Shown in pieces: positions 1 to 64,000 of a DNA stretch of 64,000 nucleotides. Source of the stretch: Candidatus Marinacidobacterales bacterium (GTDB lineage Bacteria > Acidobacteriota > Vicinamibacteria > Marinacidobacterales > SMYC01); assembly GCA_965224085.1 (NCBI GenBank), contig CBDCYI010000011.1, positions 1,472,001 through 1,536,000 of the forward strand. The letters are read 5' to 3'. The translations under genes and the position numbers were made by a program. The notes beneath the pieces are model-generated. The model was not told where the DNA came from and did not search any database. It saw nothing but the letters and a program-made list of their open reading frames with translations. Positions within the stretch are counted from its first letter, which is position 1, and every line of letters starts with the position of its first letter.

Positions 1-522
1 CGAGACGCCTTTTGGGCAGCAAAGATCATCATGCGCTTCACCAGGGAAGAACTCAGTGCGATCGTGAACACAGGCGAGTATGGCAACCCTGACGTTGCTC
101 GCTATTTTCTGGACGTACTCGTACAGCGCCAAACCAAGTGCGGAGAGGCCGGCATCAATCGGACCAACCCTCTGGACGATTTCCGCCTCACGGGACGCTA
201 TATGGAGTTCACGAACGTTTCACAAGCCCATGGCTTCGTCGATTCCGAGACAGAATACTCGTTAAGCTGGTCGCTATTCGACAATCGAACCGGCGCGCGG
301 GAAGCTCTACGCTCTGCCGTCACGCAGTCACAGACGAGAAGCGAGCTTCCCGAGCGACCTCGCAAGGGCCCCGACGATTTTCTCCTGGCTGAGCTCCGCT
401 CCATCAACACGGATTTTCCTCATTGGGACGCACCGATCACCGTCTACCTTCGACCCGTCGGCGGCGGCTATCGCATTGTCGGGGTCGATCGAGCGCAGCG
501 GGCACAAGAAGAAGATCCGTAG
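1..522 (+). CDS. Hypothetical protein, C-terminal part (5' end outside the window)
   Basis: Frame is open from base 1 (RDAFWAAKIIMRFT...) to TAG at 520-522; host-like codon usage. Confidence 0.75.
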   Translation, partial: RDAFWAAKIIMRFTREELSAIVNTGEYGNPDVARYFLDVLVQRQTKCGEAGINRTNPLDDFRLTGRYMEFTNVSQAHGFVDSETEYSLSWSLFDNRTGAREALRSAVTQSQTRSELPERPRKGPDDFLLAELRSINTDFPHWDAPITVYLRPVGGGYRIVGVDRAQRAQEEDP

Positions 523-723
523 ATATGGAGCGCGCTCGCATTCCGCTTCACCGCTCTGCGATGTCATCGAAAAGATACCCTTGAATTTCGGTTCAAGACT
601 GAGGTCCTAGGCCTAGGATTCGCAGGGCATTTCGACTTCGTCGCCACGCGGGACACCCCGAGCCAGACCCGGAAATTTATGTCTTGGTTGGCCCGCCCCC
701 TGTGTTTGTAGTTGTCTTAGATT

Positions 724-1725
724 CTATGGTTGCGGCGCGCGTGACAAGAGTCTTTCTTTTAGTGCTTGACACACAACCACGGAAGTCAGGGCAGTAATGG
801 GGTTGGTTTCAACTGGCTGTTCTGAATAATCATTCGCGCGGAGATGAATTTGATTTTCACCGTAAGCACCGATCTGTTCGGGGTCGGTCGGACCATACAG
901 CGTTAGTGCAGGAACATTTAATGCGCCGCATAAATGTCCTAGGCCCGTGTCGACAGCCACCACTGCGCTGGCCTGAGCCAGCACACAAGCAACACCATGT
1001 AAATTCAAGCGAGGCAAAACTTCGACCCCCGCTATGTCGTTTGCAATACGAACGGCGCGGTCCCGCTCATGCGCCTCACCCCAGGGCAATCGAATGCGAT
1101 AGCCCTCAGCTGTGAGCCGCCGCGCCAAGTCTCGCCAATAGTCTTCCGGGTAAAGTTTGCATTCTCGCGCTGTTGCATGCAAGAACACAATGTTCGCAGA
1201 CTCAGCCGATGAGCCTGTGAAGCGGTGTCGACTAATACCATAGTCGCCTCGCCCCTGTGGCAGGGTATATCCCAAGGCCTGCGAAAATAGCTGACGAATT
1301 CTTTCCACTGCATGCTGTTGCTTGGAGACGGAATACTTTGCATGATAGGCCCAAGAGGCAAGGGGTTCGCGAATGGATTCTTTGTCGAATCCCGCGTTCG
1401 GTGCTTTCACAAGCTTTGATAGCCATGCACTTTTGAACAAACCCTGGCAGTCGATGACTAAATCATAGTGGTGACGGCGCAATTGCGTTTTGAATTGCCG
1501 CCACTCCGCGGAAACCCAGTGCTTAAGAAAATTTTTCCGCCAGCGCCGAATAGCCACAGGGATAACCTGATCAATCGCTGGGTGCCAACTGGGAATTTCC
1601 TGAAAGCCTTCCTCCACCACCCAATCAAAAATATACGAGGGGTAGGCTGCTTTGGCATCGGTGAGTGCCGGCAAGGCGTGAATAACATCGCCCATCGATG
1701 AGGTTTTTACGACCAAAACTCGCAT
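724..1725 (-). CDS. waaC: Lipopolysaccharide heptosyltransferase I (GT9)
   Basis: N-terminus MRVLVVKTSSMGDVIH, FDWVVEEGF, VIPVAIRRWRK, DTGLGHL, LYGPTDP are WaaC/RfaC motifs; ATG at 1725; lower GC than neighbours. Confidence 0.93.
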   Translation of the reverse strand: MRVLVVKTSSMGDVIHALPALTDAKAAYPSYIFDWVVEEGFQEIPSWHPAIDQVIPVAIRRWRKNFLKHWVSAEWRQFKTQLRRHHYDLVIDCQGLFKSAWLSKLVKAPNAGFDKESIREPLASWAYHAKYSVSKQQHAVERIRQLFSQALGYTLPQGRGDYGISRHRFTGSSAESANIVFLHATARECKLYPEDYWRDLARRLTAEGYRIRLPWGEAHERDRAVRIANDIAGVEVLPRLNLHGVACVLAQASAVVAVDTGLGHLCGALNVPALTLYGPTDPEQIGAYGENQIHLRANDYSEQPVETNPITALTSVVVCQALKERLLSRAPQP

Positions 1726-1745
1726 ATCCAAAAAGCTAATTAACG

Positions 1746-2684
1746 CTACTGCGACTCCCCGCAGAACGGACAGCTCGTGCTTCGCGCATGGAGGGGTTTG
1801 CGGCAGTTCCAGCAGAAGCCTGCGGAGGTTTTCTCTCTTGCTCTCAGTCTCGAGCGGATGTCTTCGAGGCGCGAGGCGCGGTGATCGATCTCGCTCGCGG
1901 TGCCGAGATCGTCTAGGAGCTCTCGCGTGCGCTGGTAGCGGTCGGAGATATCGGGGGCTAGCGCGCGCATGATGATCTCCTCCATCTCTACCGGGATCGT
2001 TTTGTTGCGCTCGCGGGGGCGCACGGCGCGGCCAGAGAGCGCCATCTTCTCCAGCTGTCTCGGATTGGCACTGAAGTAAGGGAGGACGCCGGTCATCATC
2101 TCGTACATGATGACGCCGAGCGAGTAGACGTCGGAGGAGAACATGGCGCGTCCCTGGAACTGCTCGGGCGCCATGTAGGGCGGGCTCCCGATGATCGTCG
2201 ACGCGTGCTCCGCGACTTCGAGGAAGCGGGACGTGCCGAAATCCGTAATCTTGATCTGGCCCTCAGGTGTCACCAAAACGTTCCCTGGCCGCAAATCGCG
2301 ATGGAGAACACCCTGAGCGTGAGCATATTCGACACCCGTGGCAAGTTGGCGCGCGAAATCGGTTGCTTGCTCGATACCGAGACCGTTCTCGCGCTCGAGC
2401 ATGGCTTCGAGGCTCTCACCTTCGACGAATTCCATGACGATGAAGAAGTAGTCTTCAGCTTTCTCAGCGGTGACGATGCTGACGATGTTTGCATGGTCTA
2501 GCGCCGCAAGTAGCCTCGGCTCTCGGAGCAACTCGTCGAACTCACCATTTTGTTTGTGCGGCACCTTGATCGCGACTTTCTTGTCGATCCACGTGTCGCG
2601 AACGAGATAGACCGTTCCGAATCCCCCGCTCCCTAGCGTCTTGAGGACCTCGTACTTGCCGAGTTGGTTTCCGAGGAAAAACAT
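1746..2684 (-). CDS. Hanks-type Ser/Thr protein kinase with C-terminal zinc ribbon
   Basis: GSGGFGTVY, VAIK, HRDLRPGN, DFG, YMAPE motifs; C-terminal CWNC...CPFC; start set at ATG 2684 (MFFLG). Confidence 0.92.
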   Translation of the reverse strand: MFFLGNQLGKYEVLKTLGSGGFGTVYLVRDTWIDKKVAIKVPHKQNGEFDELLREPRLLAALDHANIVSIVTAEKAEDYFFIVMEFVEGESLEAMLERENGLGIEQATDFARQLATGVEYAHAQGVLHRDLRPGNVLVTPEGQIKITDFGTSRFLEVAEHASTIIGSPPYMAPEQFQGRAMFSSDVYSLGVIMYEMMTGVLPYFSANPRQLEKMALSGRAVRPRERNKTIPVEMEEIIMRALAPDISDRYQRTRELLDDLGTASEIDHRASRLEDIRSRLRAREKTSAGFCWNCRKPLHARSTSCPFCGESQ

Positions 2685-2752
2685 CTGAGCGGCGCGCAGT
2701 ATAACATCCGCTTCGTCTCGGCTCGGCCACCAGCAATCGATCGCTCGATGTG

Positions 2753-2781
2753 TTGACAACACAAGGGTTTTTACCTAGCAT
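2753..2781 (+). promoter_or_regulatory. sigma70-type promoter for pilT-recX-alaS
   Basis: TTGACA (2753-58), 17-nt spacer, TAGCAT (2776-81). Confidence 0.6.
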
Positions 2782-2892
2782 AGATCCTTAGAGGAAACTT
2801 TTTTTCAGCGCAAACTGAGTGAGTAAGTGTGTTTTCAAAAAGCGCTATCTATCCGTTCTACGAGATAATCTCGCCGGGAGCAGGGACAGAAC

Positions 2893-4252
2893 ATGCATAT
2901 TAACGACTTGTTAACCCTAATCGCAAAATCTTCGAAGCACGAAAACGCGAAACAGCCGCACTGGGCGCAGGCGAGAAGCTCGTGCTGGGGCACCCGCTCG
3001 CCGCCACTATAGGTGATTCTGCACGGTGTATGCAGAACCTGGAAAAGGTGCTATTCACGGGGCCAAAGACCTCAGACACGGTGACGTTTATTTGCGATTA
3101 GGGTTAAAAGTCGCATCGGAGCGCAAGGCGTCCGATTTGCACCTCAAGGTGGGAAGCCATCCTGTCATTCGCGTCGCCGGAGAGCTCGTCCCGCTCGTGG
3201 AAATGAAGCGCTTGATGCAAGAGGACACCATCGCGATGGCGTTCTCCATCATGAGCAACCGTCAGAAGCAGAAGTTCAAGGACAATCTCGAGATCGATAT
3301 CGCCTACAGTGTCCCTGGGCTCGGACGTTTTCGAGCCAACGTATTCCAGCAGCGCGGCACCGTGGGCCTCGTCCTTCGTGTCATCCCCGTCAAGATTCTC
3401 ACCATCCGAGAGCTGGGCCTGCCACTCGTGCTCGAGAAGATCTCGCAGGAGACGCGCGGGCTCATCCTCTGCACCGGAACGACTGGTTCGGGCAAGTCCA
3501 CCACGCTCGCGGCGATGATCGACTACATCAACTCGCATCGCTGCGAGCACATCATGACGATCGAGGATCCGATCGAGTTTCTCCACCGCGACAAAAAGTC
3601 GATTGTGAACCAGCGCGAGGTCGAAGTCGACACGAAGAGCTTCGCGGGGGCGCTCAGAAGCGCCTTGCGTCAGGATCCCGATGTCATCCTCGTCGGTGAG
3701 ATGAGGGACTACGAAACCATCGAGACCGCCATAACCGCCGCGGAAACGGGTCATTTGGTGCTCTCGACGCTCCATACCCTCGATGCCACGGAAACGGTTA
3801 ACCGCATCATCGCGGTCTTTCCCCCGCATCAACAGAAACAAATTCGACTGCAGCTCGCTGGCGTCCTCAAAGCCGTCGTTTCCATGCGACTCATCCCGCG
3901 TGCCGACGGGCATGGCCGTGTGCCCGCCGCGGAAGTAATGATCGCGACCCCGTTCATCCGTGACTGCATCATAAACAAAGACCAAACAAAGCTCATCCAC
4001 GAGGCCATCGCCGCGGGCGTCTCCCAGTACGGAATGCAGACCTTCGATCAGTCCATCTTCAACCTCTACAAGAAAGATCTCATCACGTATGACGAGGCCT
4101 TGAGGCGCGCTAGCAACCCGGACGAGTTCAAGCTCAAGATCCAGGGCATCCAGTCCACTAGCGACCTGGCCCAAGAAGAGATGGAACGCAGCATGACCGA
4201 CTTCATGGACGAGGGCGGTGCCGGTGGAGGAAGCGAGTTCGAGCTCACTTGA
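2893..4252 (+). pseudogene. pilT: Type IV pilus retraction ATPase PilT/PilU, interrupted near the N-terminus by a MITE (possibly still translated from GTG 3026)
   Basis: ATG 2893 gives MHINDLL; removing the insert rejoins KVASERKASDLHLKVG; Walker A GTTGSGKST, TIEDPIE, LRQDPDVILVGEMRD, AETGHLVLSTLHT. Confidence 0.9.
2915..3103. mobile_element. 189-bp non-autonomous MITE, 13-bp perfect TIRs, TTAA (or TA) target duplication
   Basis: TTAA|CCCTAATCGCAAA (2911-2927) ... TTTGCGATTAGGG|TTAA (3091-3107); removing the element plus one TTAA restores the pilT frame exactly. Confidence 0.92.
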
Positions 4253-4754
4253 TGGGTCCGTCCCCAAACGCTCGAAGGCCAAAGCACACGACTTTGCGCT
4301 GAGAAGGCTCGCTCGCCGCTCCCATAGTGAAGGCGAGCTCACGCGCAAGATGGCCCGCGCCGGCTATCCCGATGACGAGATCGTCGAAACGATCGATTTT
4401 CTTCGGGCACACGGCTATTTGGACGACGTCACTTTCGCTCGCGATTTCGCACGCGCGCGAGCGAATCGTCGGCGCTGGGGCCCAGCGCGCATCGAGACAG
4501 CGCTTCGAGCGCTCGCGCTCGCCGAGCAACCTATCAAGGCGGCCCTCGCAGAGGTATTCCCCTCCGGTGAGCGCGAGGCCTGTGAGCGCGCTCTCCTCCG
4601 TTTTCTCGCGCGCGAGCGTCGCTCGCTTTCCCCGGCAAAACGCAAAGCGCGCGCCTATCGCCACCTGCTTTCACGAGGATTCGCGCCTGAGACAGCTCAT
4701 GAATTGGTATCCAACCGCGATTTCGAGGATACTGACGGGTTAGAATCTGAGTAA
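4218..4754 (+). CDS. recX: Recombination regulator RecX (start uncertain)
   Basis: ALRRLARRSHSEGEL, GYLDD..FA, WGPARI, LLSRGF motifs; lies upstream of alaS. Confidence 0.88.
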   Translation: MPVEEASSSSLDGSVPKRSKAKAHDFALRRLARRSHSEGELTRKMARAGYPDDEIVETIDFLRAHGYLDDVTFARDFARARANRRRWGPARIETALRALALAEQPIKAALAEVFPSGEREACERALLRFLARERRSLSPAKRKARAYRHLLSRGFAPETAHELVSNRDFEDTDGLESE

Positions 4755-4764
4755 TCGATCCGAC

Positions 4765-7446
4765 ATGAAGGTCAAAGACATCCGAAAGCGCTTCCTCGAC
4801 TACTTTGCTAAAAAAGAGCATCGTGTCGTCGCGAGCTCTTCGCTCGTTCCCATTTCCGACCCTACCCTCCTTTTCATCAATGCCGGTATGAATCAGTTCA
4901 AGGATGTGTTCCTTGGCCTCGAGGCCCGCGACTACAACCGCGCAACAACGGCCCAGAAATGCGTCCGTGCCGGCGGAAAACACAACGATCTCGAGAATGT
5001 CGGCGTCACCGCACGCCATCACACCTTCTTCGAAATGCTTGGCAATTTTTCCTTTGGCGACTACTTCAAAAAAGAAGCCGTGGACTTCGCGTGGGAGTTT
5101 CTCGTCGACGAGCTGAAGCTAGATCCCGAGCGGCTCGTCGTCACCATCTTCGAAGGCGATGACGACGTGCCCCGCGACGCGTCCGCCTACGATTTTTGGC
5201 GAAAGTATTTCGAGCCCGAATTTATCCACGAGCTCGGCCGAAAGGACAACTTTTGGTCCATGGGCGATACCGGCCCTTGCGGTCCGTGCTCCGAGATCCA
5301 CTTCTTTCAAGGCGATCACTTGCCTTGCGACGAGACGAAGTGCCTCGGCGTCGCCTGCGAGTGCGACCGCTGGCTCGAGATCTGGAATCTCGTATTCATG
5401 CAGTTCAACCGCGCCGAGGATAAGAAGCTGCACCCTCTGCCCCAGCCAAGCGTCGATACCGGCATGGGCCTCGAGCGAATCGCGGCGGTTGTCCAGAACG
5501 TTTCCAGCAACTACGACACGGATTTATTCACTGAGCTCCTCGACGCCATCGGCCGGCGCATGGGCAAAACCTACCAGCGGAGCGCGTCCGACGACGACGT
5601 CTCTTTCCGTGTTATCGCCGACCACGTCCGAGCGAGCACATTCTTGATTTCCGACGGGGTGATGCCGGCTAATGAAGGTCGAGGCTACGTGCTCCGCAAG
5701 ATCATGCGCCGCGGGATGCGCCACGGCAAGAAGCTCGGGATCAGAGAGCCGTTTCTCTTCGAGCTGACCGAAAACGTGATCGAGGAGATGCAGGACGCTT
5801 ACCCGGAGCTTTTGCTCTCGCGCGAGCTCGTCCGACGGGTCGTGAAATCTGAAGAGGAGCGTTTCGGCACAACGCTCGCCACTGGAATAGCCGCGCTCGA
5901 AGAACAACTCGGAAAAGAAACTATTTTCAAGAGCAAAGTACTTCCGGGACCCGAGGCCTTCAAGCTCTACGACACGTTCGGTGTGCCTCTCGATCTTCTC
6001 GTCGACATCGCGTCCGAATCCGGGGTCGCTGTGGATTCCGAGGGCTTCGATAGGGAAATGGAACGCCAACGCACCAAGGCCCGCGCGTCATGGAAAAAGA
6101 TCGCGGCCGTGCCCTATCGATCCATTTACGGAGAGCTACGCGGGCGCTTCGAGACGCGCTTTGACGGCTACGATCACGAGAAAATATCGGAGTCACGCAT
6201 CCTCGCTCTCACGAAAGACGGCGTGGAGGTGCCCGAGCTTCGCGAGGGCGACGAAGGCGAAGTTTTCCTCGACAAGACGCCCTTCTATCCGGAAGGCGGC
6301 GGCCAGGTCGGTGACCGTGGGGTGATCGCTGGCCCAGACGGTGTCGCCGACGTCGTGAACACACAGTCGCCAGTGAGCGCGCTCGTAAGCCATCACGTTC
6401 GCGTGAGCAAAGGAACTCTCGGCCATGAGCAAAGCGTCGTCGCGAGCGTCGACGCCACGTCGCGCAAAGGCGCGGCATCGCACCACACGATTACCCACAT
6501 ACTCCACGCAGCGCTTCGAGAGACCCTCGGCCCTCACGTGAAGCAGGCGGGCTCTCTCGTGGCGCCCAATCGATTGAGGTTCGACTTTTCGCACTTCGCG
6601 CCAATGACTCGCGGAGAGCTTCAGCAAGTCGAAGGCCGGGTGAACGAGAAGATCCAAGAAGATTTGGATGTCGCGACCGACACGTTGTCTCTCGACGAGG
6701 CGCTCGCGCGCGGCGCCATGGCCTTCTTTGGTGAGAAGTACGGTGACCGTGTTCGCATCGTCGAGATCCCCGAGTTCAGCCTCGAGCTTTGCGGCGGGAC
6801 GCATCTGCGCCGCACAGGCGAGGCCGGCCCTTTCCTCATCACGAACGAATCCTCGGTCGCGTCCGGTATCCGGCGCGTCGAGGCTTTGACCGCTCTTGCC
6901 GCGATAGAGCATTGGCAGAAGCGGAACATTTTGCTCGAGCAAGCAAGCCACGCGCTCAAAACACGGCCGGACGAGCTCTCTCGAACTGCCTCGCGGCTAC
7001 GCGAAGAGCTCAAGCGCAAAGAGCGCGAGGTGGAAGACCTCAAGCTCAAGCTCGCCACCGGGGGCGTGGCTAGCGCCGATGCCGAGACAACGACGATCGG
7101 CGACGTCGTCGTTTGGACGCCCGCGCCTCTCACCGGCTACGGAAAGAAACAACATCGTCAAGTCGTCGATACGTTCAAGGAGAAGCACCAAAAGGCGTCT
7201 TGGGTGGCCATTTCCACCGCGGTCAACGACGACAAAGTGTCTCTCATCGTCGAAGTCTCGAAAGGCCTCGTCGACCAGATTCGCGCCGACCAGCTCATCA
7301 AAGAGCTCGCTACCATCATCGAGGGTCGCGGCGGCGGCAAGGCCGAGCGTGCGGAAGCCGGAGGCGGCTTTCCCGATCGCGTTGACGAGCTTCTCGAGCG
7401 TGGTCTCGATCTCGTGCGCCTCGCGCTTTCAGGACAACGTGTATAA
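4765..7446 (+). CDS. alaS: Alanine--tRNA ligase
   Basis: DPTLLFINAGMNQFK, RHHTFFEMLGNFSFGDYFK, HTITHILH, ELCGGTH, GRGGGK; 893 aa. Confidence 0.99.
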   Translation: MKVKDIRKRFLDYFAKKEHRVVASSSLVPISDPTLLFINAGMNQFKDVFLGLEARDYNRATTAQKCVRAGGKHNDLENVGVTARHHTFFEMLGNFSFGDYFKKEAVDFAWEFLVDELKLDPERLVVTIFEGDDDVPRDASAYDFWRKYFEPEFIHELGRKDNFWSMGDTGPCGPCSEIHFFQGDHLPCDETKCLGVACECDRWLEIWNLVFMQFNRAEDKKLHPLPQPSVDTGMGLERIAAVVQNVSSNYDTDLFTELLDAIGRRMGKTYQRSASDDDVSFRVIADHVRASTFLISDGVMPANEGRGYVLRKIMRRGMRHGKKLGIREPFLFELTENVIEEMQDAYPELLLSRELVRRVVKSEEERFGTTLATGIAALEEQLGKETIFKSKVLPGPEAFKLYDTFGVPLDLLVDIASESGVAVDSEGFDREMERQRTKARASWKKIAAVPYRSIYGELRGRFETRFDGYDHEKISESRILALTKDGVEVPELREGDEGEVFLDKTPFYPEGGGQVGDRGVIAGPDGVADVVNTQSPVSALVSHHVRVSKGTLGHEQSVVASVDATSRKGAASHHTITHILHAALRETLGPHVKQAGSLVAPNRLRFDFSHFAPMTRGELQQVEGRVNEKIQEDLDVATDTLSLDEALARGAMAFFGEKYGDRVRIVEIPEFSLELCGGTHLRRTGEAGPFLITNESSVASGIRRVEALTALAAIEHWQKRNILLEQASHALKTRPDELSRTASRLREELKRKEREVEDLKLKLATGGVASADAETTTIGDVVVWTPAPLTGYGKKQHRQVVDTFKEKHQKASWVAISTAVNDDKVSLIVEVSKGLVDQIRADQLIKELATIIEGRGGGKAERAEAGGGFPDRVDELLERGLDLVRLALSGQRV

Positions 7447-8347
7447 GCTCACCATTTGCCTGCTCGGACTGGCCTGGCTCGGCTCGGCCGCTCTCGGCGA
7501 AGCCCAAGTCTACGGCTATACCGACGATAACGGCGTGTTCATTCTCTCGAACGTTCCCACCGACGACCGGATGCGAATGATCGCCGATGGAACCGCCGAG
7601 CCCTCCAGCAAGGTATGGCGCTACACGGGACAGTACGACCCGATGATTCTGAAGGCGTCGCGCATCCACGGCGTCGAGTCCGCGCTCGTGCGCGCCGTGA
7701 TCGCCGTCGAGTCGGCCTTCAATCGCTACGCACGATCCCACAAAGGCGCCCTCGGCCTGATGCAGCTGATGCCGGCCACCGGGCGGATGTACGGAGTCGT
7801 CAACCCCTACGACCCTTGGCAAAACATCCGCGCCGGTACCGAGCATCTCCGAAGTCTCATCAACGAGTTCAGCGACATCCGACTCGCGCTCGCAGCCTAT
7901 AACGCGGGCGCGACCCCGGTCCGGCGCTATAACGGCATCCCGCCCTATCGCGAGACTCGGGCCTACGTGAAAAAGGTGATGGCCATTTATCGTGCTGGCA
8001 GCAAGATCCAGATCGTCAAGGGCGATCTTGTCTACAGCATCGGCCAGCCGGGAGGCCAGGCGCGCGTCACGAAGTTTCACGGACAAGCCGTAGCGAGCGC
8101 GCAACCACCCGCAGAAGCAGCACCCGAGAGCCTCGGCGAAGTCGCGCGGCGGAACCAGGCGCGGCGCGCTGCCGCAGCCAATGCGCCGCTCCCGCTCGTC
8201 ACCGACCACGAATCGCTTCCACAAACACAGCAAACACTACAAGATACTGCCGAGGCTCCTTACTACCGCTACGTCGACAGCGACGGCGTGGTGCGCATCA
8301 CCCGTGTGCGCCCCCCGAGCTTTCCCTACGACGTGCTACAACCGTGA
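7439..8347 (+). CDS. Secreted lytic transglycosylase (SLT domain)
   Basis: Signal peptide from GTG 7439; AVIAVES, GALGLMQLMP, ALAAYNAG, PPYRETRAYV. Confidence 0.9.
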   Translation: MYKLTICLLGLAWLGSAALGEAQVYGYTDDNGVFILSNVPTDDRMRMIADGTAEPSSKVWRYTGQYDPMILKASRIHGVESALVRAVIAVESAFNRYARSHKGALGLMQLMPATGRMYGVVNPYDPWQNIRAGTEHLRSLINEFSDIRLALAAYNAGATPVRRYNGIPPYRETRAYVKKVMAIYRAGSKIQIVKGDLVYSIGQPGGQARVTKFHGQAVASAQPPAEAAPESLGEVARRNQARRAAAANAPLPLVTDHESLPQTQQTLQDTAEAPYYRYVDSDGVVRITRVRPPSFPYDVLQP

Positions 8348-8431
8348 GCACCTGCCAGTTTTCCGCAGAATGAGATAATATTGTCGAGCTGAGTCTCCCT
8401 CAACCGATACGGTTATCTGAGCGCTTTTTCT

Positions 8432-10202
8432 ATGGCCAACCATTCGTCGACACCGTTCGACCAGGGCCTGTTCCTGGTACATCTGAACCGCGGGCGCGAG
8501 CATTTCGACCGACGGAATTTCATCGACGCAGCCGAGCAGCTCGAAGAGGCGCGTCGTCTTCGCCCCGAGGACGACACGGTTCTGAACCTTCTCGGCCTCG
8601 CCTATTTCAAGCAGGAGAAATATAAGGAGTCAGACGCCGTTTATCGCAAGCTCATCGAGCTCAACCCCGAGTCCTATACCCTTCACTTCAACCTGGGACT
8701 CGTGTGCTTCAAGATGCTCGATCTGGACAACGCGGAAGCGGTTTTCCTTCGAGCTCTCGAGCTCAAGCCCGATAATCAAAAAGCGCATTTCTACCTTGGC
8801 AATATCTACGAGAAAAAAAGCCAGTACTACAACGCTATCTTCCAGTATCGAAAAGCCGGGGCCAACATCATGGTCAAGCGGGTGCAGGAGAAAATCGATC
8901 TCGAGCGCCCTGCTGACCGGGCTGTCCAGGCCGAGGGTGCCGGCGAGAGGGACTCGATGGTCCCGACGCCGAGCCCCGACGATACGCGGCCATCGCGTGG
9001 TATCTCCGAGGCAGTGCCCAACATGGACGCCTCGGGTATCACGATCGGGGGCATTAAAGATACGGATACGCTCGAGAAAGTCAACGTCGATCACATCGAT
9101 CGACGCCGCTTCCTGACCGCGCTCCAAGAAGGGCTCTTCAAAGATGAACCGCGGCCCGAGCCTGGAGCCGTGTCCGACGACACGTCTCCAAACCTCGAGA
9201 TAGGCCTGAGCCCGTCGCGCCCAGCGACCAAAACCGTGGACACACAGAGGAAGTTCTTTCCGCCGAAGACCAGGCGGTCATCGCGGAGACCTTGGACCGA
9301 ATTGCCCCAGACGCAGAGAGCGTGCCGTCTGCGGAGGCGAGACCTGACTCGAAAGGCACCCGCTTACGGCTAACCGAGCCGCTCGTGCCCGATCTGTCGC
9401 TCGAGGATGCCTCAAGACATAAGCTTCCAGAACGGGCAAGCTCGGAGTTGTTCTCCGATCGTCGCCACGACGAACAGCGCGAAAGCGTCCGCTCCGGGGG
9501 CATCCCGCCCGGCCTCTCTCGACCGGAGAGTCGGATGCGCACGGCCACCCGCAGCACATCGATTGGCGTTCCGCCGGCCAGGAGAGGGAGTCCCACGTCC
9601 GTACGCACATGCGCCGGCGGGACGATACTTTCCGCTACCTCGAGAACAATCTCATGGAGGTCAACTTCTCGGGGAAAGTGTTCATCAAGCAGGGCACGAT
9701 CTACAGCTATAGCGGCAATCTAACGTTTTGGGTCAAGCCTCGGCGCGAAGAATCCGCACCAGCGCTCGTGATCGTGAGCGGCACGGGTAAACTCCTTCTC
9801 ACCGATCGCCAACGCGACATCACCGTGCTACAAATCGATGAGGAGGAGATCTTCGTCGAGCCGTCCCACCTCCTGGCATGTGAGGAGACCCTCATGCCGC
9901 ACCACGCCGTCATCGAGAAAACCGACGGTGATCCTGCCGGTGGCATGCACGTGCTCATGATCAAAGGCACGGGGGTCGTTGCGCTCTCGCTCGCGACGAG
10001 CCCCCTCGTCATGACGGTTCAAAAGGACTACCCCGTCAACGTGTCGAGCGCGAGCTTGATTTCATGGTCCGGAGACCTGACACCCACGCTCGTCCAAGAC
10101 GAGGCGCTCGCGGAGCTCATGCAGCCGGGAGCCGAAGCGGGCGTGACCCTCCGTCTCGAGGGCGACGGCAAAGTCTTGATGGAAAAATCAGCGAGGGGTT
10201 GA
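8432..10202 (+). pseudogene. TPR + AIM24 (DUF124)-like protein, split by two apparent -1 frameshifts (about 9246 and 9578)
   Basis: TPRs in 8432-8900; linker continues in the next frame (EEVLSAEDQAV...), then an AIM24-like domain (YSYSGNLTF, GTGKLLL, LEGDGKVL) in the third frame. Confidence 0.7.
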
Positions 10203-10203
10203 T

Positions 10204-11442
10204 TCAGCGAAACTGCGACCGAACGAACAACACTTCCTGGCCGCTCGACTCGAGCTCGTAGAACGCATTCCCGATGCTCCCGTCCATGTGCGTTTGTAGC
10301 GCGGACGCGAACTCCCGTGCATCTTCGAGGCTGTCCCAAACGCTACGCCACACGAGCCGAAAGCCTTCGCTCGTGCGCAGGACGGCGAAAGCATCCCCAC
10401 CCCAGCCTGCGGCCGCGCCGTTGGCTTGGGCGCTCGCGGCACCGCCGCGTAGCAGCACTTGGATGAGAAGCTCGCCAAGGCGTCCCTCGAAATCGACTTC
10501 CGCCCCGTGTGTTTCGGAGAGTTGCACCGGAACCGGCTCGTCCAATCTGTCTGGCCGGTCCAGATATTTTTCCGGATGGAGCACTTGCTCCATCGAGCGC
10601 GGCGGACGCTTCATGAGCTCATTCAATAGCGCGAATCCGCCTTTCTCATAGGCGGCCATAGCCAAAGCTCGGCCCTGCATGTAGGGTGCGACGAGCTGCT
10701 CCTGCACGATGTCTGGCGCCGTCTTCAAAGCGGGTCCCGCGCCCAACATCTCGGCGATATCCGCGCCGCTCAAGCCTTGGTTGAAAACCTGGAACAAATT
10801 CGCCATCTCGGGCGTGCTCTCTGTGACGCCCGATGTCAGATAGTGCTCCATAAGTACAGAAGCATCACCCTCGAACAGGCAAAGGGCGGCGAGGCGGCGA
10901 TCGTCGTAGTCGCTATCCACGGTCAGCTTCTCGCGGATGACGACGTGCTGATCTTGCAAAGCATGCCGCAGCTCGTGCGAAAGAATGAGCTGATTCATCA
11001 CGTTGAGGGTACGCCCTGTCGAGATGGCGAAAAGTTTCTTGACACCGGGGCGCTCGTCGTAAAAGCCCGCGATGTTCTCGTTGAGCACCCTCTCGCGGAT
11101 CGCTCTCAAGTCTTGCCCGTCCTCGAGAAAACCGAAGCCCCGGAGAGCACGCTCTTCTCGCTCGGCAAGGTCGGTAGGATACTCTTCATCGAAGAGCTCG
11201 CGGAGGTATTCCGTGAGCTCTTCCCGCGACATGAAATCGATGGGAACCGCTTGACGGAAGCGAAGCTCCCCGATTTCCTCGACCTTCCGCGAGAGCTCGG
11301 CAGGCTCGACCGGAGCGAGCCCCAAGAGCCGGCCAAGCTGATCGAGGGCCTCAGCTATCTGGGCCTCGTCCACTTGTGCGGATTGGGACGCGCCCACCGC
11401 GATAAACAACGTAATGAGAACTGCGAGTAGGATTCGTTTCAT
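10204..11442 (-). CDS. Secreted putative zinc metallopeptidase (HExxH)
   Basis: Signal peptide; IAGFYD, LSHELRHALQDQH, EGDA, SMEQVLHPEKY, AAGWGGD. Confidence 0.75.
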   Translation of the reverse strand: MKRILLAVLITLFIAVGASQSAQVDEAQIAEALDQLGRLLGLAPVEPAELSRKVEEIGELRFRQAVPIDFMSREELTEYLRELFDEEYPTDLAEREERALRGFGFLEDGQDLRAIRERVLNENIAGFYDERPGVKKLFAISTGRTLNVMNQLILSHELRHALQDQHVVIREKLTVDSDYDDRRLAALCLFEGDASVLMEHYLTSGVTESTPEMANLFQVFNQGLSGADIAEMLGAGPALKTAPDIVQEQLVAPYMQGRALAMAAYEKGGFALLNELMKRPPRSMEQVLHPEKYLDRPDRLDEPVPVQLSETHGAEVDFEGRLGELLIQVLLRGGAASAQANGAAAGWGGDAFAVLRTSEGFRLVWRSVWDSLEDAREFASALQTHMDGSIGNAFYELESSGQEVLFVRSQFR

Positions 11443-11529
11443 TTGAAATCAGCTATCGTCTACACCGGTCAAGAATTCTATTCTGTGCAGCGTGTGGTTT
11501 TCCAAGGCCCCGGTCGAGGGAGGGTTTGT

Positions 11530-12252
11530 TTAGGCCGCTTTGGGGCGCAGAAGCGCTTCGAAGCGGCACTCGTCCTCGCCCTGGCCCCGGCAACTCGCTT
11601 CAGTGACCGAGTAGCAGTGGATGTCCGTTTTCTCGAGTAGCCCGGCGAAGAGGCCCGCATAAAAGTGACAACGCTTCTGGCCGCCATCCTCCGCTGGCGT
11701 GTGGCAGAACAACGAATTCCCCAAACTCAGCAGGAGCTTCTCACCATCCCGTTTTACTGCCAGCTGAGCGTCTTTGTGAATGCTCCTGAGGCCCGAATGG
11801 AGCAGATGCTTCACGAGCCGCTCGCGGCCGAAGCGAGGCAGGCTTTCGAGCAGCCGCCGCTCAATTGGGGAGAACTCGCCATAAGCCCGCTCCGAAGCAT
11901 TGCGGCCCGCGGCGTCGATCACTTTGGCGTAGAGCGTTGGATTGCGGCGCAAGTAGCCCACCGCGCCGATCACAGTCGCGATGTGGAATCGTGTTTGACG
12001 CGCCGACGGGTCGAACCACTCGCTCAACACCTCGAGCTCTCCGGGCGCATGCTCTTCGATGGCCTTTTGCAGGCTTGTCACGAAGACGCGCTCGACCTGA
12101 ACTTCTTTGATTTCGGCAGAACGCCCCATCAGCTCGATGGCTCCATCCATCCATGTCCGTAGGACGGGCTTTGCCCGGGAAATTGGCACGCTGTTATCAT
12201 TAGCTTTCGGAGTTTCTGTCGACGAGTATACCATCGGAGCTTGTCGGCCCAA
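11530..12252 (-). CDS. V4R-domain protein (start uncertain)
   Basis: C-terminal CHFYAGLFAGL...EASCRGQGEDECRFE V4R signature. Confidence 0.75.
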   Translation of the reverse strand: MGRQAPMVYSSTETPKANDNSVPISRAKPVLRTWMDGAIELMGRSAEIKEVQVERVFVTSLQKAIEEHAPGELEVLSEWFDPSARQTRFHIATVIGAVGYLRRNPTLYAKVIDAAGRNASERAYGEFSPIERRLLESLPRFGRERLVKHLLHSGLRSIHKDAQLAVKRDGEKLLLSLGNSLFCHTPAEDGGQKRCHFYAGLFAGLLEKTDIHCYSVTEASCRGQGEDECRFEALLRPKAA

Positions 12253-12257
12253 AGTCT

Positions 12258-12872
12258 ATGACCGATCTCGAAGGTGCCGTCCTTGTGGGCGGCGGTAGCC
12301 ACCGAATGGGACGCGACAAATCCGGCCTCCCTGTCGGTGGACGACCGATGCTCGAACGGATTGTCGAGGCAATGTCCTCAGTCGTCGAGCGCGTGCGCCT
12401 TGTGGGCTCCAACCGAGAGGCCAACGAAGGTTTAACCAACGCCATAACAGCACTTTGCGAGCACCAGCCCGACCTCGAGCCCGGACTCGGGCCGCTTTCC
12501 GGCATCCACGCCGCGCTTATGACCTCGATGGCCCCGGCCGTGCTCGTCGTGGCATGCGACCTCCCTTTCGTCACACAACGCTTCCTGAGAGGCCTTTGTG
12601 CGGAGCTCACCAACGAGGACGATGCCGTCGTTCCCATCGACGCTTCGGGCCGCCTCGTCGCGGTGTGCGCGGTCTATCGAACGTCGTGCCTGTCCACTCT
12701 CGAGCTTCGCCTGGAAAGACAGGAGCTCGCCGCGCAAGGCTTCGCTGCCTCCGTGCGCACGCGCTATTTGGGTGGCAAAGCCCTGCGCGCGCTCGACCCG
12801 AGAGGCCTCTGCTTGAAAAACATCAACACGCCCGCCGAGCTCGACGAAGCGCGAAAAATAGCCAGTCTCTAG
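12258..12872 (+). CDS. mobA: Molybdenum cofactor guanylyltransferase
   Basis: LVGGGSHRMGRDK, GPLSGIHAAL, ACDLPF, NINTP. Confidence 0.92.
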   Translation: MTDLEGAVLVGGGSHRMGRDKSGLPVGGRPMLERIVEAMSSVVERVRLVGSNREANEGLTNAITALCEHQPDLEPGLGPLSGIHAALMTSMAPAVLVVACDLPFVTQRFLRGLCAELTNEDDAVVPIDASGRLVAVCAVYRTSCLSTLELRLERQELAAQGFAASVRTRYLGGKALRALDPRGLCLKNINTPAELDEARKIASL

Positions 12873-12930
12873 AATGGCCAGCAGCCGAGCCTATCAGACA
12901 GGATCTCCTCTGCTTTCCTCTTTCTTTTCG

Positions 12931-12965
12931 TTGCGCCTTTGCGACTTTGCGTCTTTGCGCTGCGC
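12931..12965. repeat. Tandem octamer repeat (CTTTGCGN, about 4 copies)
   Basis: TTGCGC CTTTGCGA CTTTGCGT CTTTGCGC TGCGC between convergent mobA and the symporter. Confidence 0.7.
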
Positions 12966-13027
12966 TTTTCTCAATATTGATCTTTTCCGAGCACCCCAAA
13001 TCGGACTAGTCAGGATGCTTTGAGCTC

Positions 13028-14293
13028 TTACGCCTCGCTCGCGGCGACGTAGCACACGGCGGTCGCATCTCCGGTCACGTTGACGACGGTACGGCCCATA
13101 TCGAGAATACGCTCCACGCCGAGAACGAGCGCAAGCCCCTCTCCGGGGATGCCGAAATGCATCAAGACGACGATGATGATCGGCAGGGATCCGCTCGGGA
13201 CGCCGGCAGCGCCGACTGCCGTGAGCACGGCAAACAGGATCACGGTTAGCTGAGAGACATAGCCGATCTCGATCCCGAAGACCTGCCCCAAGAAGAGGAC
13301 GACGACCGTTACGAATAGTGATGTCCCGTTCATGTTGATCGTGGCTCCCAATGGAAGGACGAAGCCCGCGAGACGTCGCGGAACGCCGAGGCCCTCCTCG
13401 CTCACCTTCATGGTCGTCGGGAGCGTCGCTGCCGACGAGCTCGTCGAAAGCGCCGTCACCATGACCGGAATCATCGTCTTGAAAAAATGCACGGGATCTA
13501 CACTGGCGACAAACTTCACGAGAGCCGCATAACTTCCGAACTGGTGCAAAACGTAGCCCGCGAGCACGACGAAGACAAACAGAGACAGCTGCCCGAAGAT
13601 GCTCCACCCGAAACGCGCGGTAACATCAAAGATGAGCGCCGGCACAGCGTAAGGCGCCAACCGCATCGCCATACCAACGATGACGACCATTGCAGAGCCG
13701 ACGCCTTCGAGCAACGCGTTGACGGGAGCAGCTTTCTCGCCGGGCAAGCTCGCGAGCGCGATGCCGAAAAAAATAGCGGTTACGATGATAGGAATCATGT
13801 TGAGCTCGACCGCGTCCTTGAGCGGATTGCGGCTGACAATCCCCACGAGCACATCGGGCCAAAACCTTTGCTGCTCCGCCATCGCGCGCTTTTCACCCGC
13901 CTCACCACGATACTGCTCGAGGAGCGCCGTCTGGTCCGCCGGATCGAAGCGATCTCCGGGCCGCACGACTTGGACGAGCAGCAAGCCCAAAGTCGCGGAA
14001 ATAGTGCTCGTGGCGACGAAATAGCCAAGTGTTTTGGTGCTGACTCGGCCGAGCTTGTGGCCGCTTCCGAGCTGAGAAACGCCGAGAGCGATCGAGCAGA
14101 ACACGATCGGAACGACCACCATGAAGAGAAGATTCAGGAAGATCCGGCCGAGCGGGGCGGTGAAATTCGTAATGAGCCACTCGAGCTGGCGCGGGGCAAG
14201 AGCTTCACTCGCGACGAGCTGATTGGCGACGAGCCCTAAAACGGCGCCCATTGCAAAGCCGACAAAGATTCGCGTGTGCAGGGTGAGCTTCAC
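13028..14293 (-). CDS. Dicarboxylate/amino acid:cation symporter (DAACS family)
   Basis: ALSTSSSAATLP, LPLGATINMNGT, GAAGVPSG, ERILDMGRTVVNVTGD. Confidence 0.93.
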   Translation of the reverse strand: MKLTLHTRIFVGFAMGAVLGLVANQLVASEALAPRQLEWLITNFTAPLGRIFLNLLFMVVVPIVFCSIALGVSQLGSGHKLGRVSTKTLGYFVATSTISATLGLLLVQVVRPGDRFDPADQTALLEQYRGEAGEKRAMAEQQRFWPDVLVGIVSRNPLKDAVELNMIPIIVTAIFFGIALASLPGEKAAPVNALLEGVGSAMVVIVGMAMRLAPYAVPALIFDVTARFGWSIFGQLSLFVFVVLAGYVLHQFGSYAALVKFVASVDPVHFFKTMIPVMVTALSTSSSAATLPTTMKVSEEGLGVPRRLAGFVLPLGATINMNGTSLFVTVVVLFLGQVFGIEIGYVSQLTVILFAVLTAVGAAGVPSGSLPIIIVVLMHFGIPGEGLALVLGVERILDMGRTVVNVTGDATAVCYVAASEA

Positions 14294-14374
14294 GGGCTTT
14301 GCCGTTTCGTCAAAACGCGGGCGAGTATATCAGAGCCGATCCCGCTCGGTGGCGGGACTGCCCAGCGGAGAACG

Positions 14375-14878
14375 CTATTCGAACGGGCGGGGCTGTTCGC
14401 GCCTTTGTCCGCGCACCTGTCGCATGAGCTGCGTGAGCCGGCGCTGAATCTCTGCCTCGAGGATGCGGTAACGGGCCCTTTGGCGGATCTCGAGAATCTC
14501 GTCGATCGCGGCGTAGCGTTCTCTCTGATTCTGCGAGAACTCGATTTCCAAAGCGTCGAGCTCGTCGAGCAAGCGCACGAGCTCCTCCTCTCTAGCCTCG
14601 TCGCGCCGGAGCGTTTGGCGCATCCGACGCAAGAGGGTCATCCGGCCTTGGTGATAATTGCGGCGCGTGTCCTGAAGCTTCTTTTGGGCGACGACCATCG
14701 TTCCAAATTGGTCGTCGGTCAGCTCGAGAGCATCCTGGAGCTTGCTCAGGATGTAGGCGTCCATCATTCCCTCGACCTCATCGCGATTCGGCCCGACATC
14801 GCGCTCCTGCGCGTTTGTGGAAGCGGCGAAAGCGACAACGACGACCAGGGACGCGATGGACCAAACGAGTCTCTTCAT
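14375..14878 (-). CDS. Secreted helical protein (Spy/CpxP-like)
   Basis: Signal peptide, LELTDDQ, coiled-coil, helical; overlaps the upstream fragment via ATGA. Confidence 0.65.
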   Translation of the reverse strand: MKRLVWSIASLVVVVAFAASTNAQERDVGPNRDEVEGMMDAYILSKLQDALELTDDQFGTMVVAQKKLQDTRRNYHQGRMTLLRRMRQTLRRDEAREEELVRLLDELDALEIEFSQNQRERYAAIDEILEIRQRARYRILEAEIQRRLTQLMRQVRGQRREQPRPFE

Positions 14879-15095
14879 GACGAGCTAGACCTCAATTCTT
14901 CCGCGAGCTTCTCGACGAAACGACGACGTTCTCCCGCCGTCCAGTCACCCGGATCGAGACCGGTCTCGGATTCTAAGGCCGACGCCTCCTCAGATTCCCA
15001 TTCCTCGCCGAGGGCATCCGTCAAAACCAAAAGGAGTTGAAACTCCGTATCTTGTTCCAAAGGCGGCAATATTTCTTCGAATTCGACTGCTTGTA
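14875..15095 (-). pseudogene. C-terminal remnant of an acidic protein (possibly an anti-sigma partner)
   Basis: ...EEILPPLEQDTEFQLL...WTAGERRRFVEKLAEELRS; stop is coupled to the next ATG, but there is no credible start and it abuts another fragment. Confidence 0.45.
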
Positions 15096-15352
15096 TGTCC
15101 GTTCTCACGCACAAAATCAATGCGGTTCTGATCGAGGATCTGTTCGGTGAAACCGGATTTCGGAAGCTCGATGAAGGCGTTGAGCTCGGAGCTCGCGCGC
15201 ACGCCCCGTCCGTTTGGACGCGCGACGACGACGGTACTCGTTCCGAGATCGAGTCCGATGGGCCTCGCGGATCTGGAAGAGGTCTTTTTGCGAGCTGGAG
15301 CCGCGGGACGCCGGTTCGTCGCGGTCTTTTTTCGAGACTTGCGGATAGCCAT
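15096..15352 (-). pseudogene. N-terminal fragment of an actin-fold ATPase (MreB/MamK-like)
   Basis: SD-like AGGGGATAGG upstream; phosphate-1 motif IGLDLGTSTVVVA; credible sequence ends after about 85 aa. Confidence 0.65.
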
Positions 15353-15638
15353 TTTCGTGATTCCTATCCCCTGATATTCTCGTCGGACTGAAGAGAGGGA
15401 GAAATCCCGTAGTGGGAACGGTCCCGGTCTGCTTGCTAGATCTAAGTCAGCAGGGGCTTAGATAAACAAAAGATCCAAGAGAAAAGGGTAACACTTTGGC
15501 GGGTTTTGGGTAGCCGCGGGCTCTAGGCGGTGAACGGCACGGATGTCAGGACGAGCGCTGTCACGAGCCCCAGGAACGAGATTCTGCTTTCCACGAAACT
15601 AGCGAGGTCGCGTTGCTTTTGTCAATCTGCTCGTCGAT

Positions 15639-15677
15639 CTATTACAGGCTATTGCAGGCTATTACAGGCTATTGCAG
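15639..15677. repeat. Tandem decamer repeat (CTATTRCAGG x4)
   Basis: CTATTACAGG CTATTGCAGG CTATTACAGG CTATTGCAG. Confidence 0.85.
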
Positions 15678-16053
15678 AAACAAAACAGCCGTCACGGGAC
15701 CGAGCTTTACGGCCATAGGAAACGTCAGCTCCATGGCCATTTGCGCCCACATCTGGCTCAAAACGAACAATCCGACACTCAAGACAACGATTCTACCCAA
15801 CCGTCCACGAGTAACTGGCACGTATAACTCCCTAGAGAATAAATTAAAGTTGCATGAATCCCCATTCCTATTAGAAATCTACGATTTAGAGATTCACAGA
15901 TGCATCGTAGGGAATCGAAGTAGCCGTGTCTAGAGTAAGAAATTCCCCATATGCTGTTTCCCCCGCACAAACACGGTTGGTCGGCTCACTTGGGTGGGTT
16001 TCCCCACGACGTTGCCGGCGTTTGGCGTCGGGAACAGCGCTTGACGGATCTGT

Positions 16054-16392
16054 TCAGCCGCCATCATCTTCGCCAGATCTGACGTTGTCTTCCACCCAGC
16101 CGAGATAGGCGGCGGAGCCGTTTTGGATTGGCAGCGCGATGAGCTCGGGCACGTCGTAGGGGTGGAGCTCGTCGAAGGCAGTTCGAAGAGCATCGAAGCA
16201 CGCCTCGCGCGTCTTCATCAACAATAGCTGCTCGTCGTCTTCTTCGATGGCTCCTTTCCAGTGATAGAAGCTGCGGACTTTCGCCAGGACGTTCACACAG
16301 GCGACGAGTCTCCGCTCGAGAAGGGCATGGGCCAACCGGGCCGCCGTAGGCTCGTCGCCGACGGTGGTCATGGCCAAGATGTAATCCGACAT
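16054..16392 (-). CDS. cutA: Divalent-cation tolerance protein CutA
   Basis: LVACVN, SFYHWKG, HPYDVPELIAL, YLGWV. Confidence 0.93.
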   Translation of the reverse strand: MSDYILAMTTVGDEPTAARLAHALLERRLVACVNVLAKVRSFYHWKGAIEEDDEQLLLMKTREACFDALRTAFDELHPYDVPELIALPIQNGSAAYLGWVEDNVRSGEDDGG

Positions 16393-16649
16393 GGTCTGTT
16401 CTCTCCTCCCTGCTTGCTACCTACGGGTCCGCGCAAAATCAGTTCGCATTTTCGGGCCCCATTTATCAAAGGGCGCACGACTGGCAAAGCGCGAGGAGCG
16501 AATAATATCCAGATCGATGAATGACGATCAACGCCGCCAAACGTGGTGCTTCGACGTCCCAAAATGTGAAGTTATCGTTGCGCAGGCCCTTAAGAGCCGA
16601 GAGGTTGCACGTTTTGTCGCGACCGCAACTATAATGTAGGGACACCGAC

Positions 16650-17006
16650 ATGCCGAAAGTTCCGCCGAGAAATAGAGGTCGCGGCCACCAACGGGTGGAG
16701 CGCCTTCAGGAGTCGAAAGTCAAGAAGAAGGCCCTGGGGCTCGCCGCCTTTCTCATCGTCGTGGCATCGATAGTCAACGCCTTTTTCGGCGAGCGCGGCG
16801 TTTTGGGCCTCATAGAAGTGAGTAAGAACTTCCAAGAGCTCGAACGCGAGGTGCACTCGATCAAGTCCGAGAATGAACGCCTAGCGCGGGAGATCCACGC
16901 ATTGCGAACAGACGCGTCGGTCGTAGAACGAAGAGCGCGCGAAGTGCTCGGCATGGCGCGTCCCGGTGAAATCTCCGTCGAGATCCGCCCCTCCGGGAAC
17001 CGCTAG
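16650..17006 (+). CDS. ftsB: Septum formation initiator FtsB/DivIC
   Basis: TM helix, FGERG, coiled coil, ERRAREVLGMARPGE; TATAAT upstream. Confidence 0.85.
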   Translation: MPKVPPRNRGRGHQRVERLQESKVKKKALGLAAFLIVVASIVNAFFGERGVLGLIEVSKNFQELEREVHSIKSENERLAREIHALRTDASVVERRAREVLGMARPGEISVEIRPSGNR

Positions 17007-17014
17007 CAGCCTAT

Positions 17015-17046
17015 CCCCTCATCCTCCCCTCCTATCCCCGTATCCC
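17015..17046 (-). other. Canonical G-quadruplex motif in a convergent intergenic gap
   Basis: Minus strand GGG-ATAC-GGGG-ATAGGA-GGGG-AGGATGA-GGGG. Confidence 0.5.
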
Positions 17047-17897
17047 TAGGAAGACTTCTCCTCGCGAAAGCCGCCGGCGGCCGCGGCGAGCTCACCGCCC
17101 CACAACAAAAGGCAAGCGGACAAGTTGATCCAAAGGAGAAAGACCACGACCGTCGCGAGCGCCCCGTAGGTACGCGTGTAATTGGCCATATGGCTGATGT
17201 AATAGGTAAATCCGACCTTCAGCACGGTCCAGAGCGAGCCTGCCACCAAACCACCGATGAGCGCGACGCGCCACGGGATGGAGGTCGCCGGGATAAGCCA
17301 GTACACAGAAAAAAAAGCCAGCACCGTGATCGACCAGGGCGCAACATAACGACTCACGACGCTATCCACATTTCGATATAGAGGCAGCTCTTTGAGAGGC
17401 GCGAGCGCCGTCGTTTCGATGAATCTGTCTATGGTGGAAAGAAGACCCTCAACAACGACCGAGGCAACGAGCAGAACACTGAGAATCCCAACGAGGGCAA
17501 AGGCGAACACTTTGCGCAGCGCGAAGGGACGCCTTTTGTCGACGCGGAAGACGCTATCCAGGCCGGTTTCGATTTTGGAGAACACTTTGCTCGCGGTCCA
17601 GAAGACGAGAACGAGGTAGCCGACGCCCGACCAAATCTCCTGCTGCATCGATTTGACCTGGGTCATGACTTGAGGCGGGAGGCCATACAGCACGTTTTGC
17701 AGGAAGAGCTCCGTGCCTTTTGCCGCAGCGTCCGTACCGAGTGCGAGCGAGCCTAGAGTCACGAGTAAAACCGCCAGAGGAAGAAACGACAGCAGGCCGA
17801 AATAGGCAATCACCGTCGCACGATCGTAGCATCGGTCACGACGGAAATTGACCGTGGCTCGATAGACCGGTGTCCAGACTTCACGAAGCCGCTTCAT
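17046..17897 (-). CDS. YihY/BrkB family membrane protein
   Basis: IAYFGLLSFLP, YGALATVVVFLLWINLS, LLLWGGEL. Confidence 0.9.
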   Translation of the reverse strand: MKRLREVWTPVYRATVNFRRDRCYDRATVIAYFGLLSFLPLAVLLVTLGSLALGTDAAAKGTELFLQNVLYGLPPQVMTQVKSMQQEIWSGVGYLVLVFWTASKVFSKIETGLDSVFRVDKRRPFALRKVFAFALVGILSVLLVASVVVEGLLSTIDRFIETTALAPLKELPLYRNVDSVVSRYVAPWSITVLAFFSVYWLIPATSIPWRVALIGGLVAGSLWTVLKVGFTYYISHMANYTRTYGALATVVVFLLWINLSACLLLWGGELAAAAGGFREEKSS

Positions 17898-17962
17898 CCA
17901 TCCTATTCAATCAATAAAACGTATGGGAGGACAAGAAGGGCGCGGGAGGATACACTGCGAGC

Positions 17963-18796
17963 GTGCGACCGAAGCCACCTTCCTCGCTCGACTATGACGA
18001 CTTTCTCCACGAGCTCGCGCTCAAGAATTGGAACCGCGCTATGGTCGAGGCGGACGGCGAGAAAGCCGAAACGAACGCCAAGAAACTCGCCGCTTCCCAC
18101 GACAAGTTCTGGCGCTTCGTGGGCCATATCCACGTCTCCACATCGCGGCTCACTCGGGGACAGGCCACGCTCGCTATCGATGCCTTGGCCGACGCTGCGC
18201 GCGTCTTCGCCGAGCCCGGTGAGATCGCAGCCATCGCCAAGAGCCTTCAAGCACACATTCACATCGAGACCCATTCTCCGAAGCGAGCTCTTTCTGCATT
18301 GGAGGGCGCCGTCGCGACTCCCGAGGTCTCTTACTGGCGCGCGCTCGCCTGCGCGCGAGAAGCTCGGCGCAAGGAGGCGCTCGCACTCGCCTGTGCACTC
18401 GAGGCCCAGGAAAAGCCCACGAGCAAAGCTTTCGCGTCGCATGTGCGCGCCGAGCTCGACCCTAAGAGCCGCCTCGCATCGCTTCAGCGCGCTGCCGGCG
18501 CCCTGGAAGAGCAAGCCGTCCTTTCTCCCGAGCCCGTTCTCCCCATCCGCTTCGCCTACGCTAGAGCACTCGAGGACGCCGGACTCCACGCAGACGCGGA
18601 GGCGCGCTTCCGCGAGATCACTAGAGCACCGGGATCCCTCGCTTATTGGCCGATTCCGTATATTCGTAGTTTGTACCGTCTAGGACGGCTCGGCTCGGAT
18701 GCAAGCACGCGGCAACGAAGCATGGAGCGCTTCGCGGCGTTCTGGAAGGGCGGGGAGCTGGACCGCGCGGAGGTCCAATTAGCGTCTCGTTCTTGA
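17963..18796 (+). CDS. Hypothetical TPR-like helical protein
   Basis: 277-aa Ala/Leu-rich ORF; ends YIRSLYRLGRL...FAAFWKGGELDR. Confidence 0.65.
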   Translation: MRPKPPSSLDYDDFLHELALKNWNRAMVEADGEKAETNAKKLAASHDKFWRFVGHIHVSTSRLTRGQATLAIDALADAARVFAEPGEIAAIAKSLQAHIHIETHSPKRALSALEGAVATPEVSYWRALACAREARRKEALALACALEAQEKPTSKAFASHVRAELDPKSRLASLQRAAGALEEQAVLSPEPVLPIRFAYARALEDAGLHADAEARFREITRAPGSLAYWPIPYIRSLYRLGRLGSDASTRQRSMERFAAFWKGGELDRAEVQLASRS

Positions 18797-18824
18797 TGTC
18801 AGTCCGTCTTGATGTCAGTCCGTC
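18791..18824. repeat. Perfect 16-bp tandem duplication at convergent stop codons
   Basis: TCTTGATGTCAGTCCG x2 (18791-18806, 18807-18822). Confidence 0.85.
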
Positions 18825-19507
18825 AACAGGTAGGCGAACCGGAGCACTTGGCCGCGACGCTCCACGACAACGCGCAGTTCGTGCGCGTCCTGGAGCCGAG
18901 CGAGCAAATCCCAGAGCGAGTCAAGCCCACGTAGAGGCTCTCCGTTGATGCTTCGGACGAGGTCACCCGGCAGTAGCCCTGTTTCCGACAACAACGTGCC
19001 ATCTGGCAGGCGACGCAGCTCGAGGCCTAGGATCTCGCCCTGCTCGACCCGCGGGCTGAGCTCGGTCTCGCTCAGAATGACAGGGATCTCCTTTTCGAAA
19101 CGAGCGCTGGCTTCAGCGCGCGAAACGTCGCGAAAGACCCAGCCATCATCTTCCGCGGCGGGCGCCACTGTCGCCGGCCCGGTCGTCCGAGCCGCTGCAC
19201 TTGCGTCCACGTAAAGCCGAAGCGCACCGCGGATGCTGTCCAGAAGCACCGAGCCCTCCTCTACGGCAACGAGGGCGTAGCCATAATATTCCTGCCCCAT
19301 CCGCAGCGGCTGGGCTCGGGCCGCCCCGCTCCGACGGACGAGGGCTATCGAGTGCGCTGGATTTTCAGCGACGATCACGCCATCGAGAACGAAGCGATCC
19401 TCCTGGGCCCGCGCGAGCTCGCCAAAGGCAAGCACCAGGTAAATCACAACGCCGGCAAACCTAAGTAACGCCCCCATAAACAGATACCAGGAATGTAGGA
19501 TAGCCAC
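18815..19507 (-). CDS. GspC-like protein with PDZ domain
   Basis: TM helix, LDGVIVA...ALV, GLLPGDLVRSING, VVVERRGQ. Confidence 0.75.
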   Translation of the reverse strand: MAILHSWYLFMGALLRFAGVVIYLVLAFGELARAQEDRFVLDGVIVAENPAHSIALVRRSGAARAQPLRMGQEYYGYALVAVEEGSVLLDSIRGALRLYVDASAAARTTGPATVAPAAEDDGWVFRDVSRAEASARFEKEIPVILSETELSPRVEQGEILGLELRRLPDGTLLSETGLLPGDLVRSINGEPLRGLDSLWDLLARLQDAHELRVVVERRGQVLRFAYLLTD

Positions 19508-19594
19508 GAGTGGAAGCTCGGGTCAAGCGCGAGCCGAACACCTTGTGCTATATTGTCATCGTCGCTCCTTTTTGACGTATTCCCCACAGAGTTG

Positions 19595-21673
19595 ATGGCT
19601 TCCGACCAGTTGGTGCCCACGGCAAAAGGTGCGACACGCGGGCGCGGGCTGAAACGTTTCCTCTTTCACACGCGGCGCGGACAGCTTCTCCTCGCACTCT
19701 GCACGTTCCGTTTACTCGGCGCGCTCGAGCTCATCCCAGGTTTTCTCTCCACCCTGTCGACGGTAGGCCTCTGGGCCTATGCGCTCGGCTTCGTCATTTG
19801 GGGCCTTTCCGGCTTACGACGTAGTCTTCTGTGGCGCATCCGACGAAAGCTCATCATTTCGTATCTGCTGATCGGACTCGTCCCAACGATCTTGATCCTC
19901 TCGTTCTTTGCGCTCAGTGGCTATTTCACGCTCGGACAGGTCAGCTCTTTCATGCTCATGAGTTCCGTCCGCGACGCGGAGATGCGCGCCGCCAATACCG
20001 CAAATTTGATGGTCTTCGCGCTTCGCGGAGGTGGAACGGCGAGCTCCCGTCTGTCCGATGAACGTATTCGCAAAGTGCTCACGGAACGCGTCCAAGGAAT
20101 AGGAAAAAACGAGCCCCGTTGGAGCGCAGTCTACCTCGAGCATCGCCGCGGACGCATTCAACGTGTGGTGACGACGGATGATATCGGATTTTCAACGAGT
20201 GTAGGGACAACCCTTCCCCAGTGGCTTGCAGATGGGTATCGCGGTGCCATCGAGTATGGCGGCGTCGGCTACACAGCAGGCGTTTCGACACCTCACGAGT
20301 CGGCCAAGAACGCAACCATCATCGTGCTCACCACGTTGTCCGACGTCCTCAAGAAATCCGCGGAAGAGCTGGGCTTTCACATCGATCAAGTGCTCGCGAG
20401 CGACACCGATGACGCCACGGCTGAAAATGTGTTCATCCGCCAACCCGCTTCGTCGGAGGGAGAGAGCGAGAACGCGACTTCGGCCAGTTCTGCGCCGTTA
20501 ACGTTCCCATGGTGGACGCTCCTGCCAACGAGAAGCCTCGATGATCCCCATGCGGAGGAGTCCGAGCTCGCATTTGTGCAGTTCGGTTTCCCGCTCAGTA
20601 GCTTCTACTCCAGCATCGCCTCGGGGGCGCTTCAACTCGGCCCGAATGGCTCCGATCTCGGCGCGGTCCTTCTCACGGCGATGGCGCTTCTCGCGGGCCT
20701 TTTTCTTGTGATCGAGGTTTCCGCAATCTTCGTGGGCCTCGTACTCGCCCGATCGATCACGGGCTCGGTGCACGCGCTCAGTCAGGGCACCGAGCACGTG
20801 CGCCAGGGAGACTTTAGCTACAGGGTGCAAGTTCGATCGCGGGATCAGCTGGGTGAGCTCGCGGAGTCGTTCAACTTGATGACGACGAGCATCCAAGATC
20901 TACTGAGGCAATCGTCGGAAAAAGAGCGCATGGAGGAAGAGCTCCGCGTCGCGCGAACCATCCAGATGAGTCTACTGCCGAAAGACCGCGTCGACGTCCC
21001 CGGTCTTTCCATCGCACCGTTCTGTCTTCCCGCCAATGAAGTTGGCGGTGACTACTACGACTTCATTCCGCTCAATGACGGACGGTTCGCCCTCCTCATC
21101 GCGGACGTTTCGGGAAAAGGTACGTCGGCGGCGCTTTACATGGCAGAGCTCAAGGGGCTCGTTCTGTCCTTGAGCCAGATTTACCATTCGCCCCGCAAAC
21201 TTCTCGTCGAAGCCAACAAGATCCTCGCGGCGACTCTCGATAGACGGAGCTTCATCACGATGGCCTATGCCGTCATCGACATGAACGAACGCCATATGAC
21301 CTATGCGCGCGCGGGACACAACCCCATCTTTCATGTCTCCGCAAATGGCGCCGAACCCAAGACGAACGCCCTGGCCCCAGATGGGCTCGGGCTCGCCTTG
21401 GATCGGGGCACGCAGTTCGAGCGCATTTTACGGGAAGATCTTGTGAGCTTGCGCGCGGGAGACGTCTTCCTGTTCTTCACGGACGGCGTCTCGGAGGCCA
21501 TGAACACGAGCTCCGAGCTCTTCGGAGAGGAGCGGATTCGCCTCATCCTCGAGGAGAATGCCGACCTCCAGATGGAAGAGCTGCGCGAAAAGCTGGTCGA
21601 CGAGGTGTTCGACTTTGCGGGCGGAGCCGTGCAGCACGACGATATGACGATGGTCCTCCTCAAAGTATTGTAG
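19595..21673 (+). CDS. Membrane HAMP + SpoIIE/PP2C Ser phosphatase (RsbU-like)
   Basis: HAMP (RDQLGELAESFN), VGGDYYDF, IADVSGKG, FTDGVSEA, DDMT. Confidence 0.92.
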   Translation: MASDQLVPTAKGATRGRGLKRFLFHTRRGQLLLALCTFRLLGALELIPGFLSTLSTVGLWAYALGFVIWGLSGLRRSLLWRIRRKLIISYLLIGLVPTILILSFFALSGYFTLGQVSSFMLMSSVRDAEMRAANTANLMVFALRGGGTASSRLSDERIRKVLTERVQGIGKNEPRWSAVYLEHRRGRIQRVVTTDDIGFSTSVGTTLPQWLADGYRGAIEYGGVGYTAGVSTPHESAKNATIIVLTTLSDVLKKSAEELGFHIDQVLASDTDDATAENVFIRQPASSEGESENATSASSAPLTFPWWTLLPTRSLDDPHAEESELAFVQFGFPLSSFYSSIASGALQLGPNGSDLGAVLLTAMALLAGLFLVIEVSAIFVGLVLARSITGSVHALSQGTEHVRQGDFSYRVQVRSRDQLGELAESFNLMTTSIQDLLRQSSEKERMEEELRVARTIQMSLLPKDRVDVPGLSIAPFCLPANEVGGDYYDFIPLNDGRFALLIADVSGKGTSAALYMAELKGLVLSLSQIYHSPRKLLVEANKILAATLDRRSFITMAYAVIDMNERHMTYARAGHNPIFHVSANGAEPKTNALAPDGLGLALDRGTQFERILREDLVSLRAGDVFLFFTDGVSEAMNTSSELFGEERIRLILEENADLQMEELREKLVDEVFDFAGGAVQHDDMTMVLLKVL

Positions 21674-21727
21674 TAATATCGTTGACAGCGCTCCTGACGT
21701 CGGCCCGACCCGATATTCGTCGAGGCA

Positions 21728-22474
21728 TTGCTTGTGTCCACAACCGTAGAACGTGAACCCCTTCCGACTAGCCTTTCCACAGCCGATCTCAAAAAGCTGT
21801 ACAGGCGACTCGGACATGAATTTCGTCGCGCCCAGCTCTTACAGCAGGCGCTGACGCACAAGTCTTTCGCCCACGAATCCGAAAGCAGCGGGCACAACGA
21901 GTCGATGGAGTTTCTCGGAGACGCCGTGCTCGGATTTCTCGTAACCGATTTCATCTATCGTGACTTTCCGGCTTTTTCGGAAGGACGAAAATCGAAGATA
22001 AAGGCCTATCTCGTGAGTGCGTCCACGCTCTCACTATTGGCGCTCAAGCTTCAGATCCCGCAGTTCCTACTTCTCGGCAAGGGCGAGGAGAAAACCGGCG
22101 GCCGCAAGAAAAAAGCACTCTCCGCCAACGCGCTCGAGGCCGTCGTCGCCGCGATCTATCTCGACTCCGATGTCGACGGAGCACGCCGTTTTCTCAAGCC
22201 CTTATATGCGCCACTCATCGACGAAGTCCGCGAGGGCCGGGCCGCCGTCGAAGACCCCAAGACCGCTCTTCAAGAATTCTTGCAAGCTCGTAGTCTACAG
22301 CCCGCCCAATATCTCGTCACCGCGGAATCAGGACCCGAGCACCGCAAGACCTTCCAGGTCGAGCTCAAGATCGGCCCGCGCAAACTCGGCGAAGCCACCG
22401 GCACAACGAAGAAAAAGGCCGAGCTAGACGCCGCCCAGGCCGCTCTCGCACAATTGTTAGAAGAAGAAGACTGA
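21728..22474 (+). CDS. rnc: Ribonuclease III
   Basis: ALTHKS, NESMEFLGDAVLG, dsRBD DPKTALQE...KKKAE. Confidence 0.96.
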   Translation: MLVSTTVEREPLPTSLSTADLKKLYRRLGHEFRRAQLLQQALTHKSFAHESESSGHNESMEFLGDAVLGFLVTDFIYRDFPAFSEGRKSKIKAYLVSASTLSLLALKLQIPQFLLLGKGEEKTGGRKKKALSANALEAVVAAIYLDSDVDGARRFLKPLYAPLIDEVREGRAAVEDPKTALQEFLQARSLQPAQYLVTAESGPEHRKTFQVELKIGPRKLGEATGTTKKKAELDAAQAALAQLLEEED

Positions 22475-22537
22475 TCCGGATTCAGCATTCAGGTCCGCGC
22501 CGGACCTAGACGTTTGCGTCTCATTCTGAATCCAGAT
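22474..22537. terminator. Three-stem inverted-repeat element between convergent rnc and the FHA gene
   Basis: Outer ATCCGGATTCAGCAT/ATTCTGAATCCAGAT (13/15); inner AGGTCCG/CGGACCT and AGACG/CGTCT. Confidence 0.55.
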
Positions 22538-23121
22538 TATTCTCGGTCCGTCACGATCAACATCAGCACGTGCTCACCGATGCGGAACTCGCTGTGGTTT
22601 TGGAGCTCGGCGCTGTCGATTTGTTCGCCGTTGACGAATGTGCCGTTCGTGCTTTTCAAATCGGAGACGACGACGCGCGAGCCTAGGACCTCGAGCGAGG
22701 CGTGTTCGCGGGACGATTCCGGGTCGTCGAGGATCACATCGCAGTCAGCGCGGCCGATGACGGTGCGCACTTTGGTGATCGCGAAAATCTGACCGCTCGC
22801 CTTTCCCTGCAGCACCGCTAGCGAATACTTCTTGTCGTGCGGAAGATCCATTTTCTCGGCTACTGCAGGCCCGGACATCGTCTGCTCGCCGACCGGCTCG
22901 TCCGAGCGGAGTTTTTTGACCCGCGCGGTCGTGTTCTCGGTGACCGGACCGGATGGCGGGGCCTCCAAAGGGGGGCCGCTCGGAGCCGTCGCGTCAGAGC
23001 TAGTGATGTCGATCGTGCCGCCACACTTCTTGCATTTCGCCTGCGCACGCGACTTTCCGCCGAGCTGACTCTCGTCGAATCGGTATTTGGTTTGGCAGTG
23101 TGGGCAGGCTACTCGGATCAT
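22537..23121 (-). CDS. MJ0042-type zinc ribbon + FHA domain protein
   Basis: CPHC...CKKC; FHA motifs IGR, SSREHA, STNGTFVNG. Confidence 0.9.
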   Translation of the reverse strand: MIRVACPHCQTKYRFDESQLGGKSRAQAKCKKCGGTIDITSSDATAPSGPPLEAPPSGPVTENTTARVKKLRSDEPVGEQTMSGPAVAEKMDLPHDKKYSLAVLQGKASGQIFAITKVRTVIGRADCDVILDDPESSREHASLEVLGSRVVVSDLKSTNGTFVNGEQIDSAELQNHSEFRIGEHVLMLIVTDRE

Positions 23122-23198
23122 GTTTCTTGCGGATTCGGTTGGTGACGGTTCCTTGCTAACTCATTTAACACTATTTGTACGATGCCGTTCAAGTCGGA

Positions 23199-24759
23199 TC
23201 AACTGTAGCGGCGCTTGATGAAGTGCTCCCAATCGCGGATGAGCCCGCGGACATCGTGGCCGACAATCCGACGCAACGTGGAATCCACGTCCTCGCCCTC
23301 ACCGAGCGCGGTCAGGATGTCGCGGATGCCTCCCATACCGCGTTTTTGAATCACGTAGTCAACCATCGATGACGCGGCCGGGTAGAACATACGTGGATCG
23401 CATCGCGCGGTGGGCAGGCAACTCTCGAAGCTCTGACCTTCCTGCAACACGCGGCCCAACAGTTCCCCATTATCCTCTGTGCGGACACCTTCCACGTACT
23501 CCGCAATACCTTCGTGAATCCACCGTGGAGCATTTTTGCCCGCCCGAGCGTGAATGAACGCGTGGGCGAGCTCGTGGTGAAGCGTGGTCTTGATCCTTTC
23601 ATCGAGCCGTTGAAGTCCGCGAACGGGCACGCGTATTTTTCCATCGAACAGGCCTGCGGACCAATCAGGGCCGCCCATCTCGTTGTAGTCGCGCCGCGTA
23701 TAGAGAATCACAACCACGCGCTCGGACGGCTCGAAGCCGAGCTGGGTTTTCAAGCTCGCGTAGCTGCGGTCCATCGTATCGATGACCATCCGGCCCGTGC
23801 TTTCCATCGCACCGCCGTCATAGCTTACGATGAAATGCGCGAGCCGCTGCGTCTTATTGCCTCCACCAGCGCGCGCTTCAGAGAGCGCTTTGTTGAGTGA
23901 GGCCCGGATCGTCGGATTCTCGCCGAGGTCGAGCGCTTTCTCAAAAAAACTCGACGGCTTTGCTGATTTCCTGATGGTAGTAATGAGTCTTACCGACGAT
24001 GTGGTACATCTCGGCGGATTGGGACGTCTGGCCGTAGGCGATCGCGGTCTCCGCCCAGCTCTTGGCGACCTCCCACTCTTCTTGCTCGCTATAGATGACC
24101 GCTTTCAGAGTCGCGATATCCCCGGCTTCCGCACCCCAGTCCTCCGAGCCGTTCACATAAGTCAAGGCTTCGTGGAATCGGCGGGCGCGAATCTTCTGCC
24201 CGGCCATAAGAAAGTGCGCGGCCAAGACATATTCCCGCAGCCACTCCACACCGGGATATTCGCGCGCCAGAGACTCGGCCCGCTCGACAACCGCAGGCGT
24301 CACGCTCTCGTGCGTGAGATCGGGAAGCCGCGGGATCGGTGAGCTCGGCTCGGGCTCGGGCGCAGGGATGACATCGGGCTCGGAGCTCTCAGAAGGCAGC
24401 CCACTCAAGACCAAAGCCTGAGCGCCGCGCGCGACAGGCGCTTCGACGCCTTCGAGAACGGTCGGTTCCGCGGGGGATCGAGGCTCACTCGAGGGGCCCG
24501 GCGAACCTGCCGAAGGTTTGTATTGCTCGTAAAGCTGCAGGCCGTAATACGCCCCCCCCGACAGCAGTGCCGACATGGCAACGACATTGAACAGGACCGA
24601 CCACCGCGATGGCTCCGGCGTCACAAAAGGCTGTGGCTGTGGCCGGGGACGGGGGCGCGGCACTCGGTCGCGCCCGAGCTTGCCGAATACGACACCGCAT
24701 TTTGGACACGAAGGGTCGCTCGAAGGTACACTCTGAAATCCGCACTTGGGACAGTTCAC
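23199..24759 (-). pseudogene. Zinc ribbon/TPR/peptidase MA-like protein, frameshifted at an A7 tract (23943-49)
   Basis: Removing one A joins VEFF to EKALDLGEN...MESTG; HELAH, PRWIHEGIAEY. Confidence 0.75.
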
Positions 24760-24813
24760 CGTTGCCTCACTCTTGATTGGATTCTCGTTTTGATGGCGGC
24801 GGCGTTCCCACTG

Positions 24814-26002
24814 CTATGACGAGCCGTTCACGCGCGCTACGAATTTTCCTTCGCGCAAAGCCGTCACGGCGTCTCGAAGAACTTGCGCAAAGACTTCGAG
24901 ATCCTCCTCCCTAGTGTAGCGCCCCAAGCTAACGCGGATCGAGCCTCGGATCTGTTCCGTCGAAAGCCCCAGTCCTAGCAGCACATGTGACGGCTTGACG
25001 GCGCCTTCATTGCAGGCCGCACCCGCGGAAACGGCGTATCCTGCTTCGTCGAGGGCGAGAACGAGAGCCTCACCATCCAAACCGTCGAAACGAAAATTCA
25101 CCGTGTTCGGCGTCCTCCGCGCCGCCCCCTCACCGTTCACGTGGCTGTCGATGACGGACGAAAGCACGCTTCGCTCGAGCGCGTCCCGGTAGGTTGCGAG
25201 GCGCTTCGACTCGGTCGGCAGAAGCTTGTCGACTTGCCTCGCCGCCTCCGCGAGCCCTACGATGCCCGCGACGTTCTCCGTGCCAGGCCTCTGCGGCAGC
25301 GTTCCTGCCCCCCCCGCGAAATACGGGCTCGAACGGCGTGCCGCCGCGAACGTAAAGGGCACCGACGCCCCTTGGACCATAGAATTTGTGGCCCGATATC
25401 GCGAGCATATCGATGCTGAGCTCCCGGACGTCGAGCGGAATCTTGCCGCATGCCTGTACGGCGTCCGTATGGAAAAGCGCCCCAGCGTCGTGGGCCACCC
25501 TCGCGAGCTCACGCACGGGTTGCACAACCCCGGTTTCGTTATTCGCTACCATGACGGACACGAGAAGAGTGTCCGAGCGGAGTGCGCCTCTAAGTCTATC
25601 GGGCGTCAGCTCGCCTCTTTCGTCGACCTCTACGATGGTCACAGGCCAATCCCGGCGCTCGAGCTCCTCTATGACTTGGAGCACCGCATGATGCTCCACA
25701 TTCGACGTCACGATGTGACGTCGCCCGTCGTCTCGGCGCGCGGCCACAGCACCGAGAAGCGCGAGATTGTCGGCCTCGGTTCCCCCGCTGGTGAACACCA
25801 ACTCTTCGGGCCTCGCCCCCAAGAAAGAGGCAAAGGAGTCGGTCGATTCGACGAGGGCCTCTTTTGCTGGACGCCCGAACCCGTGAATGCTCGACGGGTT
25901 GCCGAAGTGTTCGTCGAGAAATGGCAACATCGCCTCGAGCGCTTCGGGCGCGAGAGGTGTTGTCGCGTTGTAATCTAAGTAGACTCGATCAGCATTCAGC
26001 AT
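24814..26002 (-). pseudogene. iscS: Cysteine desulfurase (IscS/NifS), frameshifted near the C8 tract (about 25290-25315)
   Basis: YLDYNATTP, FTSGGTEADN, HTDAVQ, SGHKFYGP in one frame; RPGTENV, SAGAAC, IRVSLGR in another. Confidence 0.85.
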
Positions 26003-26016
26003 TCAGGATCCAGAAT
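25994..26016. repeat. Heptamer repeat (ATTCAGC-type) overlapping the iscS start
   Basis: ATTCAGC ATTCAGG ATCCAGA; 14-mer ATTCAGCATTCAGG is also at 22480-22493. Confidence 0.6.
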
Positions 26017-26127
26017 CAAGGCGTTTCGTGAATCGTCGGTGGTCTTAATTAAGTCTCTGTCTTTTCTAGCATAAATTTTGCGCGGGGACCAGAGACACCG
26101 GCATTTCCATGTGCTAGCATATTTCTA

Positions 26128-26940
26128 ATGGACGAATCCCTCGACGCTCTGGGAGCACCGGACAGCCCCAAAACGCTGAAAAATATTCGTTTTCAGGTGG
26201 ATAGCGGTATTGCGAAGATCGCACTGGCTCGTCCGGAGGCGGCGAACGCACTGAGCTTGGCGGCACTCGAAGAGATCGCTCGTACGCTCGGAGAGCTCGA
26301 TCTGGACGAGGCTGTCAAAGTCGTCGTCTTCACCGGCAGCGACCAAGCTTTCTCGAGCGGACTCGACATCGCCGAGCATACGGAGGACAACGTTTATCAA
26401 TTGCTCGAGATGTTTCACGAGGTCATTCGCCGTTTGATGGAGCTCGAATTGGTGAGCATTTCGGTCGTTAAAGGGATGGCGCTCGGAGCGGGATGCGAGC
26501 TCGCGGCCGTCTGCGATTTTTGTTTCGCCGCGGAGGGCGCGAAGCTCGGCCAGCCGGAGCTCAAGGCGGGTCTCTTCCCTTCCGTCGCGCCCGTGATCTA
26601 CCCGCGGCTCGTCGGATTGCACCGCACCTACGAGATGATTCTCACGGGACGGATCTACGACGCCAAAGAAGCGGAAGGCATAGGCCTGATCACGCGGGCG
26701 ATGGCTCCTGGCCAGCTGGATGCGGAAGTCGAAAAGTGGACTCAGTTCTTGAAGAATTTTTCGACGCCGGTGCTTCGCCTCGCTCGACGCGCCATCTCGG
26801 ACGCGGTCAATCTTCCCTTCGACGAGGGGCTCCGGCACGTGGAAAGCGTGTACCTCAATCAGCTCATGTCCACCGAGGACGCGAAGGAAGGCGTTCGCGC
26901 TCTTCGCGAGCGGCGCCAACCCGTCTGGAAGCACAAATAA
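26128..26940 (+). CDS. Enoyl-CoA hydratase/isomerase family protein
   Basis: FSSGLDI, ALGAGCELA, LGQPELKAG, EDAKEGVRA. Confidence 0.92.
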   Translation: MDESLDALGAPDSPKTLKNIRFQVDSGIAKIALARPEAANALSLAALEEIARTLGELDLDEAVKVVVFTGSDQAFSSGLDIAEHTEDNVYQLLEMFHEVIRRLMELELVSISVVKGMALGAGCELAAVCDFCFAAEGAKLGQPELKAGLFPSVAPVIYPRLVGLHRTYEMILTGRIYDAKEAEGIGLITRAMAPGQLDAEVEKWTQFLKNFSTPVLRLARRAISDAVNLPFDEGLRHVESVYLNQLMSTEDAKEGVRALRERRQPVWKHK

Positions 26941-27275
26941 AGTCAGTTTCAAATCACGCTCGAGCTTTTCTGTTCTTCCCGATGACTCGTCACCGACGCG
27001 GCGACCGCCCCACACACAATGCATCACTCAGCAACGAAGAAGGATGCCAACTGGCAGCTGATATACTTGCTTTCTTGGTCCGAGCGAGACGCCCAAATGC
27101 AGAGAAGTCGCGCTTGCCGCAAAGAAACGAACTCAGCTAGAATCACAACCGTCTCACCAACCACGAACTCTTGACGACACTCCGAAACGCCGACCGCCAC
27201 TAACACGCACGTTCACACGATGTCGCATCCAAACCAGGCGAAGGACGCCGAAACGCACAGGTGGGATAAAAAGCC

Positions 27276-27692
27276 GTGAAGGTCGATCTGGAAGCGGTAC
27301 TCGTTGCTTTCAGCGATGACTCCGTCGAACGAACTTACTATCTTGATGGGGACTCGGGTCGCGTGTTCAACGTCCTCGAAGACCACGACGACCCCGAGAC
27401 CCGGGAGCTCGTGTGGGCGCTCGAATCGGATACCCGCGGGCGTTATATTCAAGTTCCCAAACCCAGCATGGAGGAAACGCTAAAGGAACAGGACGCCTTC
27501 GTAGAGTCCCTCGATGGAGAACTCAAGGAAAAGCTCGACAAAATCATCCATGATGATCACGACGGATCCAAGTTCGCTGATTTCGTCGAGCGTAACCGCG
27601 AAGCGCGGGAGGCTTGGCGCGATTACCGCACATTGCGTTCGCGTGACCAAGCCAACGAGTGGATTCAGACGCTCAATCTTCCCGCGAGCTGA
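27276..27692 (+). CDS. UPF0158 family protein
   Basis: YYLDGDSGRV, RYIQVP, W..YR...ANEW. Confidence 0.75.
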   Translation: MKVDLEAVLVAFSDDSVERTYYLDGDSGRVFNVLEDHDDPETRELVWALESDTRGRYIQVPKPSMEETLKEQDAFVESLDGELKEKLDKIIHDDHDGSKFADFVERNREAREAWRDYRTLRSRDQANEWIQTLNLPAS

Positions 27693-28576
27693 GCGACACC
27701 GGCTCGCCGGTGCGCGTTGGCGTCGCTGGCTGGTCTTACTCTGACTGGGAAGGCATCGTTTATCCGAAGACACCCCGTACGGACGGCCTCGTGTACCTGG
27801 CGCGCTATTTCGACACTATCGAGATCAACAGTTCCTTCTACCGCATCCCAAGCCCGAAAATGACAGCATCCTGGGCACGGCGCGCCGCCGCCAAGGCCGA
27901 TTTTCGCTTCACTCTGAAGCTGTTTCAAGGCTTCACCCACGAACGAAGCTCGGGGTCTCGAGACGAGCGAGCGTTCAAGCAGGCACTCGGCCCGCTCATC
28001 GATGCCGAGCTTCTCGGCGGCCTCCTTCTTCAGTTCCCGTGGTCGTTCAAGAACGATCCCGAGAGCCGAGACTATCTGAACAAGCTTCTCGACCGCTTTG
28101 CGGGCTATCCACTCGTGGTCGAGATCCGTCATGCGTCCTGGAACGATCGAGCGTTTTTCGACTTCCTGACACAAAGAGCTATAGCGTTGTGCAATATCGA
28201 CCAGCCGCGGATCGGCCGTTCCATCGGTCCCTCGAACCGCGCCACGGGGCCTATCGGGTACGTACGGCTCCACGGGCGGAACTACAAGGACTGGTTTCGG
28301 GAAGACGCTGGCCGCGACGCGCGCTACGACTATCTCTACAGCGAAGAGGAGCTCGTTCCGTGGATGGAGAAGATCTCCGAAGTGAGCGAGAACGCGTCCG
28401 AGACCTATGTGATTACGAACAACCACTTTCGCGGCCAAGCGGTCGTCAATGCACTTCAGATTCGCGCGCGCCTCGAGAAGCGGAAAGTTCTTGCACCCGT
28501 TTCGCTCATAGAGCACTATCCGGTATTGCACGGCGTGGCCGAGCCGGACCGCCCCGAACAACCATCCCTGTTCTAG
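27659..28576 (+). CDS. DUF72 domain protein (start uncertain)
   Basis: GVAGWSYSDW, FDTIEINSSFY, LLQFP, YVRLHGRN, YDYLYS, NNH. Confidence 0.9.
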   Translation: MDSDAQSSRELSDTGSPVRVGVAGWSYSDWEGIVYPKTPRTDGLVYLARYFDTIEINSSFYRIPSPKMTASWARRAAAKADFRFTLKLFQGFTHERSSGSRDERAFKQALGPLIDAELLGGLLLQFPWSFKNDPESRDYLNKLLDRFAGYPLVVEIRHASWNDRAFFDFLTQRAIALCNIDQPRIGRSIGPSNRATGPIGYVRLHGRNYKDWFREDAGRDARYDYLYSEEELVPWMEKISEVSENASETYVITNNHFRGQAVVNALQIRARLEKRKVLAPVSLIEHYPVLHGVAEPDRPEQPSLF

Positions 28577-28610
28577 GCTTTCTGGCTGGACCGATAGTAG
28601 TATTGATCCG

Positions 28611-29636
28611 CTACAGCACGGGAGGGGCGGCGATGTTCAAAACGTCCTTGATGACGGAGGCGGCCGTCGCGAGTGGTCCTCCTTTACTGCTGCGCACCGT
28701 GATCGTGCCCATGACGTCGGTCTCGAAGACCGCGCCTTTCTCGCCCGGCCCGAGATCGTAGAGCGGGTCCTCGGGCGCTAGGAACGCGGGCTCGGTATTC
28801 AATCGGACCGACCCGTCGGCGTCGCGCTCGCCCGTCGCGATGAGGCGGATACGGCGGCGGCGCGAGCGGGCATCATCGAGCTCTTTCTTGCCGATCGCGC
28901 CGACTCCCATGGTATTGACATCCGCGAGCGTGAGCGCCGGATCCCAGATCGCTCGATCTAGAATCAAAAGCTTGTAGGCAGCGTCCCAGCCATCGAGGTC
29001 GAGAGAAGGGTCCTCTTCGATCGTGCCTTCGATCCGCGCGCTCTCGATGGACTTCTCTAGAGAGATGCCGGATTCGAGATCGCACAATACTTGATTCGTC
29101 GTGTCGTTGAAAACACCGCGGAAGCGGCTCAGCTTCGTCCCGCGCAGCCCCAAAACGCCGACTTCCAGACTCGGAAGCGGGATCCCGACCGCGGCCGAGG
29201 CGCCAAGCCTCGCCCCGTTCGCTTGTGCGAGAGCGGATAGTTCGCCGTAGCGCGCGACGAGCGGCCCTTTGCTCGCGAAAACGACCGGGACCCCGCGCTC
29301 GAGCGCCGCGCGGGCAGGGGTGAACCCCGGCTCACCCGTCCGCGCATCCGTGATGCTCGTGTCGACGAGCACGCCTCCGGAGAGGGCGTCGAGAGCGTTA
29401 TCGAGTGCAAGCTCCCGGGCGCCTTCGATCGCGCGCACGTGGCCTTGCTTTCTCTTGGCGCTTACGAGTGCCCCTAAATCGTGGCCCTCGGTGGCCACGC
29501 CGCCGCTTCGATCGAAGATCGAGTGGATCGTCAGTCGAAAGCCTTCACGCGCATAGCCGTCGTTCTGCTGGACCAGTCGTGCTATCGACTGGCCGACATT
29601 GCCGAATCCTAGCAGCATGATCGGCACGTTCTTCAT
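28611..29636 (-). CDS. hom: Homoserine dehydrogenase
   Basis: GFGNVG, ASKGPL, FNDTTN, EEDPSLDLDGWDAAYK. Confidence 0.88.
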   Translation of the reverse strand: MKNVPIMLLGFGNVGQSIARLVQQNDGYAREGFRLTIHSIFDRSGGVATEGHDLGALVSAKRKQGHVRAIEGARELALDNALDALSGGVLVDTSITDARTGEPGFTPARAALERGVPVVFASKGPLVARYGELSALAQANGARLGASAAVGIPLPSLEVGVLGLRGTKLSRFRGVFNDTTNQVLCDLESGISLEKSIESARIEGTIEEDPSLDLDGWDAAYKLLILDRAIWDPALTLADVNTMGVGAIGKKELDDARSRRRRIRLIATGERDADGSVRLNTEPAFLAPEDPLYDLGPGEKGAVFETDVMGTITVRSSKGGPLATAASVIKDVLNIAAPPVL

Positions 29637-29637
29637 G

Positions 29638-30534
29638 TCAGGGGATCCTCTCGCTTGGCTCTTCGATCTCGAAGGTCAACGTGCACCAAAAACTCTCCCA
29701 CGATATCTGAGGATCGTCGTCCACCCGCACGAGATGAATTGAGCTCAAGTACCAAAGCCCGTCGGACGGAATCGTCACGATTGCCTTGCCGCTTCCATCC
29801 GTTTTCGTCTTGATCTCTCCGCGACGCCCTCCCGCCTTCCCGCCAAAGATCGGCATCTCGGCGAGCGGCTCGCCCTCGTATAACAGCTGAAGCTCGAGCT
29901 CTTCTCCAGGCAGGACGCGGTTCGGGTTGCGGGAAGGAACGATCTCGATCCTATGCCCTACCGGTTTCGACCATGACGGCTCCGTATCCGCATGGCTCTC
30001 TTCGGACTCCGGGTCGCCGACGCCGACGACAACATCAATCGTAGCCTTAGCCCATTTCGAGTAGCGCTCGACCGCCGCATCCGCGTTCTCGCCGAGCTCG
30101 TCGCGACGCGCGAGGATGCGCTCGAGCCCATTCTCTTCGAGATAATCTTCGAAGTCTTCTGCCTTGAGACGGACGCGACGAGGACGGGTCCCGAGAGCGA
30201 TCACGTGACTCCCAATGGCCGTCCCCTGTAAATCGAAGCTCAACGATTTCCCATCCACGCGAAAGGCGCTGATCCGCCTAGCCTCGAGCGGCCCATGAAG
30301 CACCACCGTCGTGAGACGAAGCTCGCCGATGAGCGACAAGCTCTCGGGATATTGATCTCCGCTATTGACAATGACCCGGGTAATCTCGCCGGGAGCGAGA
30401 CGATACTTCCCCACCACCAACCATAGGTCATGCGCACTGGCGGAGCTCGTCCAAAGAGCAAGAGTGCCGAGGGCATGAGCCACCAAAAACACGAATCCCC
30501 GCACCCGTCGAGCGGGTGCGGGGACAATTCGCAT
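29638..30534 (-). CDS. DUF4198 (NikM-like) secreted protein
   Basis: SAHDLWL after the signal peptide, ERYSKWAK, IEIVP..NP, TLTF. Confidence 0.8.
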   Translation of the reverse strand: MRIVPAPARRVRGFVFLVAHALGTLALWTSSASAHDLWLVVGKYRLAPGEITRVIVNSGDQYPESLSLIGELRLTTVVLHGPLEARRISAFRVDGKSLSFDLQGTAIGSHVIALGTRPRRVRLKAEDFEDYLEENGLERILARRDELGENADAAVERYSKWAKATIDVVVGVGDPESEESHADTEPSWSKPVGHRIEIVPSRNPNRVLPGEELELQLLYEGEPLAEMPIFGGKAGGRRGEIKTKTDGSGKAIVTIPSDGLWYLSSIHLVRVDDDPQISWESFWCTLTFEIEEPSERIP

Positions 30535-30545
30535 GGAAAGTCTGA

Positions 30546-31058
30546 TTAGGCCGCCGAGAAATCAGCCGTCAGTCGCGCCGTTCCCCAATCGAGAATGAGC
30601 TTGCCTTCGTCGCCGCTCCCCTCGAGCTTGATCGTCATGTTGTTGACCGGCGTATCGAGCTTGGAGATGACGCCTGTGACCTTACCGACGACGTTCGTCG
30701 GCTTGACGCTGCCAGTAAGGTCTTCCGCCACGATGAGCGTCCACTTCCTGTTCTCGTCAAAATGCGCCACGAGTTTGTAGCTCCCCTCGGGGACCACCAT
30801 ATCGCCGAACTTCAAGTCGACAGCCGTCGTGAGCGTTGTCGCTCGATCCGCGCCCATGCGCCAATAGCCTCCGGGAGGAAGCATGCTCAGCACGTCCCGA
30901 CCCTTGGATTCCGGTCCGGTGAAATCCACCTTGACTTCCCCACCCCCGATCTTCGCAGAACTGGACCCGGCCTTGTTTCCGTGACCCATCACGACCGGCG
31001 CCGCAACCATAGCGGCCACACCGAACACCAATCCCAACATCCCTAGCTTTTTCGTCAT
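30546..31058 (-). CDS. DUF2911 domain secreted protein
   Basis: P..KGR, YWRMGADRAT, GSYKL, WTLIV. Confidence 0.8.
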   Translation of the reverse strand: MTKKLGMLGLVFGVAAMVAAPVVMGHGNKAGSSSAKIGGGEVKVDFTGPESKGRDVLSMLPPGGYWRMGADRATTLTTAVDLKFGDMVVPEGSYKLVAHFDENRKWTLIVAEDLTGSVKPTNVVGKVTGVISKLDTPVNNMTIKLEGSGDEGKLILDWGTARLTADFSAA

Positions 31059-31151
31059 ATTCTCGGGCTCCGTTTCTTTCGAACGTTACGATGCCACCTT
31101 GAACAGCATCTCGATTTGCCTGGCTTGCAAGATTCTCATCTCCGAATGAGG

Positions 31152-32063
31152 TTAGAACCCGCCACTCTCCGGCGTCGCGAGCGCCGTCTCGATCGCAAGA
31201 CCAAGGGTTTCGCGAGACTGAAAGTTCACGAAGTGATTGGCGATGGTGCCTGAGCCGTTCACAAGAAACAACGTCGGAAAGATGTTCACGTTACCCAACG
31301 AGGCTCGAACGTCCTCCGTGAGGTGAAGATTCGGATAGTTCACGCCGATCTTCTTCGCATATTCCGCGCGATAGGCGTCGTCATATTTCAATTTCAGGAT
31401 CCTGTCCGCGTTGAGCCCCAGGACCGTGAATCCCTTGTCTTCGTAGGTCTCTTGAAGCGCTACGAGCTCTGGCCCAATCTTGACACATGGCGGGCAGTTC
31501 GTGAACCACACATAGACGAGCACGGCCTTGCCCGAGAATTGGCCCACGTTCATCTCTTTACCGCTATAGCTCGTGCCCGAGATAGCGGGGATACGCTTGC
31601 CTTCCCAGCCGGTGAGCGTCCGCTCGACCGCCCGGTTGAATCGCTCGTCAGCTTTCACCGCATCGATGTCGATTCTTGTGATCTCGCGGGTCTTCGGATC
31701 GCGCTCGATGAATCTCGGCACGCGAGGGTCGGATTGCATCACGCTCAAGACGACATCGGCGGCCTCGGGACCGTAGAAAGCGAATTGGCCCGCAATGTCT
31801 AGAAGAGTCGGAAGACGCCCCTGCCGATCCTCGAACTCGATGACGAAGAGCGGGATGCGAAAAAACGCACCGGTGAGCTTGTCGAGCGCGGCCCGCTCAT
31901 CGGGGGTGGTAAACACCTCGTTCCAGAGAACGGAGAGGACGAGCCGCTCGCCAGGTTTCGCGTTTTCCTTGATGTAATTAATGATGCGCCGCTCGGCATC
32001 ATGGTCCTGGGCGAAGCTTCCCGTGCTCACGACGAGCGCAAGTGAAACGATCAAAAGCCGCAT
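31152..32063 (-). CDS. TlpA family thiol-disulfide oxidoreductase
   Basis: WFTNCPPC, FPTLFLVN; signal peptide. Confidence 0.85.
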   Translation of the reverse strand: MRLLIVSLALVVSTGSFAQDHDAERRIINYIKENAKPGERLVLSVLWNEVFTTPDERAALDKLTGAFFRIPLFVIEFEDRQGRLPTLLDIAGQFAFYGPEAADVVLSVMQSDPRVPRFIERDPKTREITRIDIDAVKADERFNRAVERTLTGWEGKRIPAISGTSYSGKEMNVGQFSGKAVLVYVWFTNCPPCVKIGPELVALQETYEDKGFTVLGLNADRILKLKYDDAYRAEYAKKIGVNYPNLHLTEDVRASLGNVNIFPTLFLVNGSGTIANHFVNFQSRETLGLAIETALATPESGGF

Positions 32064-32215
32064 AGTGACTCCTTTATCATTCCTATCGTGAGCGCCATAT
32101 TAGCGACCGCGTCCCGTCCGCGCAAGCCGAGCCGATGTCCTCGCTAAAAAACACCGATTGCCCTCCTCATGGGACACTGATCGGCGTAAGTCCTTTCGTT
32201 ATACCAACCGCCGTG

Positions 32216-32230
32216 CGGCACGCGGTTTGC
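32216..32230 (+). promoter_or_regulatory. sigma54 -24/-12 promoter
   Basis: CGGCAC-GCGGT-TTGC (GG-N10-GC), about 40 bp upstream of the M48 ATG. Confidence 0.6.
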
Positions 32231-32268
32231 TCCATGGCAAGCGTAAGGACCCCTCGAAAGGAGGCGAC

Positions 32269-33348
32269 ATGCGGACGCTTCTATTACTTGATGCTCCCTC
32301 GCTCTTCGCTCGCGTTGCTAGGTTTACTTCGTTGTTCAGCTCGCTAGTGCTCGGCCTAGCGTTCCAATTCCCCTCGACGGCTGCTTTCGCGGGAGGGGTC
32401 ATCAAGCTCAATGGCTATGCCGAGTGGCGCTACGAAGAGTTCCTCATCGTCGCGGGACAGCGGGTCAAAGCCGGGAAGAGCACGCGCTTCACTGGTAAAG
32501 GCGCCGCCCGCGGCCTCGACGCCATCCCGCTCGGTTACGAGGTCAAAATCCACGGCACTCGCACTCCCGATGGAACGATCCTCGCTCGCAAAGTGGAAGC
32601 CAAGCCCAACGGCTCCGCTCTGTTCGAAGGACAGCTTCGGTCCGCCTTCGACGAGACTGAGGAGCGCTGGCGCCGCGACGGACGCGCCTTCGAGCAAGGT
32701 CAGAACCTGGGGAAGCTCCTTCGTTCCGGGCGTGACGTCGAGCGTGTCCACACAATCATCGACCGGCTGGTGCCTCCCTACCGTCGAACGTCCGAGTTTC
32801 GAGCCTACGTCATCGAGAACAGCGCGTGGAACGCGATGGCAGCACCCAACGGTTCCGTCTTCGTTTTCACCGGGCTTTTGGACGGGATGGACGACGACGA
32901 GCTCGCCATCATCCTCGGCCACGAGCTGGTCCACACGACCTATGAGCACTCTCGGCGCCAGTTCAAACGGAGCCTGTGGACGAAACTAGGGCTCGCCTCC
33001 GTGCTCGCCGTCACCGAAGGTGCATCGAGCCGCGCAGCCAACGAGTGCGAGCGACCGGGCGGAAGGAGCGACGTCGGCCCGAGCCTCTTGAGCACAGGGG
33101 CTGCGCTCGGCGCACTCGCTTTCACGAACCGATATAGCCGCCAGCACGAAGACCAGGCAGACCGCGTCGGGCTTCGCTACGCCTACGAGGCGGGCTACGA
33201 CGTGAGCAAGGCGCCCGAGCTTTGGCGAAAATTTGGGCGCAAACACGGCGGACAGCCGGAAGCGCTAAACTTCTTGTTGAGTAGTCACTCAACGGCGTCG
33301 GCGCGGGCACGCAAATTGAGGATAGAGCTCGATCGAAATTACCGCTAG
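32269..33348 (+). CDS. M48 family metalloprotease with N-terminal DUF5666-like domain
   Basis: SD AAGGAGG; NAMAAPNG, LGHELVH, YSRQHEDQAD. Confidence 0.88.
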   Translation: MRTLLLLDAPSLFARVARFTSLFSSLVLGLAFQFPSTAAFAGGVIKLNGYAEWRYEEFLIVAGQRVKAGKSTRFTGKGAARGLDAIPLGYEVKIHGTRTPDGTILARKVEAKPNGSALFEGQLRSAFDETEERWRRDGRAFEQGQNLGKLLRSGRDVERVHTIIDRLVPPYRRTSEFRAYVIENSAWNAMAAPNGSVFVFTGLLDGMDDDELAIILGHELVHTTYEHSRRQFKRSLWTKLGLASVLAVTEGASSRAANECERPGGRSDVGPSLLSTGAALGALAFTNRYSRQHEDQADRVGLRYAYEAGYDVSKAPELWRKFGRKHGGQPEALNFLLSSHSTASARARKLRIELDRNYR

Positions 33349-33502
33349 TTCCTGTGAGCGCGGCGCCAAGCACGCAGGGAAGAAAAAAAGAGTGAGCGCG
33401 CACTGAGCACCATCGACCAAACATTTCCCACAACCGAACACGAGGGCGCGGTCGGGACGCCACCCCTTCGCGACTGGCGCGGATATTTCGCAAGGGATAT
33501 CC

Positions 33503-33517
33503 TGGCACAAGGCTTGC
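33503..33517 (+). promoter_or_regulatory. sigma54 -24/-12 promoter
   Basis: TGGCAC-AAGGC-TTGC consensus match. Confidence 0.7.
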
Positions 33518-33530
33518 GAGGAAGCGACAG

Positions 33531-33609
33531 GGCGCATCCTTGCAACAAAGGATTCAGAGGACCGGCCTCTCCATTCCTGATCTCGCGGACCTTGAGAGGA
33601 GGATGCGCC
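33531..33609 (+). ncRNA. Candidate structured RNA or 5' UTR element
   Basis: 10-bp closing stem GGCGCATCCT/AGGATGCGCC enclosing hairpins AGAGG/CCTCT and TCTC/GAGA; begins at the predicted sigma54 +1. Confidence 0.35.
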
Positions 33610-33665
33610 TACTCTCCCGCCGACATGTCCAAATTGTTAGAATCTCGCCTTCAGGAGGTTATTGC

Positions 33666-34307
33666 ATGCAACTTCGCCCGGACGCATTCAGCACCGTGGT
33701 AGTCCTTTACGCGCTCGCGGCCACCCAATCCGTCGAAGCTCAGAGCCACAAGTTCAAGCTCGGAGGCGGCGCCGGCTTCGCCAGCCTTCAAGATCCAGAG
33801 CTGGACCTCGGACGGACCTTCGTCGTCGGCGGTTTTTTCGGATTGCGATTCAACGACAACTTCAGCCTCGAAACGGGTTTCAACTTGGCGCGCTCGAACC
33901 GCGTCTACGCCGAGGATGGGGTTCCTGTCGACGACGTCCCGGCCTTGCCGGCGTTTCGTTTCCAGACGAACCGCTACCAGATAGACACAACGTTTGTTTA
34001 CAACATCGGGAGGCGACAGCCGTTCCATCCCTACATTGTTGCTGGCGGCGGCTTGGTTCGCCGAGACAAAAAGCAAACCGATCTCGTGTTCGAGACGGAC
34101 GACAACGGCCAGGATATGCTCGTCTCGTCGGACGTCGTTCTCGACACGTCGGAATACGAGGCGGCCGCGCATGTCGGCATCGGCGTCGAGATCTACTTCC
34201 TCTTCAACGTTGCGGCCCGCGCCGAGTATCGTTGGTACATTCCGCAGAACTTCGACCAATCCACACGCCAGTTTTTCTTCGGTGCGACCTACTTTTTCGG
34301 AAAGTGA
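33666..34307 (+). CDS. Outer-membrane beta-barrel protein (OmpA/OmpW-like)
   Basis: SD CAGGAGG; signal peptide; amphipathic strands, PYIVAGGG, C-terminal GATYFF. Confidence 0.8.
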   Translation: MQLRPDAFSTVVVLYALAATQSVEAQSHKFKLGGGAGFASLQDPELDLGRTFVVGGFFGLRFNDNFSLETGFNLARSNRVYAEDGVPVDDVPALPAFRFQTNRYQIDTTFVYNIGRRQPFHPYIVAGGGLVRRDKKQTDLVFETDDNGQDMLVSSDVVLDTSEYEAAAHVGIGVEIYFLFNVAARAEYRWYIPQNFDQSTRQFFFGATYFFGK

Positions 34308-35377
34308 GGCGTCGGTTTCAACTTGCCCGATAGGAAACGGGCGATGCGGAGCCCATCCATCCAGTTGAAGGGAAATTTCGCCGTTGTGTAATGCCCACAC
34401 GGCAGCTCGTAAACCTCCCGCTCGATGTCCAGCTTCTCGACATCCCGCAAAAGCTGCTTCGAAAGATCTGGCGGGAACGACAGGTCGTAGCGGGCGTAGA
34501 TTAAAAGGGACGGCCGGTTCCGCTCGCGCAGTTGTTCGTAAAAACTGAACGGGCTCAGAGGCAGCCACAGGCGGCGAATCTCTTCGAGGCCAACCCCCCG
34601 TTCGAGCCCCTCTCGCACTTGCCGTGTCGAGATGCCGCGCCACACGACGTCGGCGAAGTAAGGCGAGATGTGATTGAATACGGCGGCTTCGAGCCGCGGC
34701 TCATGGGCATAGACCGCGAAAGCGATGGCTGAGCCCAGGCTGGTGCCGATGATGCCGAGCGGACCGTAGCCTTCGCGCTCGAGCCACGACGCGGCATTGC
34801 GGGCATCGAGGACCGCCTGACGGAAAGACTGAAGCGTGCGCCCGACATTCGGGCTGAGCATGAAGTCCGCGCGTGCGAGCCCTCCCGGACGACGCGCTTC
34901 GTGATAAGGCAGGGCGAGCTTGAGCGCCGTTAGCCCAAATCGGTTCAGGAGCTTGCACAACCCATCCTGAGCGCCTTCTTTCGCGTTCCAGTGAGGTAGG
35001 ACGACCACGGCCGGCCCGCCTCCGCGGTTTTCTTTCTTCGCGCTCGCCGGATAGAAACGGGCGTACACACGATCGTTTTCCAGGACACCGGTCGTCGCCG
35101 ACGACATGAAGGTGAGCACGCCGTCCAACAGTTGGATATCGCTCACGTCACCCGGCTCGAAGTAGTCCGCGCTCCTAAAAAGCGCGGTCTGCGTATGGTC
35201 GTGAAGCACGTGGCGCGCTGCTGCATCACCACTTGAGCCATTTAAAAAGCCAGGGTTCGTCCAATCGGCGAAGCTCGGGAGATATTCGGTGCCCCACTCG
35301 AAGGGCAGAACACGACGCTCACCGTCATCGCTATAGGCGAGTTTGCGCTCCCAGGCGTGAAAGAAACTTCGGATCAA
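34289..35377 (-). CDS. Alpha/beta hydrolase
   Basis: GTSLG nucleophile elbow, YDLSF, PCGHYT. Confidence 0.85.
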   Translation of the reverse strand: MIRSFFHAWERKLAYSDDGERRVLPFEWGTEYLPSFADWTNPGFLNGSSGDAAARHVLHDHTQTALFRSADYFEPGDVSDIQLLDGVLTFMSSATTGVLENDRVYARFYPASAKKENRGGGPAVVVLPHWNAKEGAQDGLCKLLNRFGLTALKLALPYHEARRPGGLARADFMLSPNVGRTLQSFRQAVLDARNAASWLEREGYGPLGIIGTSLGSAIAFAVYAHEPRLEAAVFNHISPYFADVVWRGISTRQVREGLERGVGLEEIRRLWLPLSPFSFYEQLRERNRPSLLIYARYDLSFPPDLSKQLLRDVEKLDIEREVYELPCGHYTTAKFPFNWMDGLRIARFLSGKLKPTPHFPKK

Positions 35378-35458
35378 TTTAGGGTTCGGCCAACGGTGAT
35401 CGCTGTGGCGTTTACACGCCCGACTCGCTGAAATCGCGCAGCATCTTCTGCACGTGCG

Positions 35459-36139
35459 TCAAGGGCGGGCAAATTCTTTTGCGAGTGCGTCTTGAATGAT
35501 GACGTTCTTGCCGGCGATCTCGATATAGCCTTGCTTGTTGAGATCACTTATCATTCGCGATACGGTCTCACGCGTCGCGCCAATCATGTTCGCGATCTCC
35601 TGATGCGTCGGGCGACGAAACACGACGCGGCCATCTGACTGCCGGCTTCCGTCTTCGCTCGCCATCTCGAGAAGGATACGCGCGACGCGACCATACACGT
35701 CGTGGAGCGCGAGATTGCCGATTTGTTGGTTGGCTTTGCGCAGACGCGACGAGAGCACGGAAAGAAGGTTGACGAGCACGCGCGGCCGTTTCTCGACAAT
35801 CGAGAGAAAATCCCTCTGATGGAGGACGAGGATCTCGGTTTCCGAGAGTGCGATGGCGGTGGCCGAGCGCGGCTCGTCGTCGAGAAGGCTCATCTCACCG
35901 AAGAAATCGTGCTCCGAGAGCATGGACAGGATGATCTCCCGGCCGTCATCTGAGAGGATCGTGACCTTGACACGGCCCGAGAGGATCATGAAGAGCGCTT
36001 CCCCGAGATCGTTCTCGAAAAACACCACCGCATCCTTCGGATATTTCCGGCGTGACGCGACGTTGATGAGGCTGGCCAAGTCTGCTTCTTCCAGACCTGA
36101 GAACAGCGGCACCTGACGGAAGATCTCAGTGGTTACCAT
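35459..36139 (-). CDS. Crp/Fnr family transcriptional regulator
   Basis: FFGEMSLLD..PRSA; HTH IANMIGATRETVSR. Confidence 0.95.
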   Translation of the reverse strand: MVTTEIFRQVPLFSGLEEADLASLINVASRRKYPKDAVVFFENDLGEALFMILSGRVKVTILSDDGREIILSMLSEHDFFGEMSLLDDEPRSATAIALSETEILVLHQRDFLSIVEKRPRVLVNLLSVLSSRLRKANQQIGNLALHDVYGRVARILLEMASEDGSRQSDGRVVFRRPTHQEIANMIGATRETVSRMISDLNKQGYIEIAGKNVIIQDALAKEFARP

Positions 36140-36225
36140 TTTCGGTCACCTTTCCGTTCGGTCTCTTGTATAATATTCTCCCAGTTCTTTTTGTTCTTCT
36201 TACTCCTATTGTACGCGAGTCCGGC

Positions 36226-37629
36226 TCAAGGAGCCATGTGCGCTGCGAGCACTTCGACCGCCGACACAGCCTCGGATCCGCTCACTAGATTCTGCGGACC
36301 GAAGTCCCCGCCCGCCCGAGCCATCAATAGGCCCAGCGACACCGACAGGGCGGCCGACTCATAGTGAATATTCTCCGATGACAGGTCGGGAAAATTTTGG
36401 TCGAAGCGCGACGATTCCCTCGCGAGGTCGTAAGCCGTTGGCGCAAGAATCTCGAGCGCGGCGGCAAGGCCATCGGCGAGGTCGGCGCGGCGGACGAAAG
36501 CTTGCGGTTGGAACATGTGATTCGGAAACACCTCTAGGATGCCCGTCCCCACTACATGACGGATGAACGTTTGAGCCCAGCTATCGCCGATATCCGTCGC
36601 GATCACGGGCGTCGTCTCCGGCACACCGTCATAGGCGTCTCGCAGCTCGAGATATAAGAGGGCGGCCAGCTGCTGCCGGGTCAACCGATCCGCTTCACTA
36701 ATTCCTTCATATTCCGGTGGTAAGTTCTGCTCTTGGAACTCCGCTTCGATGGCATCGAAGCGCGCCAAAACGTCCGCATCACGCGGAGAGAGCCGCGCCG
36801 CCACTCGATAGGCCTCTAGCGCTCCAGTAAGATTGGATCTTGCGTAACGGGCTTCGCCCAGGATCCGAAATGCGTCGCCGTTTTGGGGTTCGAGCTCCGT
36901 GGCGCGCTCGGCGTGCGCCACGGCCTGCGCGTGCAAGCCGGCGGCACGGGCGGACTCCGCGGCTTCGATGTAGAGCCCACCGACCTCAGGGGCGACTTCG
37001 AGCGCGCGCGCATAGGCGGAAGCGGCCTCCTCGTTGCGGCCTCGTTCCATCAACTCCCGTGCCGTACCGAGCCGAGCCTCGGCTACGTTTATCTGCAAGG
37101 TGGAAGCGTAGCGTTCGATGAGCGGATGATCGGGAGAGGCTTCTTGAACACGCAGCAGCCGCGCATAAGCCTGCTCCTCGTTTCCCGCCGCGAGCGCCGT
37201 GAGGAAGTAGCCGCTCTCTGCCGGCCCAAATCCTGAATGCTCCGCCAGCGCGGTGCGGAAATATCGCTCCGACGCAGGCCAGCGACCGAGGCGCAGCTCG
37301 AGAAATCCGAGCGCCGTGGTGACCTCTGGGCTGCGGCCATATTTTCGACCCAGCCGCGAAAGGTTGGACTCCGCGGACTCAAGGTCTCCTTGCTGAAGCG
37401 CACTCCAGCCATCTTCGAAGCGCCGCCGTTCGCCGTCCGAAAGGCTTTCCGGAGGCGCCAGCGTCATTTGCTGGACGACGTTCCAAGAAGGGACAGTGGC
37501 AGGAGTGAAAACCCGCGTCGGGGCGCAGCCGACCATCACGACAACAACAACGAACGCAGATGCCTCAAGGCCTCTACTCACAAAATTCGTGCGCCCTTTC
37601 GGTGCGCCCCGTCCCGCATATCCGGGCAC
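36226..37629 (-). CDS. TPR lipoprotein with C-terminal SLH-like domain (start uncertain)
   Basis: VGC lipobox, TPR helices, DIGDSWA...FQPQAFVRRADLA. Confidence 0.75.
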   Translation of the reverse strand: MPGYAGRGAPKGRTNFVSRGLEASAFVVVVVMVGCAPTRVFTPATVPSWNVVQQMTLAPPESLSDGERRRFEDGWSALQQGDLESAESNLSRLGRKYGRSPEVTTALGFLELRLGRWPASERYFRTALAEHSGFGPAESGYFLTALAAGNEEQAYARLLRVQEASPDHPLIERYASTLQINVAEARLGTARELMERGRNEEAASAYARALEVAPEVGGLYIEAAESARAAGLHAQAVAHAERATELEPQNGDAFRILGEARYARSNLTGALEAYRVAARLSPRDADVLARFDAIEAEFQEQNLPPEYEGISEADRLTRQQLAALLYLELRDAYDGVPETTPVIATDIGDSWAQTFIRHVVGTGILEVFPNHMFQPQAFVRRADLADGLAAALEILAPTAYDLARESSRFDQNFPDLSSENIHYESAALSVSLGLLMARAGGDFGPQNLVSGSEAVSAVEVLAAHMAP

Positions 37630-37688
37630 AATCCTTGCAAGTTGAACTCCATACTACCTTTGCGCCGAACCTAAGTCAAGAAATGAAA

Positions 37689-38318
37689 TCATTTTCCATC
37701 ACTTTCACCAAGGGCCACAACAGCGGCAAATCCGACCCGCCCCTCTCGAACGAGCTTCGGCGTCGATCCCGTAATGTCGACGATGGTCGAAGCATGCCCG
37801 CCACTCGTGGCACCGCCGTCGAGGATCACATCGATAAGCTCGCCAAGCCCAGCCTCGACTTCCTCGGCCGTCATCGCAGGCGGACTCCCACTGACGTTCG
37901 CGCTTGTCGATGTCACAGGCCCCGCCGCCGATGCGAGCGCCCTCGCTACCGCGAGACTACTGATGCGAAGCGCGACCGTCCCGTCCTCGGACGCCGCCGC
38001 GACTCCGGGCAACGCTTGCACCACGAGAGTCAACGGCCCCGGCCAGAACTTCTCGACGAGACGCTGCATGAGAGCGGACGGCGCCACTGTGACGTCGGCG
38101 AGCTGCGATGTGTTCGCGAGGATGAGCGGCAGCGCACGCGAACGAGGGCGTCCCTTGATCTCGAACACACGGCGACACCCTTCGAGGTCGAAGGCAGACA
38201 CAGCCAACCCGTAGAATGTCTCGGTTGGATAGGCGATCACACCACCTCTGCTGAGCGACGCCACGGCACGACGAATCACGTCTGGCTCGGGACGGTCGCG
38301 CGCGATCTTCAACCGCAC
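37689..38318 (-). CDS. tsaC: L-threonylcarbamoyladenylate synthase
   Basis: YPTETFYGL, IKGRP, WPGPLTLV, STSANVSG, STIVD. Confidence 0.93.
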   Translation of the reverse strand: MRLKIARDRPEPDVIRRAVASLSRGGVIAYPTETFYGLAVSAFDLEGCRRVFEIKGRPRSRALPLILANTSQLADVTVAPSALMQRLVEKFWPGPLTLVVQALPGVAAASEDGTVALRISSLAVARALASAAGPVTSTSANVSGSPPAMTAEEVEAGLGELIDVILDGGATSGGHASTIVDITGSTPKLVREGRVGFAAVVALGESDGK

Positions 38319-38381
38319 CGACGGGCTCCCATGTAAGTGCCCATGTTATACTGCCTTCAACTCCGTTCGACTTCATCTTTT

Positions 38382-39860
38382 ATGATCATTCGCCCAGGGC
38401 GGTTTCTGTCGATCGCGATCGTGTTGATGTGGCTCGGGCTCATCGGCCTCCATATCTGGCGAGGCCACGCGCGCTCCGAAGCCTCGACCCTCATCGACCT
38501 GTCCGCGTCGAGCGGGCCCGCCGAGGCCGAACTGACACAGCGCGGAGTCTTCTATCGCGGCGAGCGGATCGGCTATATCCGCGAACGTCTCACACCCCTC
38601 GAAAACGGCTATCGCGCCGAGCAGAGCGGAGAGTTCACGCTAAAGCTTGTTGGACGGGAGCGTCCAATGAAGATGGAAGGTTCGGCTACGACCGGTTCTT
38701 GAGGAGAGCTGCGGACGTTCAAGTTCCAGCTCACAACATCGTCGCGCCGCTCCCCGTTTCAGACGACCGTACACGGGAGAGTCGACGGCAACCAGCTCGA
38801 GCTCACCATCCGTTCGAGCCGGTCGGAGAGGACAGAAACGAGAACGCTCGATGACCCCATATTGCTTCCATTGAACTTGTACTACTCGCTCGCGTCGAAC
38901 GGTTGGACGAGCGGGGAAACCTATCGCGTCCGTCTTTTCGATCCGATGACGCTCACCGAAGGCGAAGCGACGATCGAGGTCAAAGACCCTGAGATCGTGC
39001 GCTGGGGCGGGCACGAAGAAGAAGCGTTTCGCCTGCAAACAACGTTCGCCGGGCTGACGACAACCGCTTGGGTCAACGATACGGGTGAAGTGCTTCAGGA
39101 AGAGACGCCGCTCGGCTGGACGCTCCAGAAAGAAGCGCCTGGGAGCAGCCTTCAAGCACGAGAGGCAGGCGCAGCACCCGACATCTTGTTCGCTTCGGCC
39201 GTCCCCGCGATTGGTTTTGCAGGAGAGGCCGCCGAGCTAGACGCGGTCGTCTTGAAGCTGAACAGGTTCCCGGACGACTTTGATGAAACGGAGGGCGGAC
39301 GGCAAAGCGTCAACGAAGGCAACCTCCACATCGAGCGCGAGAGAGCACCCTTTACCGGGCGCGACGTCTTGTCCGAGGATGAGCTCAGACGCGCGCTCCG
39401 CGCCGATGCCTTCATCCAATCCGACGATCCCGAGATCCGCAAACAAGCGGAAGCGCTGACCGGAGGGCTCGACGACATCGACAAAGCGCGGGCGCTGACT
39501 GATTGGGTCTTCGACAACCTCGCGAAATCACCGACGCTCTCGATCCCGAGCGCCCGAGAAGTGCTCGACAACCGTGTGGGAGATTGCAACGAGCACGCGG
39601 TCCTGTTCGCGGCGCTCGCCCGAGCCGTCGATCTCCCGACGCGGGTCGCCACCGGGCTCGCCTATACTGGAGGTCAGTTCTACTACCATGCGTGGCCTGA
39701 AGTGTGGGTCGGCAGGTGGCTCGCCCTCGACCCGACATTTGGGCAGTTCCCGGCCGACCCCATGCACGTGCGTCTTCTCACGGGAGGACTCGAGACGCAG
39801 TACGAGATCCTCAAGATTCTAGGTCGGGGCGCGACCATAGAAGTCTTGGAGACCCGATGA
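38382..39860 (+). pseudogene. Transglutaminase-like domain protein with a single in-frame TGA (38700-02)
   Basis: ORFs 38337-38702 and 38862-39860 share a frame that is open between them; catalytic GDCNEHA, YHAW, DPT. Confidence 0.8.
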
Positions 39861-40606
39861 TCCGACTCGAAGAGCTCCACAAGAGCTACGGCCCATATGA
39901 GGCGGTGAAAAACCTCTCCCTCCACGTTCCCGCCGGTGAGCTCTTCGGTTTTCTAGGACCGAACGGCGCGGGCAAAACGACGACCATCAAGATGATCGCG
40001 GGCCTCTTGCAGCCCACATCGGGCCGTGTTTATCTCGGAGGCCACGATCTCGAACGCGAGCCCGTCGACGCCAAAGCGGTCCTCGGCTTCATTCCAGATC
40101 GACCATTCCTCTACGAGAAGCTCTCGGCCAACGAGTTTTTGCGCTTCATTGCAGGCATCTACGGATTCGACGGCAACGGCCTCGAAGGCCGCATCGACGA
40201 GCTCTTGGAGCTCGTCGAGCTGTCCCACGTCCGTGCCGAGCTCATCGAGAGCTTCTCACATGGGATGAAACAGCGCCTCGTCATGGCGGCCGCGTTCGTC
40301 CACCAGCCGAAAGTGCTCGTGGTAGACGAGCCGATGGTCGGTCTCGACCCCAAGGGCGCGAGGCTCATCAAGCAAGTCTTCCGCGACTACTGCGACAAAG
40401 GCCACACCGTTTTTGTCTCGACGCATACGCTCGACGTCGCCCAGGAGCTCTGCGATCGCATCGGGATCATCATGAAAGGCGAGCTCGTCGCCTGCGGCAC
40501 GATGGATGAGCTCAAGAGGAACGCCGCGATCGAACGCCACGACCTGGAGGAGATCTTCCTGAAATTGACCTCCGGCGAAGGCTTTCGCGAATCTGAGGAG
40601 AGCTGA
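39857..40606 (+). CDS. ABC transporter ATP-binding protein
   Basis: GPNGAGKTT, FSHGMKQR, VVDEP; ATGA-coupled to the upstream gene. Confidence 0.95.
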   Translation: MIRLEELHKSYGPYEAVKNLSLHVPAGELFGFLGPNGAGKTTTIKMIAGLLQPTSGRVYLGGHDLEREPVDAKAVLGFIPDRPFLYEKLSANEFLRFIAGIYGFDGNGLEGRIDELLELVELSHVRAELIESFSHGMKQRLVMAAAFVHQPKVLVVDEPMVGLDPKGARLIKQVFRDYCDKGHTVFVSTHTLDVAQELCDRIGIIMKGELVACGTMDELKRNAAIERHDLEEIFLKLTSGEGFRESEES

Positions 40607-40609
40607 GCG

Positions 40610-42319
40610 GTGAGATTCGAGTTCACCCCTGGCCAGGTCGCCGCGCTGCTTGTTCCCTCATGGCAGTCCTTACGCAACCGGAGACAGAAAGCCGGAAAGA
40701 GCGCGGTACTTCGCGGTTTCTTGTTCGCCTCTGTGGGGCTGGTCTTCGGCCTGTTCTTTTTCGGCGGCTTTTACCGGATGCTCCTCTATATCGGTCAATT
40801 CGCGGAGTTCACGGCGCCACTCACTCATCAAGTGCTGGGCACGACCTCGACCTTCATCTTGACGGTGCTCTTCGCGAGCACCGTCGTCACCGCGCTTTCA
40901 ACGCAATACTTGTCGGAAGATCTTTCTCTGCTCGTGAGCAGCCCTGTCTCTCTGCCCGCGCTCTACGGCTCGAGGCTCGTCTTGACCGCCATCCAGTCCT
41001 CTTGGATGGTCGTGCTCTTCAGCATTCCGATCTACGCAGCCTTCGCTTTGACGTCGCCGGCGCCTTGGGTGTTTCTCGGTGCGGCAGCGCTCGCGCTCGC
41101 GCCCCTCGTCGTGATTGCCGCCACCGTCGGCAGCATGGTGACATCGGTGCTCATGGCCGTCTTCCCCGCCCGGCGAGTTCGCGAAATGCTCCTTTTGCTC
41201 GCCGCGTTGTTCGTCGTGTTGCTCGTGTTTCTCATTCGCGTACAGCAGCCGGAGAAGCTCTTGAACCCGCGCTCCATTTACGACATCAGCGAGTTCTTCG
41301 CCGCATTCCAGACCCCGAGCTCGTCGCTACTTCCGAGCTCGTGGGCGACGAGCTTGCTCATCGCCGGACGCCGCGCCGAGCCCCTTCCCGCGATGCCGTT
41401 GGCGCTTTTATGGAGCACGGCCGCTGCGACGACCGTCCTTGGTTGTTGGCTCGCCCGCGCTGTCTACCATCTAGGCTATTCGAAAGCGCAAGAGTCGCGG
41501 CCGGCGAAGTTCTCGTCACTACCGGTCGTGGACCGAATCCTGGAAGCTGTCACGCTTCCGTTCGAAGTGCGCTTTCGCTCGCTCCTGTTGAAAGATATGC
41601 GGACGTTCGCGAGAGACGCGACCCAGTGGTCCCAGCTCCTGCTGCTTTTAGCGCTCGTCGTCGTTTATCTCTATAACTTCAGCGTGCTACCGTCGAACTT
41701 TACCTTCGCCACGTTCTTTCTCCAGAATCTCTTTTCGTTCTTGAATCTCGGCCTCGCGGGATTCGTCCTCGCAGCGGTGGCGGTCCGTTTCGTGTTCACG
41801 TCGATATCTGCGGAAGGGCTCGCGTTCTGGATCGTTCGCTCGTCACCGCTAACGCTAGATCGGTTCTTGTGGAGCAAGTTCTGGACAGCGATTCCACCGC
41901 TCCTCGTGCTGTCTCAAATTCTGACCCTCGCCTCCAACCATTTTCTCGGCGCCACGACGTTCATGACCGTGCTTTCAGCCATTACGATGTTGTGCGTCAC
42001 CTTCGGCATCGTGGGCCTCGGCGTCGGGATGGGAGCGATATTCCCGAGATTCAAGTTCGAGAACGTCACCCAGATCGCGGGAAGTGCTGGAGGGCTCCTC
42101 TATATGATCGCCGCAACATCCTTCGTCGCCGTCATTTTGTTTCTCGAAGCCGTGCCCGTCTATCTCTATCTGAGCGCGGAGTATCGCGGGTTACCGCTAG
42201 AGACGCGCGCGTGGCTCATCATCGCGGGCGCGCTCTCGTGCGTGCTCGTCGTGAACGCCCTCGCGGTATGGCTTCCCATGCGCATGGGCGCAAGACGTCT
42301 CGCAGCTATTGAACTCTGA
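40610..42319 (+). CDS. Putative ABC transporter permease
   Basis: About 14 TM helices; follows the ABC ATPase. Confidence 0.85.
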   Translation: MRFEFTPGQVAALLVPSWQSLRNRRQKAGKSAVLRGFLFASVGLVFGLFFFGGFYRMLLYIGQFAEFTAPLTHQVLGTTSTFILTVLFASTVVTALSTQYLSEDLSLLVSSPVSLPALYGSRLVLTAIQSSWMVVLFSIPIYAAFALTSPAPWVFLGAAALALAPLVVIAATVGSMVTSVLMAVFPARRVREMLLLLAALFVVLLVFLIRVQQPEKLLNPRSIYDISEFFAAFQTPSSSLLPSSWATSLLIAGRRAEPLPAMPLALLWSTAAATTVLGCWLARAVYHLGYSKAQESRPAKFSSLPVVDRILEAVTLPFEVRFRSLLLKDMRTFARDATQWSQLLLLLALVVVYLYNFSVLPSNFTFATFFLQNLFSFLNLGLAGFVLAAVAVRFVFTSISAEGLAFWIVRSSPLTLDRFLWSKFWTAIPPLLVLSQILTLASNHFLGATTFMTVLSAITMLCVTFGIVGLGVGMGAIFPRFKFENVTQIAGSAGGLLYMIAATSFVAVILFLEAVPVYLYLSAEYRGLPLETRAWLIIAGALSCVLVVNALAVWLPMRMGARRLAAIEL

Positions 42320-42395
42320 AGTCCTTCACGACGGACGGAACGGACACACTCCATACATTGGTCCTCGCCCAGGTATCGACTAGGTCGAACGCTCC

Positions 42396-42668
42396 TTATC
42401 GATACCCGTGGTGCTTCCGCTCCACATAGCACTTCACGTACCGCCCTTCCCGGGTTCGGTGGACGTGCCAGTAGCGTTCGTGATTATTGTGCGGCCGATA
42501 GTCGTGGCGTCCTCCGCGGTACCGGCATTCCACGAGGTGGTCGCAAGCTAGACGATGGTAATGATGATAGCCGGGCGGTGGCAGCGGAGACTCGTAATAA
42601 ACGGGGTGATGGTGTCCGCAAGCCGCCGCCATGGAAACAAACAGAACCGAACGAAGGGCGTTTGGCAT
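42396..42668 (-). CDS. Small His/Tyr-rich lipoprotein
   Basis: SD GAGGAG, lipobox AAAC, 14 His in 90 aa. Confidence 0.65.
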   Translation of the reverse strand: MPNALRSVLFVSMAAACGHHHPVYYESPLPPPGYHHYHRLACDHLVECRYRGGRHDYRPHNNHERYWHVHRTREGRYVKCYVERKHHGYR

Positions 42669-42704
42669 AACAATCTCCTCGGCGGCGGCCGTGCATGAGT
42701 AGAC

Positions 42705-42720
42705 AGCAAGAATCGTACCG
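42705..42720 (-). promoter_or_regulatory. sigma54 -24/-12 promoter for the His-rich lipoprotein
   Basis: Minus strand CGGTAC-GATTC-TTGCT (GG-N10-GC). Confidence 0.55.
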
Positions 42721-42773
42721 ATTGAAGGACCCTTCAAGCTCCATCGGCTGTCCCCCTGCGGAGACACCTTTGT

Positions 42774-43670
42774 TCACTTGCTGGAATCTTTTGCGCGAGG
42801 ATGATGGCTGTCGTAAATGCGCCGCAGCCGTTCCCGGCTCACATGCGTGTAGATCTGAGTCGTCCCGATATTCGAGTGGCCGAGCATGAGCTGCAAGCTG
42901 CGCAGATCGGCTCCACGCTCGAGCAGGTGGGTCGCGAAAGAATGCCGCACAACGTGTGGAGACAAAGCGCCTCGAATCCCGGCGGTGCGGCCGCACGCTT
43001 TCAGGATCTGAAAAAAACGTTGGCGCGTCATCGTTTTTCCCAGGCGGCTTAAGAACATCGCATCTTCTGCATCTGGCGCCCTCCGCAAGAGAGCCGGACG
43101 TCCCTCACGGAGGTAGCGCTCGATCCACTGTTTCGCGGACCGCCCGTAGGGCACGATACGCTCTTTGCGCCCCTTTCCTTGGCACACGAGATAGCCGATG
43201 TCGAAATTTAAATCGGCAATCCTCAAAGCGATGAGCTCCGAAACTCTGAGGCCGGTGGCGTAAAGCAGCTCGAGCATCGCGCGGTCCCGCAACCCTTCCG
43301 GGATGGCAGTATCGGACGCTTCGAGAAGGCCGTCCACTTCGTCCAAATTCAAGTAGCGCGGCAAGCTCTTCGGAAGTCGGGCCGAGTCGATCTGCTCTGC
43401 CGGATCGGTTCGGATCGTTCCTTCGGCAGCGGCAAACCGATAGAGACCTCTCACCGCCGAGCTCACCCGCCCGATCGAGCGCAGGGAAAGCCCCTGACGA
43501 TGCAAGTCCCGAAGAAAATCCCGTAGATCCGGAGCCGTCAGCGACGCGAGCGTTTTGCGGTGGCTCTTCGCATAGAGTTCGAGCTTTGCGATGTCCCGTC
43601 GATAAGCCACAATCGTGTTCGGCGACAGTCCTCTCTCGACCTCCAAGTAATGAAGGAACGCATTCTTCAA
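42774..43670 (-). CDS. xerD: Tyrosine recombinase XerD
   Basis: LELLYATGLRVSEL, GKGRKER, SPHVVRHSFATHLL, LGHSNIGTTQIYT. Confidence 0.95.
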   Translation of the reverse strand: MKNAFLHYLEVERGLSPNTIVAYRRDIAKLELYAKSHRKTLASLTAPDLRDFLRDLHRQGLSLRSIGRVSSAVRGLYRFAAAEGTIRTDPAEQIDSARLPKSLPRYLNLDEVDGLLEASDTAIPEGLRDRAMLELLYATGLRVSELIALRIADLNFDIGYLVCQGKGRKERIVPYGRSAKQWIERYLREGRPALLRRAPDAEDAMFLSRLGKTMTRQRFFQILKACGRTAGIRGALSPHVVRHSFATHLLERGADLRSLQLMLGHSNIGTTQIYTHVSRERLRRIYDSHHPRAKDSSK

Positions 43671-44461
43671 AACCGAACCGTCACGCCGAAATACTGACCG
43701 CGCAGCCGAAAGATTGCCCGGGATTCGGGCTCCACGTTCTTGAAGCGGTTGTACGAATTCCGATAGCCGTAGGAGAATCCAAGACTAGGGACCGCGTTGT
43801 AGGTTACCGAGAAGTCGACATCAGTCATGACACCGGTCGCCTCACGTTTCATCCCGAGCGCCTCCGCGCTCACCGCGAGGGCGGGCGTCAAATAGAGCCG
43901 CGACGCAATACCAAAAATCGGCAAGTCCATCGTGAGCAGCACCGGAGTCATTTCGGAGCCTGAAGAGCTGAAATCGGTCTTCGCCCGAAAACGCACCCAC
44001 TCTCCCGCAACAGCGAGAAATCCGTATTGTCCGCTCAAGAGATCGAACTCGACGCCTCCGCGTCTTTGTTCGAGCTCGAGAGAGTTCGTCAAGGTCGCGC
44101 CAGTCGGAAACGTGGTCCCTGAGATCGTCAAAGCCTCCGTAACGATCGTGTCTGCGTCGTAGCGAACGCGGAACCAATTTGCGCGGATCTTGATTCTCTT
44201 CGTCAAACGAACTCCGAAGTGATAGTCGAAGGTTTGCTTTTTCGGAAGGCCGAGAGCGAGCACCGGGTCGAAGTCGCTGCCGATACTTTCTGGATTCGAA
44301 AGACGCATCTCCGAGACGAGGTCGGAGCGCCATCGACGCAGCTCGAAATCGACCGTACTCTGCTCGCCATAATTGGACGACGGCCGTTGCGTCTGCGCCG
44401 TCGCAACGGTCTGCGCCATCGAGAATAGAACGAGGAGCACACACGTCTTTACAAATCCCAT
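43667..44461 (-). CDS. Hypothetical outer-membrane beta-barrel protein
   Basis: SD GGAGGTG, signal peptide, C-terminal YFGVTVRF. Confidence 0.7.
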   Translation of the reverse strand: MGFVKTCVLLVLFSMAQTVATAQTQRPSSNYGEQSTVDFELRRWRSDLVSEMRLSNPESIGSDFDPVLALGLPKKQTFDYHFGVRLTKRIKIRANWFRVRYDADTIVTEALTISGTTFPTGATLTNSLELEQRRGGVEFDLLSGQYGFLAVAGEWVRFRAKTDFSSSGSEMTPVLLTMDLPIFGIASRLYLTPALAVSAEALGMKREATGVMTDVDFSVTYNAVPSLGFSYGYRNSYNRFKNVEPESRAIFRLRGQYFGVTVRF

Positions 44462-44475
44462 TTCACCTCCGAAGG

Positions 44476-46167
44476 TTATTGTTTCAATGCCGCGAGTGCT
44501 TGATCCAACTCTCGGACTCGAAGAAGTTTGCACCCGAAAAAAAACACCGTGAGGCCAACGAGGATGGAGCTGCCAACTTGCAGTAGTCGCGTCCACACTA
44601 CGTCGTGCCCGAGAGAGCCGTCGAGGCTTAGAAAGGTGAAAAACGCGAACGCTCCCATGACCGCGGAGACTACCACCGTTTTACCGAAGGTCACGAGCGC
44701 ACTCTTGCCACCGAGACGCTCGAGCCCGCTTCGCTTTCGAAACAGGAGCCATAGGAAAACGAGCGAGATCGTCATCGTCGTCGACGTCGCGAGCGCCAGG
44801 CCTCGATGATCGAGCCCGAGCCGAATGACAAAGAGCCAATTGAGAGCCGCGTTCGTCAATATGCTCGCGAGGCTGACGACGAGCGGCGCGCGGACGTCCT
44901 GAAGCGCATAGAAGCCGTCCGTCACGATCTTGACGGCAGCGAAGCTCAAGAGGCCGAAGGCGTAGAAACGTAGAGCGCCAGCAACCTGCACCGTATCGTA
45001 CGGGGAAAAACGACCCTGCTCGAAGATCAGGCGTACGATGGGAGGCGCCAGCACGAGAAGACCGACCGTGGCGGGCACGGTGAAAAGGATCACGAGTCGC
45101 GTCGCGAAAGAGAACGTGTCGCGAAAACCGTCCGTGTCCTTTTTGGCCGCCGCGCGACTGAGGGCCGGGAGCGTCGCCACCGAGACCGCGACGCCAACGA
45201 GGCCTAGCGGTAAGTGCAAAATGCGAAACGCCTGGATGATCCACGTCATCCACCCTTCGCCCCGCGACGCGAAGATCGAGTTCACCAACTGATTGACTTG
45301 AACGGTCGAAGCGATCAGCGCTCCGGGCCCGAATAGACCCAACACCCTCCCGAGCAAAGGGTCACGAAAGTCGAAATTGGGACGATAGCGGTACCCGAGT
45401 CGAAACAAGGATGGAAGCTGCCACAAAAGATGCAAGATACCGCCCACGAGCACGCCTATCGCCACCCCGATGGCCGGATGCTGGCCGTATTGAGGGGCTA
45501 TGTAATAGCCGGTCACGCCGACGACGATCGACCCGACATTGAAAAACGCCGAAGCCAGCGCCGGAACAAGAAACCGCCCGCGCGCGTTGAGAACAGCCAT
45601 GACGAGGGCGGCGAGGGTGACGAAGAAAATGAACGGGAACATGATCTGCGTGAGCCGCACCGTGAGCTCCCGCTTCGTTGCGAAGCCGTAGCTTTCGTCC
45701 GGAACGAGCGGTGTGTCGAAGCCCGCGCCGGGAAAGATCCACGCCACGATGACCTCGGCATAAAGAATGCCGGCCAAGGTCAGCGCAGCCATCACAAGGA
45801 TCATCGCGTTCAACACCACGCTCACCAGACGAAGCGCGGCCTCTTTTCCTTCTTTCTCTTGGATCTCCGAGAACGTCGAGACGAACGCTTTGCTCAAAGC
45901 GCCTTCGCCGAACATGTCGCGAAACAAGTTCGGCAGTCGAAATGCCGCGTAAAACGCGTCTAACACGACGCGCGCCGAGAACAAGTAGGCAAGCACTTGC
46001 TCGCGGACAAGGCCGAGCACCCGCGAGACCATGACGCCGAAACTGACGATGCCCGCGGCACGAGTCAGGCGTTTGGGATCGAAAGCGTCGTCGTGCGCCG
46101 TTTGCTGACCATCGGAGTGGCGCTGGCCTCCGCAAGGCAAGCTCTCCGGCTCGGAGGGGGAAGCCAT
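44476..46167 (-). CDS. murJ: Lipid II flippase MurJ
   Basis: SRVLGLVRE, DAFYAAFRLPNLFR, EGALS, GFYALQD. Confidence 0.95.
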   Translation of the reverse strand: MASPSEPESLPCGGQRHSDGQQTAHDDAFDPKRLTRAAGIVSFGVMVSRVLGLVREQVLAYLFSARVVLDAFYAAFRLPNLFRDMFGEGALSKAFVSTFSEIQEKEGKEAALRLVSVVLNAMILVMAALTLAGILYAEVIVAWIFPGAGFDTPLVPDESYGFATKRELTVRLTQIMFPFIFFVTLAALVMAVLNARGRFLVPALASAFFNVGSIVVGVTGYYIAPQYGQHPAIGVAIGVLVGGILHLLWQLPSLFRLGYRYRPNFDFRDPLLGRVLGLFGPGALIASTVQVNQLVNSIFASRGEGWMTWIIQAFRILHLPLGLVGVAVSVATLPALSRAAAKKDTDGFRDTFSFATRLVILFTVPATVGLLVLAPPIVRLIFEQGRFSPYDTVQVAGALRFYAFGLLSFAAVKIVTDGFYALQDVRAPLVVSLASILTNAALNWLFVIRLGLDHRGLALATSTTMTISLVFLWLLFRKRSGLERLGGKSALVTFGKTVVVSAVMGAFAFFTFLSLDGSLGHDVVWTRLLQVGSSILVGLTVFFFGCKLLRVRELDQALAALKQ

Positions 46168-46294
46168 GCGACCATCATATTACATTTCATGTTATGTTAT
46201 GTTATTATTTTCTCATCCGCTTCTACGTCATGCCAATGGAGCAAACGCGGTGCCGCCAACCAAAACTCCGAAAAATTCGACGGGTCCACTCCCG

Positions 46295-46813
46295 TTGCAC
46301 GAAAGCGCTCCGCTCGCTGTATTGCTGTTCGTCTTCTGGGTGATCCTCTCCGGCAAGATAGACTTCTTTCACTTAGCAGCGGGTGCTCTGAGCTCGGCGG
46401 CGATTGCAGTGGCTACGTGTAAGCTCTACGCGCTTTCTCCGCCGGTAGGCCCGGCAGGGCGCCATCCCTTTTGGACTCTTCCCTGGACTCGCCTCGTGAC
46501 TTATGTTCCCTGGCTTGCAACGCAGATCGTCGTCTCGAGCTTTCAGGTGGCGCAGATCGTGCTGAGCCCGAAAATGAAGATCCGTCCGATCATCGTAAGA
46601 TTCGACCATCCTTTGCCCCACAATATCGCTCGGGCAACGCTCGCAAACTCCATCACGCTAACCCCCGGGACCGTGACCATCGACGTGCGCGGCAACGAGT
46701 ATGTTGTTCACGCGCTCACCGATGACGCCGCGGAGCCTCTTTTGAGCGCGGAACCGTCACCTTCAAACATGAAAGCGCGTGTCCGCCGGCTGTTCCGCAC
46801 TAACGAGAACTAG
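46295..46813 (+). CDS. mrpE: Na+/H+ antiporter subunit E (start uncertain)
   Basis: FWVILSG, LANSITLTPGT, VHAL. Confidence 0.9.
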   Translation: MHESAPLAVLLFVFWVILSGKIDFFHLAAGALSSAAIAVATCKLYALSPPVGPAGRHPFWTLPWTRLVTYVPWLATQIVVSSFQVAQIVLSPKMKIRPIIVRFDHPLPHNIARATLANSITLTPGTVTIDVRGNEYVVHALTDDAAEPLLSAEPSPSNMKARVRRLFRTNEN

Positions 46814-46833
46814 ACCCAACGCCTCCGCTGACG

Positions 46834-47103
46834 ATGACCACTTTCATCATGGCACTCACGATCGGCATTGCTCTCACGATGCTGGTGTCGCTCTATCGGC
46901 TCCTTCACGGCCCGACGCTATGGGATCGTTTGAGCGGTTTAGGGCTCGTCGGAACCAAGACGATCGTGCTCGTGCTCCTGATGGGCCGCCTCATCGGCCG
47001 CGAGGACATCTTCGTCGACATCACGCTGTCCTACACACTCATCAGCTTCATTGGGGCTTTGGCACTGGCCAAGTATTTCGAAGGCAAAGAGACCGGCCCA
47101 TGA
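46834..47103 (+). CDS. mrpF: Na+/H+ antiporter subunit F
   Basis: RLLHGPTLWDR; 3 TM. Confidence 0.9.
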   Translation: MTTFIMALTIGIALTMLVSLYRLLHGPTLWDRLSGLGLVGTKTIVLVLLMGRLIGREDIFVDITLSYTLISFIGALALAKYFEGKETGP

Positions 47104-47405
47104 CCGCTTTCGCGTGCGCTTTGCTCAGCTTGGGCTTCTTCTTCATCTTCGCGGGTGCGCTCGGCATCCTACGACTTCCAGATTTTTTCACCCGACTCCA
47201 TGCCATGGGCAAGTCCGACACCCTCGGGGTCGCTCTCATGGTGCTAGGGACGGCCGTCCTCGAAGGCGCCACCCTCAACGGCTTGAAGATCGTGTTGATC
47301 ATTTTTTTCGTCGGTCTCGCGAACCCTACCGCTACACACGCCCTCGGCCGAGCTGCCTATCGAAGTGGCCTCGTCCCTTGGGAATCTCCACGTGACACTG
47401 ACTAA
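47100..47405 (+). CDS. mrpG: Na+/H+ antiporter subunit G
   Basis: GILRLPDFFTRLHA, NPTATHALGRAA. Confidence 0.9.
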   Translation: MTAFACALLSLGFFFIFAGALGILRLPDFFTRLHAMGKSDTLGVALMVLGTAVLEGATLNGLKIVLIIFFVGLANPTATHALGRAAYRSGLVPWESPRDTD

Positions 47406-47427
47406 TGCCTAGCCCATCCGGCCGACG

Positions 47428-47670
47428 ATGATCGCACCGCTCGTGACTTTGTTTCTCGTAATGATGGTTCTGTGCGCCATCGCCGTGCTCCAAGTTTCGG
47501 ATCTCCTGGGTGCCGTGGTCATTTTTGGCGGGTTCAGTTTCTTCTCCGCCATTTTCTTCACGCTTCTTGGCGCGCTCGACGTGGCTTTCACGGAAGCAGC
47601 GATTGGCGCGGCCATAACAACGGTCTTTTTCGTCTCAGCCATCTACCGAACGAATCGAAGAGTGAGCTAG
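47428..47670 (+). CDS. DUF4040 / MrpB-associated small subunit
   Basis: ALDVAFTEAAIGA. Confidence 0.85.
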   Translation: MIAPLVTLFLVMMVLCAIAVLQVSDLLGAVVIFGGFSFFSAIFFTLLGALDVAFTEAAIGAAITTVFFVSAIYRTNRRVS

Positions 47671-47674
47671 CAGA

Positions 47675-48418
47675 GTGCAACATCTATTTCAGCGTTTTGG
47701 ATGGCTCCCCTTGGTCGCCGCCGGGGCCCTCTTGTTCTACGCCGCGCGGGATCTGCCTCGCATGGCAGATCCAACATCACCCGCCTCGACTCACGTTTCG
47801 CCGCGCTACATCGAGAGCGCCGTCGCGGAGACCGGCGCCCCGAATATGGTCACCGCCGTCCTCGCGGACTATCGCGCTTACGACACGCTTGGTGAGACCG
47901 TGGTCATCCTCACCGCGGGCCTCGCCTGCCTCCTGGTGCTCGGGTCGTTCGACCTCGGTCGCTCCGATCGCACCCAAAAGGATGCGATGGCCTATCAGTT
48001 CGGGAGCGACGTGCTCGACGCGACGAGTCGACTTCTCATCCCCTTCATCATCCTCTTCGCGGTCTACGTCGTCGTTCACGGACATACGAGCCCCGGAGGG
48101 GGCTTTCAAGGGGGTGCCATCTGCGCCGCCGCCATCATTCTCGTGCGGCTCGTGCGGGGACGGGCGCCCGGCCTGAAGCTTCTCCCGACCTCCACCGTGG
48201 GAATCGCTTCCATCGGCGTGATCATCTACACGGGCACAGGACTCGTCAGCTTGTTCTTCGAGAAAAATTTTCTCGACTATTCCGGCCTACCTCTTCCTTT
48301 TCATGGCGCACACTTGCGCGAGATGGGCTCGCTTTCCGTGGAGACGGGCGTCTTCATCGCGGTCACCGCAGTGATGGTATTGATTTTCGACGTTCTAACG
48401 ATGGGCGCAGAGGACTAA
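47675..48418 (+). CDS. mrpB: Na+/H+ antiporter subunit B
   Basis: NMVTAVLADYRAYDTLGE, GHTSPGGGFQGG. Confidence 0.92.
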   Translation: MQHLFQRFGWLPLVAAGALLFYAARDLPRMADPTSPASTHVSPRYIESAVAETGAPNMVTAVLADYRAYDTLGETVVILTAGLACLLVLGSFDLGRSDRTQKDAMAYQFGSDVLDATSRLLIPFIILFAVYVVVHGHTSPGGGFQGGAICAAAIILVRLVRGRAPGLKLLPTSTVGIASIGVIIYTGTGLVSLFFEKNFLDYSGLPLPFHGAHLREMGSLSVETGVFIAVTAVMVLIFDVLTMGAED

Positions 48419-48429
48419 AGGATTAGCGC

Positions 48430-48798
48430 GTGGAAGCCGATACTCTTAGTTCCGTGAACTATTGGCTTGCAGCTTCATTGTTCCTCATCGGCACATACGG
48501 CATCCTTGCGCGACCACATCTCGTTCGGAAGCTCATGGCGATGAACATCCTTCAAGTCGCCGTCATCGTTTTTTTCATCATTCTGGGATTCAAGAGCGAG
48601 GCAACGCCGCCGATCGCGCGCCACGGGGACGAGACTCCGATCGCGCGCGACTACATCAATCCGCTGCCTCACACGCTCATGCTGACCGCCATCGTCGTCA
48701 GCGTCAGCACGACGGGCGTGGCTCTCGCGCTGCTCATCCGGATCCACCGTCGCTACGGAACTTTGGATGAGACCGAGCTAATCGAGAAGCTGAAGTAG
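48430..48798 (+). CDS. mrpC: Na+/H+ antiporter subunit C
   Basis: NPLPHTLMLTAIVV, YGTLDE. Confidence 0.92.
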   Translation: MEADTLSSVNYWLAASLFLIGTYGILARPHLVRKLMAMNILQVAVIVFFIILGFKSEATPPIARHGDETPIARDYINPLPHTLMLTAIVVSVSTTGVALALLIRIHRRYGTLDETELIEKLK

Positions 48799-48803
48799 CA
48801 ATA

Positions 48804-50261
48804 GTGGATCACGGACCGATCCTGATCGTTGTCGTACCTCTTACGAGCGCGCTTATCATCCCATTCCTCGCTATGGGTGGCGGGCAACTCGCGCGCGGCG
48901 GATTGCTCTTCGCGACTGCGGGCTCTCTGCTTTGCTCGCTCGTCTCGCTCCGCGCGAGTCTCGGTGGCGAGGCAATTAGCTATCACGTCGGCGGCTGGCC
49001 TCCACCATGGGGTATCGAGGTCATCATCGATCCGCTGAGTGGAGTCATGGCGACTCTCGTGAGCTTCCTTGCCCTGCTCGCCACGTTTTACAGCGGACCT
49101 TATCTCAGCAGCTGGACAGCGCGCCGCACCGGAACCTTCTGCAGCGTCTTTGCTCTTCTCGTGACGGGTCTTCAAGGGATCGTCGTGACCGGCGACCTGT
49201 TCAACCTCTACGTCTTCCTCGAGATCTCGTCCATCTCCGCCTACGCGCTCCTCTCGACGGGCGGCAGCAAAGCGATCGTCGCCGTCTTCCGCTATCTGTT
49301 GATTGGAACGGTCGCGGCGAGCTTCTATTTGATCGGCGTAGGCTATCTCTACGCCATGACGGGTACGCTGAACATGGCCGACATGGCGGCTCGTTTGCCC
49401 GAGACGTCAGGCTCCCCCATCATCGTCGTCGCCGTTTCGTTCATCGTGATAGGGCTCGCCATCAAAGCCGCTCTTTTCCCGCTTCACGGATGGCTGCCCG
49501 ACACCTACACGTACGCACCCGGCCCGGTGATTGGGTTCGTCGCCGCCGTCATGACGAAAGTGAGCGCCTACGCGCTCTACCGCATTTTGTTCTATGTCTT
49601 CGTCGCGGATACGGGCCCGCGAGAGCCCCTGTTTCTTCTTGGCTGGGCCTCTGTCATCGCTGTGGTCGCGGGCTCGTTGATGGCACTCGCTCAAAAAGAC
49701 GTTCAGCGCATGCTCGCCTATTCGAGCATCGGCCAGATGGGATACATCATGCTCGGGATCGCGATCGGAACACCGCTCGCGCTGACGGGCGCCCTTCTAC
49801 ATGTCGTCAACCATGCCGTCATGAAGGGCTGTCTCTTCATGGCCGTGAACGGAGTCCAATGGCGTGTCGGTGTCTTTCGCGTGCTCGATTTCGCGGGCAT
49901 GGGTCGTAAGCTTCCGTTGACGATGGCGGCCTTCACGGTCGCCGCTCTCTCCATGATCGGGCTTCCCCCGACCGCCGGATTCTTCAGCAAGTACTACCTC
50001 GCGCTCGCCGCGCTCGAGTCGGGCTACACGCCGTTTCTCGCGGCGCTCGTCTTGTCGAGTCTCCTGGGGGCCATCTATTTCTTCCGCGTGCTCGAGAAAG
50101 CCTATCTCAGCCCCCAGAACGACGAAAGGCCGCGCGACACGAGCGAGCTTCCCTTCCCGATGCTCGCGCCCATCCTGACGCTGGCGGTTCTTGTGCTTCT
50201 CCTCGGTATCTTCAATCAAACTTTCGTGACCGAGCTCATCCGCCCAGGGCTTCCCTCGTGA
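48804..50261 (+). CDS. mrpD: Na+/H+ antiporter subunit D (first copy)
   Basis: GGWPPPWGIE, DLFNLYVFLEI, FPLHGWLP, RMLAYSS. Confidence 0.92.
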   Translation: MDHGPILIVVVPLTSALIIPFLAMGGGQLARGGLLFATAGSLLCSLVSLRASLGGEAISYHVGGWPPPWGIEVIIDPLSGVMATLVSFLALLATFYSGPYLSSWTARRTGTFCSVFALLVTGLQGIVVTGDLFNLYVFLEISSISAYALLSTGGSKAIVAVFRYLLIGTVAASFYLIGVGYLYAMTGTLNMADMAARLPETSGSPIIVVAVSFIVIGLAIKAALFPLHGWLPDTYTYAPGPVIGFVAAVMTKVSAYALYRILFYVFVADTGPREPLFLLGWASVIAVVAGSLMALAQKDVQRMLAYSSIGQMGYIMLGIAIGTPLALTGALLHVVNHAVMKGCLFMAVNGVQWRVGVFRVLDFAGMGRKLPLTMAAFTVAALSMIGLPPTAGFFSKYYLALAALESGYTPFLAALVLSSLLGAIYFFRVLEKAYLSPQNDERPRDTSELPFPMLAPILTLAVLVLLLGIFNQTFVTELIRPGLPS

Positions 50262-51772
50262 ACGACCCATTGATCTCGGGCGGCCCGCTAGCAGCAGTCC
50301 TCGTATCCCTTGTCGCCGCGGTCGCGATCTTCGTGCTTCGCAACCACCCGAACCTTAGGGAAGCCTGTACGCTCGCGGCAGCCGTCATCAAGTTTGCGAT
50401 CGTCTTCTCGATGCTCCCGATGGTGCTCCATGGCGTCATCCTCGAGAGCCGGCCGCTCGAGCTCGTACCCGGCTGGGAGCTCCATCTCCGCGCCGACGCG
50501 TTCGGAATGGTTTTCGCGTTGCTTGCATCGTCTCTATGGGTGATCACCTCCGTCTACTCGATCGGCTATATGCGAAGCGGCGGCTATACCCACCAGACTG
50601 GCTACTACGCGAGCTTTGCGGTCTGCTTGTCGAGCGCTATTGGGATCGCGTTTGCGGCCAACCTAGCGACGTTCTTTGTTTTCTACGAAATCCTCACCAT
50701 AGCGACCTACCCGCTCGTGATTCATCGCCGCAACGAGGAAGCGGTCGCCGGAGGGCGCAAATATCTCGCCTACACGCTCATTGCAGGACAGGCGCTGCTC
50801 GTGGCGGTCGTTTGGACCGCGAGCCTGGCGCCCGGTGCAACTTTCCAGCCGGGAGGCTTTCTCTCGGGAAGTGCGTCACCTGGAACACTCCGGGCGCTCT
50901 TCGTGCTGTTCATCATCGGGATTGGCGCCAAAGCCGCTATCATGCCGCTTCACGGATGGCTCCCCGCCGCGATGGTGGCGCCGACGCCGGTGAGCGCGCT
51001 TCTTCATGCCGTTGCTGTCGTCAAAGCAGGTGCGTTCGGATGTGTACGTATCGTGGCGTTCGTGTTCGGCGTCGACCTCACAAGCGGGCTCGGGCTCGCG
51101 AACATCCTAGCGTTCGCCGCGGGGGCAACGATTCTCATCGCTTCGATGCGCGCGCTCGGAGAGGATCATTTAAAGAGGCGCCTCGCTTATTCGACCGTGA
51201 GCCAGCTCTCTTACATCGTACTCGGCGCGGCACTGGGCTCACTTCACGCCCTCGTTGGGGCGATATTTCACATCGCGGCGCATGGGTTCATGAAGATCAC
51301 GTTGTTTTTCTGCGCCGGCTCGATCTACACGAAGACCCACAAAGAGTACATCGACGACCTTCGTGGGCTAGGGCGTGAGATGCCGGTAACTTTCGGCGCG
51401 TTCACGCTTGGCGCCCTCGGCCTCGCAGGGATGCCCATATTTGCGGGCTTTCTCAGCAAATGGAACCTCGGCTTGGGAGCGCTCAAAGCCGATCACACGG
51501 TTTATGTCGGCGTTCTAGTCTTGAGTGGTCTCTTGAACTTCGCTTATTTCTTTCCGATCGTCTATACGGGTTTCTTCGGAAAAAGTGACGCACCCTTTCG
51601 CTTCGAGGAGGCCTCCGTTCTTCTTTGGCTTCCTTTAGCCGTGACCGGTGTGGCCTCGATCGTGCTCGGCGTCTTTCCAGATCTAGGGCTTCACTTCTAT
51701 CAACTCGCCTGGCAGGCGGCCGAGAGCCTCGTGGCGCCCGCGCGGATCATGCTGGCGGGAGCCGGCGGATGA
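50258..51772 (+). CDS. mrpD: MrpD-family antiporter subunit (second copy)
   Basis: FYEILT, MPLHGWLPAAMVAPTPVSALLHAVAVVKAG, RRLAYST. Confidence 0.9.
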   Translation: MNDPLISGGPLAAVLVSLVAAVAIFVLRNHPNLREACTLAAAVIKFAIVFSMLPMVLHGVILESRPLELVPGWELHLRADAFGMVFALLASSLWVITSVYSIGYMRSGGYTHQTGYYASFAVCLSSAIGIAFAANLATFFVFYEILTIATYPLVIHRRNEEAVAGGRKYLAYTLIAGQALLVAVVWTASLAPGATFQPGGFLSGSASPGTLRALFVLFIIGIGAKAAIMPLHGWLPAAMVAPTPVSALLHAVAVVKAGAFGCVRIVAFVFGVDLTSGLGLANILAFAAGATILIASMRALGEDHLKRRLAYSTVSQLSYIVLGAALGSLHALVGAIFHIAAHGFMKITLFFCAGSIYTKTHKEYIDDLRGLGREMPVTFGAFTLGALGLAGMPIFAGFLSKWNLGLGALKADHTVYVGVLVLSGLLNFAYFFPIVYTGFFGKSDAPFRFEEASVLLWLPLAVTGVASIVLGVFPDLGLHFYQLAWQAAESLVAPARIMLAGAGG

Positions 51773-51984
51773 AACGCATCTATATCGCAACTGCGATTTT
51801 CGTCGTTTCGACAGCGGCTCTCGAGCTTGCTTTCCGTCACCTCGCCCATGCTTCATTTCTCTGGCACAGGCTTCCCGCTTTCGATTTCGTCTACGGATTT
51901 CTCGGCTGCGGCCTCATCGTTTTTGGCTCGAAATGGGTCGGGCATAAGTTCGTGCAGCACGACGAGCACTATTACGAACGATGA
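51769..51984 (+). CDS. Small membrane protein within the mrp operon
   Basis: ATGA-coupled on both sides; 2 TM; ends DEHYYE. Confidence 0.8.
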   Translation: MKRIYIATAIFVVSTAALELAFRHLAHASFLWHRLPAFDFVYGFLGCGLIVFGSKWVGHKFVQHDEHYYER

Positions 51985-53695
51985 TACATCCCGGCTTCGT
52001 CCTCTTTCTGACCGCGGTCATCGTGCCACTCGTTCGCGGGACCGCACGGCGAGTCGTGCTCGCGGCCGGCACCGTGGCCGCGCTCATCAGCTGGCAGTCG
52101 CTTGATTTTACATCCGGCTGGCACTTCACCGTCGCCGGCTATTCGCTCACGCTCCTCCACGTCGATCCGCTGAGCCTCGTCTTCTCGCTGATCTTCACGC
52201 TCGTGACCTTCGTGGGCATCTTGTATGCGCTCCATAACAACCGTGCCGGCGAGCATGTCGCAACACTCGTCTATGCAGGCTCCTCGCTGGGCGTTGTCCT
52301 GGCGGGAGATTGGGCGACCCTGTTCGTGTTCTGGGAGCTCATGGCGGTCTCGTCGCTCTTCTTGATTTGGCAGAGGGAGACGGAGCGCTCGGCGCGCGCG
52401 GGCTATCGTTACTTGCTCGTTCATATCTTCGGCGGCTCGCTTTTGTTTGCGGGTATCCTCGTGCATCTCGCCCGGGGCGGAGGGTTCGCCGTCTCGGCCT
52501 TGACGACATCTGAAGCCGACCCCCTCGCCTTCTGGCTAATCCTTCTCGGAGTCGCCATCAACGCCGCCATCCCGCCGCTTCATGCGTGGTTGACCGATGC
52601 TTACCCCGAAGCTTCTGTGACCGGTAGTGTCTTCTTGAGCGCATTCACCACCAAAACTGCGGTGTACGTGCTTTTGAGGCTCTTTCCAGGCGCGGACGTT
52701 CTCGTTTGGGCAGGTGTCACGATGGCGCTCTATGCGTGGTCTACGCCGTTCTCGAGAACGACATTCGCCGCCTTCTCGCCTATCACATCGTGAGCCAAGT
52801 CGGATATATGGTGGCGGGCGTCGGGATGGGCACGTCGCTCGCGCTCGATGGGGCGACCGCGCATGCCTTCAGCCACATCCTCTATAAATCGCTCTTGTTC
52901 ATGGGGATGGGGGCTGTTATCTACGCGACCGGGCTGCGCAAGCTGACCGAGCTCGGCGGCATCGCTAACCGAATGAAGCTCGTCGTAGTCCTCTACGCCG
53001 TCGGAGCTTGTTCGATCTCCGGATTCCCCCTCTTCAACGGCTTCATCAGCAAGTCCATGATCATCTCCGCCGCGGCGGAGGAGCATTTGCCCATTGTCGA
53101 GCTGTTATTGACTTTGGCGAGCATCGGTACCTTCTTGTCCACCGGACTCAAGCTTCCCTACTTCACGTTCTTCGGCCCTAAAAAAGATCTCGAGCTTCGG
53201 CCCCTCCCCTGGAACATGCTCTTGGCGATGGGCGTCGGCGCCATTCTCTGCACACTCTACGGCGTCGTCCCCAGTCTGCTCTACGGCCTACTGCCCTTCG
53301 GAGCGGAATACCATCCGTATACGCTGGATCACGTGGTGTCGGCGTATCAGCTTCTGGCCGGAACCGCCATCGCATTTTGGCTCCTTCTCGGAAAACTCGG
53401 AGGCGAAGCGACCGTCAGCGTCGACACGGACTGGTTTTATCGAAGACCTTTCAGAGCGCTCGTCGAACAGCTCGTCGCCGGGATCCGTTCAGCAGGACAA
53501 TCTGTGTCGGCGGCCGGTCGCGCCTTGGTGGCCCGCGCCTGGGCATTCAGTCAAGCCCCGACCGGAGCGCGCAGCTTTCCTGACAACCCACAAGCAGAGG
53601 ATTACGACCCGTACCGTTTTCGCTTCCCGATCGGCATGACGGTCTTCTGGGTCGTCGTCTATTTTACGTTCGTCGCTATCGCCGCCTTGCTGTAG
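51981..53695 (+). pseudogene. mrpD: MrpD-family antiporter subunit (third copy), frameshifted at about 52734
   Basis: FWELMA, PPLHAWLTDAYPEA; CTC TAT G(G)C GTG GTC lacks one G, then NDIRRLLAYH in the next frame. Confidence 0.85.
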
Positions 53696-53897
53696 GGGTC
53701 GCCGAGCCTTTGCGCGCTTTCGACACTCGTACACTTTTCGCGAGGCGTCGTCCATGCGGCCAACGGCGATTTTGGAGGAAGCCGCCGCATCCATCACACA
53801 CAAGGCCTTGAGCCTCAGCCCCACGCATGACCACCAGGACGGCGAGGAGCCCAGCTGGACGTGCCTGCGCCTCGAGCTCGAATCCAGCTAGCGAGCG

Positions 53898-54280
53898 TCA
53901 GGAGGTCTTGCTGACGTTGGTCAGGCGCACCGGCTCAGACGAATAGTTCTCGATTTCGAGCTGCTTCGTTTCCATATCGAGCGTGATTTTGACGCCGATC
54001 GCCATAACGCCCTGACCCTTGTTCTCTTCGTCGAGGTCGAGGACGATGATGCTCAAGTCGTAGTCGTAGGTCCGAGGGCGATTCACGGCCTCCCAATCGG
54101 GAATGGGCCGGTCGAGAGCGAGGACAATACGCCGTTTGCCGTCCATGCGGAAGTCGCGAGCGTACTTGATGCGCTGGCTCGGGAACGACCCCTGTCGCGC
54201 GACGGGGCCTCGCGTCCCTGTCATACGCATGAAACCACACTCCTACTGGTCCCGGAGTGCTTTGATCAGGCCGTCCTCAC
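53898..54280 (-). pseudogene. C-terminal remnant of a conserved-looking hypothetical protein, with internal TAG
   Basis: EDGLIKALRDQ*ECGF...RRIVLALDRPI..WEAVNRPRTYDY; TAG at 54243-45; N-terminus replaced by the upstream gene. Confidence 0.65.
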
Positions 54281-55747
54281 GCCGGGAAGCGAAGGCCCAA
54301 AGTACGGGAAGTCAGATCCAGCCGCAGGGCTTACCTTGAAGCCGAGATTGAGAAACGGATACCAATTGTCGGTGACGAGGCGCCCGCCCTGCAAGACTTC
54401 GACGAAGTCGACCAGGTTGAATGGAACGTCCAGCACGAGGCCGCGCCGGCCGTTGAACGACCGGCCGTAATGCGCGTAGCCGGAGACGCCGCCCTGGCGG
54501 TGCGAGTCTTCGAACACCTCGTGATACGAGAAATAACGATCCGCCGGCAAGTGGATGGGCCGTTCCAGGTTGTGGTGAATCGTGTGGCCGCGTTGTGTCG
54601 TCCGCGGATCCTCCTGGCCCGACGCGATCATGTGGCCGTCGTGAAGGAAGCGCCCTGCCTTTCCCCAGGCTGGCTGCCGGAAATGCGTCGTCACGATGTT
54701 GCCCATCTCGAGGAGGTTGCCGACATGCACGTCCTCGGCCGCGACGAACCCCCACATTGCGGCATCCTCGGTTTCGTCGCGCATGAGATGAAGGTGATCG
54801 TCACCCGAGTACCAGCCGCGGCTCGGCTGATCAATGTAGCGCTCGAGGCTGACCGCCGCATTGGTGGTCTCTCCGGCCTTTACGTCGATCGTCCCCTCGT
54901 ACACCCGATATTCCGGCCCTTTCGAGGCGACGAGCTGATAGGCCCCGGCCGGGACGACGGCTTCGTAACGGCCGTCGACGTAGAACACCTGCCGATTCGT
55001 GCTCGGCCAGACGAGTCGCGGCGCCGTCCACAAAAGCCGGGTGTCGTCCGCGTAGCGATGAAGAAGCAGGGAACGCTCCGATGGCAGCGGCGTGCGTCCG
55101 GTGCCGTCGTACAGGCCGAGACGCGCCGGCACCACGCGGGCGGTCTGCGCGTCCCGAACCTCCAGTCGTAGGGTCCCGACGGGCGCAGCCGCCGGCGTGC
55201 GTCCACTGCGAACGATCGTCAAGTCGCACAGAGCGATGCCGCCGCGCGCCGCAACCGCCAGGTCGGTTCCCTGGATCCCCTGGCCGGCGAAGCGCGCCCG
55301 GTCGAGCCGGACCGTAACTTTGCGCAACTCGGCGCCGGACTCCGGAGTCACCGGTTCCGACATACCGTAGCCGTTCCCAGCGTTCTGGTCCCAGCCCACG
55401 GTGAACGGCTGCGTCAGCTCGGGCGCGTACATCAGCGTCACATCGACAGGCTCATCGACGTCGAACGCATAGCGGTCGTCGATGTCGAACGCGAAAAGAT
55501 CGCCGAACAAACAGGACCTTCCACCGATAGTCTTCATCGACGTCGGGACTTTGCTGCCACGCACGCCGAGCTCCGACCGATTGACGTCGAGGACTCGCGT
55601 AATGCGATCTTTCGGCCACGTCAGAGCTACCACACGACGTGCCTCCGTACCGTGCGCTCCCAACGCGTGGACGCCGCTGGTCAAAAACAGGCTCGAGACC
55701 GCCAGAAAAGCTCCCGGGACGGCACCTCGCGACTTTCTCGTCCGCAT
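54266..55747 (-). pseudogene. CehA/McbA-family (PHP-like) metallohydrolase, C-terminally truncated
   Basis: GWYSGDDHLH, SGYAH, AGSDFPY; breaks off at LPGV. Confidence 0.75.
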
Positions 55748-55798
55748 TCTTCTCTCCCCTGAATATGTTCTAGGCATGCCAGTACTCGAACCCGCTGC

Positions 55799-58363
55799 CT
55801 AGCGACCCCCATTCGAGGCGGAAGAAGCTTCGGCAAGAAATCCCGAGTAGATGGCGCGCGCTTCGTCGAACTGGGCGAACACGTGTTGTTTCTCTTTTTC
55901 CGAGCGCCAGCCAGGCCACTCCTCTGCCATCTGCCGCAACTTGTCGATCCAGCGGATCGAGTACTCCGCAGAGGCGCGACTGCGGACAGGTTGTCCACCC
56001 ACGTCGACCCACACAGGATTCGTGAAGCCCTGCGCATAAACGGCATCGAGCGGAAAACGCTCGCCGGGATCACCTTCCGCCCGTAGATGGAACCAGCCGC
56101 TCTCTTGAACGGGGTAGGATTTTTCGAGATCGAAGTCGTTTCGCTCTCCGGACAAAGTGAACTCGTCAATCACTTCGCCGTTATGGACGAGAATAACTTT
56201 CTGAAGCGGCGTGATGCTCTTCACATGGGCCGTCACATCGACGGAGCCTCCTCCGGTTCCGAGCTCGACCGTTTCCCCGGGCATGCGACCGTTCACCGTC
56301 AGCTCCACGAGCGGACCCGACGACACGAACGCGCGTCCCTCTCTCAACCCCTGGAACCACGCGTCCATGTCGAGCCCTCGGCCCCCGGTAAATACATAGG
56401 TTCTCACCGACCCGACGAGCTTGCTCCGTTGCAGATTGCTGATGGAGTCTTCACCGCCGGTCGCCGTTACCCTAACGCCGTTGTTGAGCGTCGCATACCA
56501 AGGATGAAAGCCCGCACGCCCCGCCTGAGCCCATTCCACTCCATCGGTGGTACCGAGCGCGGCATCGACTATGTAGCCTTTGGCGCCGCCTAGACTCCCC
56601 TCGAGCGGATCGCTCTCTCCACCGAAGGCATGGACGTAGCCGACCGTGGCCCCCTGCGCTCTCGCCTTTCTGAACATGTCGGTGTTGCTCGGGTAGAGAC
56701 TCTCGATCGCGGTGCCTTCATAGCCCGTGGTGAAGGGCGAGATCAGGTGGTCTCTCATCCCGAACAGGAACACGTGTCCGTAGAACGGGGGACGGTATTC
56801 CTGCCCGACGACGAGGAGCCGCTCAGGCGTCGACAGGGGATGGGGGCCGCCGCCCGGGACAAAGTGGTGATAGTCGAGAATGCGATTGTCTTTGTTGGCG
56901 ACTTGCTCGTTGACGACGTCCTGATCTTCGGCGGCCGACATCATCATCAGGTTCTCGAGCGTGTTGTGAAGGTTGCCGCCGTAGTTCATGTGAACGTGAG
57001 TGGAACCGCTATACCACCCCTTGGCAGCCATGTCCGTCATCGGCTCGAGCTCGACCGTGAGTTGAACCACTTCGTTTGCGTGAATCTCGACGTCGAGCTT
57101 TTTCGGCCAGTGCTCGAATCCTTTGACGACGTTCAACGCGACGCCTCCCGCCGGCACTTCGACGCGGAACTCACCGGTGTGGTGAAAGACGTCGTCTCCG
57201 ACGCCGCTCGCGCGCGCGTAAGCGTCGGCGGGCGCATAGAACTTGCCGTCCGACGCCGTCAAATGGACGCGCGAGCCCGTAGGCTCGGAAACACCTGCAA
57301 TCACGGTCCGCACCGAGAGCACGCCCATCGGGCGTTTCCACCGCCGGTCGATGAAACGGACCGTTCGCTGGGCCCCGCCGTAGGTCTCGAGGAGCGCGAG
57401 CTGCGGCAGACCGCTCTCGTTCGAGATATAGGCGATCCACTTGCCGTCGGGCGAGAACCGGGGGTGGAACGCGTCGTGGCCGAAAAACGTCATCTTGTAC
57501 GGTTCACCGCCAGCCGTCGGCTGCACGTAGAGGTTCGTGAACTGATCGGACGAGCCTCCGGTTGACGCATAGATGAAGCGCTTGCCATCCATCGACACGT
57601 CGGGCCGCGTTCGATAGAGCGTCTGTTCCGACAATACGGTTTGGCCCTCTTCGATCCCGCTCGTGGCCGCCGGCACGCGCACAACGTTTCCCGACCCCAG
57701 AGGAACGTTCCGGTTAGAGACGATCAGGAGCTCGCGACCGTCCGGAAGCCAGGACGGCGTGATAGCCATGTCCCATTCTCCGAAATACAGTCGATTGTTC
57801 CCATAGTTGTTGTCCCTCGAGACGGCGATCTCTTCGCCGCTCCATTGCCCGTTTTGGATGGCTCGAACATAGATGTTGAAATAGCCGTTCGGTTTCGTCG
57901 AGACATAGGCAATGCGGCTCCCGTCGGGAGAGAAGACAGGATCCACGTAGATGTGCTCATCATCGGTGAGTGCATGGCTCTCCCCGGTGTCGATGTTGAC
58001 GATCTCGAGCTGGATCGTTTGTCTATCGTCAGCGGTGTAAACGATCCATTTGCCGTCGGGAGAAACGTCCGGCAACGAGTGGTACTTTTTGTTATAAGTG
58101 AGCTCCCACGCCCGGCCGCTTTCGGGGTCGACTCTCCAGATGGAGCCGCTCATCGCGACCGCGATCCACTCGCCGTCGGGCGACCAGTCGGGCGACCACG
58201 GCGTCGAGCTCGGCGCCGGCGGGAAGTAGAAATTGTACATATAGTTTCCACCGTGCTTCGACCCCGGATAGGGCCGCTCCCGTTGAGCGGCACTCGTCCC
58301 CGAGACGAAAGCCAATAGTGCCATTGCCGAGACCGTCCGCAGGGCAAAAGAGTATTTCCTCAT
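55799..58363 (-). CDS. TolB-like (PD40) beta-propeller + CehA/McbA-family metallohydrolase
   Basis: SD AAGGAG, signal peptide, repeated WSPDG/FSPDG, GWYSGSTHVH, GYVH, GGEDS, FTNPVW. Confidence 0.88.
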   Translation of the reverse strand: MRKYSFALRTVSAMALLAFVSGTSAAQRERPYPGSKHGGNYMYNFYFPPAPSSTPWSPDWSPDGEWIAVAMSGSIWRVDPESGRAWELTYNKKYHSLPDVSPDGKWIVYTADDRQTIQLEIVNIDTGESHALTDDEHIYVDPVFSPDGSRIAYVSTKPNGYFNIYVRAIQNGQWSGEEIAVSRDNNYGNNRLYFGEWDMAITPSWLPDGRELLIVSNRNVPLGSGNVVRVPAATSGIEEGQTVLSEQTLYRTRPDVSMDGKRFIYASTGGSSDQFTNLYVQPTAGGEPYKMTFFGHDAFHPRFSPDGKWIAYISNESGLPQLALLETYGGAQRTVRFIDRRWKRPMGVLSVRTVIAGVSEPTGSRVHLTASDGKFYAPADAYARASGVGDDVFHHTGEFRVEVPAGGVALNVVKGFEHWPKKLDVEIHANEVVQLTVELEPMTDMAAKGWYSGSTHVHMNYGGNLHNTLENLMMMSAAEDQDVVNEQVANKDNRILDYHHFVPGGGPHPLSTPERLLVVGQEYRPPFYGHVFLFGMRDHLISPFTTGYEGTAIESLYPSNTDMFRKARAQGATVGYVHAFGGESDPLEGSLGGAKGYIVDAALGTTDGVEWAQAGRAGFHPWYATLNNGVRVTATGGEDSISNLQRSKLVGSVRTYVFTGGRGLDMDAWFQGLREGRAFVSSGPLVELTVNGRMPGETVELGTGGGSVDVTAHVKSITPLQKVILVHNGEVIDEFTLSGERNDFDLEKSYPVQESGWFHLRAEGDPGERFPLDAVYAQGFTNPVWVDVGGQPVRSRASAEYSIRWIDKLRQMAEEWPGWRSEKEKQHVFAQFDEARAIYSGFLAEASSASNGGR

Positions 58364-58453
58364 GGGAAGTCTCCTTTGAGTCTTGTCCAAACCATCTGTT
58401 CACACAACAGCCGATTCTAATCGCGATCGAGTCCCAAGCTCAATGCCAATTAG

Positions 58454-58691
58454 GACCCCGTAACCGGCTATGAGAGCCCGAACAGGGCCGGGCGCATCGA
58501 TCCGCGGTTCACGAGAATCAGATACATTTCGAGCCGTGGCAAGATGGACTACGCCGCCCTGCAAACCGGCGCCAGGCGTCGCTTCAGGGACAACTTTCAG
58601 GTGGGCGTCACGTGGACCTTGACGTTGCTCAAGAATGACCAGTCGCGATCATGGGCGGTCGGCGCCGTTCGCTTTCCGCGTAGAGTTCTAG
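58454..58691 (+). pseudogene. TonB-dependent receptor remnant (internal piece fused to the C-terminal end)
   Basis: DPVTGY...DPRFTRI...DYAALQ...FQVGVTWTL, then a frame-shifted FAFRVEF* beta-barrel terminus. Confidence 0.6.
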
Positions 58692-58706
58692 GCAACCCGC
58701 TCGTTT

Positions 58707-58737
58707 TGGGAGCCGCCCTTTTGCCGGGCGGCTCCCA
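58707..58737 (+). terminator. Terminator hairpin after the receptor remnant
   Basis: 12-bp stem TGGGAGCCGCCC/GGGCGGCTCCCA. Confidence 0.7.
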
Positions 58738-58781
58738 TCCCATCCCTCTTCTCCGAGTGGCGAACGCGAGTTGGATGCAAT

Positions 58782-58811
58782 TTGACGATCTTCGGAGACG
58801 CTCCGTATAGT
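58782..58811 (+). promoter_or_regulatory. sigma70 promoter
   Basis: TTGACG-18 nt-TATAGT. Confidence 0.55.
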
Positions 58812-58899
58812 ATTTATAGACTTCACACACCAACTGAATAACGCCCAATCGCGTCGCCTTTTCGCCAAGGCGCTGCCTCAGGTCGAAACGGAGGTTTCC

Positions 58900-59166
58900 A
58901 TGACCGCTATCGGTGGCATTCTCACGCTCGTTGCCAGCCTCGGAATGCTGGTTTTCGGTATCCAGATCCTCATCAAGGCTTTCCAACAGAGCATCTGGTG
59001 GGGCCTCGGCTACTTGTTCGTCCCGTTCGTCGGGCTCTTCTACATCATCATGTTCTGGGATAACGCCAAGAAGCCCTTCCTCTACTCGCTGGCCTGCGCT
59101 CCCGTTCTAGTGATCGGCATGGTCTTGGCGGGAGCTTTTAGCGGCGATTTGTCAGCCGGGATGTAG
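58900..59166 (+). CDS. Small membrane protein
   Basis: SD GGAGG; 3 TM; AFQQSIWWGLG..FVP...W..AKKPF. Confidence 0.8.
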   Translation: MTAIGGILTLVASLGMLVFGIQILIKAFQQSIWWGLGYLFVPFVGLFYIIMFWDNAKKPFLYSLACAPVLVIGMVLAGAFSGDLSAGM

Positions 59167-59670
59167 CTCAAGCAGCTTAACCGCCCTCACTGTCGAAGCG
59201 AACGGCGGCGGCGAACGAGCCGACCGCCCGGCGCGGTGGTGGTGGGGCGGTCGAGCTCAGGGAAGCAGATCTCGGGGCTTGATTTTCTACATCGCGCCAC
59301 GCGAGAGGCCGGTTCGCATCCTCTCGCACGTGACAATGTAGGAGCGGTAGCTCCCATCCTGTCCTTCGTCATGATTAATGGGCACGGGAACTCGGCGATG
59401 ACGAGGCGCAAGCGAGACGGTGCCGGCATCACGTCGACTGCGGTCGTGACGAATCGAAAGCGCACCCGGTCACGGTTTCGGGGCAGCTACTCTCTCGACC
59501 GGAAACCGTGCTACACAGCTTCCCGTCACTCTTAGCGGTGATGTCGGACGCGCGAATCTTGACGCGGGACAGCTCGATTGGCAGGCACGCGTGTCCCCGG
59601 GCCGATTCGGAAGTATGATGAACGGCGCGCCAGACCCGGGATCACAGCATGGGTTCTGGGGAGAGGGTAC

Positions 59671-60321
59671 ATGAAACGGTCGGCTTCACTTTTCGTAGCG
59701 TTGTTGTGGGTTGTAGCGGATGCCGCCGGCGAGGACGCGAATCGCTTCACGATGGCATTGACGGGAGATACCGAGATTACTCGCAAGCTGTCGGTATTTT
59801 CGGAGTTCGAGTTCCTGAAGATGGTCGGCATTTTGAGGAACGCCGACGTCGCGTTCACCAATCTGGAGCTCCTCCTACATGACTACGAAGGGTGGGCGGC
59901 AGCGGAAGCGGATGGTCCCTATCAGCGGGTCGATCCATCGCTCGTCGACGAGCTCGTGTGGTTGGGCATCGACATGGTGTCACACGCGAACAACCATGCC
60001 AAGGACTACGGCGTGACCGGAATGCGCGTGACGACGAAACATGTCCTGGCCGCCGGGCCCATGAACGCCGAGGCAGTGATTGCCGTTCCGGAATGGAGGA
60101 GCGGCGCGTTCCACGAGCTCCGCCTCTACCCCATCTCTCTCGGGCACGGGGAGCCGCGGACCGTCCGCGGGCGACCGATGCTCGCCGAGCCCACTCTGGC
60201 GAAGAAGATTCTCGATGACGTCGTCCGTTTCTCCGCGCCCTTTGGGACGCGTATAGAGATTCGGAACAACGTCGGGATCATTAGCGCGGGTGCCGCGGCC
60301 AGCGAAGGAGACGAGCCATGA
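59671..60321 (+). pseudogene. CapA/PgsA-family metallophosphoesterase with a large in-frame internal deletion (about 60057)
   Basis: ALTGD, FTNLE, SHANNHAKDYG, then jumps directly to C-terminal ELRLYPISLG...GRP. Confidence 0.75.
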
Positions 60322-62120
60322 TCCGACGACGCTTCTTAGTACTCACGACGTTGTGTCTCTCTGTAGCCGCTCCGGCACTCGCTCAGTACTACCGAGAGCA
60401 GAAAGAGGTCGTCGCTCGGAACGGAGTCGTTGCCTCGTGCGACGATCGTGCGACAGAAGAAGGTTTGCGTGTCTTGCAGGAGGGAGGCAACGCTATCGAT
60501 GCTGCCGTGACCATCGCTTTCCTCATGGCGGTGTACGAGCCCTACAATAGCAGGATCGGAGGACACGGCGGGCACATGGCCCTTTATCACGCGGAGACGG
60601 GCCAGTATCTGGCGATCGATGCTAGTGCTCGGGCGCCGGCCAAAGCCACCGCCAACATGTTCGAAGTCATCGAAGATCCACCGGGGCATCCGGGAGATCT
60701 TTGGCGTGTGAAGGTCAAGGACGACGCCAACCACACGGGCTATCGGGCGATGTTCGCTCCTTCCACCGTGGCCGGCTACTGGCATCTCGTTCAAAACTAC
60801 GCAACGCTATCGTGGCAGGAAGTACTCGCTCCGGCGATCCGTGTGGCGGAGGAGGGATTCATTGCCGACGAGTTGTACGTCCGCGCGGTGCGGGGAAGCG
60901 CGGCAACGCTCGAAAGGTTCCCCGGCTCACGCGACATGTACCTTCCCGGCGGCGAGCCGCCCGAAGTGGGCGACCGGGTCGTCTTCAAGGATCTGGCCGC
61001 GACTTTGCGCCGGCTTTCCGAAGGCGGGCTCGACCTTTTTTATCGAGGAGAGATCGCCGATCGGATCGTCGCTTACATCCAGGAGAACGGTGGCATTCTG
61101 ACCAAGGAAGATTTCACCAGCTACGAAGTCGAGGTCACTCCCCTTGTGGATACACAGTATCGGGGCCATACGATTCTCACTTATCCACAGCGATCGAACG
61201 GAGCCACGATCGCCGAGACGTTGAACATCCGCGCGTCGTTCGATCTTTATGGGATGGGCTTCAACACGACAGAGTCAATTCACGTCTTCATCGAGGCGCT
61301 CAAGCTCGCCTTTATCGACCGTTACGAGTACTCGGGCGACCGGGACCAGGTTCCCATACCGTATGACGGGATGATGTCCTGGGCGTACGGTCGGAAGCGT
61401 GCCAACGCTATCGACATGGCGAAGGCTTCGCTCTTCGAGTCCGGCGATCCGTGGAAATTCGAGGGGAGCGGCTACAAACTCTATCGAGAAACCGAGGGAT
61501 TCCACCGTGCTGGCCAAACGGCGGCGTCGCCTTCCGATGCGTTCCGCGGGAGCGGCGAGGAGGACACGACGTTTCTCTGTGCGGCGGATCGTCACGGAAA
61601 CCTGTTGCTCGTAACGTCCAGCCTGCTGCGAGGATTCGGGTCGAAGGTCACGGTACCGGGTCTCGGCATCACTCTTAACAGCTCGATGTATAGCCTCAGC
61701 CCGAAGCCAGGCCATCCGCAATCGATGGCTCCCTTCAAACGAACTTTGCGCAACAGTGGTCCGGTGATCGTGGTGAAGGAGGGCAGACCTTACATGATTC
61801 TCAGTGCGCCGGGAGGCCGGCGCATCATCACTGCGATCCTACGCACGCTTACGAACGTCATCGACTACCGGATGGGAATCCAGGCTGCCATCGATGCGCC
61901 GCGCGTCCATCACGAAGCCAATCTCTACGAGGTGTTCATGGAAGAGCGCATTCCCGAGGATGTCCGTCAGGAGCTCACGAGTATGGGGCACGAGATCGTC
62001 GTGCGCCCACCCTATTCCGGCGGCTTCGCTCTCATGCAGGCTATTCTCGTGGACCCGGTGACAGGCCTCAAGTTTGCCGGCTCGGATCCCCGGACCCACG
62101 GGGGCGCCCGGGGGTATTGA
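60318..62120 (+). CDS. ggt: Gamma-glutamyltransferase
   Basis: GGNAIDAAV, IGGHG, DTT nucleophile site, GITLNS, APGGRRI, GSDPR. Confidence 0.93.
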   Translation: MIRRRFLVLTTLCLSVAAPALAQYYREQKEVVARNGVVASCDDRATEEGLRVLQEGGNAIDAAVTIAFLMAVYEPYNSRIGGHGGHMALYHAETGQYLAIDASARAPAKATANMFEVIEDPPGHPGDLWRVKVKDDANHTGYRAMFAPSTVAGYWHLVQNYATLSWQEVLAPAIRVAEEGFIADELYVRAVRGSAATLERFPGSRDMYLPGGEPPEVGDRVVFKDLAATLRRLSEGGLDLFYRGEIADRIVAYIQENGGILTKEDFTSYEVEVTPLVDTQYRGHTILTYPQRSNGATIAETLNIRASFDLYGMGFNTTESIHVFIEALKLAFIDRYEYSGDRDQVPIPYDGMMSWAYGRKRANAIDMAKASLFESGDPWKFEGSGYKLYRETEGFHRAGQTAASPSDAFRGSGEEDTTFLCAADRHGNLLLVTSSLLRGFGSKVTVPGLGITLNSSMYSLSPKPGHPQSMAPFKRTLRNSGPVIVVKEGRPYMILSAPGGRRIITAILRTLTNVIDYRMGIQAAIDAPRVHHEANLYEVFMEERIPEDVRQELTSMGHEIVVRPPYSGGFALMQAILVDPVTGLKFAGSDPRTHGGARGY

Positions 62121-62214
62121 CCACGGGATAGACGCGATATTGATGAGGGACACCCTTTGCTTCAACGCGGAGTGAGACGACCTGGGGATGCTTCGCTCCA
62201 ATAGGCTCGGCTCG

Positions 62215-62265
62215 TTACGGTCGCGCCAGCTCCTCAATACGATGAAGCTTTCCCGCCCGCATGAC
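62215..62265 (-). pseudogene. Possible amidohydrolase C-terminal remnant
   Basis: VMRAGKLHRIEELARP* resembles an amidohydrolase terminus; abuts the lyase fragment. Confidence 0.35.
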
Positions 62266-62269
62266 ATGG

Positions 62270-62498
62270 CTGCGGATGGGATGCGAATATCCTTGAGGGC
62301 GCCCACGCCCGTGTTGAAAGCGTACATCTGCGGCGCGTCATCCCCCATCCACTCCCGTTCAATGAAGGCCCTCGTCTCCGACAGTTTCTTCCGTGTCTCG
62401 GGTGCGAGTAAAACTTCCATAAACGAGCCATCGTGAGGCCGCGACACGCGAGCCACATCGCGGATCGATACGCTTCGACCATCCAAACTCAAGCTCAT
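62270..62498 (-). pseudogene. Histidine/aromatic amino acid ammonia-lyase, N-terminal fragment
   Basis: SD GGAGGAG; LDGRSVSIRDVARV...MYAFNTGVGAL; ends after about 75 aa. Confidence 0.75.
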
Positions 62499-62533
62499 GA
62501 ACTCCTCCGAATCCTTGTTGATGAAGGGATAGC

Positions 62534-62622
62534 GAGCGCACGCGCTCTACCCTTCTGGAGCTCAAGGCCCTGGGCGTGCGTATTGCCTCGACGATTTCGG
62601 GACCGTGTATTCTCTCGCCTAC
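62534..62622 (+). pseudogene. Degraded EAL (c-di-GMP phosphodiesterase) fragment
   Basis: TLLELKALGVRIA(L)DDFGT(G)YS(S)LAY with several small deletions. Confidence 0.65.
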
Positions 62623-62687
62623 AATACCGCAAGCTTTAGCCGTGTCAGCGGCGACAACCCAAGAAAAGGCATGAGGTTGGCTGATGG

Positions 62688-63344
62688 CTACCGGCTATCC
62701 GGGCGTTCGCCGCGAGAGCGCGACGACGGAGCTCTGCACTTGTGGCCCGACGCAATCGCCGGGACTTCCTTTCTCCACCAGGGGTTACCGAAGTTGACGA
62801 ACGGACTGCCGTCGACGGAGATCTTGGCGCGCACTTTGAAGTTGAGCGGCGAGAAGAGAATCGTGGTCATCCGGATTTGAAGCGTCTTGCCTTTGTGCTC
62901 GAAAGGCGCGCTCTCGTAATAGATCGTGTAATAACCGCCGAGGTCGCCTCCAATGTGACCTGCTTTCAACATCGAAAACCCACGGCTATCGACTTCGTGG
63001 CGCGCCATGAACTTGTTGTCGGGGTTGTAGATCGTCGTCGACTTCGCGGTGAACGTGCCATTCGGCCCCGTCCCTTCGATTTCGCTTTCGAAAAAGCGGC
63101 CATCGAGTCCCGGCTTGAAGACCTCCGTTCCTGTGATGACGCCTCCCGGGCCGAACGGGCTCTCTGGCACGATCCACTCGAAATGCCACGCCCCGGTGAA
63201 ATACGCCTCGAAGTCGAAGACAGGAAGCGCGTCGTCTTTAGTGGTCGGCCTTCCGAGGTCGGGCATCTGCCCCCTGGGCAGGTCCTTTTTCGGCTGCTGG
63301 GAGGAAACGCTCAGCAGTAGGACGAGCGCGAGGACTCCCTTCAT
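62688..63344 (-). CDS. Secreted hypothetical protein (C-terminus may be read-through)
   Basis: Signal peptide; 218-aa ORF with host-like codon usage. Confidence 0.7.
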   Translation of the reverse strand: MKGVLALVLLLSVSSQQPKKDLPRGQMPDLGRPTTKDDALPVFDFEAYFTGAWHFEWIVPESPFGPGGVITGTEVFKPGLDGRFFESEIEGTGPNGTFTAKSTTIYNPDNKFMARHEVDSRGFSMLKAGHIGGDLGGYYTIYYESAPFEHKGKTLQIRMTTILFSPLNFKVRAKISVDGSPFVNFGNPWWRKEVPAIASGHKCRAPSSRSRGERPDSR

Positions 63345-63347
63345 CGA

Positions 63348-64000
63348 CTACTCCGAGTCCGTGTCGGTCTTCGTCAGATCTTGACTATCGATCGTGATCC
63401 GGATCTGCGGGCTGAACATCTCGTCCCAGCTTTGCTCCGCCCAATAGACCGGAAGATGAGGTCCCGGGTTATAGGGGTTATAGAGCGAGTTGTCGTAATG
63501 CGCCGTCGCCGTGAGCTTGCTTCCCGCCGGAATGCGCAGCGCCTCGGTGAGCTCGTAGTAGAGCTGCCACTCGAAGCTATAAGCCGGCACGTTCAAGATC
63601 ATTTCGTCGCGGCCGTCGGGGTAGGTCACGACGTACTTCATGTCCTTCCCGCGCAGATGCATGTGCGGCGACATGCCGTAGAGCGTGATGTCTTCCGGAA
63701 TCGGCTGCACCTGAACGATCTTCCAGTTATCCACATAAGGCGGGATGTTCGGAATGCGACCGCGCCGCCACTGCCCGTCTATGAGCTCCGGCGGAATCTC
63801 TTTGCCCTCGACGATATAGGTCTCCATTCGCGCCGAGCTGCGATTCAAGATCTCGTGCGTCACCGGCTTCGAGTTGAACCAGACGCCGAGCTCGGTCCGA
63901 TCGGTCATCGGCCGGCCGTTCGATTGGTAGTGCATGTTCCAGCGGATGTACTTTCCGGCGGGCACGCGTTTGCCCGTACCCGGGCGATGGCGCTCGAGTC
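63348..64000 (-). CDS. Copper type II monooxygenase-like (PHM-fold) domain protein, 5' end outside the window
   Basis: NMHY, PHMHLRGK, VPAYSFEWQLYY, HYDNS, WDEM. Confidence 0.75.
   Translation of the reverse strand, partial: LERHRPGTGKRVPAGKYIRWNMHYQSNGRPMTDRTELGVWFNSKPVTHEILNRSSARMETYIVEGKEIPPELIDGQWRRGRIPNIPPYVDNWKIVQVQPIPEDITLYGMSPHMHLRGKDMKYVVTYPDGRDEMILNVPAYSFEWQLYYELTEALRIPAGSKLTATAHYDNSLYNPYNPGPHLPVYWAEQSWDEMFSPQIRITIDSQDLTKTDTDSE

Follow-up and report, generated by a model that had tools for sequence, protein, structure and literature searches.

A consensus-identical 189-bp MITE, very probably moved by an IS1380-family transposase, within a PilT-family gene of Candidatus Marinacidobacterales

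The window analysed here, a stretch of 64 000 nucleotides (C11:1472001-1536000), belongs to an assembly of 6.87 Mb in 12 contigs with a G+C content of 60 per cent. Close to its left end, a gene of the PilT family is split at codons 7-8 by a short element bounded by perfect terminal inverted repeats (TIRs) of 13 bp and by TTAA on both sides. The native start codon of pilT is the ATG at 2893, MHINDL is encoded ahead of the element, and the frame resumes from 3104 (LKVASERKASDLHLKVG...). The features of the locus, in window positions, are the following.

2753..2781, plus strand: promoter-like site TTGACA-17-TAGCAT upstream of pilT, with 10 of 12 consensus matches; a consensus match only
2893..2914, plus strand: 5' fragment of pilT, from the native start codon to the left target copy, alignable with the uninterrupted genes of G001-G004 and G010
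2911..2914, no strand: left TTAA copy of the target-site duplication; a single TTAA or CTAA in the orthologues
2915..3103, plus strand: 189-bp MITE, identical to the consensus; 27 full copies in the genome
2915..2927, plus strand: left TIR, CCCTAATCGCAAA; a 1508-bp insertion sequence (IS) begins at its left end with the same 13 nt, or 14 if the following A is counted
3010..3012, plus strand: TAG stop of the frame opened by the native ATG, after 39 codons, by direct reading
3011..3028, plus strand: possible restart, with AGGTGA at 3011-3016, a 9-nt spacer and GTG at 3026-3028; the predicted ORF 3026-4252 is open and in the pilT frame
3091..3103, minus strand: right TIR, the exact reverse complement of the left TIR
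3104..3107, no strand: right TTAA copy of the target-site duplication; a single TTAA or CTAA in the orthologues
3104..4252, plus strand: rest of the PilT-family ATPase gene, intact, matching TIGR01420 (475 bits) and PF00437, with no stops

The element and one TTAA make up a 193-bp insert, which shifts the frame by +1, and their deletion leaves exactly the orthologous sequence. Orthologues in G001-G004, which belong to the same genus, and in G010, from another genus, are uninterrupted and read ATGCAyATTAACGACTTGyTAAAAGTCGCATCGG; the empty site carried a single TTAA or CTAA in all five relatives examined. Consequently, the insertion is derived, the duplication is real and so is the MHINDLLKV N-terminus. 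The initial annotation had described a 189-bp element with 13-bp TIRs, TTAA flanks and CCCT ends, which the sequence confirms, and had proposed both the frame shift by a 193-bp insert and the restored MHINDLLKV, which the five intact orthologues bear out. The palindrome CGACTT...AAGTCG around the insertion was considered as a part of the element and rejected; it belongs to native pilT, as the orthologues also have it.

The MITE has no coding capacity, with stops in all six frames, and the copy in pilT shows no difference from the family consensus. A scan of 2700-3300 against Rfam gave no match at E <= 1. As a single strand, the MITE is predicted to fold at -37.3 kcal/mol (z -2.9), mainly through the TIR stem, and we base no claim on this. 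The promoter-like site at 2753-2781 is the sole such site in 2650-3250, where shuffled sequences contain 0.4 on average.

The host genome carries 27 full-length copies of the MITE (98.4-100 per cent identity) and four partial ones, a repetition well outside anything expected by chance. Eleven of the 27, the pilT copy among them, are identical to the consensus, and an older sub-lineage can be recognised by variants shared at three positions, which indicates repeated transposition. Two copies (C5:1934590 and C5:2301841) lie within one duplicated segment, so that the genome holds 26 independent sites. Together with nine more from seven other genomes (ten copies at nine loci, one with the flanks of a host-genome site), 35 distinct sites were available for the analysis of flanks. 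The flanking 4-mers are identical on both sides at 34 of these 35 sites (TTAA 22, TTAG 7, TTCA 3, CTAA 2); at the sole exception, C9:32028, they are GATA and TTAA. The base two positions beyond the duplication tends to be A or T, at 31 of 34 sites on one flank and at 27 of 34 on the opposite flank. As TTAA is rare in this genome, with 0.038 per cent of its 4-mers (2638 sites), the target specificity is strong. The flanks of other copies, which the initial annotation had proposed as a check, thus turned out to match at nearly every site, TTAA being the commonest 4-mer. By its short size, TIRs, target duplication and dispersed copies, the element is a MITE that has been active recently.

Other copies also lie within genes. 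A GGDEF-EAL gene is split within its GGDEF domain, the two pieces meeting at profile position 59, one copy is inside a DUF4388 gene, and another truncates an amidohydrolase gene at its 3' end. These assignments come from a Pfam scan of unaltered flanking frames, which took in 29 open frames with a minimum length of 90 aa, next to 22 of the 27 sites, and gave Pfam matches for nine frames; in a genome of 60 per cent GC, the longest open frame across a reconstructed empty site is uninformative alone.

A partner element was traced through perfect matches to the 13-bp ends that enclose a different interior. It is an IS of 1508 bp (left end CCCTAATCGCAAAAAAAGAG..., right end ...ATTATTGTTCAATTAGGG), present in the host genome as three full copies (C4:1089133-1090640, C11:789707-791214 and C11:714667-716175), two truncated copies and two solo right ends. 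None of these is within the window, and all host-genome matches to its transposase fall outside C11:1472001-1536000; the initial annotation was correct in finding no transposase there. The autonomous element with the same ends, which it suggested looking for, is this 1508-bp IS, whose left end is identical to that of the MITE over 14 nt.

The IS encodes a single ORF of 457 aa. The protein scores 224.1 bits against the NCBIfam IS1380 equivalog NF033539 (cutoff 180) and 127 bits against PF13701 (cutoff 34.7, E 5.6e-37), and it also matches PF01609. In a Pfam scan at E <= 0.01, these two were the only families matched, and PF13843 was not among them. Against the IS5 model NF033581 it reaches 16.2 bits and fails the cutoff of 140. 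More than 4400 homologues were found, mostly of 457 aa too, and those named by NCBI are called 'IS1380 family transposase'. ISfinder defines IS1380 elements as about 1.5-2 kb long with one ORF, ends that start with CC and a duplication of 4-5 bp. The IS fits this definition (1508 bp, one 457-aa ORF, CCC ends, 4-bp duplications) and belongs, by its sequence, to the IS1380 family.

The target of the IS was tabulated for 34 distinct copies, mostly from G002 of the same genus (at least 27 copies). Flanks are identical in 27 of the 34 (TTAA 15, TTAG 6, CTAA 5, TATA 1). Six of the seven unequal pairs are YTAR-type on both sides, and recombination among copies could be the source of such pairs. Unequal flanks, at one of 35 MITE sites (C9:32028) and in seven of 34 IS copies, are an observation that counts against the parentage of the MITE. 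Distant relatives of the IS (43-60 per cent protein identity) have CCCY ends and CTAG, CTAA or TTAA flanks; the MAGs that contain them carry labels such as Actinomycetota, Chloroflexia and delta proteobacteria, and flanks are unequal in three of these relatives, two of which are on IS-sized contigs. A tblastn search with the transposase against the PLSDB plasmids gave no match at 1e-20.

Both termini of the MITE are of the left-end type, agreeing with the left end of the IS over 14 and 13 nt, and the right end of the IS matches a MITE end at 10 of 13 positions. The interior and subterminal parts of the MITE resemble the IS only within the range of shuffled controls. The link between the two elements consequently rests on ends, target and co-occurrence. 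An array at C11:789510-791218 has the order TTAA-MITE-TTAA-IS-TTAA and shows that one element inserted in the duplicated TTAA of the other. According to PMC9330008, members of the IS1380 family tolerate imperfect IR-like ends. Such tolerance would, in our opinion, explain a MITE that has only 13-14 terminal bases in common with its partner.

The structure of the transposase was modelled with AlphaFold from an alignment of 31 sequences (pLDDT 87, pTM 0.87). The nearest solved fold is that of the Tn5 transposase (Z 23.6-24.0, 348 residues, rmsd 4.4), at a sequence identity of only 8 per cent. piggyBac (6x67) gives Z 15.9 over 330 residues and piggyBat Z 14.2, and retroviral integrase cores come next in the ranking, at about Z 11. 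Tn5 makes 9-bp duplications and has different ends; both Tn5 and piggyBac are cut-and-paste transposons that form hairpins on transposon ends. The modelled partner transposase thus appears close to Tn5/IS4, its best structural match, with which the PF01609 match agrees, whereas NCBIfam assigns it to IS1380. Within the IS1380 family (ISEcp1, IS1247, ISPme1), the partner passes the NCBIfam IS1380 model and PF13701, and it shares with other members a length of about 1.5 kb with one ORF, short inverted ends that start with CC and a short target duplication. IS1247, for example, has a 5-bp direct repeat and 16/13 inverted repeats, according to Table 2 of PMC3281130. The window element itself differs from IS1380 elements in being a 189-bp non-autonomous unit with two left-end-type termini and an unrelated interior, and the target is strongly TTAA (22 of 35 MITE sites, 15 of 34 IS sites). 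Classical bacterial MITEs include Correia/CREE of Neisseria and Nezha of cyanobacteria. The element resembles them in its length below 300 bp, lack of coding sequence, TIRs, target duplication and many near-identical copies, as well as in its insertions within and beside genes; it differs in the transposase family that supplies the ends and in a 4-bp TTAA-type target, as against TA.

The initial annotation had called the element piggyBac-like, and this holds in part. Arkhipova 2017 (PMC5718144) pairs piggyBac with IS1380-like prokaryotic elements, naming IS1380 as the prokaryotic counterpart of piggyBac, and piggyBac surveys take IS1380 as outgroup (PMC10813416). In the latter paper, piggyBac TIRs are said to begin with CCCTT, CCCTC or CCCAT, and its duplications to be TTAA, with rare TTAG and CTAA. 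The element fits this pattern in its 4-bp TTAA duplication, with TTAG and CTAA among the variants, and in short inverted ends starting with CCC, here CCCTA. The modelled transposase also seems to share the piggyBac fold, an RNase H core that carries an insertion domain. Against this, no cysteine-rich domain was recognised when the C-terminal part of the sequence was inspected, target choice is less strict than in piggyBac, and the host is bacterial rather than eukaryotic. An assignment to piggyBac proper was rejected: PF13843 is absent, the target is relaxed to include TTAG, CTAA and TTCA, and the Tn5 fold is closer.

The explanation that we consider very probable is that a non-autonomous MITE, moved in trans by the 457-aa IS1380 transposase, entered pilT in one recent insertion that left this paralogue knocked out or N-terminally altered; its evidence includes the partner ends CCCTAATCGCAAAA... 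and ...TTCAATTAGGG. The DDE transposase, encoded by the 1508-bp IS elsewhere in the genome, would recognise the ends common to MITE and IS and cut TTAA-type sites (W-N-TTAA-N-W) with a 4-nt stagger, insertion then duplicating four bases. A single recent event would have placed the consensus-identical copy in codons 7-8 of the gene for this PilT-family retraction ATPase. We infer from sequence comparison that this particular transposase mobilises the MITE, and the fold likeness of the model to Tn5 and piggyBac suggests that the chemistry would be of the cut-and-paste type.

The consequences for pilT depend on the reading frame. The interrupted gene scores 475.1 bits against TIGR01420 (PilT/PilU; cutoff 319.1) over profile positions 9-343 of 343, and its remainder, which matches PF00437 (Pfam T2SSE), is 96-98 per cent identical to the orthologues and free of stops. 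Translation from the native ATG enters the element and stops at TAG 3010-3012 after 39 codons; the frame shift and this stop mean that the paralogue is knocked out or at best altered at its N-terminus. This copy of PilT has thus presumably lost its function, while an N-terminally altered PilT made from GTG 3026 is possible. A consensus scan found neither promoter-like nor terminator-like sites within the element. The genes recX and alaS follow pilT on the same strand, which makes read-through transcription likely. The genome contains two further full-length PilT-family paralogues (52 and 46 per cent identity) and one more PilT-like locus, matched in two adjacent pieces of 44-50 per cent identity. 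In annotation, pilT should here be called interrupted and the MITE masked as a repeat.

Three other explanations deserve consideration. We give almost no credence to the view that the element is a MITE of the IS630/Tc1-mariner or IS5 type instead of the IS1380 type. TA is central in most of the duplications, as that view would have it, and the YTAR-type 4-bp targets, which are typical of IS5-group elements too, fit an IS5-group source. However, the 4-mer varies among sites and is matched within a site, and three of the 35 duplications are TTCA, without TA; the duplication is therefore 4 bp long, and the outer bases match in the TTAG and CTAA pairs as well. A 2-bp TA duplication of the IS630/Tc1 type, which the initial annotation had offered as an alternative, is rejected on the strength of these matched TTAG, CTAA and TTCA pairs. 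Moreover, these ends occur on a single kind of IS in the genome, and the protein that this IS encodes is of the IS1380 family, giving 16 bits against the IS5 model, far below its cutoff of 140. A rather unlikely alternative concerns the effect on pilT: no knock-out would have occurred, and translation would restart at GTG 3026 in the MITE, yielding a functional PilT with its first six residues swapped for 26 MITE-encoded ones. The putative GTG-started ORF inside the element (3026-4252) is open, runs in frame into pilT and is preceded, at 9 nt, by an SD-like AGGTGA that overlaps the stop of the short upstream peptide, all of which counts against a null gene. Transcription probably continues through a MITE without terminator-like sites, given recX and alaS on the same strand, the other intragenic copy in the same orientation (in the GGDEF-EAL gene) has the same phase, and the occupied pilT allele is the one seen in four public runs. 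However, two in-phase cases of two would arise by chance with a probability of about 0.11, the residues that are lost open a conserved N-terminal segment (profile positions 1-8 of TIGR01420), and the intact downstream part of pilT is equally well explained by a young insertion, with 0 differences from the consensus.

The third explanation, to which we attach a low probability, well below that of a restart, is a reversible switch: the IS1380-type transposase would excise the MITE seamlessly at TTAA, restoring pilT and other genes in part of the population and thereby toggling pilus retraction. Deletion of the element and one TTAA does restore the orthologous sequence exactly, the downstream part of pilT is still intact, and among solved folds piggyBac is one of the nearest two; duplication of TTAA and ends of the CCC type also fit the piggyBac pattern described in PMC10813416. 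Four public runs, which come from three studies, provided contigs for comparison with window positions 2500-3600. In all four, one contig covers the left junction as far as 2936 inside the element and another the right junction from 3080-3083 onwards, at flank depth (24 and 22.6; 20.8 and 15.3; 31.9 and 35.2; 50.9 and 40.3). No contig in the four runs joins 2914 to 3108 across the element, which is a weak argument against the switch, as contigs drop rare variants. Thus, the occupied allele is the one seen in the samples of these runs, and the on/off switch by clean excision that the initial annotation had envisaged finds no support in these contigs, which may miss rare empty sites. Words of the MITE reach about 100 times the flank depth in the runs; this depth sums all organisms in a sample and for that reason was not used as a copy number. 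The closer fold is that of Tn5 (Z 24 as against 15.9), which is not known to excise seamlessly, the 11 identical copies and marked sub-lineages point to net accumulation, and the other insertions hit unrelated genes (GGDEF-EAL, DUF4388, amidohydrolase), as with random mutagenesis. A broader version of the switch, which we regard as a speculation of about equally low probability, is that an IS1380 subgroup with CCCY ends and TTAA/YTAR 4-bp targets, spread over many phyla, has retained an ancestral chemistry of the piggyBac type, with seamless excision at TTAA as part of it, so that the insertions in pilT, GGDEF-EAL and DUF4388 genes would be reversible. If true, this would be the first bacterial scar-free transposon excision system, and in Acidobacteria associated with sponges and sediments it would switch motility and c-di-GMP signalling at the level of the population.

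MITEs, the IS1380 family and the kinship of IS1380 and piggyBac are all already known. Our literature search found no paper on an IS1380-derived MITE or on a TTAA target of a bacterial IS1380 element, and none mentioning Marinacidobacterales. What distinguishes the present case of a MITE very probably moved by its IS1380 partner is the combination of a complete parent and MITE pair, a verified empty site, a hit in a pilus-retraction gene and identity across families. It offers a clean, currently active MITE and parent pair from the bacterial counterpart family of piggyBac, and the CCC ends and TTAA-type 4-bp target common to IS1380 and piggyBac make a deep relationship tangible. The small 457-aa transposase is a candidate for TTAA-specific, possibly scar-free transposition. 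The insertions in pilT, GGDEF-EAL, DUF4388 and amidohydrolase genes also illustrate ongoing insertional mutagenesis in uncultured marine Acidobacteria.

The MITE was found in nine of the 61 genomes searched among relatives, G000 counted. By family, it occurs in four of 18 genomes of f1 and four of eight of f2, and in none of the 28 searched in f3. It was absent from 400 other genomes across the phylum, with two candidates scored per genome; an exact 27-mer of its left end gave no hit in viral contigs or in JGI metagenome contigs, a scan by exact words that diverged copies escape. Near-identical copies of the IS are likewise present in Candidatus Marinacidobacterales MAGs. The transposase, tallied in ten of the 61 genomes with G027 included, a genome flagged as unpublished and used for no further claim, occurs as full copies of at least 98 per cent identity in G002, G023 and G025 and only as fragments in G003, G010 and G012, and none was found in the MITE-bearing G021 and G033. 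The presence of the MITE without an intact transposase copy in several genomes (G021, G033, G003, G010, G012) is a further observation that counts against the parentage.

Seven other genomes, which represent both families and five genera, have copies identical to the MITE at 189 of 189 bases. Over the first 97 bases of pilT, in comparison, G000 and G010 are only about 80 per cent identical. Identical MITE copies in two families of Candidatus Marinacidobacterales, next to a conserved gene flank with such divergence, indicate very recent horizontal spread. G000 (C5:1888925-1892687) and G025, a genome of the other family, share a 3764-bp segment at 99.6 per cent identity, with one MITE copy in it. 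Two copies of a 1.09-kb repeat bracket this segment in G025, and a repeat-bracketed segment of this kind is a plausible vehicle for the horizontal spread.

The MITE, a 189-bp non-autonomous element with 13-bp TIRs and TTAA-type duplications, interrupts or truncates three further genes in the source genome (G000; C, contig), in addition to pilT:

C5:139596-139784 (L007), same orientation as the pilT copy, in a GGDEF-EAL gene
C4:706912-707100 (L015), interrupting a DUF4388-domain gene
C11:789514-789702 (L002), truncating an amidohydrolase gene at its 3' end

The GGDEF-EAL gene is split exactly inside its GGDEF domain, and the phase of this insertion relative to the internal GTG frame of the MITE is that of the pilT copy. 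At the amidohydrolase site, a copy of the IS, the 1508-bp IS1380-family sequence proposed as the autonomous partner, directly adjoins the MITE, one TTAA being common to both.

Two genes follow pilT on the same strand (window positions):

4218-4754, recX, overlapping the end of pilT
4765-7446, alaS, after recX

The MITE in pilT therefore possibly lies inside a shared transcript, and this transcript may also serve an essential gene. A further PilT-family locus (C4:1455510-1456455) matches in two adjacent pieces with 44% and 50% identity, which suggests a frameshifted or split paralogue.

With 2638 sites in 6.87 Mb, TTAA is about fourfold rarer in G000 than expected from base composition over the whole genome, and the duplications flanking MITE and IS copies make up a visible share of these sites. 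The MITE copies are concentrated in a few regions, each rich in other repeats:

C5:1.875-1.935 Mb, G000
C1:8.38-8.54 Mb, G003 (same genus)
C1:0.097-0.110 Mb, G002 (same genus)

Several independent MITE insertions, in both orientations, lie at one and the same TTAA within a different repeat, GGTGCTTCCGC-TTAA-GTGTTGG. A distinct family of repeats of about 60 bp (90-98% identity) was noticed approximately 115-180 bp to the left of C5:1934590 in G000, with at least 40 further places in this genome, mainly on C9 and C5.

A 3764-bp segment carrying one MITE copy, located outside the window at C5:1888925-1892687 of G000, is shared with G025:C1:6318931-6325298 (loci L132 and L133). The two genomes belong to different families, and the segment is 99.6% identical between them. 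In G025, it is flanked on each side by one copy of a 1.09-kb repeat, and the whole arrangement looks like a composite transposon. The same repeat is present in about 19 copies in G000, with approximately 95% identity.
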